The notes: generated by a model not told the origin, from the sequence alone. A stretch of 64,000 nt of DNA from Paramecium tetraurelia (GCA_000165425.1 CT868065.1:62001-126000); one strand, 5' to 3'; shown: positions 1 through 64,000, counted from the first letter of the stretch. Numbers and translations are program-made.

Positions 1-770
1 ATTTATTATTCAAATTACTTTAATATAAAAAGGTTATTTACTATATCTAAACTACTAAATCTAAGATTTTAATGGCAATTATTAATTTTATACTGTATTT
101 AGGTAAAAGTGTCAAATAATTAATTAGAATACGATATCTCTTTAATTGTGATTAAATTCGATAACTAATTTACTTAAATTCATGGGATTTGATATTTAAA
201 GTAATTTTACAACTTAATTATAATCGAATAGATAATATTCGAAGTATTTTAACCACTGTATTTGCAGCTTTAATATTTCTCTACTACTTTTATTTTTTAC
301 TCCAATCTTTCAAATAATGCAGTGATATCTATAACAAAAATACAAAAGCGAAGTTGGAAATAAAGTTCATTACGTTAGATATGTGCAGAACCATATTTTT
401 CCATATTGTTCTAATACTATTCTAGGATCAATAATTTTTATAATGTTTACTACTCTCTGTTAGCAGCTTATGCTAATGTTGTCTATTATATAAATATAAA
501 CGATGCTCTAAATGGGATAAAATTACATCCATATTAATTGAAGCCATTTTAACAGTTTTTAGTTTAAGTTTATTTTTTTATATTGAAATTGAGTAAGTTT
601 ATATTTCTTACGAAAACAAAGTTACTTTAGGATTTATACACATGAACTTATTGATTTTAAGTCTGGCAATAGTTCTTGCAAAACAATTAATACCTAAAAT
701 AATAAACATATGCAAATTTTTATTTTAATAAAAGAAACCTAAAGTTGCTACAGAAATACTATTTTTTTGA
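1..770 (+). CDS. 3' end of a multi-pass membrane protein (partial, starts before the window)
   Basis: Frame open from position 3 to TGA 768-770 with the ciliate code; several hydrophobic segments (LIYLNSWDLIFKVILQL, ILTTVFAALIFLYYFYFLL, LGFIHMNLLILSLAIVL). Confidence 0.65.
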
Positions 771-1159
771 ATTTATATTAAATTTATTTTAAATAATCTA
801 AAATATAATATTATTTAAAGTAGTTTGTTATTATTGATTAGAAATATTTTTGGAATCGTCATCTAAACGAATTATGCTAATAATTAATTCTTTATCTATA
901 TAAATTCTATGATTCTTATTTATTTATATGCTTTTAAAAGGATAATTTAAGTTTAAGTTCAATTAACCTATTGTTCAGTTTGCTTTTGTATATTAATTTT
1001 ATATAAATATATCAAAATTTTATATGTATATATATATAACATTTATTTAAAAACAGAATTGCTATCTTAAAATATAAGAATATTTTCTTCAATTCAAATC
1101 TTCTTTTAGTTTAAAATATAAATTAAATTGCCTATGATATGTATTTTTGGTTTGTTCAT

Positions 1160-1440
1160 ATGAGAGAGCTTTCTTACCCATTTTAATTGAATTCAGTAAA
1201 TCTTTGAAATCTAATCCTGAAATTTACGAAATGGAGCAGATATACATAAATAGGTTGTATGACTTCAATAATGTTAATGTCATTTGAAATCTCAATTTTT
1301 GATCTATTAATTTATCCACTTATTTTGGTGAATTTACTTAGAAGTTTATTCATCTCTATCTACTGTTTTGCATTTGTTTATATGATTCGATTCTAATTAG
1401 ATTTATGATTCAAGGGTGTCTAATCTCTATCCAGCTCCAT
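1160..1440 (-). CDS. Small hypothetical protein (3' end uncertain)
   Basis: ATG at 1440, MELDRDQTPLNHKSNQNRIIQ..., open about 90 codons; divergent from the gene at 1489. Confidence 0.3.
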
Positions 1441-1488
1441 AGATAATCCAAAATTAAAAAAAAACTTAAATTCTTAACATTAAAATAA

Positions 1489-1956
1489 ATGGGATGCGTA
1501 AAATCAAATGGAAATAAAAAAGTAAAGAATTATACAATAAATAGTTAGAGGACATGAAATAAGGCTTTGTTATTCGGATTCTGCATCCCGAAAACAGAAC
1601 TGAGAAACAGTTTAAATACTTTGATGAGAAATAGAAGAGTGATCTTATTATGAATGTGATGAATGGAATATGTTTTAGTGAGAAAGTTTCTGATAAGTGC
1701 GATGGTAATTTTATTTCAGTTTATGATCCTTCTGATGATCGGTTTCACTATTACATATAAAAATTAGATGGTACTGCTTCGAATACTCAAAGCGCTAGGA
1801 ATTGAAATAGACAACTCTAATGAACCACTGAAAGGGAGAATTTGGGTGCCATATATAAATGAAAAAAGGTCGGATTGGGATATATTGGTAGAAAATAACA
1901 CTAGAATATCAATAACTGATCATTTAGTATGGAAATTGGAAGCTGTGAAAAAGTGA
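1489..1956 (+). CDS. Small MGC-start protein with a DUF4430/transcobalamin-C-terminal-like segment
   Basis: MGCVKSNG start; two 22-23 nt introns; C-terminus YIQKLDALGIEIDNSNEPLKGRIWVPYINEKRSDW...ISITDHLVWKLE; TGA 1954-1956. Confidence 0.7.
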
Positions 1957-1994
1957 ATGATAATTAATTATTTATCTTATGATTAGAATAATTT

Positions 1995-2358
1995 TCACAT
2001 TTCAATTTCTTTGCTATAACTAATTGGATGCTTTCTTGCTTTTCTTTCTCTTTTTTTTCTACGAGCAGAATCAACTCTACTTTCTGGTTTTTTCATTACT
2101 TATTTCTAAACTTAAAATATTATATACTTCTTTCTTTGTTTTCTTGTTCTTTTTGTCCTTTTTAATTTTCTTCTTCAACCCAAAGACATGTTCTTCCGAA
2201 TCAATTTCCAGATCATCCAAATCATCAATCCATTTATTTTCTTCTTTCTCTATTTTTTTCTGTTATTTCAATTCCCTCTTTTTTTATTCTTCTTATTCCT
2301 TTTATAATATAAACTCATGTTAAGCCTTCTTTTTTTATTTATTATTTTTTCTTGCCAT
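1995..2358 (-). CDS. Small lysine-rich basic protein, possibly nucleolar
   Basis: MARKNNKQKKKAQHEFILQKEQ...RRKKRERKARKHPISYSKEIEM*, one 22-nt intron. Confidence 0.7.
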
Positions 2359-3278
2359 TAAATATAATTTATGAGAATCTAATTATTACTATAAAGTTTG
2401 AATTAGATGGATCATAATTACATATAAAACAAATCAGAAATCATAAAAAATCCTTTGGCTTTCTTTACTCCTTCATTAGCTATATAAATCTGATTATTTA
2501 GAATAGTGATCCAATTATTATAATAAATTAGTAGAAAGGGATATTGAATTTGTAAAACTACATATCATTTTTAACTCAGTTTAAACAAAAAAATATCAAA
2601 AAAAAGAATGTATTATCCTATTAACTTAAGCAATCAAGCAAAAGTATAGAATAAAAAAATATATAAAATAATCTGAAACATAATTAGAAAATCCTTATCA
2701 ATAAGATTTCAAAAATTAAATATAGATGTATTCTATTGCAATAAATGATTTAGTTTATATAAAATTTAGAAGAAATCAATAAAATTATTAGATTCCTTTA
2801 GATAAAATTTTGTTCTTGTTCTAAAAAAGTTATAAATTTTTTATCTAATAATTATCTGCCCTAATAAACAAAAAAGAAATAGCCATACTTAAGTAAACCA
2901 AATCAAAAGTAAATATCTGAGAAGCAGAAAAATGAAGTCAATCGAATATAATTCAATCTCCTTTATATTGTTCAAGTTTATCGTTTTTAGATTGCAGAAA
3001 TAAAAAATTCTTATGTTTAAAAATGAAAATTCAAAATACTATATTTAATTAAAAACAATAATTAAAATTATTAAAATATCAATTTTTAACTGATAAATTC
3101 CTCAAGATTCAAAATTGAATTAAATGGAAAATGGCTAAAAATGATTGAATTTTATCAATTATATAAAAATGATTATGATTATTTAGAAATGTTCAGTTGT
3201 TTATAAAATATATCTTTCGGTTAAAAAGTAATTTTTATTTTGATTTCTATTTATTAATAGATATTAATAAAAATTTTA

Positions 3279-5057
3279 ATGTTTATTTGCTGCAATAATA
3301 AGCCAAAAAAAGAAAAGTAAACTGTGTTTCTAAATAATCTAGTAAATCCGTGAAAAATGGTTCTACCGCTGCTCATTCTGATGCTGAATCAATTAAACAG
3401 AGCAAATGTGAGGAATACACAAACAAAGAGGCAATCCAAGAGATTAAAAATATAGAGCCCATGAACGAAAAAGACAAAAAGCTTTAAGAGATTTAAAACA
3501 TAGTTAACAGAATCAAAGTATACAGAAATCAAGGGAAATTCGATATGAGGTATATATAAATTTAAGTTCTATAGCATCGATATTGAGAAGGCATTCGTAA
3601 CTTCTTTAATTGAATAAGATTTACCAACTACGCATTTTGTTGAGTGTAGATGGGCTGTAAATTATACGAAATTCCTTGAAAGAAATATAGACGATATACC
3701 TCCACCAATTAATAATCATAAATTATTGACTGAAGATAATACCAACAAAGAGATAGTCGTTATCAGATCAGAGAAGGATACTTAGCTTCTTCCAGGTTTA
3801 AAACCAGATAGACACTACGTACTTCTAAATGATAGATCATGGAATTTTATATAACTATTGTATGGTGGAGGACCAACAATAATTATCGATTTGGATATTA
3901 CAGTGATGTCACCAGATATTTTCCATGACGATCTAACTAATGTTACAACCCATACCGCTAACCCTTCCAAAATCTCATTTGATCCAGCCATAGAGATAGC
4001 AAAATATGAAATTTAAAATTTAGAGGAATCAGAAATCACCAACATTAAAAACACAAATGGAAGATCAATTCCACAAAAAACTAATTCGATAAAAATTAAC
4101 CCAAAACCTTATGAACTACCTTATGTCGGTCTCAATAACCCAAAATATTATTGTTACATGAACTCAATTTTATAATGTCTACTTAGCATAAAAGAATTAA
4201 ATAATTCATTAATAAAATACCCAAAATAACAAAATAAGAAATTTACTATGGCTTATCAAGAGTTTTTAAAAGTAGTGTAGAACTCTATCCCAGGGTCATC
4301 TATATCTGTTGAGAAACTCTAAAATATGTGCTTGAATAAGTTTAAATACACGTAGTAACAAGATGCTCATGAATTCTTATTGTATCTCCTTTCAGAAATC
4401 TAAGAAGAATTAGTGGGAAAAAAGCAATATAAAAAAGAAGAATTCCCAAATGCTTAGGAAGCTTGGGATATTTACAAAAGTAGAAATCCTGACATCATAA
4501 CTGATTTATTTGCTGGTCAAATAGCAAGTAAATCCTATTGTTCAAAATGCAAACAGATCAGCGAGGGATTTGATCCAATCTTAGATTTAAATCTTCCTTT
4601 ATAAAAAAATAGTATTCCTAAAGAATACAAATTATATGATTGTCTCTAGAACTACTTTAAAGAAGAGTAAATAAATGATGTTTGGAAATGTGATAGATGC
4701 AATTTTGTAAATAAATCTGTCTTAAGGAAAATTAAACTCACTTAAACTCCAAAATATCTTATTCTTCATCTGAAACGTTTTACCCAAATTCCTAGGAGTC
4801 AAAAAATTACGGATGAAGTTAAATATCCTGAAATTCTCGATATCAAAGAGTTTTGTGAGGAAAATGTAGAATACACTAAATACACTTTGAAGGGAGTGAT
4901 CTCTCACATGGGTTAGTTAAATGGAGGTCATTATGTGGCTTATACTTAAAGATAAAATTAATGGTATAATTTCGATGACAACGTAGTAACCAAAGATAAA
5001 ACTAATCAACATCTCTCCGACAAAGGTGCTTATATAATTTTATACGAATAAAGATGA
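3279..5057 (+). CDS. Ubiquitin-specific protease (C19 USP) with N-terminal DUSP domain
   Basis: DUSP-like PPPINNHKLL...WNFIQLLYGGGP; Cys box GLNNPKYYCYMNSILQCL; QQDAHEF; His box HMGQLNGGHYVAY...WYNFDD. Confidence 0.93.
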
Positions 5058-5117
5058 TCTATGATTTTCCCTATACATCTTTTTTACTTAAAATAATTAA
5101 TCAAAATTTATATTAAC

Positions 5118-6828
5118 TCATTAATTTATCTTTTTCTCATCTTTTAAGACTTGCAGTCTCCAACTCTCTGAAAACTCGTTGAACTTCATCATAAATTCTT
5201 AATGAAATCCTAAGGGATCTTATTCAGGTATTTTTAATTTATTTATAGTATTCTATTGCTGTTATTGTTGTTTCTTAACTAATTATTATTATTGTAACTA
5301 TTATAACTATTGGATTTTTTATTGATTCTGATTACATTTAGACAAATCAATCTTCATCCTTACTTAACTTTTACTTTCTAAGGCATATGCATTATTTGAA
5401 ATTCTATTTTCAAATCTTCGGATACTCTCTACTATACTCTCATCTTCCAATCTTCCATTATATTAGAAACTGGATTCATCCGAATCGTTAACAACTGAAT
5501 TATCTGCATCATTATAGCTCTTTTCTAATTTTGTTATCATCTATCTAATGTTAAAAATTGATGTTACTTTTTTTCTCTAATAGACTGATTCTGTTATTCT
5601 GAAATCGAATCTTCATTCAGAACTTCCTCATTGTATATTTTTTCAATATCAATTCCTGATCTCTTTATTGCTAATACTAATTTGATTAACTTAGATTCCT
5701 TCTCAGACATTTCCTAAATCTTGTCTTGCATCAATTGAGCCATCTCTTTCAATTAATGAGTTTCCAATTAGTCTATATCTTTTCCTTTCTTAGATTATTA
5801 TTATTGTTATTAGGGTTTTATCTTCTCTAATGTTTATTTTAATTAAGATACTGTCTCTAACAAGATGTCTCTTTCTTATTCAAGAGATTTATAATTATTT
5901 TACCAAATATCCCTTTCTCTTCTCATTTGTTCTATCATTTCATTCAATTTTAAGTCCTATTCATATGACATAAGAACTGCAGAATTTTACATCAACTCAA
6001 ATATGTTATTAGTAATATTCATTGTTATATCTTGCCATTGTTATTCAATCTCTCTTACCTGAATCTACAATAAATTTAAGGAGGACTTATATTATAAAGA
6101 TGTTCTTGCGAATTGCTTATTGAACAAATCTTTGAATGGTTCCCATAAACCTCTCGATTTTAAATAGAGCAATTTTTTTGATTGTTCTTGCACTGTTCCT
6201 TAAATTTATCTGTCCAAATTCAATAATTAATCCATTAAGTCTTTGGATTAAGTGAATTACAATTAATAAGCCTTCTTCTGCATTAGTGTCTTTTCTCTCA
6301 ACATATTAATTTATGCTATGTCTAAATCATTCTACTTTTTGTATCCTGATTTATTCTATCTTACTCCTGGACTTGTTGAATCACATGTCAAATTAGATTT
6401 TGAGCTAAAAATGTGTTGTTATTAAAATCTACATATATAGATGAGCATTCAAAGTCTACGAATCCCCTATTAATTTTTTTAATTTTAAAGCATTTTATGA
6501 ACTATACATTGATTCATCCTCTATTTGATTGCTTGTGAATGCTGATATGCGACTTTTAGAACTACTGTTGGTTCTATTGTTAATTTCTGAAAAATTATTT
6601 TTATTCGCCTTGTATCTCTTCTCTTCAATAGATTTCGAAATCGTAGGCTAAGGCTTGAATCTCTGCTGACAATATTTCTATGGTATGTGAAACAATTAAC
6701 TAGACTCCGGTATGCTAACAGTCTGAAAATCATTTTATAACATATACTGGTTGCGATTGCTATTTTTTATAATCTTGAGTTGAAGCCTTAGAAGCTGTTT
6801 CCTTAACACTATTTGGAGTTGTCCTCAT
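5118..6828 (-). CDS. Hypothetical Q/E-rich coiled-coil protein
   Basis: MRTTPNSVKETASKAS... long frame with short introns; acidic C-terminal tract; TGA at 5118-5120. Confidence 0.65.
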
Positions 6829-7049
6829 AATCAAAGTTCGATAATTAATTAAAATAAAATGTATTATAAATTTCCAACTATTTAATTATAAACTATAGTT
6901 TTGGTATAACTACATTACTATCCTCCACTTAATATATAATTGAGTTATTGAATTAAGTTTGGAGAATAAGTCATTTTTTAAGTGTCTGAGTAAGATAATT
7001 TTTTTTTTTATAAATTACTTTTCTATAATGATTTTAATAATAAAGATTT

Positions 7050-7652
7050 ACATGAATGAAGAATAACATTATTATTATTCTTTCTATGAATTTGTTTTAA
7101 ATTGTTATTTCGATAATAAATCTGTTGCCGTATTTACTTTCCAAATAAGTCTTTTCACTTTTGATTTAGCTTAATTGAATTGTTCCTTCCTTTGAATTCA
7201 ACAGAACATGAAAATCCATAGTTCCCTTTTGTCTTTTTTATTTTACATACTAATATGTTAAAATTCAAGGTGACATAAGCAAAAATTGTTGAAAATATTT
7301 ATTATATTCAGCTAATAATCATGAATTTTTTCAAATATCTCAATGGGACTCACATCACTTTGACATTCTTTCTTTGACCAATGCACATTGGATTCGTTTA
7401 ATTAAATTTTGGTGTTGTTGTAGGTGATTCCTTATTCGAAGCAATATATTTCTTATCCCTTTTCAAGATGAACTCCTCATCGTTTGTTATATCAATTGAT
7501 CTATAATGTAAAATTGGATTATTGTTATTCGTTGTGTTTGGGGATTCGATAATCACTTTTTTATTTTGATGAACATTGGAAAAAGATTAACTGTGGAATC
7601 GAAATTTATTTTGCTTTTAATTTGGACATTATTTTTAAGTAACACAACCCAT
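7050..7652 (-). CDS. Small MGC-start low-complexity protein (3' end uncertain)
   Basis: MGCVTQKQCPNQKQNKFRFHSQSF... Confidence 0.5.
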
Positions 7653-8507
7653 ATCCAATAAAAAAATTATGATTATTAATTATATATATGTATTTTAATT
7701 GAGTCAAATTAGAATTATATTCCGAATTATTCATGAATTTAAAAATTAATTTTTATTAAACCTAGAGAACTTTTATGTATTACGTATTTATTAAAATAAA
7801 ATGAGTAATACTTTAATTATCAGAATTATGACTATATCTTTTTAACTCTAATCAATCTATCAAATCAAAGCCAAATAACACTTTGCCCTAATCTGTATCT
7901 TATTAGAATCTAATTCTTAATCTGGAACTTAATTTCTTCAATATTTCTATAAATAAATTGTTATTAATTAGAATTTAGGTTAGATATTAAAGTTAGTTTA
8001 CTGACCCCTCTTATTTCTAAGCATGAAGCACTTAAGTATAAGTTTTTAGTGCCTTAATATTTAGTTGTAATTAAAAATGAAACATAAATGTAATACGAAT
8101 ATAATGAATTGTATGTTCATACGTCAACATATACAAGTGAATCATTCAAGAGTTTCTAGTCAGGAAGGACCCAGGATTAGTTAAAGGACTTTTCTAACTC
8201 GCTCTTCTTTATAGAATGGGGTTTTTATTGATTTTAAAAATTTTAGCTTCATTCTTGGGATCTTCGTTTCTCTGGTTGGTATATTAAAACTATATCTCGG
8301 AAGGGCTAAAAATAGTCTTTGTTTATTATTTGATATTGGCACAGCCCATTAATTGGAAATCTTAATAAATTAATATAAATATATTTGAATTCTAATTACA
8401 AAGCATTATTAACAATGAAAAATTAAAGATTTTCAATTCAAGTAATATTGATGATACTTTAAAAGAATTTTTTTATATTTTATTAATTAATTTAATATTG
8501 ATTTTAA

Positions 8508-8860
8508 ATGGGTTGTAATTCAACAAAATCAAGTGGAGAGTAGATCGTCGAGTGTGGGAATATTAAAAGGATTTCAAAATAATCAAGTGAATTAATAGAA
8601 ATTTAGTAAAACATTTTGAAGCACCTAAATAAATAGTAATGTCAAATAAGAACTAGTACTACGACTATATAAAGTACTCTATCATCATACAGTATTCAAT
8701 GAATTTAAGAATAGAAAATATCAGGATGAGTAATTAAAAACCAGAGATGACAATGTCCACCCTTGTTCTTTAGACAGAAACGGGGCCATAGTAGTTAGAT
8801 AAGAAATTGGCATTTTGAGTGAAATAGCTTAGGGAATATTTGATTTATGTAATCTTTTTC
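8508..8860 (+). CDS. Small MGC-start protein (3' end uncertain)
   Basis: MGCNSTKSSGEQIVECGNIKRISK... Confidence 0.45.
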
Positions 8861-8924
8861 TATATCATAATTATCTAATTTGTATGGTTAAAGAAGAATC
8901 AATAATACAAGAAATAAGAAAAAC

Positions 8925-9253
8925 TCAATTCATAGTTTAGGACTATTCATCAAAGAGAGTTTTCTTCTTTATTCTGGGGAGTTTTTGATATACCCAAAAT
9001 GGTTTTAGGGATTGGTTTGTTTTTTATTGATGAATTTATTGAGCTCGTCACCGCTGGCCATATGCTTAAGTCTTTTGCCAATTTCTACTTATTGTAATTG
9101 GGATGTAAAATTTTCTGTTTCTCTAATATCACTCTTTTACCCATGTGTCTAGCCATCATTTTCCTGAACGATTCTTGCACTTTCTGGGATTTCTTGGGGA
9201 GCTTGGCATAGTTTATTTGATTAATTCTTAGATTTCTGAACACGACAACCCAT
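8925..9253 (-). CDS. Small MGC-start protein
   Basis: MGCRVQKSKNQSNKLCQAPQEIPESAR... open to TGA at about 8925. Confidence 0.5.
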
Positions 9254-9495
9254 ATTAAGATTTCAACGTAAGCTAATAAAATTGCTGATAATTTATTAAT
9301 CATATTTAATTAGTTTTAACATTTTATAACTGATTTGCGTTGGATCACAGACAGATATATACTATTATTTAGATATTAGATTCAAAAAATTAGTTTTTGG
9401 ATTAATCCAAATCTTTAAATTTTATAATTAAAATGATGTAATGTAGTGAGCTCATTTAAATTTAATTATCATTCGTAATTAAAATAATTATATAA

Positions 9496-12400
9496 TCACT
9501 CTAATTTTTGTTAACTTTTAACTGTTTTCAATCTTTTTTATTTTAATAACTAAATCATTTTTGATAATTGATAGTCGGATAAGTACTTCGAAATATGTAT
9601 TTTTTTAATGTTTCTAAATTTGTTCGCCCTTAATGATTTATCAATAAAATACTTATAAATGGTGATCTCATAATTATTGTGAGGCAAATAGTCATCAAAA
9701 GTACACATAGCATCAAAATTATTAAGTCCAAAAGGGTTGTTAGCATAGACGGGTAACTTAATTAATTAAAGATAAATACATCCACATTACTAAATGGTTA
9801 AAAACTAGAAGGGATGACAGATACTTTGGTTCCTGTTTTAGTAGATATCTTCCTGATTGAAGGTCTTTATTGCTAACTTCTACTATCATCAAAATTGGTT
9901 ATTTCAACTTAACGAGTTTATTAAATTAATTTTTAGGGGAAAGAAAAAGTAGACTTTCTATGCTGCTTAGAGGAAGGCTTTCCTGATTTATATTAACTAT
10001 TAGAAGGAATTGGACTATAAGTAAGTGATCTGGATGAATTTTCACGTTGACTGATTACATCTGGATATTTATATGTACTATTCCTTGAACTTTGTTGTCT
10101 AATTGAGCCAGATCCTAGACGTGATAATCGAGGAGGACTTTAATTTTACTTTTGAAGTTCATTCATTTAGGTTTCAAAATTGTAATTGAATGTTAATTTC
10201 GGATCATTATTCTTCCTCTCAAATTTATCTTAAGGAGACTCAACAACATTCTCTTCCTCTATCGACTTAGAGTTGGGTTCAGAGATACTGTCAGAGTTTT
10301 CGTGTTCCAAAATGATGTTTAAGGATTTTTAAGTTAGATCTTTATTTGATGCAGCTAAGCTTTGAGATCCAAATCCTGCAGTTGCAAATGTTCTTTTCTA
10401 TTGGTCTGTTCTGGCTAATGATGCAAATTCATCATAATTTTTATCTTATTTACCATTGAGGATTTGAAATTCTTTATCTTAATCTAAATTAGAGCTTTTA
10501 ATGATGTTTATGAATACAATATATTGTCTGTGTTATTTGGAAAAGATTATTATTCATAGGCTGATTGCTATTTCATAAAAGAAGTGGACTTGACAACTGA
10601 TCTGTCTCTGCTTAATTTTGTTAAACTTCTGGCACTGATATATGAATCCCGAATAGCTAAATCATCATATGCAAATTGGGATTGGCTAAGTTGCGACATA
10701 TGTAATTGATCTGAAAACAGTTTTAAAAATGCCACTTCATATTATGAGGCACATTAATAAAAATTTAATGCCTTCATATCCTTTGAGACTCTTCTTTTAT
10801 CTATGTATTATATGACCAATAACTACATTCTTGCCTTGGTTGTTTATGTGGAAAGGTAAACTTTTTTACAATGAAACTTTTATCTGGCCTATATGTCAAC
10901 ATAGGACATTTTGTGATAATGTGATCATCCTATAAACAACAGGCACATTCAATTGGTAAACCTAAATTGAAGATGATTTTATCCCTCTGTTGAATAAACA
11001 ATTGCTAAGTGTTGATATCAGTTTAATTATACTTTGTCAGTAAAGTTCAAAAGTTCTAAGAAAGTTGAGCGTTCAATTTTTAATAGTCTAGTTACTCCTT
11101 CGCTTTGAACAGTGAAATTCCTTGGTTTTTGAGTATAAAATTCAATTTCGCCAAATGATTTATTTTGTTTCCAAACCTACAACTTGATATTATTCTTAGA
11201 TTTCAAATACACCTAACCTTATAAGATGAAATATAGTGAGCAATCATCCAATGTTCCTTCTTGAATTATGGTTTAATCAGGTTAACATACAATTTCGTAG
11301 CTATTATCGATAATTTTTTAAATTGTCCTTTTATTAAAGTGTTTAAAATATGAATACAATAATTTGGCTCTTTGACTGACTTTGTATTCTTAATTTAAGT
11401 TACTGGATAATTTTGAAATGAACCTATCATGGCAGTATTACGGTTGATAGAGCAAATGACTCAATATTTTTTGTTTTAGAGTGGAATCCAAGTTTGTCTA
11501 AGTCATAAATTCACTTAATTGTTGTTCTAGTTCCTCCTCCTTGATTATTGCAATCATTTTAGCTAAGAAATAGGCCAAGAAAAGGAGAGAGATGAATGAA
11601 ATGACAGTATAGACAATAACACTCTGATGGTCATTTATATCGATTAAGGTAGAGTTGAAGGTCAAAATACTTAGTACATAGTACAAGGAATGCAAATACT
11701 ATTCTAAGAAGGAGTCCTCCTCTTCATTTAACAATTTGAATAACCAAAAGCATGTGAGGACGTGGACCAGTAAGATCGCTTTTATTATTAAGATTATTAA
11801 AAGTGACAATTAATTGAAGATATTGTATTCACTATGTGGATATGCATGAATATTTACAATTAGATTTGCTTTTAAAGTTTTACTAATCTTGGGATAGTAC
11901 TCAGCAAGTTGATAGTAATGCACCAGTAATCTTGTTAAAGTAGAATCGTAATAAGAAAAGCCTAGGATTTCATATAAATGGGTGTTTACTATGTCAAATA
12001 TCAATTAGGATTTGCAGTAATGATGTATGATGGTTATGAGGTGAGTTTCAATTTATCCATTATTTGCAAATGTTGAAATTGAGTTCAAGAGGGCATCGAC
12101 AAGTTTGAGAGTGAGAAATATAACATAAATGTGTGCGAGCTTTAACGGAATGATTATAACCTGAACTATCATTATCAATAAATAAATGAGACTCCAATAT
12201 TTATGTAGTTTTGAATTGGGCAACAGGACAACTAAAACTCAACACATTTATTACATGATGGAATGCTGTCCGATTGGCCCAGATCAAAAATATAGGAATA
12301 TTTCCTTACTTTTTCATTGATGTTGATTTTGGCTTTGAGAAGTTCTGCAAATCTGGGTTTGAGTTTCTTCTGATTCTAGAAACCTTTAGTAGTCTCTTGA

Positions 12401-12660
12401 CTTTTTTAGGTGAATGCCAATAATTGAAAGTTGCTTGGTTCTTAGATGAAGGAAATCCTTTCATTAGAAATCTTAAAAATGAAAATAAGAAGGAAACCTC
12501 ATGATTAACATTAAAAGGGGATAAACACAATCTAGATCGATCTAAGGTCTTTACAGTTGGGTCTTTGACTGAGAAATCATCTTCAGGTTATCCTGGATGA
12601 TCAATAGTAAATGGTGCATATTAAAATGGACCTAATTATGATATACACATTACCTTTCAT
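9496..12660 (-). CDS. Cyclic-nucleotide-binding cation-channel-like protein (EAG/CNG-like) with degenerate pore
   Basis: TM segments; pore region YLHSLYYVLSILTFNST; C-linker; CNBD FGEIEFYTQKPRNFTVQS; CACC...H...CP motif; C-terminal FDDYLPHNN. Confidence 0.85.
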
Positions 12661-12757
12661 TTAATCATAATTAATTTATACTGGTTCTGTTTTTGTAGAG
12701 TTTACTTATTAATTTATCATAAAGATAGAAGATAATTAAATAAATAATTAATTAATA

Positions 12758-14455
12758 ATGTTAGTGGATTATAGCGATGATGAGCAGGAGATCATAGACA
12801 ACAAGCCAAAGTCAATATTGGTGAATCCTGAGGTTGATTGTTCACATCTGGTAAAGAAGAAGGAGGAGGAGAAAGCACTTGAATTATCAAAAACATATAA
12901 TTTCCTGGGATAGAAGAAGAATCATCTAACAGGCAATGTAGAATCAATCTATTACAATGATGCAGTGTTTGAAGAGTAATTTCATAAATTCAATGTGTAT
13001 GGTTTTGCAGTTGATCCCAATGGTATAATGATGAATTTAAATTAGAAAGGAATAGAAGAGTGATAGCATGTAATTAAAAATAAGAGCAATTATCTAGTTT
13101 AATGAAAGAAGGTTATGATGTAGATGCAGCAGATCCACTTTTTAGTAAAAATGTACTTGCAGGTATGCACAAAGAAGACAAATTGAAATAATAAGAATTA
13201 AAATCTAATAGAGTGAAGGCTAATGATCCATCCAAAGGAGAGTTTATGGGACCTTGGGCAGGACAATAGGATGAATAATTTGAAAACATACAAATGAATG
13301 AAGAATAATAATAATTGTTAGATCAATTGGAAGAATAGAGAAAATAAAAAATAGATGAATCAAAAAAATAAGAAGAAAACTTTGTGCCTTATATGGAATA
13401 GCATGTAAGTTAAACAGAGTAATTTGGAGGAAGATAATTCATTGCACCGCCACCTGAATTAAAATATGTTGATCACACATGTTATATCCCAAAAAGATGC
13501 ATCTAAACATTTCATGGTCACACTAAGGGTGTATAAGTAATTAAATTCTTTCCCAAATTTGGTCATCTCATGTTGAGTGGTAGTCTAGACAATAAAATTA
13601 AGATGTGGGATATCATTGGTAACAAACAATGTGTCAGAACATATTATGGACATTAAGGAGCATTAAGAGATCTCAATTTCTCCAATGATGGCAGAACATT
13701 TTTGTCCGCTGCCTATGATAAAAAGATTCTAGTTTGGGATACAGAATATGGCAAAGTCACTCAAACCATTAATCTATAACATTTCCCTTATTGTGTAAGA
13801 CTAAATCCAGATCCAGCTAAGCAACATTCATTTTTGTTAGGATCATCAGATAAAAGAATAAAATAGTTTGATATCAGAAGTGGACAATAAACATTAGTAT
13901 ACGATGAACATTTACAAGCCATTAACACAATCACATATTTTAATTAAAATAGAAAATTTGTTTCCAGTTCTGATGACAAAAAACTATTCATCTGGGAATT
14001 TGGTATCCCTGTTGTTATAAAACACATCAGTGATCCTGAAATGCATGCAGTGACTGCTACTGCTGTTAATCCATCTGGACTTAATTGGGTTGGATAACAA
14101 AGTAACAATTTGGTAATTTATTTATCATTAAAATCAAGATCATAGTGTATGACACTAAGGCTGGAAATTTCAGAATGAACAGGAAGAAGAACTTTAAAGG
14201 ACATGTATCTGCAGGATATGCATGTGGAGTTACCTTCTCGGCTGATGGTTAATTCTTAGCCTCTGGTGATTCAGAAGGTAGAGTATTCTTTTGGGATTGG
14301 AAAACAGCCAAAAGTTACAGAACTATCTAGGTAATTATATCATATTTAATGATTAGGCTCATGATAATGTTTGTATAGGAGTTGAATGGCATCCTATTGA
14401 ACCAAGCAAGGTTGTTACTTGTGGATGGGATGGAGTACTTAAATTATGGGATTGA
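12758..14455 (+). CDS. CDC40: Pre-mRNA splicing factor Prp17/CDC40 (WD40)
   Basis: [74 protein letters not shown]. Confidence 0.95.
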
Positions 14456-14493
14456 TTATCAGTTTTAAATTAATGTATATATATAATCACCAA

Positions 14494-16313
14494 TCACTAA
14501 TTTCTGGGTTTTATTTAAATTTTATCATTCATTATACTTAATCGAACAGCATCACATTCTTCTAAATTGTATGAGAAAAATATTTATAATTGATCCTTCA
14601 AAAAATTGTCTTCTATAAAATAGTCAAACTTTGTCTAACAAATTGGACATTTTATTTGATTTAGATCGATTGTCCCATTTTGATGCAAATCTATTATGCC
14701 CTAATCAAAGGGTTAAGCGTGAGTGCAATTATTACCTCTTATTGGCCTTAATATCTTCTTTTTTGATATTGGACACTATATTCACTTAAATTGTTTTACC
14801 TTCAATTAGATTGTTGTTATAGCTTATTTGCCTTTCAAGATTGATTCTTAATCATTTTTTACAATAACCTTTGTAATTAATTTATTGTTCAAATAATTTA
14901 TGAAGTCCTTTTAATTGATATTTACAAATCCAGTGGTTATTGTAATGAAATTCATCATCTTTACATCTACATAGACTTGTTCATGTAGAGCTGTATCTTT
15001 AGGTTTTTATTTCTTTGTGAATGGATTCTTGCAGAGAGGACAATGATCAATGATATTCCCAGCCATTTTTCCTTCAGCAGGGTTTTAAAATTGATACAAA
15101 ATACAACTCATATACCTTAGATCGCACGTTTGAATCTATTCGCATCTGATGCATCTACAAGGTAGCTCTATCCTCTAACCAGTAAATTAACAAAACTTAA
15201 ATTCCAATTTTTCACTCGCAATCTTGTCTAGTGAATGTTTCTAGTAAAACTCCTCTGTTTTTTCCTGATTGATAAGACTTGTGTAAATCTAATCCACTAT
15301 CTTATAGATTTTAGACTAATAATTTAAGTATTCTGATAATTTTGTAAATGATCTATACTTTATTAAATTAATATCTTGTTTCTCTTCCAAAATGTCCTCC
15401 AATTAACGTTTTTCTTTGTTGTATATGAAGGAAAATCTAAAACTGTAGGACTTTAAACAACTGTTGAATAAATCTTAATCTAAACACAAATCTTCTTCTT
15501 TAATTATTGAATTGCAATCAGGTCTTTTGCATTTAAATTATTTTTCTTTTTTATCAAAATGATGCAATAATGCTGTCAAATCATAGACTTCGAAGTGATT
15601 GCAATTCTAACTCCTGACTGGAATCATCACCTTCATAGAACTCAAAGAGCAATTGTTGTAAAACAAAAAGTTAAAATTCGCATTCCACTTTTAAACAAGC
15701 TGATAGAATTAACTTTATGGCATAATTTCCTTTTTCATCAATTTGGCAATCTATTCAAAATAAGCATTCTACAAACTTCCCATTTTCCCCTTGTGCAATG
15801 GGTAGAATGTTTTATCCACGAAGTTATACATCATATGTTATGGAAATTCCCCACACTATTTCTATTATCATGATAATTACTTTTGATCTTAACTAATTAA
15901 TCAACAAATGAGGAAAGAAGGCTTGTTCTATTTTCTCAAACTTCGTTTAAGATTTACATATAGGACATTGTAATACTTTGGCTGCCTGTTGGGTTGCATT
16001 CGAAAAGTATAATTTCAAAAATTGCTCTAAATCTATTAAAGTATCGTAATGTCTGAAGGACTTAAAACATTCTGCTAAGTAAACCTTTATTTTAGTTATT
16101 TATTAATACTGCATATTTTATTGGTTCTTTTGATAAACTACATTCAAAATTTACAGTCATCGTTTGAGTTAAATTACTAAATTTTTTTGTCCTTTCTTCG
16201 AATTCCTTTTCTATATTCGGGTATTATTCATGCGCCTTTTTTACTTCTAGAATAATAGTTGGTATCTCCATCAAAACTTAAGCAGGTTTAGGTGTATTTG
16301 CTTCGGTATTCAT
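14494..16313 (-). CDS. Protein with two tandem MIZ/SP-RING-like zinc fingers (putative SUMO E3 ligase)
   Basis: CSLSSMKVMIPVRSQNCNHFEVYDL...CKRPDC and CQFTGQRIELPCRCIRCEQIQTCDL...CPLC in the same frame. Confidence 0.75.
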
Positions 16314-16504
16314 GAATATTTATTATTTTTTTATATATTATTTATTAAAACCATTCTGAGAGAAATAAATTAAAAAGTAATTTTTTTTTTCTATCTCCTA
16401 TCTCCTGATTAATTTTAAATTTATATGTGAATAAATAATGTTATTATCTCGACTTTTAGTATTAATATTGGATTAGTAAAGATTAAATAAATATATTATT
16501 AATA

Positions 16505-16855
16505 ATGGGTACTTCTTGCTCTTGCAAATCCATGTTCTCTGAATGCACAGCTGAAATCACAAGACATCATACACTCTCTCAAAAATCTGAAAAATAAACT
16601 GATAAAGATAATTCCTTCATTCAAATTTCAGATAACACAGATAGGCATTTCATACTATAATAATATCCAGAGAGGTTTATCATAGTATATCCCTCTGATG
16701 ATGAAAATTATGAAGTTCTAAAGCAGGAGCTAATAGAGATAAATGAAAATTGCTCACTAATCATATAGGAATATAAGGACTATACTTAGAATTCAATTAA
16801 TTACCAGGAGTTATCAAGTCAACAGCCATGCTCATTCAATGACTTTAAGCTATGA
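16505..16855 (+). CDS. Small putatively N-acylated protein (MGTSCSCK)
   Basis: Uninterrupted 116-codon frame, ATG 16505 to TGA 16853-16855. Confidence 0.65.
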
Positions 16856-17282
16856 GCCTAAAGGGAATGATATTACTCTATGTTATCGATATATTAAAAT
16901 AACCAGTCAAGTAATGTCTCACTTTTATATTATATACTATTATTATTAGTACTTAAAATAAATACAAGTTTACATAAGAAATGATAACGATAATCCTTAA
17001 ATTAGATTATTTCTTTAAACAACATAAATCAGATGTTAAATTTTTTTAATGGTCAATTTAATATAAATCAATTAAAAAATTGAATTGTGTTAATCGAAGG
17101 TAAAACAGTTGAAATTAATTATCATCAAAAATTTATACACTAATTTTTTAATTAAGGCAGATCTTACAATCCATACTATTTGACTAAAGAAATGGTTTGA
17201 TTTCAATAATCAATAAAAAAATTACTTGTTTTAAATTCTATAATAATAATAGTGTTATAATTAAATTTATTGTTATTTGCTA

Positions 17283-18290
17283 ATGAAACAACTTAAAAGT
17301 TAAGCAAAAAAGAGTTATTTCGACAATTAAAAATAAAAGTCTCATTGCAGATCTTATACGTTATAATCTGATTAGGATTCAATTTTAGATAAGTTAAATA
17401 TTTCAACTGTTAAAATATTAAATGAAATGTAGTTTACAAAATCAAAGTTTGTTGAGGTGGAATCCGATTTTTAAATAAGGTAAAAATCTTATGAATTAGA
17501 AAAACAAAAAAAAATTTTGCAAATGAAAGAAGAATAATTGAGGAATGAATAAATGCAAAGTAAAGGCAAACCAAAAATCAATAAGACTCAGCAAATTTAG
17601 GAAATGATCAGCAATTATATGGAAGCATCAAAAAATAGCAAATTTGGAGATTTATTACTTAATAAAGAAAAGAATATGCAATAAGAATTAACTTCTAACA
17701 TTCGATATGAGAATTAGGGTAATCACGAAAACAATGACCCAGAAAGAATAGCTACATAAACATTGGAAAGCACCAAGATGTACAATGAGTAAAGTGTAAC
17801 TCGAAGGGCCAATTCTTACATTCCTATTCATGAAAGAGTTAAATATATTATATAAACAAAAAATGACAAAATTTAAGAATAGCAATAATAATAATAATAA
17901 GAAATAGAAGAATATTATTAAAGCCTATCATTTTAACCTTTAAGCACTAAATCATAAAACATTAAATTTTCTCAATAAGATACTGAAACCTTCGTTAGTA
18001 ATTAGCTGAAATGGAATCAATAAAGGGATAAATGGATATTTGAATAATAATTGAAAAAGGAAAATAACACACCTAAATATTCTTATAGACCAACAATAAG
18101 TCCTTTTCCTGTTCGATAGTCAAGTGTATAAAGGAAACATTCTAAATCAATTAATTTGTCATTCTTCTAGTCAACTGCACATAAGACGGAAGCTTCGCCT
18201 AAGAAAATTTAAAAGTAGTAATTTGTCTTCTAGACCGACTTAAGGATAGCAAAAAGAAGGGAAAAGGAATAAAAGAAATTTCAAAAGTGA
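17283..18290 (+). CDS. Hypothetical Q/K-rich coiled-coil protein
   Basis: MKQLKSQAKKSYFDNQ...PIHERVKYII...; ATG and TGA 18288-18290 in frame. Confidence 0.7.
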
Positions 18291-20243
18291 TCAAAATTTC
18301 TAAAACTTTTTTTTATGTGATTTATTTTTAATTTTATAAATACTTTTAATTTGTGATAATAAACATTAATCATAAAAATTAATATATAGCTTCAATTTAT
18401 TATTTTAAATAATATATACTTCATTTATTAATTCATCTCAAGATGGGTTTTTGATAATTATTATGTTGATTTTTAACAGTATAACAAATAAATTAAAGTA
18501 TATGCATAAATCGATGAATTAATTTTATTTATTATTTAGTCATAGCAATTATAAATTTAATATCGAGCTCACTATGAAATTTAATGTCTAATTTAAAAAT
18601 GATTAATTTTATTACTTACCTTTATGTTATATAGATAATTATTGATACATTCTAGATGCTTTGTCTAATATCTTATTTATTAAGTTAGATCTTTTTATGA
18701 GTATTTTGTTGCTTTGATAAATGTTCTGAAATGGCAATTCATTTCAGGTTCCTATCTAATCTTTATTTAAGATTAGATATTTAGTTTTTAAAGACTATAA
18801 ACTATATACATTGTATTTTAGGTTTTATAAAAGAATGAAGAAAATAATTTTAAGAGCAGGTAACTAGTTCACTAATTAAAAATCTAATTATATTTAAATA
18901 TTTAATAGTGGAGTCATTACGAATTCATGATTACGAGTGGTTTGGAGTGAAAGTAAGCGGTATTCAAATTAATTTTTTCCAAGAATCTTCTTTACATAAT
19001 AGAGCTGTGGCCTAATGAATTATAATAAATATCATTACCTATTCCGTTCATTAATTTTACACTTCCTTTTTAATTAAATTTTCCAGGTCCGTGATGCAAT
19101 ATACTTGCAATGTAGTTACTCTTGTTAATGTAGTGTCTATATGGTAGGTCTAAACTTTATTTCTAACCTTGTCTATATTAATAGTCTGCATTATCTTGTA
19201 CAAAAGAGACTTTCTTATTTTTAGAATGAATGTTGTGACAAATGATGAGTCCCATCGATTTATTGGCTAAAATTATCTTATTTAATTGAATCATTTTATA
19301 GAAGCATTTTATATGGTTATTAATGTAAGTTTAATAAGTATGTGAAAATAAATCTTATTTAAAATAAAATGGATTTATAATTGAAACACTCTATCCAAAT
19401 TAAATTGTATTATAATCAAACCCCCACATTCTTTGGGACCTCCATCACCTCTATAGGTTGTGATCAGTGATTACATGAATAAGTAAAATAACAATTTGAT
19501 GATGATCCGTAATGAATTTCAATTCACATGAGGCCTCCTATTATTTGAATTATTCATATTTGATCCAAATAAATAGACAAATATTAATCTAAAATCATTT
19601 CCAAAAGTTCTCCTTTGCCATTTTTAAAAATCCAAAATTTCTTGGAAAACTAACGAATCTTATGCCAAATGCATTTATCTAGGTTCATTATTATTACTGG
19701 ATAAATGAAAATATAGTTCATTATATATTTGATCAAAATAAACCATTGTTTTATTCTTAGATTAATATAAAATATCATCAATAATATGTGTTATCATTAA
19801 AAACACGGACTATCCATCTTTGCTCTTGACTATTGGTTTCTGGATATTTCCATATCGAAAAGAACTCAACCTCCTTAAAATTTTTGTTTAGACTGGATAG
19901 AGAATTAATTTATATATATTTTGATTTCTCTTCATGGCCTTAAGAATTGAGTTGGAATATTATATTATTTATGGTTTGTAATCAACCTCCATTTTATATT
20001 GTTGACTAGTTTTGTACAACAAAAACAAATACAATAAAAGAAGATATTCCTAAACAATTCTAATTATATTAATTATTATTGAGGAATGGTATAAAAAAGT
20101 TATTAAAAGAGAAGATTTTCTATTTATATTATAGGTTCAAGTTTAAAGAGAATTTATAAAGTCTTAAGTTCGACTATGATAATGAGAATTAGATTTAATA
20201 TGATGTTAAATCAGTTATTCATAAATAAAAAATAAAAAATTAA

Positions 20244-22215
20244 ATGTTAAATCCAACTAATGCTAATAAGCTTTCAACCTCTTCTTAGGCTCTTTCTAAG
20301 TCGGTTCATTTTTCCCTTGGTAACTCACAAGCACCTGTGAATTTTAGTGATATGAAGGCGGTTTCTGGTATTTCGAAATCAGCAATCGATCATCCATAGG
20401 TGGGATAAGTTACAGGAATTGATTGTGGAATTCACATGAAATAATTAAAAGGATTTTGTATAGAATAGAAATGCATTCATGAAAGAAGAAAATTATGTGT
20501 TGGGTATTCGATAAACTCATGTATGTTAGATGTTTGTGGGCACATACTTGTGTTCATAAAGTATAAGTGCCTGAATTTGTTAAATTGTTGACTGACAAAT
20601 TAGCAATAGCAGAGTTTGACTTTTTTGATAAGGTTCTGAAAGTTGTTAAGAAAGATCATTTATAAAATGAAATAGATGAAATGTTCTTGAAAATAAAAAT
20701 GGATTTCGATAATCATCTTAATGATTTATATTCCTAGTTTATGTACTGGACAAAGCATGGAATGGGAGAAGTAATCAAGAAAGGCTTTTTGGCTGATTTT
20801 TTATTGGATGATAATGTAATTGAACAAATCATGGACTTGGTATTAAAGGGAAGAGGTATAGTATTTAGTCAATACATTAGCAATGGAAGCTGAAGATGAA
20901 ACAATATAAACATGTGTAGAATTGATTAATGCAGATCCATAGGAAATTAAATTGTTACCATAATAATTGTAAACTACTCTTGTAGAATGTGAAGAAGTTA
21001 TTCGTTAAACGTTGCATTAACTAGAACAAAGCTTAATAACATTTAAATAAACTCCATTTGATTTTAAGCATGTGAAAGTAAAAATGATTATCAATAATTC
21101 TAAGGAAGGTGTAGAGATACCAAGATTGAGGATTCCAGGAACTTAGGGCAATATTTAAGGTGGAGGAGGTTTCGGATTTGGTGGTGGATTTAGCTAAATC
21201 CCACAAACTAATTTCATTGGAACTGCAAGTCAATTACCAAGAACCAGTGTACCACCAACTACTACTCATTTTCAGAATAGATTTGCCTCTGGTTTGGCAT
21301 CATAATTAAATGCCAAGTTATTTATTGATGCAAGAGACTTACATTAAAGTTAGGTGTGGGCTGTTTGTAAGATTAGTCCATAAGTCATTGCTACAGGAGA
21401 CTGGCAAGGTAATATAAAGATAATTGGATTGACAATGGAAGGATAATATTAATTCATGTAGTCCTTGAATCATGGAAAGAACGTTTATTCTTTATTATTA
21501 TCAGATACAACAACTCTTATTTCAGCTGGGTAAAATCAAAAAGATGAATGGACTATTAAGATTTGGGATTTAGAGAGATCATAATTGATTAAGGAATTGA
21601 AAGGGCATATAAATTACATATTTTCATTGACTCAACCTGTTCCAGGGACATTAGTGTCATGTTCATATGATGAAACTGTGAGAGTTTGGAATTTATAGAA
21701 TGGATAATGTATAAAAGTGTTCAAGGAATTCAAGACATCTTTTAATGATTTGCTATCTTGGAATCAAGAAGAAGTTATTTGTTGTTCTGACGATAAGGCT
21801 ATAAGACTATTGAATATTTAGACCGGAGAAATGAAAATGTAATTGTTTGATTCTTGTTTTGTAAATGGAATAGCCAGAGTATCTTAAAATGAAATAGCTG
21901 TTGGTAATTTTAAAGGAGAAATCTTGATCATAAATGTGACTGAGTAAAAGATTGTGAGAAGAATGGGTTCGCATAAGAGTTTTGTATGGAGAATTAAAGT
22001 ATTTAATTGTATAATTGTAGATGATAGATAAAGATTTGATTGCTTCTGCTTCATTTGATAAAACAATTAAGATTTGGGAATGGTAGAGTGGACAATTGGT
22101 TGCCAGTTTAGAAGGACATTAAGATATTGTTAGATCTATTGAACTTATCGAAGAGATTGGATTTTTAGTAAGCACTAGTGATGATAAATCTATTAAAGTT
22201 TGGAGATTAATTTGA
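20244..22215 (+). CDS. B-box-like Zn module, coiled coil and C-terminal WD40 repeats
   Basis: CGIH...GFCIEQKC...CVGCLWAHTCVH; WD repeats LKGHINYIFSL...SCSYDETVRVWN and LEGHQDIVRSI...STSDDKSIKVWR. Confidence 0.88.
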
Positions 22216-22272
22216 ATATATTAAAATAAAAAATAATATATTTTATATTTAAATATTTATATATATAACTTA

Positions 22273-23109
22273 TCAACTAAAGATATTTTCTAAAAATGTC
22301 TTCTTTTTCTCTTATGGTTATTTCTAAATTTACACTGGTTTAGATGGGGGAGACTAAGACATAAATTATATTTAAGTACAAATCTTCTTGGTTGACTGAC
22401 AGGTCTGCCTTAATATGGTGCGTGATTATACACTGGGGCAACTCTTGATGGAACATAGCTTGGTTGAACATATGATTAAGCAACATATGGTTATGCAACT
22501 GGAGAAACATATTATGGAACAGGTGCAACATATTAAGGAACTTATTGCACAACAGATTAAACGACGGGTTGAGCAACAACTTATTATTAGTGAACCACTT
22601 ATCTCTCAACTGGATAATATTCTACTCTATCTTGAAATCTGTCCACAGGAACATATTCTATTGTTGTTATTTCATATTTATACCTGTAACCTTATCATAA
22701 AATACTTAAGGGATATATTCTGTCTAATATTCCACAGCTTAATATTCAGTGACGTATTTCTCTCTTGGTACTTAGATTCTTTGTCTCACCTCTTCATATT
22801 CAATAACAGATTTCTCATATGGGATATATCTATAAAATATTTGAATTTTGATTCTTACTCAATTCTGCTTTCACCCTTTATCACTTATTAAGCTGGTTGG
22901 ACAGCAACTGGTTATACAATTGGTTGAACTGCCACTGGTTAAGGAACATATTAGACAGGAGCAGCAACAACAGATTATTAAATAGGGTAGTATGATGGAC
23001 TAGCAAATTGCACTGGTGGGGCATATGTTCTTGGTGGTGAATATGCTAATGGCTAATGAGGGGCATTTTAAACTGGTTGAGGAGGTCTTTAAGAAGGATG
23101 ATTGCTCAT
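22273..23109 (-). CDS. EPI: Epiplasmin (membrane-skeleton protein)
   Basis: P/V/Q/Y-rich arms around the conserved core VIKGESRIEYIPYEKSVIEYEEVRQRIQVPREKYVTEYQAVEYQTEYIPQV...VEYYPVERQVV; three short introns. Confidence 0.92.
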
Positions 23110-23382
23110 ATTTTGAATATTAATATTAATTATTTAAAATGTCATCGTTAATCAATTATAACTATGCTCTTTTAATTCATATTATTATACATATCTATCT
23201 TTACATTTTTTATTTCAATCTTATTATTACAATAGATTAAAATGTATTATTTACGAATTAAATCACTCCTTAATATTTTATTGATAGTCAGTTATTAATT
23301 ATTTTATTTGTATATTAATATTTAATAGAATTACAAATAAAAATTATTAAGCATTCTTAGATTAGCATTATATTTTAATTGT

Positions 23383-25305
23383 ATGTCTGCTTTAAGAGTG
23401 GTCTTGTTAGGAGTTTTAGGACATGGAAAAACATACCTATTTAATAAAATAACCAATGCAAATGAAGCTGTAATTTATGGAGGAAAGTCAGTAACAAAAT
23501 AAATTGTGATTGGTTAAGCTGCACATGGAGAATTTGAAGTTGTTGATACACCTGGATTCGATGCATCGGAGGATAAATTATTACACGCTGCTGGTGTAAT
23601 TGCAGCATTGGCATAGGGAGATGTCAACAGAATTCTGATTGTTGTCAAATGTGAAAGAACAGACATCATGATAAAAAATATCAAAAAAGTCATTGGATCA
23701 ATTTAAAGATACAAAGATTTAATCACGATTGTTGTAACTTATTGGGACGAATAATAAAGAAACATACGACATCGTTATAAAAGTTAGGAATCCTAATAAC
23801 AACAAGAATTAGAAGCAAAATATTAAATAGAAACAGCAATTAAAAACAATTTTAATATCTCTTCAGTAATAATTTCTTCATTTGAAGATGATCCTATTAT
23901 TATCACAGAAAAAATAACTAAGATTATTCTTTTATCTCGATTTACTAAAATTCACTTACAAGAATCAGAAATCTATAGTCAATTTGACTTAATAAGCGTA
24001 AGTGAAGAATCTGAAATGGAATTTAATAAATCAATTTCTTAAATTAGGAGTAGTTTTAGAAAAATCTCAAAATTATTTTTAATGTACATAGAAACTTAGT
24101 AACTAAATGAAAATTATTTGATTGACAAATTGCATTACTTATCACTATCTATTAAAAGCATTGCAAATGAATTTATTGAAAAATTTGAAAGGCAATATGG
24201 AGATTATATGAATGAAACCTATGATACAGATGGCATAAATGTAAGATACCTACATCATATTTATCTGAAAAAGGAACTTCGATTGGATCTTGAATAAGTT
24301 ATTAAAAAAGCATAATCTAAAATGAAAGAATCTTAAATTCACTGTTTTAATTGGATTAAATAGTGTCCTTATTGTGGATTAGTCTGGATAAAAGTTGTTG
24401 GTTGTGATAATGAAACTACATGTGGAAATAGGGTAGATTCTTATTTTGACGATCTGCTGGTAAGAACTTAAAATGAAAAGCGTTTCAAAATAATAGTAAA
24501 TAATGATTCTGTTGATATTGAGATATTGGATGAATAAAAAAGTGAAAAAAAATTAGTAATTTAATAAGATCTAAATATATATTAAATATTGTTCAATTCT
24601 ATAAAGGACAATCCTGTATTAAGTAAGAATTTTAAAATTTACTATTCATTTTTTAATTCAGATTCAGATTCGGATTTAGAATAGTTAAAAGTTGAATTGG
24701 TTATTTCTATTTTAGGTTTATAAAGAGTTGACTACTATATTAAAAATATATATGAAGTAGATCAAGAAATGATGATTAATGAGTTCAAATTTCTACTTAG
24801 AGAATCTGGATGGTTCTAATCTGATTTTCCAAACTTGAATTTTTATAAGTAAAAATCATTAGGATGTGGGAATGTAATTGTGTGGAAAGATTTAGCTCCT
24901 CTGAGTGGACCACTTTTATAAGAATTACTATCACCTGAATTGCTTGATTATTTCAATGATCAGGAATAATTATTAAAAGATGAAGCTGACGATATTGCAA
25001 AAGAGTTGGAAAGGACCTATAAAAATCTTATGAATTAAGCAATTACTGAATAATTGAAGAATATAAAAGTAATCCCAAAGCTATTAAATATCATGGAAAC
25101 TTTAGACGATACAGTAAAACAAAAATAGGAACAATATAACTAAAATCTTTAGTAAAATTTTTAAAATCATATTGAAAAAACAAAGATTGAACAATAAAAT
25201 GTTAAAAGAAGATACAGCATTAAAATGAGTATAGATGATAATTTTAATTCAGATACTGAAAATGCTGATAGTTCTCGAATAGAAGTGCCTAAGGATAATC
25301 ATTGA
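23383..25305 (+). CDS. AIG1/GIMAP-like GTPase with split Rcat(RING2)-like Cys domain, copy 1 (640 aa)
   Basis: G1 GVLGHGKT, GGKSVT, G3 DTPG, G4 TYWD; KQCPYCGLVWIKVVGCDNETTCGNR...GCGNVIVW; single frame. Confidence 0.9.
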
Positions 25306-25473
25306 TTACTTTTTGACTTTGCTCGGAATAATCATTTTTAATTAAACTTTAATGATCTGAGTTTATTTTAAATATATTATAAAATTAACTTTCTTAATAG
25401 AAAAATCTTATTCTATTAGAAAGCTACTATCGATATTCATATATATATTGATTTAGAAATAGAAATAGAAATA

Positions 25474-27177
25474 ATGAAAAAATTTAGAATTGCTCTCTTA
25501 GGGTCGATAGGAGCGGGTAAAACTGCTTTTTTTAATCGCATTACATCTTCTAATGAACCTGAAATTTCAGGAGGCCCATCAGTAACAAAAAATGTTGTAG
25601 TTGGATAAGCAACAATAGGTGAGTTTGAAGTAGTAGACACCCCAGGTTTTGAAAGTGAAAGTGACAAATTAGTACATGCTGCTGGTGTTATTGCAGCATT
25701 AACTTTAGGAGATGTTAATCGAATCCTTATATTTGTAAAGTTTGATCGAGATGATAGAATGATTAGTTCAATTCGACAAGTATTGTCTCCGATTAAGAGA
25801 TATAAAGATATCGTAACAATTTTAGTTTCTCATTTCGATCATTCAAGGAATATTGCTGATGATTAAGATCGCTTTTCATAGAGAATAAAATAAGAGTTTA
25901 ATATAGACTCAATTTTATTTTATTCCATCTTATCATTTGACAATAATGATATTTCAATGAAAATCATTAACATCCTAAATTAATCAGATTAGAAATCAAT
26001 TTTATTACAAGATTCAGAAATATTTAGTTAATTTGATTTTATGCAATTAGATGATTACAATTAGACAAAATTAGAAAAGAATTAATCAGCTATTCTACGT
26101 CAATTTAGAAAAACTGCAAGAATATATAAATCATTTATTGAGTCAATAGATTTGAATGACCCTCTACTTATTGATATTTTACATGAATTAACAAAGGATA
26201 TTAAAGCTGAAGCAAATAGGCATGTTGAAGAATTTGAGATTTTGCATGGAGATGAATTAAACGAATTCTTTGATGTATAAGGTGTTAACATTCGATATCT
26301 GCATCATATTTATTTAAAAAAATAAATTTGGTTGGATTTAAATAATGTGATTAAATTAGCCCAAACGACAATGACAAAATGCCAAATTCATATATATCAT
26401 TTCATAAAATTATGTCCATATTGTAAATAACCTTGGATGAAGGTGTTTGGTTGCGATGGAGAAACTAAATGTGGAAATAGAATTCTCCCTTTTGAATAAG
26501 ATGAAATTATTGGTCAAGCATCAGCACCGAAGAAATTTGAAATCAAAATTATAGATAATCAATTATAAGTTGATATTGTCCGTCCTACTAGCTAATAATA
26601 TTCAACTGTAAAGGAGGAAATAAGCTCAAAGTTTAATTAAATATATAAATACTTTAAAAATGATATACATTTTTAGAAACATTTAGGATAGAATTTTACT
26701 AAAACAGACTTATGGAATTTAATGAACTAGAAATTTGGAAATCGTTTAGATGATATTTGTTAAAGGATTAATGATGAGAATAAAGGAAAGCAATTATAAT
26801 AACTCAGAATTTATTTTTATAGTTTTTTTAAAGTTGAAAATGCAGATGATAATTCAAATAAATCGATTGGATGCGGAAGGAAATTTAATTGGTCAGAACA
26901 ACCTCCTTTGAGTGGGCCTGAATTAAATGAATTACTTTCACAAGATTTGATTGATTTTTTTAATAGGGATTAAGAAAAATTATTAAAAGATGAAGCATAT
27001 TTTTTAGAACTTTCATATAAAAAGTTAGTAAAAGATGCCATTGAAGAACAAAAAAAAACTACAAAAATATTATCATCTCAATTTTCCTCACAACAGGAGA
27101 TTAAAGCAAATAACATCTAGTCTAATGTTGCATCAGCCAATAAAGAATATAATTATTTTAAAACTAAAATCTATTGA
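25474..27177 (+). CDS. AIG1/GIMAP-like GTPase with split Rcat-like domain, copy 2 (567 aa)
   Basis: GSIGAGKT, GGPSVT, DTPG, SHFD; KLCPYCKQPWMKVFGCDGETKCGNR...GCGRKFNW. Confidence 0.9.
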
Positions 27178-27327
27178 ATGACCTTTATATCTTATATAAT
27201 TTTAGCATAATTGTTAGTATAATTATTTTGTTATAAATTTTCATTCTTTTTTTAGGAATCAAACAAATGTTGATATATATGTTGAATAAAATTTTAATAG
27301 AATTAATAAAAGCTAATTAAGGAATTT

Positions 27328-28953
27328 ATGGACGTATTAAGAGTTGTTCTTGTAGGTGTTATTGGATCTGGCAAAACTGCATTTTTTAATAATTTGACAA
27401 AGAATTAAGAGCCTGTAAAATAGGGAGGAGCATCTGTTACTAAATAAGTAGTAGTTGGATAATGCATTTTTGGAGAGCAGTTTGAAGTAATTGATACCCC
27501 TGGGTTCGAATCTGATGAAGAAAAATTATTACATGCTGCAGGAGTAATTGCAGCACTTTCAATAGGCGATGTTAATAGAATATTATTAATATAAAAATTT
27601 GACAGAGATGGAGTAATGATGAATGCATTGTAATAAGTCATAGCTCCAATCACTAGATATAGGGATATGGTAACGGTTATAGTATCACATTGGGATCTTT
27701 CAGAAAATAAAGAACAAGATTAATAGCATTTAACAAAGAAAATAAAGGATAGATTTAATATTGGATCTATTCTTTATTATTCTAAACTTAATGATCCTAA
27801 AGTTATCGCTCTATTAGTTTAAAATATAATTTTTGAATCAAAACTAACATCTATTAAATTATCAGATACAGAAATAATTAGTTAGTTTGATTTATCAACT
27901 TTGAATTATGAAAGTCAAGATAAATTAGAAAGAGATAAAGAATAAATTATTAAGTCATTTAGAAAGACGGCATAGGTGTTTATTAAATATATAAATGAAG
28001 AGGTTAATTTGGATGACCCTAAAGCTGTTGATATTTTGCATTTTATATCATTAGAAATTAAGAATATTGCAAATAAATAAGTGGAGCAGTTTGAAAAATA
28101 GCATGGAGAACAACTTAATGAGTTTTATGATACGAATGGAATTAATGTTAGCTATTTACATCATATATATCTAAAAAAAGAAATAAAAAAGGATCTTGAA
28201 AAGGTAATTAAATTGGCTTAAGAAAAAATGATTAATTCAAAAAATCATTGTTTTTAATGTTTAAAACAATGTCCACATTGTAAATTAATATGGATTAAAG
28301 TTGCTGGATGTGATGGATAAACTACTTGTGGAAATAGAGTTTATACCACTTCAGATTCATTATTGAAAAACTCTTCAACTAAATGTAGATACGAAATTGA
28401 ATTAGAATCAAACAAATTAGTGTTGAAAGAAATTTAATTCAGTAATACACAAAATACATCTTAGAAATCATAGTCTGATTCAAATTAAGATTATATTTAC
28501 CAAATTATAAGGGAGGATAAGTATTTATAGAAAGTTCTTGGACAAAACTTTACAAAGGATTAATTTGAGAAGTTAATAAGAGAGAAGAATGATATGAATT
28601 AAAATTTAATGTATTCATTTTTGAGGTTGAAACCTGATGATGATATAATTAAATGGATTTACTAATAGTTGGATATAGAAAGGGATATTGAAAAATAAAA
28701 TGATAAGAAAAATAAAAGATTTGGCTGCGGATAAGAATTAATTTGGTCAGAATTGCCACCCTTGAGTGGACCTGAATTAAATGAATTACTATCAATTGAA
28801 TTAATAGATTATTTCAATGATTAGGCATAATTAATTAATGACGAAAGTAAATTCTTAGAGGCAGCTTATAAAGACCTTGTTAACCAAGCTATATAAGAGC
28901 AATATAAGACAAAGAAAGTGATCTAATTGTAAAAGTAGAGTGAAACATAATGA
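27328..28953 (+). CDS. AIG1/GIMAP-like GTPase with split Rcat-like domain, copy 3 (541 aa)
   Basis: GVIGSGKT, GGASVT, DTPG, SHWD; KQCPHCKLIWIKVAGCDGQTTCGNR...GCGQELIW. Confidence 0.9.
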
Positions 28954-28997
28954 TGATATTTATTAACCTATTAATGTATAACATACTATATAATTTT

Positions 28998-29844
28998 TCA
29001 TTGATCAACAGTTCCAAAATATCTATCTCCAAAGTCTCCAACTCCTGGGAAGCGATGATCTTGAATAGTATTAAGTGCGTAATCAACTCCAGCAGTAATG
29101 ACTTTGACCTTAGGGAATTAATGCAGGACTTTTGAAAGTCCTTTTTCGCATGAAACAATGTTCACAGCAGCAATGTTTTCCTAATTGACTCCATTGGATT
29201 GAAGTGCTTTTATTGCTGTACTGATTCTTCCGCCTGTTGTAATCATGGCATCAGTAAGGATGACCTAATTTAGTTCATTGATACTTGTTTTTGATCGATA
29301 TCCTCTGGGAATTTGCAATACATTAACTAGGGATCTTTAGTTTATGGATGTTCTTAAACTAAAATAAATCCAACTGAAGCTCCTGGAAGCACCTTGAGAG
29401 CTTCGCCTAAGAAGGCGTTTCCTGATCTTACCATCACTACAACACAGAATTATTTGTTCTCAAATTAAATCTCTTAGGCTGGTGTTTAAGTTTGTGAGCC
29501 TTCTGGAGGAGCCAACTTTTTACTATGTTCAGAGATGGCCTTTTCCATTAGCAATCTAATCAATCTGTCAGAATACAATCTGAAGTCCTAATTAGGTTTG
29601 AGACCATATATACTTTGGTTTGAGTAGTTTGATTACGGATCACACTCAACAAATGTTCAACTTAGAATTTTTCCAACACATAAAGACTAGGAAATCTAAG
29701 ACGAAATTATTATAATTCTGAATGTGAAATAAAAGAGAAATACGGTGCAGCGCATTGGAATCTTTTCTATTATTGAGCAATTAGAGTGAATCCCAAGAGT
29801 CCTAGGAATCCACTTTCGAATATCTTAAGAAGTCTTGAATTCAT
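28998..29844 (-). CDS. UPRT: Uracil phosphoribosyltransferase
   Basis: FRLYSDRLIRLLMEKA; VMVRSG; LTDAMITTGG; PGVGDFGDRYFGT. Confidence 0.92.
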
Positions 29845-30020
29845 ATTTTAATAATTTAATTTAATAATTCCAATTGTGAATCATTAAAATTAATGAGAAT
29901 ACTTTAATGTTTTTTTATATATAAGTGACAATCAAATTCAAATTTGAACCATATCATAAAGTAACAATAATAATAATTTAAAATTGAATGTTTGTATTTA
30001 TTTAACATACAATATTTAGA

Positions 30021-32583
<2,563 letters not shown>

Positions 32584-33066
32584 GTGTTATTAACTTTTAA
32601 AAAAAAGATTTAAAATTTTCCATAATTAAAACAAGCATTTATATTATTTGCGCATAAATAATTGTTAATTAAACCTACCAATGACATCTCATTGTAATTA
32701 TAATATGATGAATATTCAATAAACAATAATCTCATTTATTATAGATTCAATATTACGCTCCTTTATATTCACAATATCTCACATTATTCACGTACAACAT
32801 GAATAAACCTTGTCCTTATCTGCCAATTTAATGCACACAATTGAAGTGTGCTTCAAAACAGTTATACCTGCATTTAGTTTGCAATCTTGGGATTCTGAGG
32901 GATTTTATCATTGAAATTCAGATCTAGGGATTTATTCAACTGCATTTTGATTGAACAGTTTCGCATTTATTCTATACACATGTTGTTATCTTAAATTAAT
33001 AATCTCAAGTTTATATTGAAGAACTTTATTCATTTTTATAAATGAACAAATAATTAAAGTGATAAA

Positions 33067-33917
33067 ATGAATGCAATTGATGAATTGAGAAAGACCAAGT
33101 TTACAGAGAAATTGGAGCAATTTATATTAAAAAAGAGAAGAGCTTAGACGAATCTAGATGAGTATCAAACAAGAAAACAAAGTATAATATATGAATATAA
33201 AGAATAATAACCTTATGTTCCTGAAGACAATACAGATTAGATTTGCAGTTTGTGCAAATGTTTTTATGTTAATTATGTAACAACAACTTGCCAACATAAT
33301 TGCTGTTAAAAATGCTTATTTGATCATCTACTCAAATGTCGAGTACATTTATTTATATTTATGAAAGAAAAAATGCCCAGTTTGCAGTAGAGAGTTGAAG
33401 GGGGATTTTGCTTTTCCTTGTCTTTCCATCGATTACTGGATAGGGATTGCTCAGAAGAATAATAAAGATTATGAAGTTAAATTATAAGAGATAGAATTGT
33501 GGAAGGAGAGAGGAAGGGTCAAAGAGTTTACTGTAGGAATGAGATTAGATATTCTGGACACGGTTTTTGTTTGGTGTCAAGGTGAAGTAAAAGATATAAG
33601 ATATGGAAAAAATGATTAGCCTAAGTAGGTGTTCATCCATTATCTGGGTTGGGATAAAGTTTATGATGAGATAATAGATGTTGATAGTTTCAGACTGGCT
33701 CCCCTAGGAACTAATACTTAACAAAAGAGTACTTCATTTTATTAAATTAGATGTTATATAATACAAACAATCAAATGTAGAGACAATATAGAGAAGTTTA
33801 AATATTAATTAGAATGCTAATTCAAATGCGAGAGAGACCAATCATCGATCACTGATAATGGCACTAGCTAGTTAATTTTTATCATTGAGAAATGATCTTT
33901 TTAATAATTAAAATTGA
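33067..33917 (+). CDS. RING finger plus Tudor-knot/MBT-like barrel protein
   Basis: CSLC...TCQHNCCQKC...CPVC; FTVGMRLDILDTVFVWCQGEV...FIHYLGWDKVYDEII...RLAPLG. Confidence 0.82.
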
Positions 33918-33932
33918 TATAATTTATATAAC

Positions 33933-35404
33933 ATGCAAAGCTATAAACTTCACGTAGTTTCTGAAAACCTCAAGGATAGACATCCCTATGTTGAACCGGA
34001 TTTCAAGGATAGATACGATCCCTCTGAAGTAATACTCATACTCAAGAATAGGTTTATCATGCAGTCTTTGACCGTTCCATTCCTAAATTGATTGAAATAT
34101 TGCTCATGGCGAACATTGAATCTTTTAAATATAGAGATGCCTTGATCACATTAAATGAGATGGTTGACCATTAAGAAATGAAGGATTAAATGATATCCCA
34201 AGGTAATCCTTCTCTTTAGACCTAGGTCTGGTGGGAATTGCTAGTGCATATTTACATCATAAAGATATCTAGATCAGAAAACAAGCAGTCATTTTATTGG
34301 GATGTTTAGTAAGCATAATGAGAGGAAGAGAACAACTAGACGATTTGAGTTTTGATGGATTATCTAAATTATTATTTGATGATGCAAGAGAATAGTGTGG
34401 ATGGGCTTTATGTAGAATAATTACTGGAAGAGATGGCGTAGATATCTTTGTGCAAATCTAATCTCACTAAAAAAATGATCTAATCCTTTATGCAATCTAA
34501 AGAATATCCTAAATTTACTGTTTATTTATTGGAAGCATTTGCCAAAATCGTAGAATTTGATAATGGCATTTTCTTCTTTTTAAATTGTGGAACCATTAAG
34601 AGATTCATTGAAATTCTATCTTAAGAGAATTACTATGATTAAAGCTATACTTAAAGAATAACTTATTTGTCTTTGGAAGTGCTATCTAAAATATGTGCTA
34701 ATCATGAAGGCAAAGAAGAAGCAATTAGAGAAAATGCTATCAATGTTGCCAATCGATATCTGGATAGTCCCTTATTGGAAGAAGCTTATTTTGCAACTAT
34801 TTTGATCATGAATTGCACTATTAATCTTGATGGCAAAAAGTAATGTGTACATGTTGAAAATGATGAAATTATCTAAGTATATCAATTTAAATAAATACTA
34901 GAAATTGATTTCGTTACTAAATAAAGATTTCAGTAAGGATGTTAAATAAGCATTAACTAATATTGCAGATTACCCTGATGGATTTATTATCATTACTAAA
35001 TTATTGTCAAATAGCTATGAAACTTTAGATGACTTGCTTGGTCATAGGGTCGTTATTGCTTTGGCTAAACTGATCCCAAGAGGATTAGAAAATTATGATG
35101 AATATAAATAATATGGTAGAACTCTTTGCAAATTCTTGAGAGACTACAATGAAGCCATCTATGTGGCCTTGGAAGTATGATTAATAAGAGATTAAATTAG
35201 GAAACAGTTAAAATAGTAGAAATTCTGATGGAATTCTTTTATTATCCTGACTTAGTGAGAGATGTGACAGACTCCCTATTAAAATTGATGGAAGCAGATG
35301 TAGAATCAAGAGAGTACGCACTCAATTATTTGGAGACTCACAATGTAAACAGCAAAGAGATTTAAAGTATATCTAATAAAATACTTGAATTATTTCCACA
35401 TTGA
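33933..35404 (+). CDS. RSPH14: Armadillo-repeat protein resembling radial spoke head 14 (RTDR1)
   Basis: VFDRSIPKLIEIL...ALITLNEMVDHQE; ARM-like repeats; CTINLDGKKQ; several short introns. Confidence 0.65.
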
Positions 35405-36528
35405 ATATGTCATATGATTTTTAATAGGAAATACATTATTCTTAATTCTTTTTATTTTAAAATGTCATTAGATTGACTATATAATTATAGATACTTTTCA
35501 TATTGTATTCTAAGAACTGTACAGATTAAAACAAATAGCTATTAAATCTTAATTTACTTGAACTGATTATTTATTAAAATTAGTAGGAAGAGAGCTTAAG
35601 AGATTATAATTCCATTATCCTATCATGAGATACTTTGGGAAGAATATCAATCAATAATTGTAGTCTATCTATATTTAAACAGAGTCTCCTGTTAATATTT
35701 TAGATAATTCTTATTTTCAAAATAAATTTAATCCGTTTCTACAAAAATGTGATCATTATCATATTGAAATTAATTCAATCTGGTTAAATCAAATGTAATT
35801 TCTTTTCTATATAAAGTTCCAAATTTCCATATCTCATAGGCAAAATTCCATTACTATACTGAACACTATCAAATATTAAGTAATATCTAGAACACTTCAC
35901 AGTTTTTAATCTATATCCTCCTATTTCTACTACATTCATAATGAATAGATTCTTATATATATCAAAATGAACTCATAGCTTAATTATGTCGTTGTAATAC
36001 TAACCTGCAATTTTCATATTTACACTTTGGAGGTTATTCATTTTGTAGACTCTTTAGTTATGATGTCTGGTTCCAAATAAATGAATTAAGTTTACTATTT
36101 TGCTGAAATCTAAGAGTATATATTATGAGTATTATACTCTAATACTCTAATCTTTTATTAGTTAAGTGCTAATAAAATGGAGAAAGAGATGTTGGATTTT
36201 AGATGATATTGTTCTATAATACATTTACTTTTAATAGTGGCTGATTTCTATTTAATAGTCAGTAATTGGAAAATGGATTTTAGAGTAATATTTTGAGCTG
36301 CATCTCAAATTGAATTATATAACAAAATCTAATTCTAATTATGGTGTTATTAAATGATTCAAGTTATAAGTTCTTAAAATACAATATAATAAAAATGGGA
36401 AAAATATTATAAATAGATTTATAGAACAATTTTAATTAAAAATATCATCGAATGAGTTTTACATACATTTTATTACAAGGTTGTATTTTATATAATTCAG
36501 GTTCTTTTTAATTTAAACAATATAAAAA

Positions 36529-37868
36529 ATGAGTCAAGGAAAGAATAATAATCAACCATTTTGTTTCGGAAGCAATGGCTCTGAATTTGATCAATCATTT
36601 CTTTTTTAAAGGTATGACATTACATCTAAACATATCATTCTATTTACTGATATCCATATATTATATTTTGAAATACCGATGATTATATTAGCAATCAACC
36701 TCTTTTTCAGCTGTTTGGATCTGAGATATAGCAATACTTTTTGAGATAGCTGCTTACCCCAAACTTAATGCAGTGCATGAATTAAAACTCATAATTGAAG
36801 GATTGCTTTCAAGCCTAGAATTTACTAAGTAAGGATAACCATACTCTTTATACTGGCATTATATTACTTATATTTATGTTTGTTGGACTAATTTCTTAGA
36901 TTTTCCACCTTTGATGAATGGGATTGATATGCTACCATATCTACCAAATCCTGGGTAATCATAGCAATAGCTGAACGTGTTAAACAATCAATCATAGGGG
37001 AATTCAGCTCAAAAGATGAAAAACAATGCAGAGAACCCTATAACAGTAGATGATGATGAACCAGCATAACCTACTAAGAAATGTTACAACGTTCAGTGTA
37101 AGAATGTTGGGGACAAGAAAATCAAATCCAAGAGGCATGATATATTATTCTTTTGTGACAAATGTTCTAAATTATATAATAAAGGAAATTTTTGTGATTT
37201 TTGCGAACAAGTATCAATATCCTCATTTCATTTATTAAAGGTTTACGGCTCTTACGATGACGAGGCTGGCTGGGTTTAATGCGATCAATGCTAAAAATGG
37301 GTATGCAACATTTATAATAAAAATAGAATCACATTGCCTGCGAATAAAAATATAGAAATTAAAATATTGAAAATGAACCAGAAACCACTCCATATCATTG
37401 TTTAACTTGTTCCAAGAACATCAAGAAAACTAAACCAGTGAAGAAACAAGAAGAGCAGCAGCCTCCTTAGAAGTAGCGTCCCATTACTGAACAAGACGAT
37501 GCTAGAAATAGAGAAAAGAACATTACCTTTGTGGCCACGAAGGACAACAAAATACAATACAGTAAGTGATATTGATTAAGTCTTAGCCTATCGATTAAAC
37601 TTGTTAGAAGAGGAAATCAAAGTAGATTTGGATCTCCTTCGAAATTCGATTAAAAAGGCTAAGAAATTATAAATGCAATCTCCGCCTCAAATATTCCAAT
37701 AGCACATAACTTCTTCTCAATAATAAAGTCAACAATCGCAACAACAACAAGAAGTAAGTATACATTCCTACTCCAAAGGTTTAAGAGCAATCTTCATTGG
37801 GTAGTCGAAGTTTGAGGAGAAGAATAAATTAGAAATTGAATTACAGAGATCTGGTTGGGGAATATTGA
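36529..37868 (+). CDS. PHD-finger protein
   Basis: CDKCSKLYNKGNFCDFCEQVY...WVQCDQCQKWNHIACE...YHCLTC; needs two long introns (36612-36691 and 36829-36899) plus short ones. Confidence 0.85.
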
Positions 37869-37949
37869 AGTTATACATATAAATTATATTATTGTTTTAC
37901 AACACCTAATTTATCGTATTGTTTATTCAAACATATAGATTATAAAATA

Positions 37950-38918
37950 TCACGATAATTGTTCAATCTTCTTCACCTTCTCTTAATATCTCTTTAAGAA
38001 ATGACACGATTTATTTATTTATTCCAAAACTTAAATGTACTCTTCCTTCTATTATTATTTATTCAACAATTCGCATAAAATAATTAGATTCGATAGACAA
38101 ACTTCAATTTCTTGACGGTCTGAAAATTGCTCGTTGTCAATTATCAGCGTTTTCACTTTTTACCCTAATTCAAAAGCCTCTTCAAATTTATTTTGACTAA
38201 AATGCTTATTTGAGAATATCATACTGAATTAGACAGGTGATCATCAAATTCATCAATTTTGAAGAATCTCCAAATCTATCCTTGGTCTCCTAGATTGATT
38301 TATATGCCTATTCTGGTTATCCATTGTATAACTAGAGAGAAATATAACACTATGTACATTTAGATATATTTAAGCAAGATAAGTCAGGATGTCTTCATCA
38401 TCAAATCTTCTGAGATCTAGTAAAGTGGATTCTGCCAAGTCAAATCTTCTTCCTCTTAGATATATCATAAATTAGAGAAATAGCAATTCCTATTAAAATG
38501 CATCTTTTGGCATATCCAATTAAAGTGCATATTGTGCTTCACATGAATTCACAGACATATATGCACATATGATTTAAATCATTTTCTAATTTTATTGAGG
38601 AATGATGTCTTTAAGTTTTTTCAATACATCTTCAATTTGTTTTCTATCCTCATCTACAGTAGTATCTGATTTCTGTTATTCAATTAGTGGACCCATAAAT
38701 CTGCTGACAATATCTGTGATCTCCAACAATTTGGAAGATGGTTTCTTTGTTAATCGTATGGTTTTTGGTTTCAATTCTCTAGCTGCAATTAATGCTCTTG
38801 AAACCAAAAAGTAATAGTAATCATCATCATGGTCATTTTATTACCATATTTCCAACACTTTATTAAAATTTCCTAAAAAGAATGCTATCTTGGCTTAAAG
38901 AAGTATTTGTTATTCCAT
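37950..38918 (-). CDS. COPE: Coatomer epsilon subunit
   Basis: LLQAKIAFFLGNF; IYLRGRRFDLAESTLLDLRRFDDEDILTYLAQ. Confidence 0.8.
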
Positions 38919-39626
38919 CCAATACACGTAAATACTAATTAAAATATTTATTAATATTTCATTTGATATAAATACTTAACTCAAAATTATGTTTGAGATA
39001 ACAATATATTCTTAAATTATAAATACTTCATTATAAATTCATTTACTTTATTCTCATTTTTTTGTTTTATGTCTTTGTTTAAATGTAATGATTTTATTAT
39101 ACTAAGATTATTTGATCTTAAAATTTTATCTCATTCAATTGAACATAGAAAATCAAAGTTTTTGTCTAATTTTCTGTTTTGATACATTTACTTCTTTCAT
39201 ATACTTTCTATATTGATAATTATGATACCATAAATTTAAGAATTTTCTTAGTTAATTGCATAATCATTTCATTTATAGGTTGCAATACAATTAGCAATTT
39301 CGCTTCCTTAGAGATTCCTCAATTTAGCAAGTAACTATCCTCATTTTCTAAATAAATAATTGTAAGTAAATATAAATTCTAGATGTTTATTAAATAAAAT
39401 ATTTAATGAAATCCCATAATATTTTAGAATTATATTAGTATTAATTTATTATAAACTGATTACTTAAATTTGCATGAGAACCGTATACCTTTCATGTGCA
39501 TTTTGTTATCATGTAAGTTTGCAGGTACTCTAAATCAATCTTAATTATTACTATCGATAATATTTATGCAATTATTATATTATCATAAATAATTAAAATA
39601 TACTATATATATATGAAGTAATGTTT

Positions 39627-41435
39627 TCATTGTTTGAGAATCTAACTTAAGTATTTTTTCAGGATTATCCTATATGTATACTGATATTAGGATGACTCAT
39701 GAGAACCAGAAGTGTATTCCAGTCTTTCTGGATCTAATAGTATATCTTTAGCCAATTATAGTAATATAATATTGTGCTGAATGATTCTTTGTTTTTCCAA
39801 TCTATAAACCAAAGCAAAATACTCATCATAATCTAATTTTTAATCCTTTAATAAGAGATCACCTTTAGAAAGATCTTCTTTGAACTCAGCTTTAAATTCC
39901 TGCAGTAACTAGATAGATTTTGCCAACCCTAGGAATATGAGAACTCTTAACCTTTCAATTCAGTCTAAATATTAATGATGTTCAACACGCTCTGAGGATC
40001 ATAGCAATCTCGGTTCTCACTTCTACAACCTATTTTAAATATTACTCGTTAATAGCCTTGGCAAGTTTAAGCAAATTAAAAGGGAACTCAGTGTATTTTA
40101 GTTTAATTGATAAATATTGTTTCTAAAATATTCTGCTCACTCCACTTTTTAATAAGTCTGCAGTTTTGATTCTCAAATAGACATGATCATATTTATTTTT
40201 TTCTAAGGCAATTCCATATCTTAATAATAGCTCTCTATTTGATAGTCTTCCATAGTTAAAGTAGACCTGAGATCCCTTTTTAAAATTCTCAGTCTTTTAA
40301 GAGTTTATACAAAAGTAGTCAAAATCTTCATCCTCTTTCCAATTTATTATCTTCTTTGCTACATTCCGAGCACGTCCATTTGACTGCTGTTAGTAACCCA
40401 TAACTTGTTGGTAAACATAATCCCTAAGGATTTCATATGTTTACTCCAATAATTCCTTTTAAGTAGTCCATTCTATGATTTGATCTGCAATAAAGTAATC
40501 AAGATCTGATTCATCTTGATCTAGGTCTAGAGAGTTATCTGAATCCGAGGAGGATTAAACACTTTATAGTTCTTCATCAGCATAGAAGCCTTAATCTCTT
40601 TAATTTTTTCCATTCTTCTTTGATCTATATTTTCTATTATTGAATTCGTTCTATTTATTTTTATCATCTTCAGATAAGAGAGTGATGTGCACATCAACAC
40701 ATTCATGATTGAAGAATTCACAAAAGGGCACCATACTTTTGTATTTTAAATTATGTCCAAAATCTCTGGTATATAAGTTGGTATACGCCCATTAGAATTC
40801 CTCTTCATTTGTATTCAATATCTTTTTGAATGTTAATAAGGTCTATTCATATTCTTCCCTCTTTTTGTGTACTTTACGGATTAAATTTTCATCTTACAAT
40901 AATTTCAATTTCTCTTCTGGCCAAAATAGTAACATGTTAACATCTTTGGGTAGTTACTCAATAAATCTATAGTATTTGGATCTTATTCCTTCCCTTTTAT
41001 TAATAATCAAAAATGCTATGATTGCATGTTCTTCCCCATCTTCATGATCCAAGAAAAATTCTCTGTGTTTAAAAAAGAAGGCTCTCTGACTTGATTCAAA
41101 AGCAGTTTGACTGCTGATTATCAATTGGCGGGGAACTTTGACTAAAAGATAATTAGCTGGGATATTTTCTGTGGCTGTTCCCTATTTACAACAACTCATT
41201 ATTACCTATCAAACCTCGATAGGGCAAACCGTTCTTTAGATAGAAGGTTGCTAAACTCACATCCTATAGTTTCACTCCTTACTCAATATAATCTATTTGA
41301 TATTGTGTTTTTTTATTTTGAGGCAAAGTGGTGCAATTTTCATCCTTTTAATAGATGCCTTTTTCCTTAGAATTAAATTATTAGTCATACTCTCTAATGC
41401 ATTTTGCCAATCGAAAACCTTTTTGGATAATTCAT
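39627..41435 (-). CDS. SET-domain lysine methyltransferase (SETD3/SETD6/LSMT-like), paralog A
   Basis: ATENIPANYLLVKVPRQLII; MVPFCEFFNHE; QVYFNYGRLSNRELLLRYG. Confidence 0.88.
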
Positions 41436-41468
41436 AATATAATTTATATTAACACTAAAATTAACATC

Positions 41469-43695
41469 TCATTTAGGTAAATAAAGAGCATATTTCATCT
41501 GTTCAAAATATTTCTTTAAGATAATACGATTTGTTTCGCAATAATCGAAATCAAATTATGTTTTTTCAGTGGCTTATTCAAATGGCACTCCATCTAGCAT
41601 TCTGTCAATAACAACAATACAGATTTTAATAAGACTATTGTGAGTTATCAAAATTACTTAATATTGTGATGATAAATTCTCTGTCTTTCCAATCTATAAA
41701 TAACAGCAAAGTATTCATGATATCCTAATGTGTTGTCATGCAATAATTTCTCGTTGTCTTCTAATTTATCAGAAAACTTAGAAATTTCTTCAACTAATAT
41801 TTCTAAGGCTAATTGTAATGCTTTTCTTTCTAATTTTAGATCTTAGATCTTGAAAAAAGAATCCAAAGAATGTACATTGAAAGTCCTATGTAAAGTATTG
41901 AGGATATGATTACCAATAGATTGATTTGCAAAACACAATGAAATCTAGAGGGAAGGTAGTATGCTTTAATTTGAATTTTTTGAATTTGCTTATTTGATAT
42001 TTATGGACCAACCAGATGGCTTCATTGCTTTATAGATATTTCAAATATTCGATTCTCAAATGCACATGATCATATTTATTATATTCTAATGACATTCCAT
42101 ATCTCATGAGCATCATTCTATTGGACAGTCTGCCATAACAAAAATAAACCTAAGCTCCCTTGTCAAATTGATCCTTGCTCGATGCTTTCATGACAAACCT
42201 ATCAAACTTATCCTTCTCCCACACCTATTTATAATATTCGCAATCGGGATCTAAAGGTTGAGATAGAATTTGTTCAACGGTGTCCATGGATTGATTTTGT
42301 CCCTTGGCTCTTTTTTATTGGAAATAACTGGTTTGATAGATTGGTTATTTCATGACATCCTTCTGAAAGGCGTACAAGTTGTTTCTGTAAGTGTTGCAGG
42401 TTAGTTAGATTCTTTTGACATCTTCTCTGGCCATAAAGTAAGCCTTGCCTCCAGTGATGTACTCTTAGATAGACTTATCCAATTTAGCGAACATCTATCC
42501 GATAAAGAAGATGGAATAGTTATCTCCATAATCGATGTTTTAGAATACAAATGTCTTGCAATCTCGAGACAAGAGGAACACTTCTCTTTGAAGATTCAAC
42601 TTGATATTAAAATCCTTCCTCATTTTGATTTATTGATCCTGCAAATCTTTGATTCTCTTATTGAATTCCTCTTCTTCCTCATTTTCTAATTGTTTGATAT
42701 CGAAAGTCTTGCTGAATTCCTCATAAAATTTCTACGTTGATTATTCACTAAAATCATCGAAATTAAACTCTTTGAATTACTCATAGGTGTCAGTCACATA
42801 TTCCGAATCACTAATCTCATCTTCAGAATGATAGGAACCCTCAGAGGATGTGATTGATAATTCTTCGTCTTCTTTCAATTCTTTGACTTGAGTTTATTCA
42901 CTCTCTTCACTCTTATGAGGATTGTCAGCATTGTATTCAAAATCATAGAATACATCTGTGCATTCATGATTAAACAGTTCGCAAAAAGGCACCATAGTCA
43001 CATAGGCTAAGTACTTGCCGAAACATCTGGTGACGAGATGTGTGTAGACCCATCTGGCATTTTCTAAGGTGACAGTTTCTGGTTTGAAGTGTTGTGGATA
43101 TTTATCAGTGATGCATTTGAGAGTTTCGTATTCAAGTAAGAATTCTGAGTATTGTTTTCTGGCCAATTTGATTAGTTTTTCATCATCCAACAACTCTTGT
43201 TCTTCGTGACTCCAAAAAACGAGGTAATCGATGTCTCGAGGCAAATTAGATATTAGTAGATGCCATTCAGATTCAGGACCTCTCTGATATTCATACAAGA
43301 TAAATGCCATTAATTGATGATCTTCCCATGAGGATTGGAACTAATTGCTAAAGTATTGTGGGTGGTCAATAAACATCTGTTTCAGAGGGGATTCAAATGC
43401 ATGTCTTGTAGTTAGTAGCAAATCCCTTGGCACTGAGACTAGGGTTTCATTTGACAAGATCTTCTCAGAGGCTAAATCATGGAATAATTGGAATACCAAC
43501 GAGACCTGGATATTTTAGACCATTTTTGGTTTAGAAGATCGCATACTTAACTTTATTGATCTACACACCTTTCGAAGTCAATATGTCGATGTAATCTTGC
43601 AATTGTTTCGGTGTTTCAGGAACGACTGCATTGGGATCAGATTTGCGCAAACCTTTGACTTTGCGAAATCGTTTGCCTATACTGTGTCTTTTCAT
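41469..43695 (-). CDS. SET-domain lysine methyltransferase (SETD3/SETD6/LSMT-like), paralog B
   Basis: LVSVPRDLLLT; WVYTHLVTRCF; MVPFCELFNHE; QVYFCYGRLSNRMMLMRYG. Confidence 0.9.
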
Positions 43696-43729
43696 GATTA
43701 ATATTTTATTTAATTAAATAAGAATTCAA

Positions 43730-44801
43730 ATGAGATCATCGGAGTAGCAAATAACAACTCTTTTGATTGAAGGTTCAAACAAACAAGGACAATTGGGCAT
43801 AACCCAGTAGCAAACCGAATTGAAGGAACACAATTATGGTGTCAAAATATTAAACATTGCTTGTGGAGGGTACTTTACACTTCTGCTTTTGGAAACCTAG
43901 CAGTGTTGTCTTTTGGGTTAATGATCAATGCTAATTAGGTTTTAACATCACTAAACTGATAGACATCCCAAAGGTAGAATTAATAGCATGTGGATAATGG
44001 CATATGGTAATAAGAACAAACAATGGAATGTATATATGGGGCAACAATGATGATGGTCAATTGGGTCTAGGAGATTACGAGCCAAGGAACGAACCAGAAC
44101 AACTCGAAATCCCTTTAGGTAACGTCGTTTGTGGTTCTTATCACACCTTGATTTATCAATCTGATTTCCTTTACTCTTTTGGAAGAGGCAACAAAGGACA
44201 ACTATTGGTGAATAAAGATAAAAGTTGTGTGCCAATCAAGATTGAACACTAGAATATAAAATTCGTGGCAGCAGGAGATTATTAGACATTCATCTATTCA
44301 AATTAGTTAACCTTGAATGGCAAGGTGCTTCACTATAATGGAATAATTAAATAATTAGCCTGCAATACTGATTACTCTGCAATTGTCACACCCGATGGTA
44401 TAGCTGTCTTTTGGGATAAATCCAATACTATCAAACATCATTTTAACAATGTAGAACAAGTGTCCATGTTTGGTTCTCGTTGTTATCTATTAAAAAAGGA
44501 TGGATCTGTAGAGTTGTTGGATGGTACTATAATAACGAAATAAATAATTAAGTCAATCCACACAGGTGAATAACACTCACTCTTTGTTTTATTACAAAAT
44601 TCATTCGATTCGATTGTGAATGAAACTCTACTTCTTAGTGATCATCGGGATGTGCAATCCTTATAATAGGAGAGTAGAAATTATTTGTTTTATGAGAGGA
44701 AGATTGCAGAACTCTAATTATCTTTGGCTAAGAAAGACAAATAAATTGTGCAATTGTAAAGTGAGTTAAATGCTTTAAAAAATAATTTCAATGTTTAATG
44801 A
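43730..44801 (+). CDS. RCC1-repeat protein with C-terminal coiled coil
   Basis: GSNKQGQLG; IACGGYFT; WGNNDDGQLGLG; VCGSYHT; SFGRGNKGQL. Confidence 0.85.
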
Positions 44802-44818
44802 GCATAAATTTATTAGAT

Positions 44819-45563
44819 TCAACAACAGGCCTTAGTTTAGACTTTCTCCGACTCTTAGTTTTTTTGGTTCTCTAATTTTACATTATTTGCTTGAATGTTT
44901 AAATATCATACATTGATTTGGGTTGTTCATTACAGAATTTACCATTTAAGATGTTTCTGTCCCTGGCAATGTCGCTGCAATTTATTTAAATAATAATTCG
45001 ACATTGTTCCCAGTCTTTGCACTTACCTCTATGAAATGAGCATCACATTCTTTTGCTAGATTCGCTCCTTCCTCAGTAGATATCACTCTTTCATTTAGTA
45101 CCTATTCTTTACCTATTATCCACATCGATCTTGTTTGCCACTATAAATATAATCACATCATTTCCTCTCTCCAAACGAACATCCGATATCCATCTTGTTA
45201 TGCTCGCAAATGAAGTTTTTACTACATAATTCGATACACCTACCTTCCACATCATAACACACTACTGCCACTGCACTGTCTCTTATGTAACTCGGAATTA
45301 ATGATCGAAATCTCTCTTACCCTGCAGTATCCCATAACTATAAACGTATCGTCCTATCCTCGTAGTACAGAGTCTTTGAAATAAAATCTATTCCCACTGT
45401 TGGCTTATTTTATAATTTAACTTTCTCTTACATGATCCTTCCCATCAAATGTATCAAACATAAACCGATTTATAATGGATGTCTTTCCCACTGATTAATC
45501 ACCCAAGAAAACCAATTTATATTTAGATAGTGGTGCTACCATTGAGCCTTTTGTGTCAGCCAT
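44819..45563 (-). CDS. RAB6: Rab6-family small GTPase
   Basis: [52 protein letters not shown]; C-terminal CC. Confidence 0.95.
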
Positions 45564-45615
45564 CTCTTTATATTATTTAAATTTCTAATTTATCACTTAT
45601 ATACAAATTTGTATA

Positions 45616-47222
45616 TCATTTTTTTTCCTTTTTCCATTCATGTTCCTCCTTAAATAACACACCCAAGATAAATGCCACACAACAAAATCCGAATACAATC
45701 CAAAATACTCCATTATACCCTATTTTCGGTTCTCCAAATTTGTACAACAAGTATCCCAACATGTTTGATATACCTATCACAAAGAATAAACCTCCATAGA
45801 TAACAGGTCCTACCTACACATTAATATTTCAATTACTTTATGTCCAAATACTTTAGCACTAACTGCAGGATAGCATGACAATAGACCACCTTCACAAAAC
45901 ATTGTCAAACATAAAATTATAAAATATCCAGCATAACTATTATTAATGTATCCGATTGTAGCACTACAAATCAGATTAATCACTGAAATAACTAAAAAGA
46001 GTTTCTTAAACCCATATTTATCAAATAACACAGCCCACAAAAATCTTGATCCTCCATTACACACTGATTAAACAGATCCAAGAACAGTCAAACTTGAGTC
46101 ATCAATCCCAAGCTAAAATTATAGATCATTTAGAATTTACAGTTTAACCAAACACTTTGTAACAATTTGCCATCAATAACCCAAAAATAACTGAGCATAA
46201 AACCATGACTATCAAAAACCAAAAGGGTCTTGATTTGATTCCTTAACCTAGAGTCTCGCATTCTGCATGTAGTACTGTTGGATGATAATCAATTGATTTC
46301 TCATGATTTATTCCACTTGGTTTCTTGGTTCCATCACCCAAAACAGCTTAATATTCAAGATGAAGATCTCTTGGATATTTAATTAATAATGTGGCTATTA
46401 TTGTTAATATAAAATAGGATCTAAAATTATATATATAAAATTAGATACAATGCCATCATCTGAAACATGAAGGGGACATTTTGAAACACATCTTTGGAGA
46501 AGTATTTCTTGATTTTTCCATCTTCTTCAAATGGAATACTTGGCTCCTCATTATTTGGATTACAAATTGCCTTACACACAAAATTAAAAATAAATGCTCC
46601 AAATCCATATCCAGCAATAATCAAACCAGACACCAATCCTCTATTGAAAGGAAAGAATTTCCAACCACAAACTACACGTTTAATAATATCTTACTTATGG
46701 GTAACATATATACTAATCCAGATGGAATACCAACCATGAAACAATATATGAAGATGAATGCGTAAATATTGTTTATGAATGACAATATTAAAAAGGCCAG
46801 CGATATGATGCTGCCACCCAATCCAATCATCGTTTTGTATCCGATTCGTTGAGCCAATTTTACTCCAAACGAGAGGACAGAAAATAATCCAATTCCTAAT
46901 ATAGGAAATATGATCTAAAGTGTCGATTAGGTGACACTTGGATCCCTGTCTTTCATGTAAGCACCAACATATGGACCTAAATAAATAACTAATGCGTACT
47001 AATTCCACCCCAGAGATAAAATGTTCCAAGTACAAAGTGCAGAGCAATCCCTCCAATTAAACAAATAACACCCTAGATTTTGATACTCCTCAACTCCTTT
47101 GAAGTGTATTCTCGCAGGTGGTGTTCATCGCCATGATCATCTGCCTAACTTTCATGATGATGATGTTTATCAAACTCATGATCACTTTAAGCAGCTTACT
47201 GTGGTATTTCTTGCGGTTTCAT
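45616..47222 (-). CDS. Major facilitator superfamily transporter (oxalate/formate antiporter-like)
   Basis: Multiple TM helices; GGIALHFVLGTFYLWG; GLVSGLIIAGYGFGAFIF; SRFLWAVLFDKYGFK; His-rich N-terminus. Confidence 0.9.
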
Positions 47223-47350
47223 CAATAAAGATATATTAATTATTTAATGCTTAATCTATAGATATGTATAAAATCATAAATTTCACTTCACTGTGCTTTA
47301 TTCAAGTTCATTTATTCTTTATCTTTTTTCTTTATTATTGTTAATATTTC

Positions 47351-47568
47351 TCATTGATGCGTCATCTCACCAATTGTGCATAATAAAGCGTCATTCTATT
47401 GATAAATACAATGATTTACTTAAACCTATAATATAATCATCTTTGTCTACAAGGTCGTTTAAAAATACTTAATTTTAACTTAATGCATTTTCTATTCATC
47501 AAACCTCGATCTCTTACATTGAAGCACTGCTCTAAGAAGTCTTCATGTTCTTGCTATTTAGTGGTCAT
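47351..47568 (-). CDS. Possible very small protein
   Basis: MTTKQQEHEDFLEQCFN... with two plausible 24-26 nt introns; no family recognised. Confidence 0.25.
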
Positions 47569-48080
47569 ATTAATAAAAACGAATTAATTTAATATTAATA
47601 ATACCAAATGTAATGTAAAAATTGTAAATTCAATTGTAAAATGAAAAATAAATATGCATAAAATTGATTCTTTTACCTTTGTAAATAATTACAATACCAC
47701 ATACATTATTATTAAACTGTAACTTAATTTATCGGAATTGAGGGATGCTAACTATAATTGGTATATTAAGGTGACTGAATTAGAATTATTTAATTTTTAT
47801 TTAATTTAATTGAAAATATTCTCTGAATGAAAATTATTTGAACCTAAATCCATATGTATATTAATACCATTAAATTTTAATATAGACCTTTAAATTTCTA
47901 TACTAAAAAATGAGCTACCATATTGGTATAAAATTAGTGAGTCAAATTAAAAATTGAAAGGGTATGTTATTTTTAATAATGGTATTATTCTAAATGATGT
48001 AGAATATGCGATTTGTCTTGTAATAGAATCAAATTCATAATCGAGTTGTATTTATTAAAATCTACTAATTAGTTTATAAA

Positions 48081-50154
48081 ATGTTTAATAATGATTATTC
48101 TTGTACATATATTGATCACTTAAACGATCCCATTTAAGGCTTTTGCTTAAACTCAGACTGTTAATGTTCTCAAAAGTAGTTCTGTTTGAAGTGTATTCAG
48201 GAAGAAGATAAACACTCAAAACATAAGGAGGATTGCAAAGGTTTCAATGAAATTCTTGGTTTAATAACAAAAAATATTGCCACTTTCTCCAATCTATATA
48301 AAGAATTAGAGGGCTTATTTATAGAAGTTAGAGCAATTTATGATAAATAATTAAAAGAAATAGATGCTACTAAGAACAAATTTATTACTCTCTAGTAGAT
48401 GCTTGAAGAATAGAACTATTAGGAATTAAGAGAAAGTTCTAATTTATCAATGTTAAGATTTATGTATTCATTGACTTGGAATAACAAATTTGGATTAAAC
48501 AATTCCTATAGTATACTTTATTTTATAGCATATAGAAAGTGAACTATTGATCTAAGATCCAAGATTTAAGAACCTCAAACTGCTATTAACTTCATTCGAG
48601 TAACTGAAAAATTAAACTCCAAATAATGGTGGCAATTCCTTTTTATGTGTCCAATAGTAGGGTCCTGATCTAGAGATGTCATACTTGAATCAATCTTAAC
48701 AATTATTTGAAATAGGTATACTTTCAAAGATATTCGATAGGATTACAATATATGCAAGAACATGAATGGGATAAAGCCGATTAGGTATTTAAGAGAAGTA
48801 TAGATAGAAATTAACAGGATTATAAGACTCTTTTCTTTTACAGTATTTTTGATAATAATTTAGGTTGGGTCTTAATTGAATTGAATAAATGCTAAGAAGC
48901 TTAGTCGTTACTAGAATAATCTCTTGAATTGAATAGAAATCTATCTATTGATTTACTTAACTGGTGCGGATGGGAAAAAAATACATCATTTAATTCAGTC
49001 TTAACCATTGCTTAAGCATATGCCTTAGAATTGAACGATAATTAAGAAAAGGCGATTCTGCTTTATGATTAAGCAATAAATTATGATAAAAGACAGACAT
49101 GTGCATATGCAAGAAAAGGTTCAATATAATTGATATTATTTAGCTACTCTTTTAGTAAAGTTCAAAATATATGATGCAGCTCTAGAAACCTTAAACGAGG
49201 GTTTAAAAATCACATATAATAAGGCCTTTATACATTATTGTAAAGGTATTGATTTTTGAAGATCAATAGGAATTGCACTATTTGAGAGCCAGCAACTAAA
49301 TGAAGCATTAAATTCTTTTAAGATAGCCTCATAATTTGATCCAAACTTCGGTTTGAACAATTTTAATGTTGGTACAAAATTTCATCTTTATTTAGGGAAC
49401 ATATTAAGAACTTAACAAAAGCTTTAAGATGCTCTCATATATATGGATTCAGCAATAAAAAGTGATCCAAATCTTCTCAAGGCATATACTGGCAAAAGTC
49501 ATATAGATTCTTATTTAAATTAGGTTTGATTCTATGTGAGATGAAAAAGTATGATCTGGCTTTAGATTGTTTAGAGGAAGTATTAAAAATAAATCCAAAT
49601 TATGAAAAAGCATACCATTTAAGAGGTATGATGACATGCTATAATAGGAAATTGTCTAAAATAATAAAGAAAATTCTAGGAAGCAATTTAATAACTAGAT
49701 AAGGCCATAGCTTTAGATAATAAATATGTGAATGCATATACACTAAAAGGTATTTTATTAAACTAACTTTAAGGAAATTGCTTAAGTTAATTGAAGTAAT
49801 ATAGTAAAGCTTTGTAATGTTATGACTAAGCTTTATAAATTGATAAGTAATGCATAGAAGTGTATATAAATAAAGGCATTCTATTACAGGATTTAAAAAA
49901 ATTTAAAGAAGCAATTGAATAATATGATTTAGCATTACGAATAGATCCTAATTGTCCTTTGGCTTATAAAAATAAGGGTAAAAATGTCAGTTTTATGATT
50001 AGGTGTTATTTTAGAAACTATGAAGAAGTTTGAAGAAGCAATAATATGTTATTAATTAGCAATTGAGTTAGGAGATGCTGATTCTGATCAAATCAAAAAG
50101 TGGATTGGTTCGATTAAAGTCAAGAAGGGAATATCATGGATTTTTGGATATTGA
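48081..50154 (+). CDS. B-box-like Zn module, coiled coil and TPR-repeat protein
   Basis: CTYIDH...GFCLNSDC...FCLKC...HSKH; 34-aa TPR repeats such as GILLQDLKKFKEAIEQYDLALRIDPN. Confidence 0.9.
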
Positions 50155-50290
50155 TGTTCTTATTAAATTATATAAAATTAAGACCTATTCTTGAACGAGT
50201 AACAATTGGTCGTTTACCATTGACTAAATTCACAATTACAAGAATCATTTAAATTATGGAAATGTTTTTATAGATTATATTATAAATATT

Positions 50291-51817
50291 ATGTAAAACT
50301 AAAATATTAAATCTGTTACATCGAGATAGGATGTAAAACCAATAAAAGCCAATATTACAAGGTATTTCTATCGAAGTATTAATTTAGAGAGCAATTTCAA
50401 ACTCTAACCAAACTCTATAACTCAGGAAGATAATAAAACAATAATGTTGAACGTGATCGAAATTAATAACAGCAATAAGCATCTAACCAATAATAATAAC
50501 AAACAATTACGCCAAGAAATAATACACCTTAATCATGTAGAACTGCATAAGAAGTATTCATTTATAGTAAACAAAAAAAGATGAAATATTTTTTGTATTA
50601 AAAAAGTAATCTGAAAGAGCAAGGAAAGATGTAAAATAATTCATAGGTATTGCCTAAAACGAAAAATAGTTTACATCGCAACTTTTCTTAATTAGAAAAG
50701 TCAGCAAGTGCTTTGCTTACACCTTTAATCTAAACAACAACCACTCCGTAATCAAAATAGAAAAAATATAATCTGATGTCAATCGATCAAAGATTCCCAT
50801 CAAATTAATTCGCATAATAAATTGCATAACAATTGAAAAAGAAGAATGAAACCAATAAGAAAGAGAATTTAAAAGTGAGTTTGGATGATTTCATCACTCA
50901 AGTGAGCAGACCAACCAAAACGCTCATTTCCCCTTTTAAATAGACAAAGTCTTTGTCACCATCAACCAGAGTGTAATCTGCTAAACCAAAAAGTAATGAT
51001 CTTATATCTATATAGAATAAATCTATTACGTTTCTTCCTTAGTTGAAGCATTTAAGCATTAATATCCTTAAACATGTGAGTAATAATTATTCAAGGATCA
51101 TGCCGTTTAGACATTCAATTGTGTTGGTTTCTGCATGAATCTTTAAGAATCAGATAAAGAGATCATTCAATCAAAAATATTAAATTTACCACCAAAATTG
51201 AATTGCAAATGTATTATACTACTAAGATAATATTAGATTAAAAAACAGTAGTTTTTGATCTTGATGAAACTTTGATTCATTGTAATGAAAACTAATCACT
51301 AAAGGCAGATGTATATTTACCTATAACATTCCCTTCAGGTGATACAGTCTAAGCAGGTATTAATATTAGACCCTTTGCAAAATGGATTCTTTAAGAACTA
51401 AGTTAAATATGTGAGGTTATTGTGTTCACTGCATCTCATCAATGTTATGCTAGTTAGGTGATTTAATACTTAGATCCTAAAAATTAATTACTTTCAGCAT
51501 AATTATTTAGAGACAAATGTGTTTTATCACCAGACGGAGTGCATATAAAGGATTTGAAAATATTTAATAGAGATCTTAAAGACATAGTATTAGTTGATAA
51601 TGCAGCATATTCATTTGGAGTTCATCTGGAAAATGGCATTCCAATAATTCCATATTATGATAATAAGGATGATAAAGAATTGAAGACTTTATATGACTTT
51701 TTAGTTGAATAAGTATTGCCTGCACCCGATTGCAGATTAGTCTTGTAATCAACATTTAGATTACGAGAATTCTTAAAATATAATGAACCAAAGTTAGCTA
51801 TTGAAAAACTATTTTGA
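50291..51817 (+). CDS. CTD small phosphatase-like (FCP1/SCP, NIF domain) HAD phosphatase
   Basis: KTVVFDLDETLIHC (DxDxT); NIRPFA; IVFTASHQCYA; LVDNAAYSF; NGIPIIPYYD. Confidence 0.92.
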
Positions 51818-51859
51818 TTATTACAATTAATTAATTTATATATATATTAAGTATACTTA

Positions 51860-52470
51860 TTCTTTGACATAATTGTAAGATTATTTTGATAAAAAAAGTC
51901 ATAGGACACAAGTAGTTATTCGAACATTGAGATAAAATAAAGAACTAAATGAGAAACTTACAAAAAGTTAATCAAAAAACTCAAACAAATTAAGAAAACA
52001 AAATCAATAACAAGTAATTGAAGAAATCAAAATAAGAAATAGATCAATTGTATGAGGAAAGTGTGAAATAGTCATAAGAGAATCTTAAAATAACTGTCAA
52101 AGTTGCTGACAAAGCAGTTTAAGTAAATATTATATTAAACTGAGTAAATGGAGGAGAACGTGAAGTCTAGTAATGCAAACGATCATAAAAAAGGATTCTT
52201 GACCTTGAGTAAATAGGAGAAAGAGAAGAGAAAGAAAATTAATAAAGAAATTGAGTTAATTAAAGAAATATTTTGGAATGCTATTTAAAATGAACCATTG
52301 TATTGTAAATGTTAACAGCCTTCTTTTGTATCAATGGTTATGTGCGATAATTAATTATGATCAAAACAATTGTTTCATCTAGAATGTGTTAAACTAAAAG
52401 AGTTTCTTCCTGAAAAGAGCCTTGGTTTTGTTCTTTAAAATGCAGTAAAGAAGGCAAAGGAGGGTTGAAA
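51860..52470 (+). pseudogene. ING-family PHD protein pseudogene
   Basis: NEPLYCKCQQPSFVSMVMCDNQL*SKQLFHLECV has an in-frame TGA at a Cys position; frameshift before WFCSLKC; stops in the upstream helical region. Confidence 0.75.
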
Positions 52471-52517
52471 AAGTGATAATTCGATGTTTTTTAACATAAA
52501 TGATATCGATAAAACTT

Positions 52518-53294
52518 TCAACGAGGTCTTTATTCTTACAATTCTAACTGCAAAATACAACCATCATAACTCTTGCCATTTAGTTTCTCAAGTGCAATTT
52601 CTGCTCTGTTTTTATCCTAAAATTTCAACATGACCTTTTAGATCAAAGGCTAATGAGAATTTAAACCATCCAAAGAATACACCTTTTACTTTCTTCTGTT
52701 TTACAAGAAATTAATATAATAACTGAATCTGCCTTCTTCTTAGTCTAATTGTTTTCTCAACCATCCTCTGAAATCATCTTTAGCTCCTAATTGCGTTTAA
52801 AATTGGAATTACTTATGATATCCTAGAATGTTTCAGCATATTCGAATTGCACAAGATTAGACACAATAACTAACCATTAAGAGGAAGCAGGAGCCTATTC
52901 AAATTAGATACTTTAGCCAATTTAACGAGGACCTTTGATATTCAATATGAATACCAACTTATTGATTTGCTTAGGGTTTAGACGACTCTTTATCAAAACT
53001 GACCACAAACAATTATTTAGGAGGAGGGATAACAAAATTGCATTCCTCTTAATTATTTGCTGCTTAAATTCTTAATTCAGCTTCAACAAGCATATCTCCT
53101 TCTCTGAATTAGCCTCTTGGTAGATTGGAAACCTCTCCCCATTTTTCCCATTTCTATCTTTCCAACACTCCAGGTCTAACTTAGACTTATTTATAGGTGA
53201 CTTTGACTTTAGTCTCTTTATCATTGATAGATTTGTCAACAACTTCTTGTTTGTATTCTGAGTCAGAATCCTCTTGAATCTATTATTATTTCAT
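52518..53294 (-). CDS. EIF3G: Translation initiation factor eIF3 subunit g-like
   Basis: VLERQKWEKWGEV N-terminal motif; C-terminal RRM AEIALEKLNGKSYDGCILQLE. Confidence 0.72.
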
Positions 53295-53353
53295 AAAATA
53301 AAGAAATTTTAATTTACTAAACTTTAATAAATTATAAATATAAAATAATTGAA

Positions 53354-54580
53354 TCACATAGGCTTTTTGGAAAAAGTCATTAAGATTTTTCTATCAGCCA
53401 TTACTTTGCCATGATTTTTAGCTAAGAAATACATAGCATCATCAACGGTTTTGAATTTTAAGGCACAACTATGTTTTTATTTTGGATCCTCATAAAACCT
53501 AAAATATGATAATAGAAATTACTTATAATCAACAAATTCTGTTTCCAAAAGAGGTTGAATACTTTCTATGTTGAGTAATTCATCTGATAAATTCATCAGA
53601 AAGATTGTATCATTGGGTGAAGCAGCAACAAAAGAGTTTTTTGGTTTATATCTATTAGTGGCTTCAGATCCAATGAATCTTTCCTCATAGAAAGTCTTCT
53701 CAACCAATCCCAATTCTTCAAGTTCATCTAAGAATGTTATTTCTTACAGAATTGAATAGGTAATCTAAAATATTATTGAAATATTACTTAAAGAGTTTGG
53801 CCTTGGAATACAACATTATTCAACTTCTCAATGCATTGATCAGCACATTTCTGAAGATGGTATTCGACCAACAATGTGGACTTGTCTTTCTAATATACCA
53901 TTTTGTCGATGTTTCCATAGATACTGAAGATGTTATAGAGCATGTCGATGGTAGTAACAGAGTCATCAAAAGACTTGGCCACGATGACTCTAGATTTCTC
54001 TTCCTATTCAACATGATAGATTTGATTCAGAGTGTTATTAATTTACAACTATTATTATAATTATTGTTGTCGTTATTAGTTATGGATTTCAGACAAAGCA
54101 TTAGCAGATTCTTACTTGATATAATTGATATAATTATCAATGAGTTAATATTGAAGTAAATATTATGATTGTAGTAGTTTTCCCAGTTATACAAATTAGT
54201 CAACCCATTGGGCTGAGACTATAGTATTGACATAATCAGGGACTTGGAGATCTAAACTTTGGGTTTACAATCTCATCTAAAGTACTTATTATTCATATAG
54301 TCTTTGTTATAAGTGTTATTAGTATTAATAGATCGATTATTAAATATTTTATTATTGGTAACTTTTCGTCGAATTCCCATTTGGATTTTATTCTCCTTAG
54401 CTGCCTACTGAAGTTTGTTCATCATCAGTTGAATTATAGGAATCTCGTTTCTCTTTAGATTTGGAATAATCTAAAAATTGGTTTATAAAGAAAGTTACCT
54501 TTGCCAGCGGAATTGGAATCAGAAAAGGTGACATTCTCTAGATTGCTGGGATATAATTACATCCTCAAAGAGTTATCCAT
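53354..54580 (-). CDS. PTB/hnRNP L-like two-RRM RNA-binding protein
   Basis: VTTIDMLYNIFSIYGNIDKM...LVEY; SPNDTIFLMNL; ALKFKTVDDAMYFLAKNHG...MTFSK. Confidence 0.82.
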
Positions 54581-55832
54581 GTTCAAAATATTATTATTAC
54601 ATTATTTTATTAAATTTTAGGCAGTTTCTTTGTTTTTGGTTTCCAAGAAGACTTTCCAAATTTGTGTTTTTTCGAATATCAAAATCTAAGAATATTAAGT
54701 TTGTTTACTTTCTCGATTTAGCCATATTAGGAGAAGTGTTTATATATTTAATCATGAGTAATTGTTAATTATTTCTTATTTTGAATACAAAGAAGAACGA
54801 CCTTGGTTAATGCCATTTTGTGTTTGTTATTTATTATTTTTAATCATTCGTAATTTGGGATTAGGATTTAACATTAACTTACGTTAATTCACAACGATAA
54901 TTTTAGATAATTAAAATTATACAAATTATATACTCGATATTTCATGTTGTATATAAATGAAAATGGCATTAAAATATGACCCAATATTAAATTAATATTC
55001 TAAACTTCAAAATAATTCATTCTCATATATAAAAATGACAAATTCAGGTAAAATATGACTAAAATAAAGACAAAATTCATTTCTCTGCGACAAATATTCA
55101 TTGATTATCCATTCATTTTTTCAAAAGATTTTTAATGCAATCCCTCTAATTCTATTTTATATCCTGATATATCCTTAAGTGATGATATTAACTTAATGAT
55201 GATTTTACTATTGAATTAACATGAACTAGCTACATCTTACTAAGAATTAAAATGAATTGTTAAAAAGGTTTTGTTATCAATTTGACAAAAATATTAAATA
55301 ATGTTCTCTAAATTAGTTTAGGAACTTAAAACAAATGTAGTATAATCAAAAACTATTCTTCTCAGCAAAAGACCATCTGTATTAGCAATCTTTTTTATAA
55401 TTTTGAATTTAAGCATAAAATAATCTCAATAGTTTAGTTTCAAATGTTGTCTCGTATTCATCAATACTTAAAATGCCCTTTCATACTTATTTGAATCTAA
55501 TATAAATTTAAATTCAAACAAATAGAGATTAGCCAAATCAACTTCTATAGCAGCACTCTAATCTCTTTTTCATAGGGGCAAGAAGAGTCATACATTTAGT
55601 TTTCATAAATACATATCAGTAATTACGTCATACGTCTGAATAAAAACAATATTAAATAAAAATTATTCACTCAAAAATGAATGAGTCTATTTACAATGAC
55701 CCATTTCTGTCAGAATAATAAGATATTCAAAATTTGTTAGTAAGTGATACCATAAAATTGATAAATTATAATATTCTATTTATTATTTATTGAAATTACA
55801 CATTTATGAAACAATAAATTATATAATAATAA

Positions 55833-57672
55833 ATGATATTTTTTCAAAAATCGAAATGTTGTGTGTGTGCAAAGGATCTATAAGCATTGTAAGAATTTAC
55901 AATATTAATAAAGAAAGTTGAGAAAAAGCTATAGATGTAAGATGTGTCACCAAGATGTTTGCATTAATTGCAGTGAAAACCGTGTTAAAGTATAAATACC
56001 TTAAAATTAGTTATATGCCAAACCAAATGATTTTGTTAAAGATTTCAATTTACCATAACGTGTGTGTGATAACTGTTTTAGAGATTATTCATATTATCAA
56101 AAATTAATTTAAGAATATGGACTCAAATGGAATACTAGATCATTGCTTCAATCAAAATGGATTGGGAAACAGGAAAGGAAAATTAAGATTTAAATAGGTA
56201 TTTCCGAAAGCGACAGGGAAATTATTGATAAAGATGTTATCACAGGAAGATCAGAGGCCTTTTTATTTAATTATAGTTTAAGAGAGTTTATTACCTAATG
56301 TTAGGAAGGTTATGATCAAACATATATAAGGGAATCAATTATTAAAGTATTATAGCTATTTGTTACACATTATCCAATAATTGGATATTGCTAAGGAATG
56401 AATTAGATAGCAACAATTTTGTTGTGTGTTTCTGATGAAGAAGGAGCATTTCACATTATGAATTACATTTTCAAATAAATCATTCCTCCAAGATTCTACT
56501 CCAACTCATAGGGAGCCACTTTGATTGGTTATTAAGCAGAACTTTACTTTTTGAAAACATTGTTAAAAAGTTTGAACTTATAAAATTTTGATTAACTAAG
56601 CAATTTTTTAGATGTTTCAGGACCTCAAATGTTGTTAACTTTGATGTTATAAGTGTTAAATACAAGTTCCTTATTAGTCACTTGGGGAGAAATGTTCAAA
56701 AGGAACTCTTTCATTCCTATTGATCAAGCAATCATTCTTTCTTTAGTTCAGGCATCAAGAACTTTTGATCTAACTAAGTAAGGAATCATTGAAGAAATAG
56801 GAAAGAGTATATTTATATATACTATCTTTAGATATTAAATATAGTGATTTATCTTAAATATTCAGTAAAGAGGGTGCCTATTTCACTAGCTTTGAAAGGT
56901 AAGTATAAATAGAACAATATTATTCATAAACAAGCAGATCCTGGGTTAATAATGAGAAACTAATACTCTTTAGACTCAAGAAAATCACCAATTTTGACAC
57001 TGAAGAGATCCTAGAAATCTAGAATGAATTTAAAAAGTATTGCATGGAATCAAGGAGTGTATCCATAAGTAGACATGATAGACAAAGTATTAAATAATCA
57101 GCTTAATTAACTGATTCTTCTGATGATGATACTGATTATCTATAAAATTTGTAGATATAGCAGGTTAAGTTACAGAAGTATGGTATAAATAAGGAAGCAT
57201 TTCTTGATCTTATGGTATTATGATCTAATTATATAGATTTCTTTAGGAATAATTTCATTAGCATTAAACTAAGTATCAAATTTTAGATCGACATAAATAT
57301 GAATTAGTGTTTAATTTATTTGATGAAAATAAAACAGAATTGCTAGATTTTAGAGAGTTCTTGATTTGTTTGAGTATCTTATTAAGAGGATCCTTTGAAT
57401 AAAAATTGAAGATGTTTTTCACTGCACACACTGGATCTAGTTTGAAAGATCAAGAATTTTAGACTTTGTTATCAATAATTATTCCATAGGATTTACAATC
57501 ATAGGATGAATATCAATCATTCTTGAAGAGAATATATAAACCTCAATATTCTTATTAAGATATGCTCTAAGTGTCTTAAGATCCATTTGTTTCAGATAAT
57601 GAATACAAGAGGGAACGAAGTCAAACGTCGGTAATAATAGCATAGTCATTAAACCATATAAAATACAATTGA
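55833..57672 (+). CDS. FYVE-like, TBC (Rab-GAP) and EF-hand protein
   Basis: CCVC...CKMCHQDVCINCS...RVCDNC; IGYCQGMN; FNLFDENKTELLDFREFLICLS. Confidence 0.88.
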
Positions 57673-57934
57673 TTTCATAATCCTTAGTTTAGCTATTCAA
57701 TATTTATTATTATTGATAATATCTCAAATTTTTATTATAATCCTGAGACTAATAGAAATTCTCTGGAATTCATCTATTTTCCAGAAGAATAAATTAAATT
57801 CAATTTGATTATCAGAGATAATGAATAATTGTAATGTGACAAATAAAATTAGATATTCTTGCTTTATATAAACTATTTATATTATTGAAATATGTTTATT
57901 TTCTATTGTACTAAAATATAATTAATGATCGTAA

Positions 57935-58607
57935 TCAACGATTGGTTTTGGCAACTTTCTCTAACTCGTCTCTCTTTTTAATAGTGTATGACTTTTATCC
58001 ATCTTCATTGGATGCTGCAATCAATTCATCAGCTAAGGCTTCTGCAATAGTTTTCATCTTCTTGAATACAGAATCTCTGACTCCCTTGGCTAAATTATGA
58101 ACAGCCTTTTTAATATATTTGAATTCCTTACTTCATTAACTCTTCTAATTGGAGCAACATCAACTGCTTATTATTTGGCAACACCACCTGTTCCTACTTT
58201 AGTGAAATCTTCTCTGGCTCCACCTCTTTAGACAGCTAATGACAATACTGCAAGTGGATTCTTGCCTGTCAATAAATGCACTATTTCAAAGGCATGTCTG
58301 ATTATTGCTACAGCCTTTACTTTCTTACCTGTATTTCTGCCGTGAAACATAAGTGCACCAGCTAATCTCTCAACTATTGGGCATTAAGCCTTTCTGAACT
58401 TCTTTCTTTGATATCTATAAACATTATAATGCCAATTATATACCTTCCAGCAGTGTGGGGAACAAACACTCTTGATTTTGATGTTTGAACTGCAATATAA
58501 TCTTTGAAGCATTAATCTGTCACTTGTACTTCATCATAATCCCATTTTCCAAATAATTTAGGTTGGTTTGCAAATTTGACTGTGGCCACAGATTCTTATT
58601 CAGCCAT
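57935..58607 (-). CDS. RPS5: 40S ribosomal protein S5 (uS7)
   Basis: [60 protein letters not shown]. Confidence 0.97.
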
Positions 58608-58700
58608 AATAATTTTTTTTAAAAAGGATTTTTATTTATTTAAAATTTTATATATATACATATACAGGTAAGTATATAGAATCGATTAAGATACTTGTGA

Positions 58701-60481
58701 TCATTTTAATATATCAAATATAATAGAGTATTTAAATTTGCTTAGTTATCTGAACTGCTCATAGATCTTCATCATTAAGAGATCGTCTAATTTTGGAGAT
58801 AAGTTGACATCGTTATAATCAAGAGCTTTCCTAAACTCTTAAATATTGCAATGATCTCCCTGCAATTGCAAATATGACACAATTTTATTTTAGTATTATT
58901 TCATCACCTAATTTATCTCTATAATAATACTTAGCATAGTTATGCATCTAATACTTTGTGCTCTTCACCTGAAATTAATTCATATGGTTTTATGAGATTT
59001 TTAAATATACTAATTGCAATGACAATATCATTTGAACAATTTACATCGTAATAGATCCACTCTTCTTATTCTGGTTCTATAATAAATCTAGCTATTAAAG
59101 TAGCCTATTCATCATTTAATTCAAATGGCTATTATTTAAAAGTTTCAATTAAATCTGACAATGTCAAACATCCTTTTACAGATTTTGAGTAGATAAATTG
59201 ATCTAATCTATTAAAAGGAATTTCATTCAATTTTAATTTCATTTATAATTCCAATAACATTAAAGAGATTTCATGAAAGTTAACTTTCTAAATCCTTTTC
59301 TTATTTATGATTACTGAGGCATGCTTTTTATTTCTATCGGATGACTCATTAGGTTAATCAATTACAGGTAAAGACTTCCTTTTGTCTTCATTCTCCAATT
59401 AAAATATTTAATCCTTCAAAGTAGCTATAACCAAATGCAAATTATCGATATCCTTTTTATGATAGAAGTCTTTCTATTACAATTATTACTCTAAATCGGT
59501 TATTTTCTTCTCTAGTTCAGCTATCTACTCTTATTTATAAATTAACAATTATTCCTATCTCTAATATGACATTTATTGTAAATCTAATTTTTACTACCAT
59601 TATTTATTAAGATCAGCAATGGTTTTCTTGGGATTGCTATATTCAAAATGAGTTAAGCTTAATTCCTTATCTTTTTCTTAAATAAGCCTTTCAATTTATT
59701 ATCGCCTAAAATTACTTTAGTGTAATTCAGTTTCAAGTTTCTTAATTTTTGCATTCAACTATTGTATTAGTTACTAGTTATCATAAAGTTACTTAGATAG
59801 ATAAATATTATCTTTGTTTAATTCATCATTGTTAGCAAATTAACTAGACAAGAGATATTAATTTAAATTACCTGATATGTCTTTAGGCTTAATACTTTTT
59901 CAGTAATTCTTCATATTCTTTTTAAATAACATCGTATTGAATCTATAATGAAATGGATGGTAATACTTGCAATTCAGTATATCTAGTTTTTCTGGTGTCT
60001 CTTTTGAGGTCTTCAATTTATTGATTCTTTTGTTAAACAGTATTTTCTAATTCTTTTATTTATTTAGAATAAGCGATAATCTAACAAGTCTATGAAGATA
60101 TATTAAATATTTCCTCATTAAATGCTTTAGTGTAATCACTCTACTGTGTTTGCATCTTAGAGTCAATGTGAAGTTTCTTATTCATTTGCAATGCTTTTTC
60201 CTGCTTATTCAATTATTTCTAATTAAATTGTATAAGCAATTACTTGAAGATGCTAGATTTCAAATCTGAGCTTGGCATTGTTATCATTCAATAAATTGAT
60301 TTGCAATTTGAGATGCATAACTGTTTCTTCTAGTTTTTCTTTATCTTTGGGCTATTTAAGAATCACTAATAATAAATATAACATTTGCCTTACATTTATT
60401 AGTTGTAAAGAAATGCTATTTGCATTCACTCCTACATCCAGACGATCTTCGAGCTGATGATATACGAAAAGGGGAATTCAT
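58701..60481 (-). CDS. Hypothetical long coiled-coil protein
   Basis: MNSPFRISSARRSS...KDKEKLEETVMHLKLQINLL; heptad-rich; TGA 58701-58703. Confidence 0.75.
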
Positions 60482-60524
60482 ATGAGTTAATTAATTATAT
60501 AATCATAAAATATCAAATTAAAGA

Positions 60525-62505
60525 ATGGATTTACAACATTCTAAATCTTATGCAGCATTGACTTAGTAGAGTAGCTAGCTATTTAAACCAAAGCAACTCT
60601 CGTTTAAATAATAGATGGGTATATAATAAGATCAATAATCCAGCATAGTAGCCTACGCAGACTCATAGATTATAGATACAGGCACTTACGACGCCAACAA
60701 TGACAGAATGTGATTCTAAGTATGATCTCTAAATTATGAAGCCCTTATCTAAATTAGCAACTTTATTCATTTAAATCCTACAGAATATCCACTGAAATGA
60801 TAAATGGATCTCCTATTGATCAAATATAATTGATATTGAGGGAAAACGAGAATTTAAAACGATCATTAAACCAAAAATAGTAGATTATAGAATCCTTAAA
60901 TCGAAGTCGCAAAGTTAAACCAAGATTGGACTTCAGTGACTTTAAAAAGAACTCTAGATCTCTTGTTCAACCGTAAAGTTAGCAGGAATCCATCAAACCG
61001 AAGAATGTTGAAATAAAATAGTCCATCTCTTAAAATTATAATAAACGCATTAAATTGCCAAAAATAGAGGATTCCATACCAACCAAGGAGGATGAATGTA
61101 ATTTCACATTTGCCAATAATTTTTTCAACAATAATACTTGCAAAAATTAAAAGATCAACTTCAAATAAGTGTTTACATAGTCTCATTTGAAGAAAAAATT
61201 TTTCACTTGATAAATTTATATTATTTAATGACAGAATATTGTGATCAAATTGTGACATCTTAAATCATCAGTGATGTAATAAAAAGAGCACCGATACTGG
61301 AGACAAAATCGATTTCCTACAAAGTATAATTCAAAAGTACTGACACTGAACCTCATTTGTAATTATAACATAATTTATTTTGAATGTTTTAGAGCCTGGG
61401 AAACAGTTAAATACACATTCGAAATTATCAAAACAGATTTGATCCATGGTATAGAAGAAAACCATTTATTTACAAGAAGGTATTACTAATAAAATATGTA
61501 GATATTCACATTTTGAATGGCTATAAAATGAGTTAGAAACTAAACACATCGGAAGAATACTACCCAGTTTACCTGAAAAAACACAAAATTATGATAAAGA
61601 TAAAAGGTATATGTATTTAATAAACAATAGAAAATATGAATTTTTATATTACATGTAAAAGTTATTAGATCATAAATTATTAAGAAATTCAGATGTTTTA
61701 TAGAAATTCATTAGCAAAGAATTCAAGGTATTTATTAAGTTATTAATATAGGATTTCAATGATTTTTAAGAATACATTAATAAACTTAGAGATTAAAATA
61801 CATTAATTAATAGAATAATGAACACTGGAGTTTCTTTCGTTTCACTATTTTCAAAATGTGTGAGTTTTGGATCTTCTACAATCTTACCGAGAGTACCTGA
61901 TAAATAGGACTTAGATTTCGATGAAAGTAAACATTTTTTTATAATCTTGAGTTTCGAAAGAAATTTAATTAAGCAAATAATAGACTGAAATCATATATTC
62001 AGATTTGTAAAAAATAGTTTAAAAATTATAAATTCAATCAAAATCACTGATAATCAGTCAAGAAATTTTCAGTAAGGCAATTCAATATATTTTAGTAATT
62101 GAATGTTAATAAAATGATGAATTCATGAAATTAAAAAGGATAACAAAAATATATGAAAATTTCTAAATGCACCTAAAAGAGACATTCATTTATCGACTTG
62201 AAACCTGTATTAGAGATTACGTTTAGGCTTTGAAAATTATTAACGAGTATAGAGAATTAAAGGATCAAATTTACAAAGATTCTTAATAAATTAATAACAT
62301 TAATATTGGGAAATCAAAGTTGGAGGAGCTTAAATATACTTTAAGCAATAATAAATAAAAGGTCGAATAGATATACACCAACTTTTTAGATGATCTTCCA
62401 ATGTTCAAATAAACTTCGTAATTGCATTTGAAAGATATCTAATCTAATTTTCATTCAGAACTTTCAGCATTCTATTTTACACTAAAAAACTTAAAATAAT
62501 TATGA
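60525..62505 (+). CDS. PX-domain (sorting-nexin-like) protein
   Basis: FTRRYSHFEWLQNELETKHIGRILPSLPEK...LLDHKLLRNSDVLQKF; helical C-terminus. Confidence 0.8.
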
Positions 62506-62566
62506 TATATAATTCAGTTATTTTGATATTGAATTTATTTAATTAAGTTATTGATATATTTCAAAA

Positions 62567-64000
62567 ATGTCTAGTAGCAATTAATAGGATGAATCCTACG
62601 ATGAAGAGTAAGAAGACGATGAAGTTGAAACTGTTTAGGAAAATGGTTTAAAATAGTTATTCAAAAACCAAGGTATATTATGTTAAATTAACTTAAAATT
62701 AGAGTAATTCATGTAATAAATCAATTATCTCAATGAACAAGCAGTGATTAAAATTAAACTCTAAAAGTTCAAAGAAGCCATGAAGTTACTTTAATAATCA
62801 GAATAAATGTTGGAAGTATTCCATATTCATTATCCATAGTATGCTGCAAGTTGTGGCAAAACCATAGATAAAAACTTAATTATCGTTGTTCTCTACAATT
62901 AAGCATGTGGATATTAGTGGTACAAAAAATAAACTATATTTAGTTAATGGGTTTTGGACAAATGTTCTAAATATTTATCTGGAGTGATTTATAATATGGA
63001 AGAAAGCATGAAAGAAGAAGAATAGGATACAAACAATCTTGCAAGCGCTTAAGAAAGTGATGCCTCTTTAGTCAAAAAGAAAGCCTTTCTAGCAAGGACA
63101 CTCTTACAACACACAGCTATCTTGAGTCAATTAGGAAAGTATAAATTAGCATTAAATTAGACATAAATTAGCATTACAATCTGCTAGAAAAGCAGCTAGT
63201 ACAATGAGGGAAATATTTAAGATAGCTTCTCAATTTTGTAAGGACTGGTTAAACAAAAATGGATCCCTGGGATCAGCAACAACTGCCAATTCAACTCTAA
63301 CAACGAAGTCAAAATAAAAAAATAATAAATTCCAAATGAAAGATGAAGTAGAATTCAGTAGATTAGTTATTGATGCCAGTAAAGATATTCTCTAAGATTT
63401 GTCAAAGTAATAAGATTTAGATAATATATCTAATAATGAATAACTGATACTTAGAGAGGCTAAGAGATAGTTATATTTCTGGAGAAACAATCCAGAAAAT
63501 AATGAAAAACATATTCGTAAAGAATTGAGATTAGATCAAAAGGAAGATGATTATCGTTCCATCCTTGGAGTTCAAAATGTGCAGGAGTGGATTCAAACCT
63601 TCAATATTGGTTTCATCATGCACATGACTCCACAAATCTATGAAGACTTCTCATCGCAAGGAGAAATGCTGTATGAGATATCCAAGAGATTGTTGCTGGA
63701 GAAAATCATTTATTTATCTATATCCTACTTCACCATTGCAACTGAACTAAGGTTTATTGAATTAGATAAAGCTAAACAATAAGGAATCAAAGACATTAAT
63801 ACTGACGAGTTTAAATTAAGCGAATTATATCATCTCAAAGCAGTTGAAATTGCTTGTAAAAACATTACTTGCTCATCTCCTTATATTAATCATTTAATCA
63901 CAAGTTATCACAAACATTATAACTCTAATTTAGATACTATATAAGAAGAATCTATGATGTCTATGGTATCAGAAGTGAATTACAAAGAATAAAAATTATA
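62567..64000 (+). CDS. Hypothetical helical/TPR-like protein (partial, runs off the window)
   Basis: MSSSNQQDESYDEE...; YAASCGKTIDKNLIIVVLYNQAC; several short introns; no stop seen before the window end. Confidence 0.75.

What the first reader, a model, noticed from the sequence alone, without database searches (positions are those of the whole stretch)
23383..28953. Tandem array of three GIMAP/AIG1-like GTPases fused to an RBR Rcat(RING2)-like Cys module: candidate GTPase-ubiquitin ligase defence system
Seen: three head-to-tail paralogs (640, 567 and 541 aa, gaps of 168 and 150 bp). Each has G1 GxxGxGKT, GGxSVT, DTPG, a conserved K-[CF]-[DE]-R and G4 [TS]-[YH]-[WF]-D, then a helical region (YLHHIYLKK), then KxCPxCx3WxKVxGCDx2TxCGNR and later GCGx4W. 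Known: these G motifs fit AIG1/GIMAP TRAFAC GTPases, which are linked to immunity in animals and plants. KxCPxC..KxxGC..C..C..W is the pattern of the RBR E3 catalytic Rcat domain, whose GC cysteine forms the ubiquitin thioester. Inference: a GTPase with a stand-alone Rcat-like Cys and no RING1/IBR could be a GTP-regulated transthiolating ligase acting on bacteria, endosymbionts or vacuoles. I know of no characterised protein with this architecture.
Basis: partly seen in the sequence, partly recalled or inferred. Interest (0 to 1): 0.82.

Follow-up and report, generated by a model that had tools for sequence, protein, structure and literature searches.

The report
GIMAP-like GTPases with five-cysteine zinc module
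Three neighbouring Paramecium genes belong to a widespread, unstudied family of immune-type GTPases ending in a small zinc-binding module with one spare conserved cysteine; its likeness to a ubiquitin-ligase active site is real but weak and unproven.

Summary

They belong to a large, unnamed eukaryotic family (338 representative hits). Members come from ciliates, Physarum, a dinoflagellate, an octocoral and a bdelloid rotifer. The architecture is constant:
- a TRAFAC G domain that is Era/FeoB/GIMAP-like;
- a three-helix stalk;
- a Cys module, CPxC..W.K..GC[DE]G.T.CG, then 28-129 aa, then GCGxxxxW.

Four cysteines are invariant and probably bind one Zn. The 'GC' cysteine is kept in 119 of 127 modules. 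Six proteins replace it with S, F or R and keep the other four, so it is probably not a Zn ligand.

Four independent searches rank RBR/IBR proteins nearest to the module's first ~25 residues, but none is significant. HMMER and Pfam find no IBR. A second Zn site, a conserved His, RING1 and IBR are all absent.

Some relatives carry Crinkler-N, SAM or ankyrin domains, and none carries a ubiquitin-system domain. Expression depends on conditions.

Best reading: a GTP-switched, GIMAP-like scaffold with a zinc-ribbon head. The ligase idea is neither refuted nor supported (about 0.2).

The parts
23383..25305 (+). Gene 1, 640 aa (P0001): G domain + stalk + Cys module + long polar C-terminal tail
   Evidence: ORF under table 6, stop TGA. 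An RNA-like contig covers 23350-25326 collinearly, with no gaps.
25474..27177 (+). Gene 2, 567 aa (P0002)
   Evidence: Contig 25481-27183, collinear. A P. octaurelia ortholog is 90% identical.
27328..28953 (+). Gene 3, 541 aa (P0003)
   Evidence: Contig pieces cover 27309-28940. AlphaFold2 model with mean pLDDT 81.
23383..23952 (+). G domain of gene 1 (residues 1-190): G1 GVLGHGKT, G2 SVT, G3 DTPG, KCER box, G4 TYWD
   Evidence: Pfam MMR_HSR1 E 4e-9; alignment; translation.
25474..26043 (+). G domain of gene 2 (residues 1-190)
   Evidence: Pfam MMR_HSR1 E 8e-10.
27328..27897 (+). G domain of gene 3 (residues 1-190)
   Evidence: Pfam MMR_HSR1 E 8e-9. Fold matches to GIMAP7/2, Era and FeoB.
24355..24435 (+). 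Cys module, first part, gene 1: IKQCPYCGLVWIKVVGCDNETTCGNRV (C1, C2, the 'GC' cysteine, C4)
24856..24906 (+). Cys module, second part, gene 1: SLGCGNVIVWKDLAPLS (C5)
26404..26484 (+). Cys module, first part, gene 2: IKLCPYCKQPWMKVFGCDGETKCGNRI
26863..26913 (+). Cys module, second part, gene 2: SIGCGRKFNWSEQPPLS
28261..28341 (+). Cys module, first part, gene 3: LKQCPHCKLIWIKVAGCDGQTTCGNRV (C315, C318, C328, C334)
28717..28767 (+). Cys module, second part, gene 3: RFGCGQELIWSELPPLS (C467)

Best explanation
The three genes are tandem paralogs of an uncharacterised but widespread eukaryotic family. Each protein has three parts.

1. A GTP-binding domain of the Era/FeoB/GIMAP kind, with intact G1-G4 motifs.
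2. A stalk of three long helices, as in GIMAP7, atlastin and GBP1.
3. A small C-terminal module in which four invariant cysteines most likely hold one zinc ion. These are the CPxC knuckle, the C of 'CG' and the C of 'GCG'. A fifth, nearly invariant cysteine sits free in a GC[DE]G loop.

Proposed mechanism (inferred, not shown): the G domain acts as a nucleotide-dependent switch or dimeriser, as in the GIMAP/septin-like clade. The stalk carries that state to the zinc-ribbon head. The head is a binding or assembly surface for a target such as a membrane, a protein or a nucleic acid. The spare cysteine would be a regulatory or reactive site rather than a proven catalytic one.

Several traits fit a conflict- or stress-type role better than housekeeping: expansion of the family, tandem duplication, fast-diverging inserts, fusions in relatives (Crinkler-N, SAM, ankyrin) and condition-dependent transcription.

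Shown here: gene structure, family membership, motif conservation, the fold class of the G domain, and transcription.

Inferred: zinc binding, GTP-driven assembly, the role of the head, and any role in defence.
For: Genes and motifs.

Family: 338 hits at E<=1e-3. Most listed full-length hits are about 420-520 aa and carry G1 at the N-terminus, CPxC..W near residue 300-340 and GCGxxxxW 28-129 aa later.

Taxa: several Paramecium species, Tetrahymena, Physarum, Cladocopium, Dendronephthya and Didymodactylos.

Cysteine conservation was measured with HMMs of the module run over all 168 proteins stored at the time:
- C1 127/127
- C2 127/127
- GC cysteine 119/127
- C4 125/127 (both misses are truncations)
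- C5 108/108
Six proteins, in four lineages, have S, F or R at the GC position and keep the other four cysteines.

Fold:

Fusions in relatives: Crinkler-N, SAM, ankyrin and second G domains.

The tandem trio is old.

Transcription:
- Run X3 has contigs that stop at the ORF ends: 23350-25326 at depth 42.6, 25481-27183 at 134.5, and 27309-28940 in pieces at 6.7-18.
- Three oligo-dT RNA runs give depth 0-3 over the genes, against 21-77 and 6-30 on the neighbours. The few reads on the genes lie in the sense orientation.
Against: - Nothing here shows zinc binding, GTP hydrolysis, oligomerisation or a binding partner.
- I could not read model coordinates, so the assignment of Zn ligands rests on conservation only.
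- The G domain is not clearly GIMAP. The window proteins miss Pfam AIG1 at E<=1. Their best sequence matches are Der, Era and EngA.
- The spare cysteine is 94% conserved inside a conserved GC[DE]GxT loop. That much conservation calls for a specific chemical role, and a passive 'binding head' does not explain it.
- RBR ligases keep coming up as the nearest named neighbours of the module.
- No membrane anchor (TM segment, CaaX) is visible in the three sequences.
- The tool labels X3 'RNA?' as a guess. The contig-boundary argument is my inference.
Confidence: 0.5

Rival explanations
1. The module is a cut-down RBR Rcat (RING2). The four invariant cysteines form the first Rcat zinc site, and the GC cysteine is the nucleophile. 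It would accept ubiquitin (or a ubiquitin-like protein) from an E2 and pass it on, with GTP state gating access. That would make the protein a GTP-regulated transthiolating ligase.
For: RBR/IBR proteins are the nearest named relatives of the module in four weak searches.
- Foldseek against PDB: rank 2 is RNF216 (7m4m_B), 25 columns, 40% identity, rmsd 1.9 A, E 5.3.
- Foldseek against BFVD: ranks 1, 3, 5 and 36 are giant-virus RBR/TRIAD3 ligases, E 0.9-5. Ranks 3 and 5 cover 25-26 columns at 36-38% identity and rmsd 2.0-2.1 A.
- ESM Atlas feature search: the only Pfam families shown are IBR and IBR_2, with scores 0.79, 0.79 and 0.75. An IBR cluster also appears among the structure neighbours at TM 0.27.

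The GC cysteine is conserved in 119/127 modules and is the only one of the five that tolerates replacement, as expected of a non-ligand. One lineage has Ser there.

The spacing C-P-x-C-x3-hydrophobic-x-K-x2-G-C matches the Rcat pattern as I recall it. This is recalled, not tested.
Against: Every one of those hits is non-significant.
- The Foldseek E-values are 0.9-5.3.
- The Atlas scores are below the 0.9 bar.

Sequence searches find no IBR or RBR.
- No Pfam IBR on the whole proteins at E<=1, nor on the C-terminal halves at E<=10.
- IBR is not among the 25 families that most A3 rows match.
- A module-only profile against all PDB sequences at E<=10 gave two chance hits and no RBR.
- The 40-aa first parts gave no RBR either, and one of them matched antibody frameworks at E 4e-5. 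That shows how easily such a short motif matches by chance.

Rcat features that are missing:
- only five conserved cysteines and no conserved His, so there is no second Zn site and no His two residues after the cysteine (that position is Gly in 99/127);
- the fourth ligand lies 28-129 residues away;
- no RING1, IBR, UBA, UBL or E2-like domain in the window proteins or in the 20 longer relatives scanned.
Confidence: 0.2
2. The spare cysteine is a site of modification or sensing rather than catalysis. One option is S-acylation, which would tether the head to a membrane; this family lacks the TM, CaaX or myristoyl anchors of GIMAPs, GBPs and IRGs. The other options are a redox switch or a metal-bridging thiol that controls assembly.
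For: - The cysteine is conserved and probably free.
- It sits next to conserved Trp and Lys residues: W 115/127 and K 105/127.
- No other membrane anchor is seen in the three sequences.
- The structural relatives GIMAP, atlastin and GBP act on membranes (their biology is recalled).
Against: No direct evidence. The strictly conserved GC[DE]GxT context is more elaborate than acylation sites usually need. No tool here predicts acylation or redox behaviour.
Confidence: 0.12
3. The proteins are Era/Der-type ribosome- or RNA-associated GTPases, and the zinc ribbon binds RNA. On this view the function is housekeeping or translational control, not conflict.
For: - The best sequence matches of the G domain are Der, EngA and Era.
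- Several weak Foldseek hits of the module are ribosomal or polymerase zinc-ribbon proteins.
Against: - All NCBIfam scores are far below cut-off, for example Era at 41 bits against 116.
- The family is patchy, expanded and tandemly duplicated. Its inserts diverge fast, and relatives carry Crinkler-N, SAM or ankyrin fusions.
- The genes are nearly silent in three poly(A) RNA runs in which their neighbours are expressed.
- There is no KH or other known RNA-binding domain.
Confidence: 0.06

Closest known systems
GIMAP/AIG1 (IAN) GTPases, e.g. human GIMAP7 and GIMAP2 (PDB 3zjc, 2xtn)
   Same: - A TRAFAC G domain followed by helices that extend from it.
- Best Foldseek hits of the full model, and the longest aligned stretches by VIA-align: 187 and 179 residues.
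- A G4 of the [TS]-H/Y-x-D type in place of NKxD (the typing is recalled).
- Pfam AIG1 matches 35 of the 50 rows of A3.
- Tandem gene arrays and lineage-specific expansion (the GIMAP biology is recalled).
   Different: - The window proteins do not reach Pfam AIG1, even at E<=1.
- Era and FeoB tie with GIMAP structurally.
- The stalk is longer.
- The C-terminus is a Cys/Zn module rather than a TM anchor or a plain coiled coil.
- I found no description of this module in the GIMAP/AIG1 papers I searched.
RBR E3 ligase catalytic domain Rcat/RING2 (RNF216/TRIAD3, parkin, HHARI, HOIP)
   Same: - A local ~25-residue stretch: a CPxC knuckle, a hydrophobic residue, Lys, then G-C, then another Cys.
- It aligns to RNF216 and to giant-virus RBR ligases at 36-40% identity and about 2 A rmsd.
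- The GC cysteine is conserved and probably not a Zn ligand.
   Different: - No hit is statistically significant.
- There is no IBR/Rcat match by Pfam or HMMER.
- There is one Zn site rather than two.
- The fourth ligand comes after a 28-129 residue insert.
- There is no His near the cysteine.
- There is no RING1 or IBR.
Rubredoxin-type / zinc-ribbon knuckle domains
   Same: - A CPxCG first knuckle and four invariant cysteines.
- A small three-stranded beta core.
- A weak Pfam Zn_ribbon_3 hit, E 0.06.
   Different: - The second 'knuckle' is split by a long insert that contains a beta-hairpin.
- There is a fifth conserved cysteine in a GC[DE]GxT loop.
- No Pfam family covers the module.
GTPase-E3 fusions TRIM23 (RING ... 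ARF domain) and RNF112 (RING + GBP-like GTPase) (recalled, not examined here)
   Same: One polypeptide that couples a GTPase to a (putative) ubiquitin-ligase zinc module.
   Different: Those use canonical RING domains at the N-terminus and other GTPase classes. No RING was found here.
Dynamin-superfamily immune or membrane GTPases (GBP1, atlastin-1, Irga6)
   Same: A G domain plus an elongated helical stalk. Foldseek alignments run to 360-400 columns.
   Different: The TM-scores are low (0.22-0.32). The G domain is smaller and lacks their insertions. The sequence signal is Era/GIMAP-like rather than dynamin-like. PADLOC matches to LeoA/LeoBC are weak (E 1e-3 to 5e-7).

Membership tests
AIG1/GIMAP (Pfam PF04548) | Match to the AIG1 profile at or above its gathering score (27 bits) | tested here: not met
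   The three window proteins give no AIG1 hit at E<=1. Among relatives, 35 of the 50 rows of A3 match at E<=10, best 6.3e-10. P0037 scores 38.3 bits, above the cut-off. The family is therefore AIG1-related, but the window proteins are not members by Pfam's rule.
AIG1/GIMAP (Pfam PF04548) | G domain fold closest to the solved GIMAP structures | tested here: inconclusive
AIG1/GIMAP (Pfam PF04548) | G4 of the T-H/R-x-D type, and a 'conserved box' between G3 and G4 (definition recalled) | tested here: inconclusive
   TYWD, SHFD and SHWD are present, and D123 is nearly invariant in A2. A conserved stretch, AL..GDVNRIL..VK[CF][DE]R, lies between G3 and G4. I did not align it to GIMAP sequences.
RBR E3 ligase Rcat/IBR (Pfam PF01485, PF22605) | Match to the IBR-type profile or to solved RBR sequences | tested here: not met
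   No IBR hit on the whole proteins at E<=1, nor on the C-terminal halves at E<=10. IBR is not among the 25 families that most A3 rows match. The module-only profile A4 against 177,635 PDB sequences at E<=10 gave two chance hits and no RBR. The 40-aa pieces gave no RBR.
RBR E3 ligase Rcat/IBR (Pfam PF01485, PF22605) | Fold of an IBR/Rcat zinc domain | tested here: inconclusive
RBR E3 ligase Rcat/IBR (Pfam PF01485, PF22605) | Two zinc sites (eight Cys/His ligands) in the domain | tested here: not met
   Only five conserved cysteines. The only position with frequent His is the variable x of CPxC, 46/127.
RBR E3 ligase Rcat/IBR (Pfam PF01485, PF22605) | A conserved non-ligand cysteine in a G-C context between the first knuckle and the third ligand | tested here: met
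   Cys in 119/127 modules, preceded by Gly in 111/127. It is replaced by S, F or R in six proteins that keep the other four cysteines.
RBR E3 ligase Rcat/IBR (Pfam PF01485, PF22605) | RING1 and IBR domains upstream of Rcat | tested here: not met
   No RING or IBR family was found in the window proteins or in the 20 longer relatives.
RBR E3 ligase Rcat/IBR (Pfam PF01485, PF22605) | Ubiquitin thioester on the catalytic cysteine | not testable with these tools
   This needs biochemistry.
Zinc ribbon / rubredoxin-like knuckle fold | Four invariant Cys in two turn motifs on a small beta core | tested here: met

The most novel reading that the evidence does not exclude
The family is an ancient eukaryotic class of GTP-gated, cysteine-dependent transfer enzymes. 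A GIMAP-like switch would control a minimal, single-zinc, Rcat-derived active site, whose GC cysteine forms a thioester with ubiquitin or a ubiquitin-like protein (or another acyl group). It would tag invaders, vacuoles or self targets without RING1 or IBR. That would be a new class of E3-like enzyme, shared by ciliates, amoebozoans, dinoflagellates, cnidarians and rotifers.
Probability: 0.15. Interest if true: 0.85.

Novelty: new variant of a known kind. Interest (0 to 1): 0.52.

Why it matters
GIMAP/AIG1-type GTPases are tied to immunity in animals and plants, yet how they act is still unclear. This family links such a G domain and stalk to a sharply conserved Cys/Zn module. No Pfam model covers that module, and my literature searches found no description of it (these cover only the held open-access library).

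The family spans at least three eukaryotic supergroups. In some lineages it is fused to Crinkler-N, SAM or ankyrin domains, which are typical of conflict and death-signalling proteins.

Paramecium and Tetrahymena are tractable hosts for RNAi, tagging and infection models, so the function of the module and of its spare cysteine can be tested directly. If the cysteine turns out to be catalytic, this would be a new, minimal kind of ubiquitin-ligase chemistry under GTP control. If it does not, the family still defines a new output domain for GIMAP-like switches.

Tried and rejected
- Whole-genome look-up for the window: none is held.
- Earlier findings of this scan: nothing by sequence or by words.
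- The search for homologous proteins with the A2 profile reached only Paramecium orthologs and a few generic GTPases, because of the word index. The module-region search gave 11 proteins in the 'near' length range and only P0042 in the 'longer' range.
- Viral-contig scan with the module profile: 54 pattern matches, none confirmed.
- Genome-contig scan: one 15-residue match in a high-GC actinobacterial frame with no CPxC. I rejected it as chance.
- I wanted an IBR/Rcat alignment for a profile-profile test. PF01485 rang in none of the prokaryote control genomes, and the window holds no RBR gene, so hhalign against IBR could not be run.
- The look-up of sequencing runs listed no holder that is on record as RNA. 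Only the later lay of reads is used as evidence.
I dropped the step, so dimerisation remains untested.
- PADLOC gave only weak LeoA/LeoBC matches. NCBIfam gave only sub-threshold Era, Der and small_GTP matches.
- A weak Pfam MZB (MrfA Zn-binding) hit on P0042, E 4e-5, has no single stretch that passes on its own. I did not pursue it.
- Literature: the Crinkler survey 'Transposons to toxins' is not held, so I could not see whether it lists a GTPase of this kind. The accession numbers of the Tetrahymena and P. tetraurelia relatives occur in no held paper.
- The passages I read in PMC3417536, PMC7159879, PMC8857920, PMC12845241 and PMC12957317 (term searches only) do not mention this module.

Full report
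**What is there**

The window is AT-rich (GC 0.23-0.38). It reads as protein only with the ciliate nuclear code, in which TAA and TAG encode Gln and TGA is the only stop.

Under table 6 there are three + strand ORFs, at 23383-25305, 25474-27177 and 27328-28953. They encode 640, 567 and 541 aa and are separated by 168 and 150 bp of 16-18% GC spacer. tblastn finds no further copy in the window.

The neighbours are ordinary ciliate genes. They include WD40 proteins, a UPRTase, EF-2, a USP-type deubiquitinase, an SP-RING protein, an RCC1 protein, a NIF phosphatase and a TBC protein. None is an RBR ligase.

**Gene models and transcription**

In one public run (X3), which the tool labels 'RNA?' as a guess, the assembled contigs lie collinear on the genome with no gaps. 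They stop at the ORF borders:
- 23350-25326 at depth 42.6;
- 25481-27183 at depth 134.5;
- 27309-28940 in pieces, at depth 6.7-18.

The spacers are uncovered. I read this as three separate, intronless mRNAs with very short UTRs. That is an inference from the contig boundaries and is not shown by the tool.

Three oligo-dT RNA-seq runs laid as raw reads (X22-X24) give a different picture. Depth over the three genes is 0-3. The upstream neighbour is at 21-77 and the downstream UPRTase at 6-30. The few reads on the genes have the mate orientation opposite to that of the minus-strand neighbours, which means sense transcripts. Expression therefore depends on conditions. I do not know which conditions.

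**The family**

A whole-library HMMER search with gene 2 gave 338 representatives at E<=1e-3, 101 at E<=1e-10 and 10 at E<=1e-30. Most of the listed full-length hits are about 420-520 aa. They carry G1 near the N-terminus, CPxC..W around residue 300-340, and GCGxxxxW 28-129 residues later.

Named members come from:
- Paramecium octaurelia, pentaurelia, primaurelia, sonneborni and tetraurelia ('G domain-containing protein');
- Tetrahymena thermophila, where the protein is annotated 'signal recognition particle receptor beta subunit', probably by a weak SRPRB match;
- Physarum polycephalum;
- the dinoflagellate Cladocopium goreaui;
- the octocoral Dendronephthya gigantea;
- the bdelloid rotifer Didymodactylos carnosus.

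One ankyrin-bearing member sits on a 3.8-kb contig labelled as a Bacteroidota MAG. The ESM Atlas holds family clusters of 366 and 64 members, mostly ciliate.

A maximum-likelihood tree of 16 sequences (none dropped) puts the three window genes in three separate ortholog clades, with support 100/99, 100/100 and 100/100. Genes 2 and 3 are sisters (99/96). The tandem trio therefore predates the split of these aurelia species.

**G domain and stalk**

Pfam gives only MMR_HSR1 for the window proteins (E about 1e-9) and no AIG1 at E<=1. Sequence matches to solved structures are led by Der, EngA and Era, with GIMAP2 at E about 0.6. A family profile raises GIMAP4 to 3e-11 and GIMAP7 to 2e-9, still behind the two-domain Der.

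Scanned one by one, 35 of the 50 rows of A3 match AIG1, best E 6e-10, and 7 match Septin. One relative passes the AIG1 cut-off.

'GIMAP-like' is a fair description of the shape and of the family's affinities. By Pfam's rule the window proteins are not AIG1 members.

**The Cys module**

The alignment A2 was chosen for having both motifs, so it cannot be used to measure their conservation. I therefore built HMMs of the two halves of the module and ran them over all 168 proteins stored at that point.

| Position | Conserved |
|---|---|
| C1 | 127/127 |
| C2 | 127/127 |
| 'GC' cysteine | 119/127 |
| C4 | 125/127 (both misses are truncated fragments) |
| C5, in GCG | 108/108 |

These counts include near-duplicates and the three repeats of P0042.

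The eight exceptions at the GC position break down as follows:
- two are truncations;
- six are substitutions: Ser in P0024/P0165 and in P0020, Phe in P0013/P0097, and Arg in P0109.

Five of these six keep C1, C2 and C4, and P0020 keeps C1 and C2 with its alignment ending near C4. The four full-length ones also keep the C5 GCG motif. Their G1/G3 motifs are complete in three (P0024, P0165, P0109) and partly variant in the other three.

The simplest reading is one Zn site made by C1, C2, C4 and C5, with a fifth cysteine that is not needed for folding. Around that cysteine the loop is itself conserved: G at -1 in 111/127, D or E at +1 in 104/127, G at +2 in 99/127 and T at +4 in 106/127. There is no conserved His.

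A module-only model was made from a short-insert relative (pLDDT 78, with blocks of 93 on both Cys-bearing parts). In sequence order it has:
- a strand;
- the CPxC knuckle;
- a strand;
- the GC loop;
- a strand ending in C4;
- a beta-hairpin insert;
- GCG followed by a strand.

This is a small zinc ribbon. In Paramecium the insert also carries about 80 residues of helices. I could not read model coordinates, so Cys-Cys distances were not measured.

**Is it an Rcat?**

For:
- RBR ligases are the nearest named neighbours of the first ~25 residues in four different searches. These are RNF216 in PDB, the parkin Zn domains, giant-virus RBR/TRIAD3 proteins at ranks 1, 3, 5 and 36 of BFVD, and IBR/IBR_2 as the only Pfam families among the language-model neighbours.

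Against:
- Pfam and HMMER see no IBR or RBR, even at E<=10.
- As a control on chance, the same 40-residue piece of gene 1 matches antibody heavy-chain frameworks at E 4e-5.
- The second Zn site, a conserved His (in RBRs, as I recall, one lies two residues after the catalytic cysteine), RING1 and IBR are all absent. The fourth ligand is 28-129 residues away.
- None of the 20 longer relatives carries a ubiquitin-system domain. Their extras are Crinkler-N, SAM, ankyrin and second G domains.

I could not run a profile-profile test against IBR, because no RBR sequence could be obtained.

**How it most likely works**

I commit, at about 0.5, to a GTP-switched GIMAP-like scaffold. Nucleotide state would control dimerisation or assembly through the G domain. 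The stalk would carry that state to the zinc-ribbon head. The head would bind the target, and the free cysteine would be a reactive or regulatory site.

Several traits favour a conflict- or stress-type role over housekeeping: the family's expansion, its tandem arrays, its fast-changing inserts, the conflict-type fusions in relatives, and conditional expression. All the steps from 'binds GTP' onward are inferred.

The ligase reading stays open at about 0.2. The conservation of the GC[DE]GxT loop asks for an explanation that a passive head does not give. The remaining rivals are smaller: a modified or redox-sensing cysteine at about 0.12, and an Era/Der-like RNA-associated role at about 0.06.

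**Novelty**

No Pfam, NCBIfam or PADLOC model covers the module. My searches of the held literature found no description of this architecture. The library is open-access only, and one relevant survey was not held.

I rate the finding a new variant of a known kind: a GIMAP-like GTPase with an undescribed output module. The family is real, old and testable in a tractable organism.

Noticed in passing
window 3549-5057 (+): A USP-type deubiquitinase with a DUSP domain (Pfam UCH E 5e-56, DUSP E 1e-14). It is about 18 kb from the GTPase trio. There is no reason to link the two.
   Followed up: no
window 14782-15867 (-): An ORF with a weak MIZ/SP-RING zinc finger (E 1.5e-7, 31.5 bits, just under the 33.5 cut-off). 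It may be a SUMO-ligase-like gene.
   Followed up: no
window 22500-23107: RNA reads over the upstream neighbour differ from the window at 12 sites, mostly A>G and T>C, in 13-80% of reads. A shared loose end, 'GGCAGGGTGATTGCTC', occurs at 23094 in 32-67 reads per run. The cause is probably a strain or allele difference, reads from a duplicate gene, or a splice or transcript end. It is unexplained.
   Followed up: no
window 25481 and 25740 (run X3): Two X3 contigs carry 28 and 246 letters that do not fit the window just upstream of, or inside, the start of gene 2. They may be chimeric contigs or come from a close paralog.
   Followed up: no
P0042 (metagenomic relative, 812 aa): It has three near-identical ~233-residue repeats of stalk plus Cys module, placed after a truncated G domain. 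It is either a real internal triplication or an assembly artefact.
   Followed up: partly
P0046, P0112, P0066, P0078 (relatives): These family members are fused to other domains: a Crinkler N-terminal domain (E 7e-14), SAM domains (E 1e-12 and 6e-5) and ankyrin repeats. The ankyrin form is labelled as a Bacteroidota MAG on a 3.8-kb contig, which may reflect a binning error or a symbiont effector.
   Followed up: partly
P0011 (Tetrahymena thermophila relative): It is annotated in public records as 'signal recognition particle receptor beta subunit'. It has the full G domain + stalk + Cys module architecture of this family, so the name is probably a mis-transfer from a weak SRPRB match.
   Followed up: partly
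window 24340-24459 (gene 1, residues 320-359): This 40-residue piece matches antibody heavy-chain framework 2 (W[VI][RK]Q.PG.GLEW[VI]) in 729 PDB sequences, best E 4e-5. It is a chance look-alike, and a useful warning about short-motif matches.
   Followed up: yes
window 30213-32768 (-): An EF-2 gene whose long ORF starts with about 130 residues of non-EF-2-like sequence. The real 5' exons are presumably interrupted by the tiny introns typical of Paramecium. The three GTPase genes, in contrast, have none.
   Followed up: no
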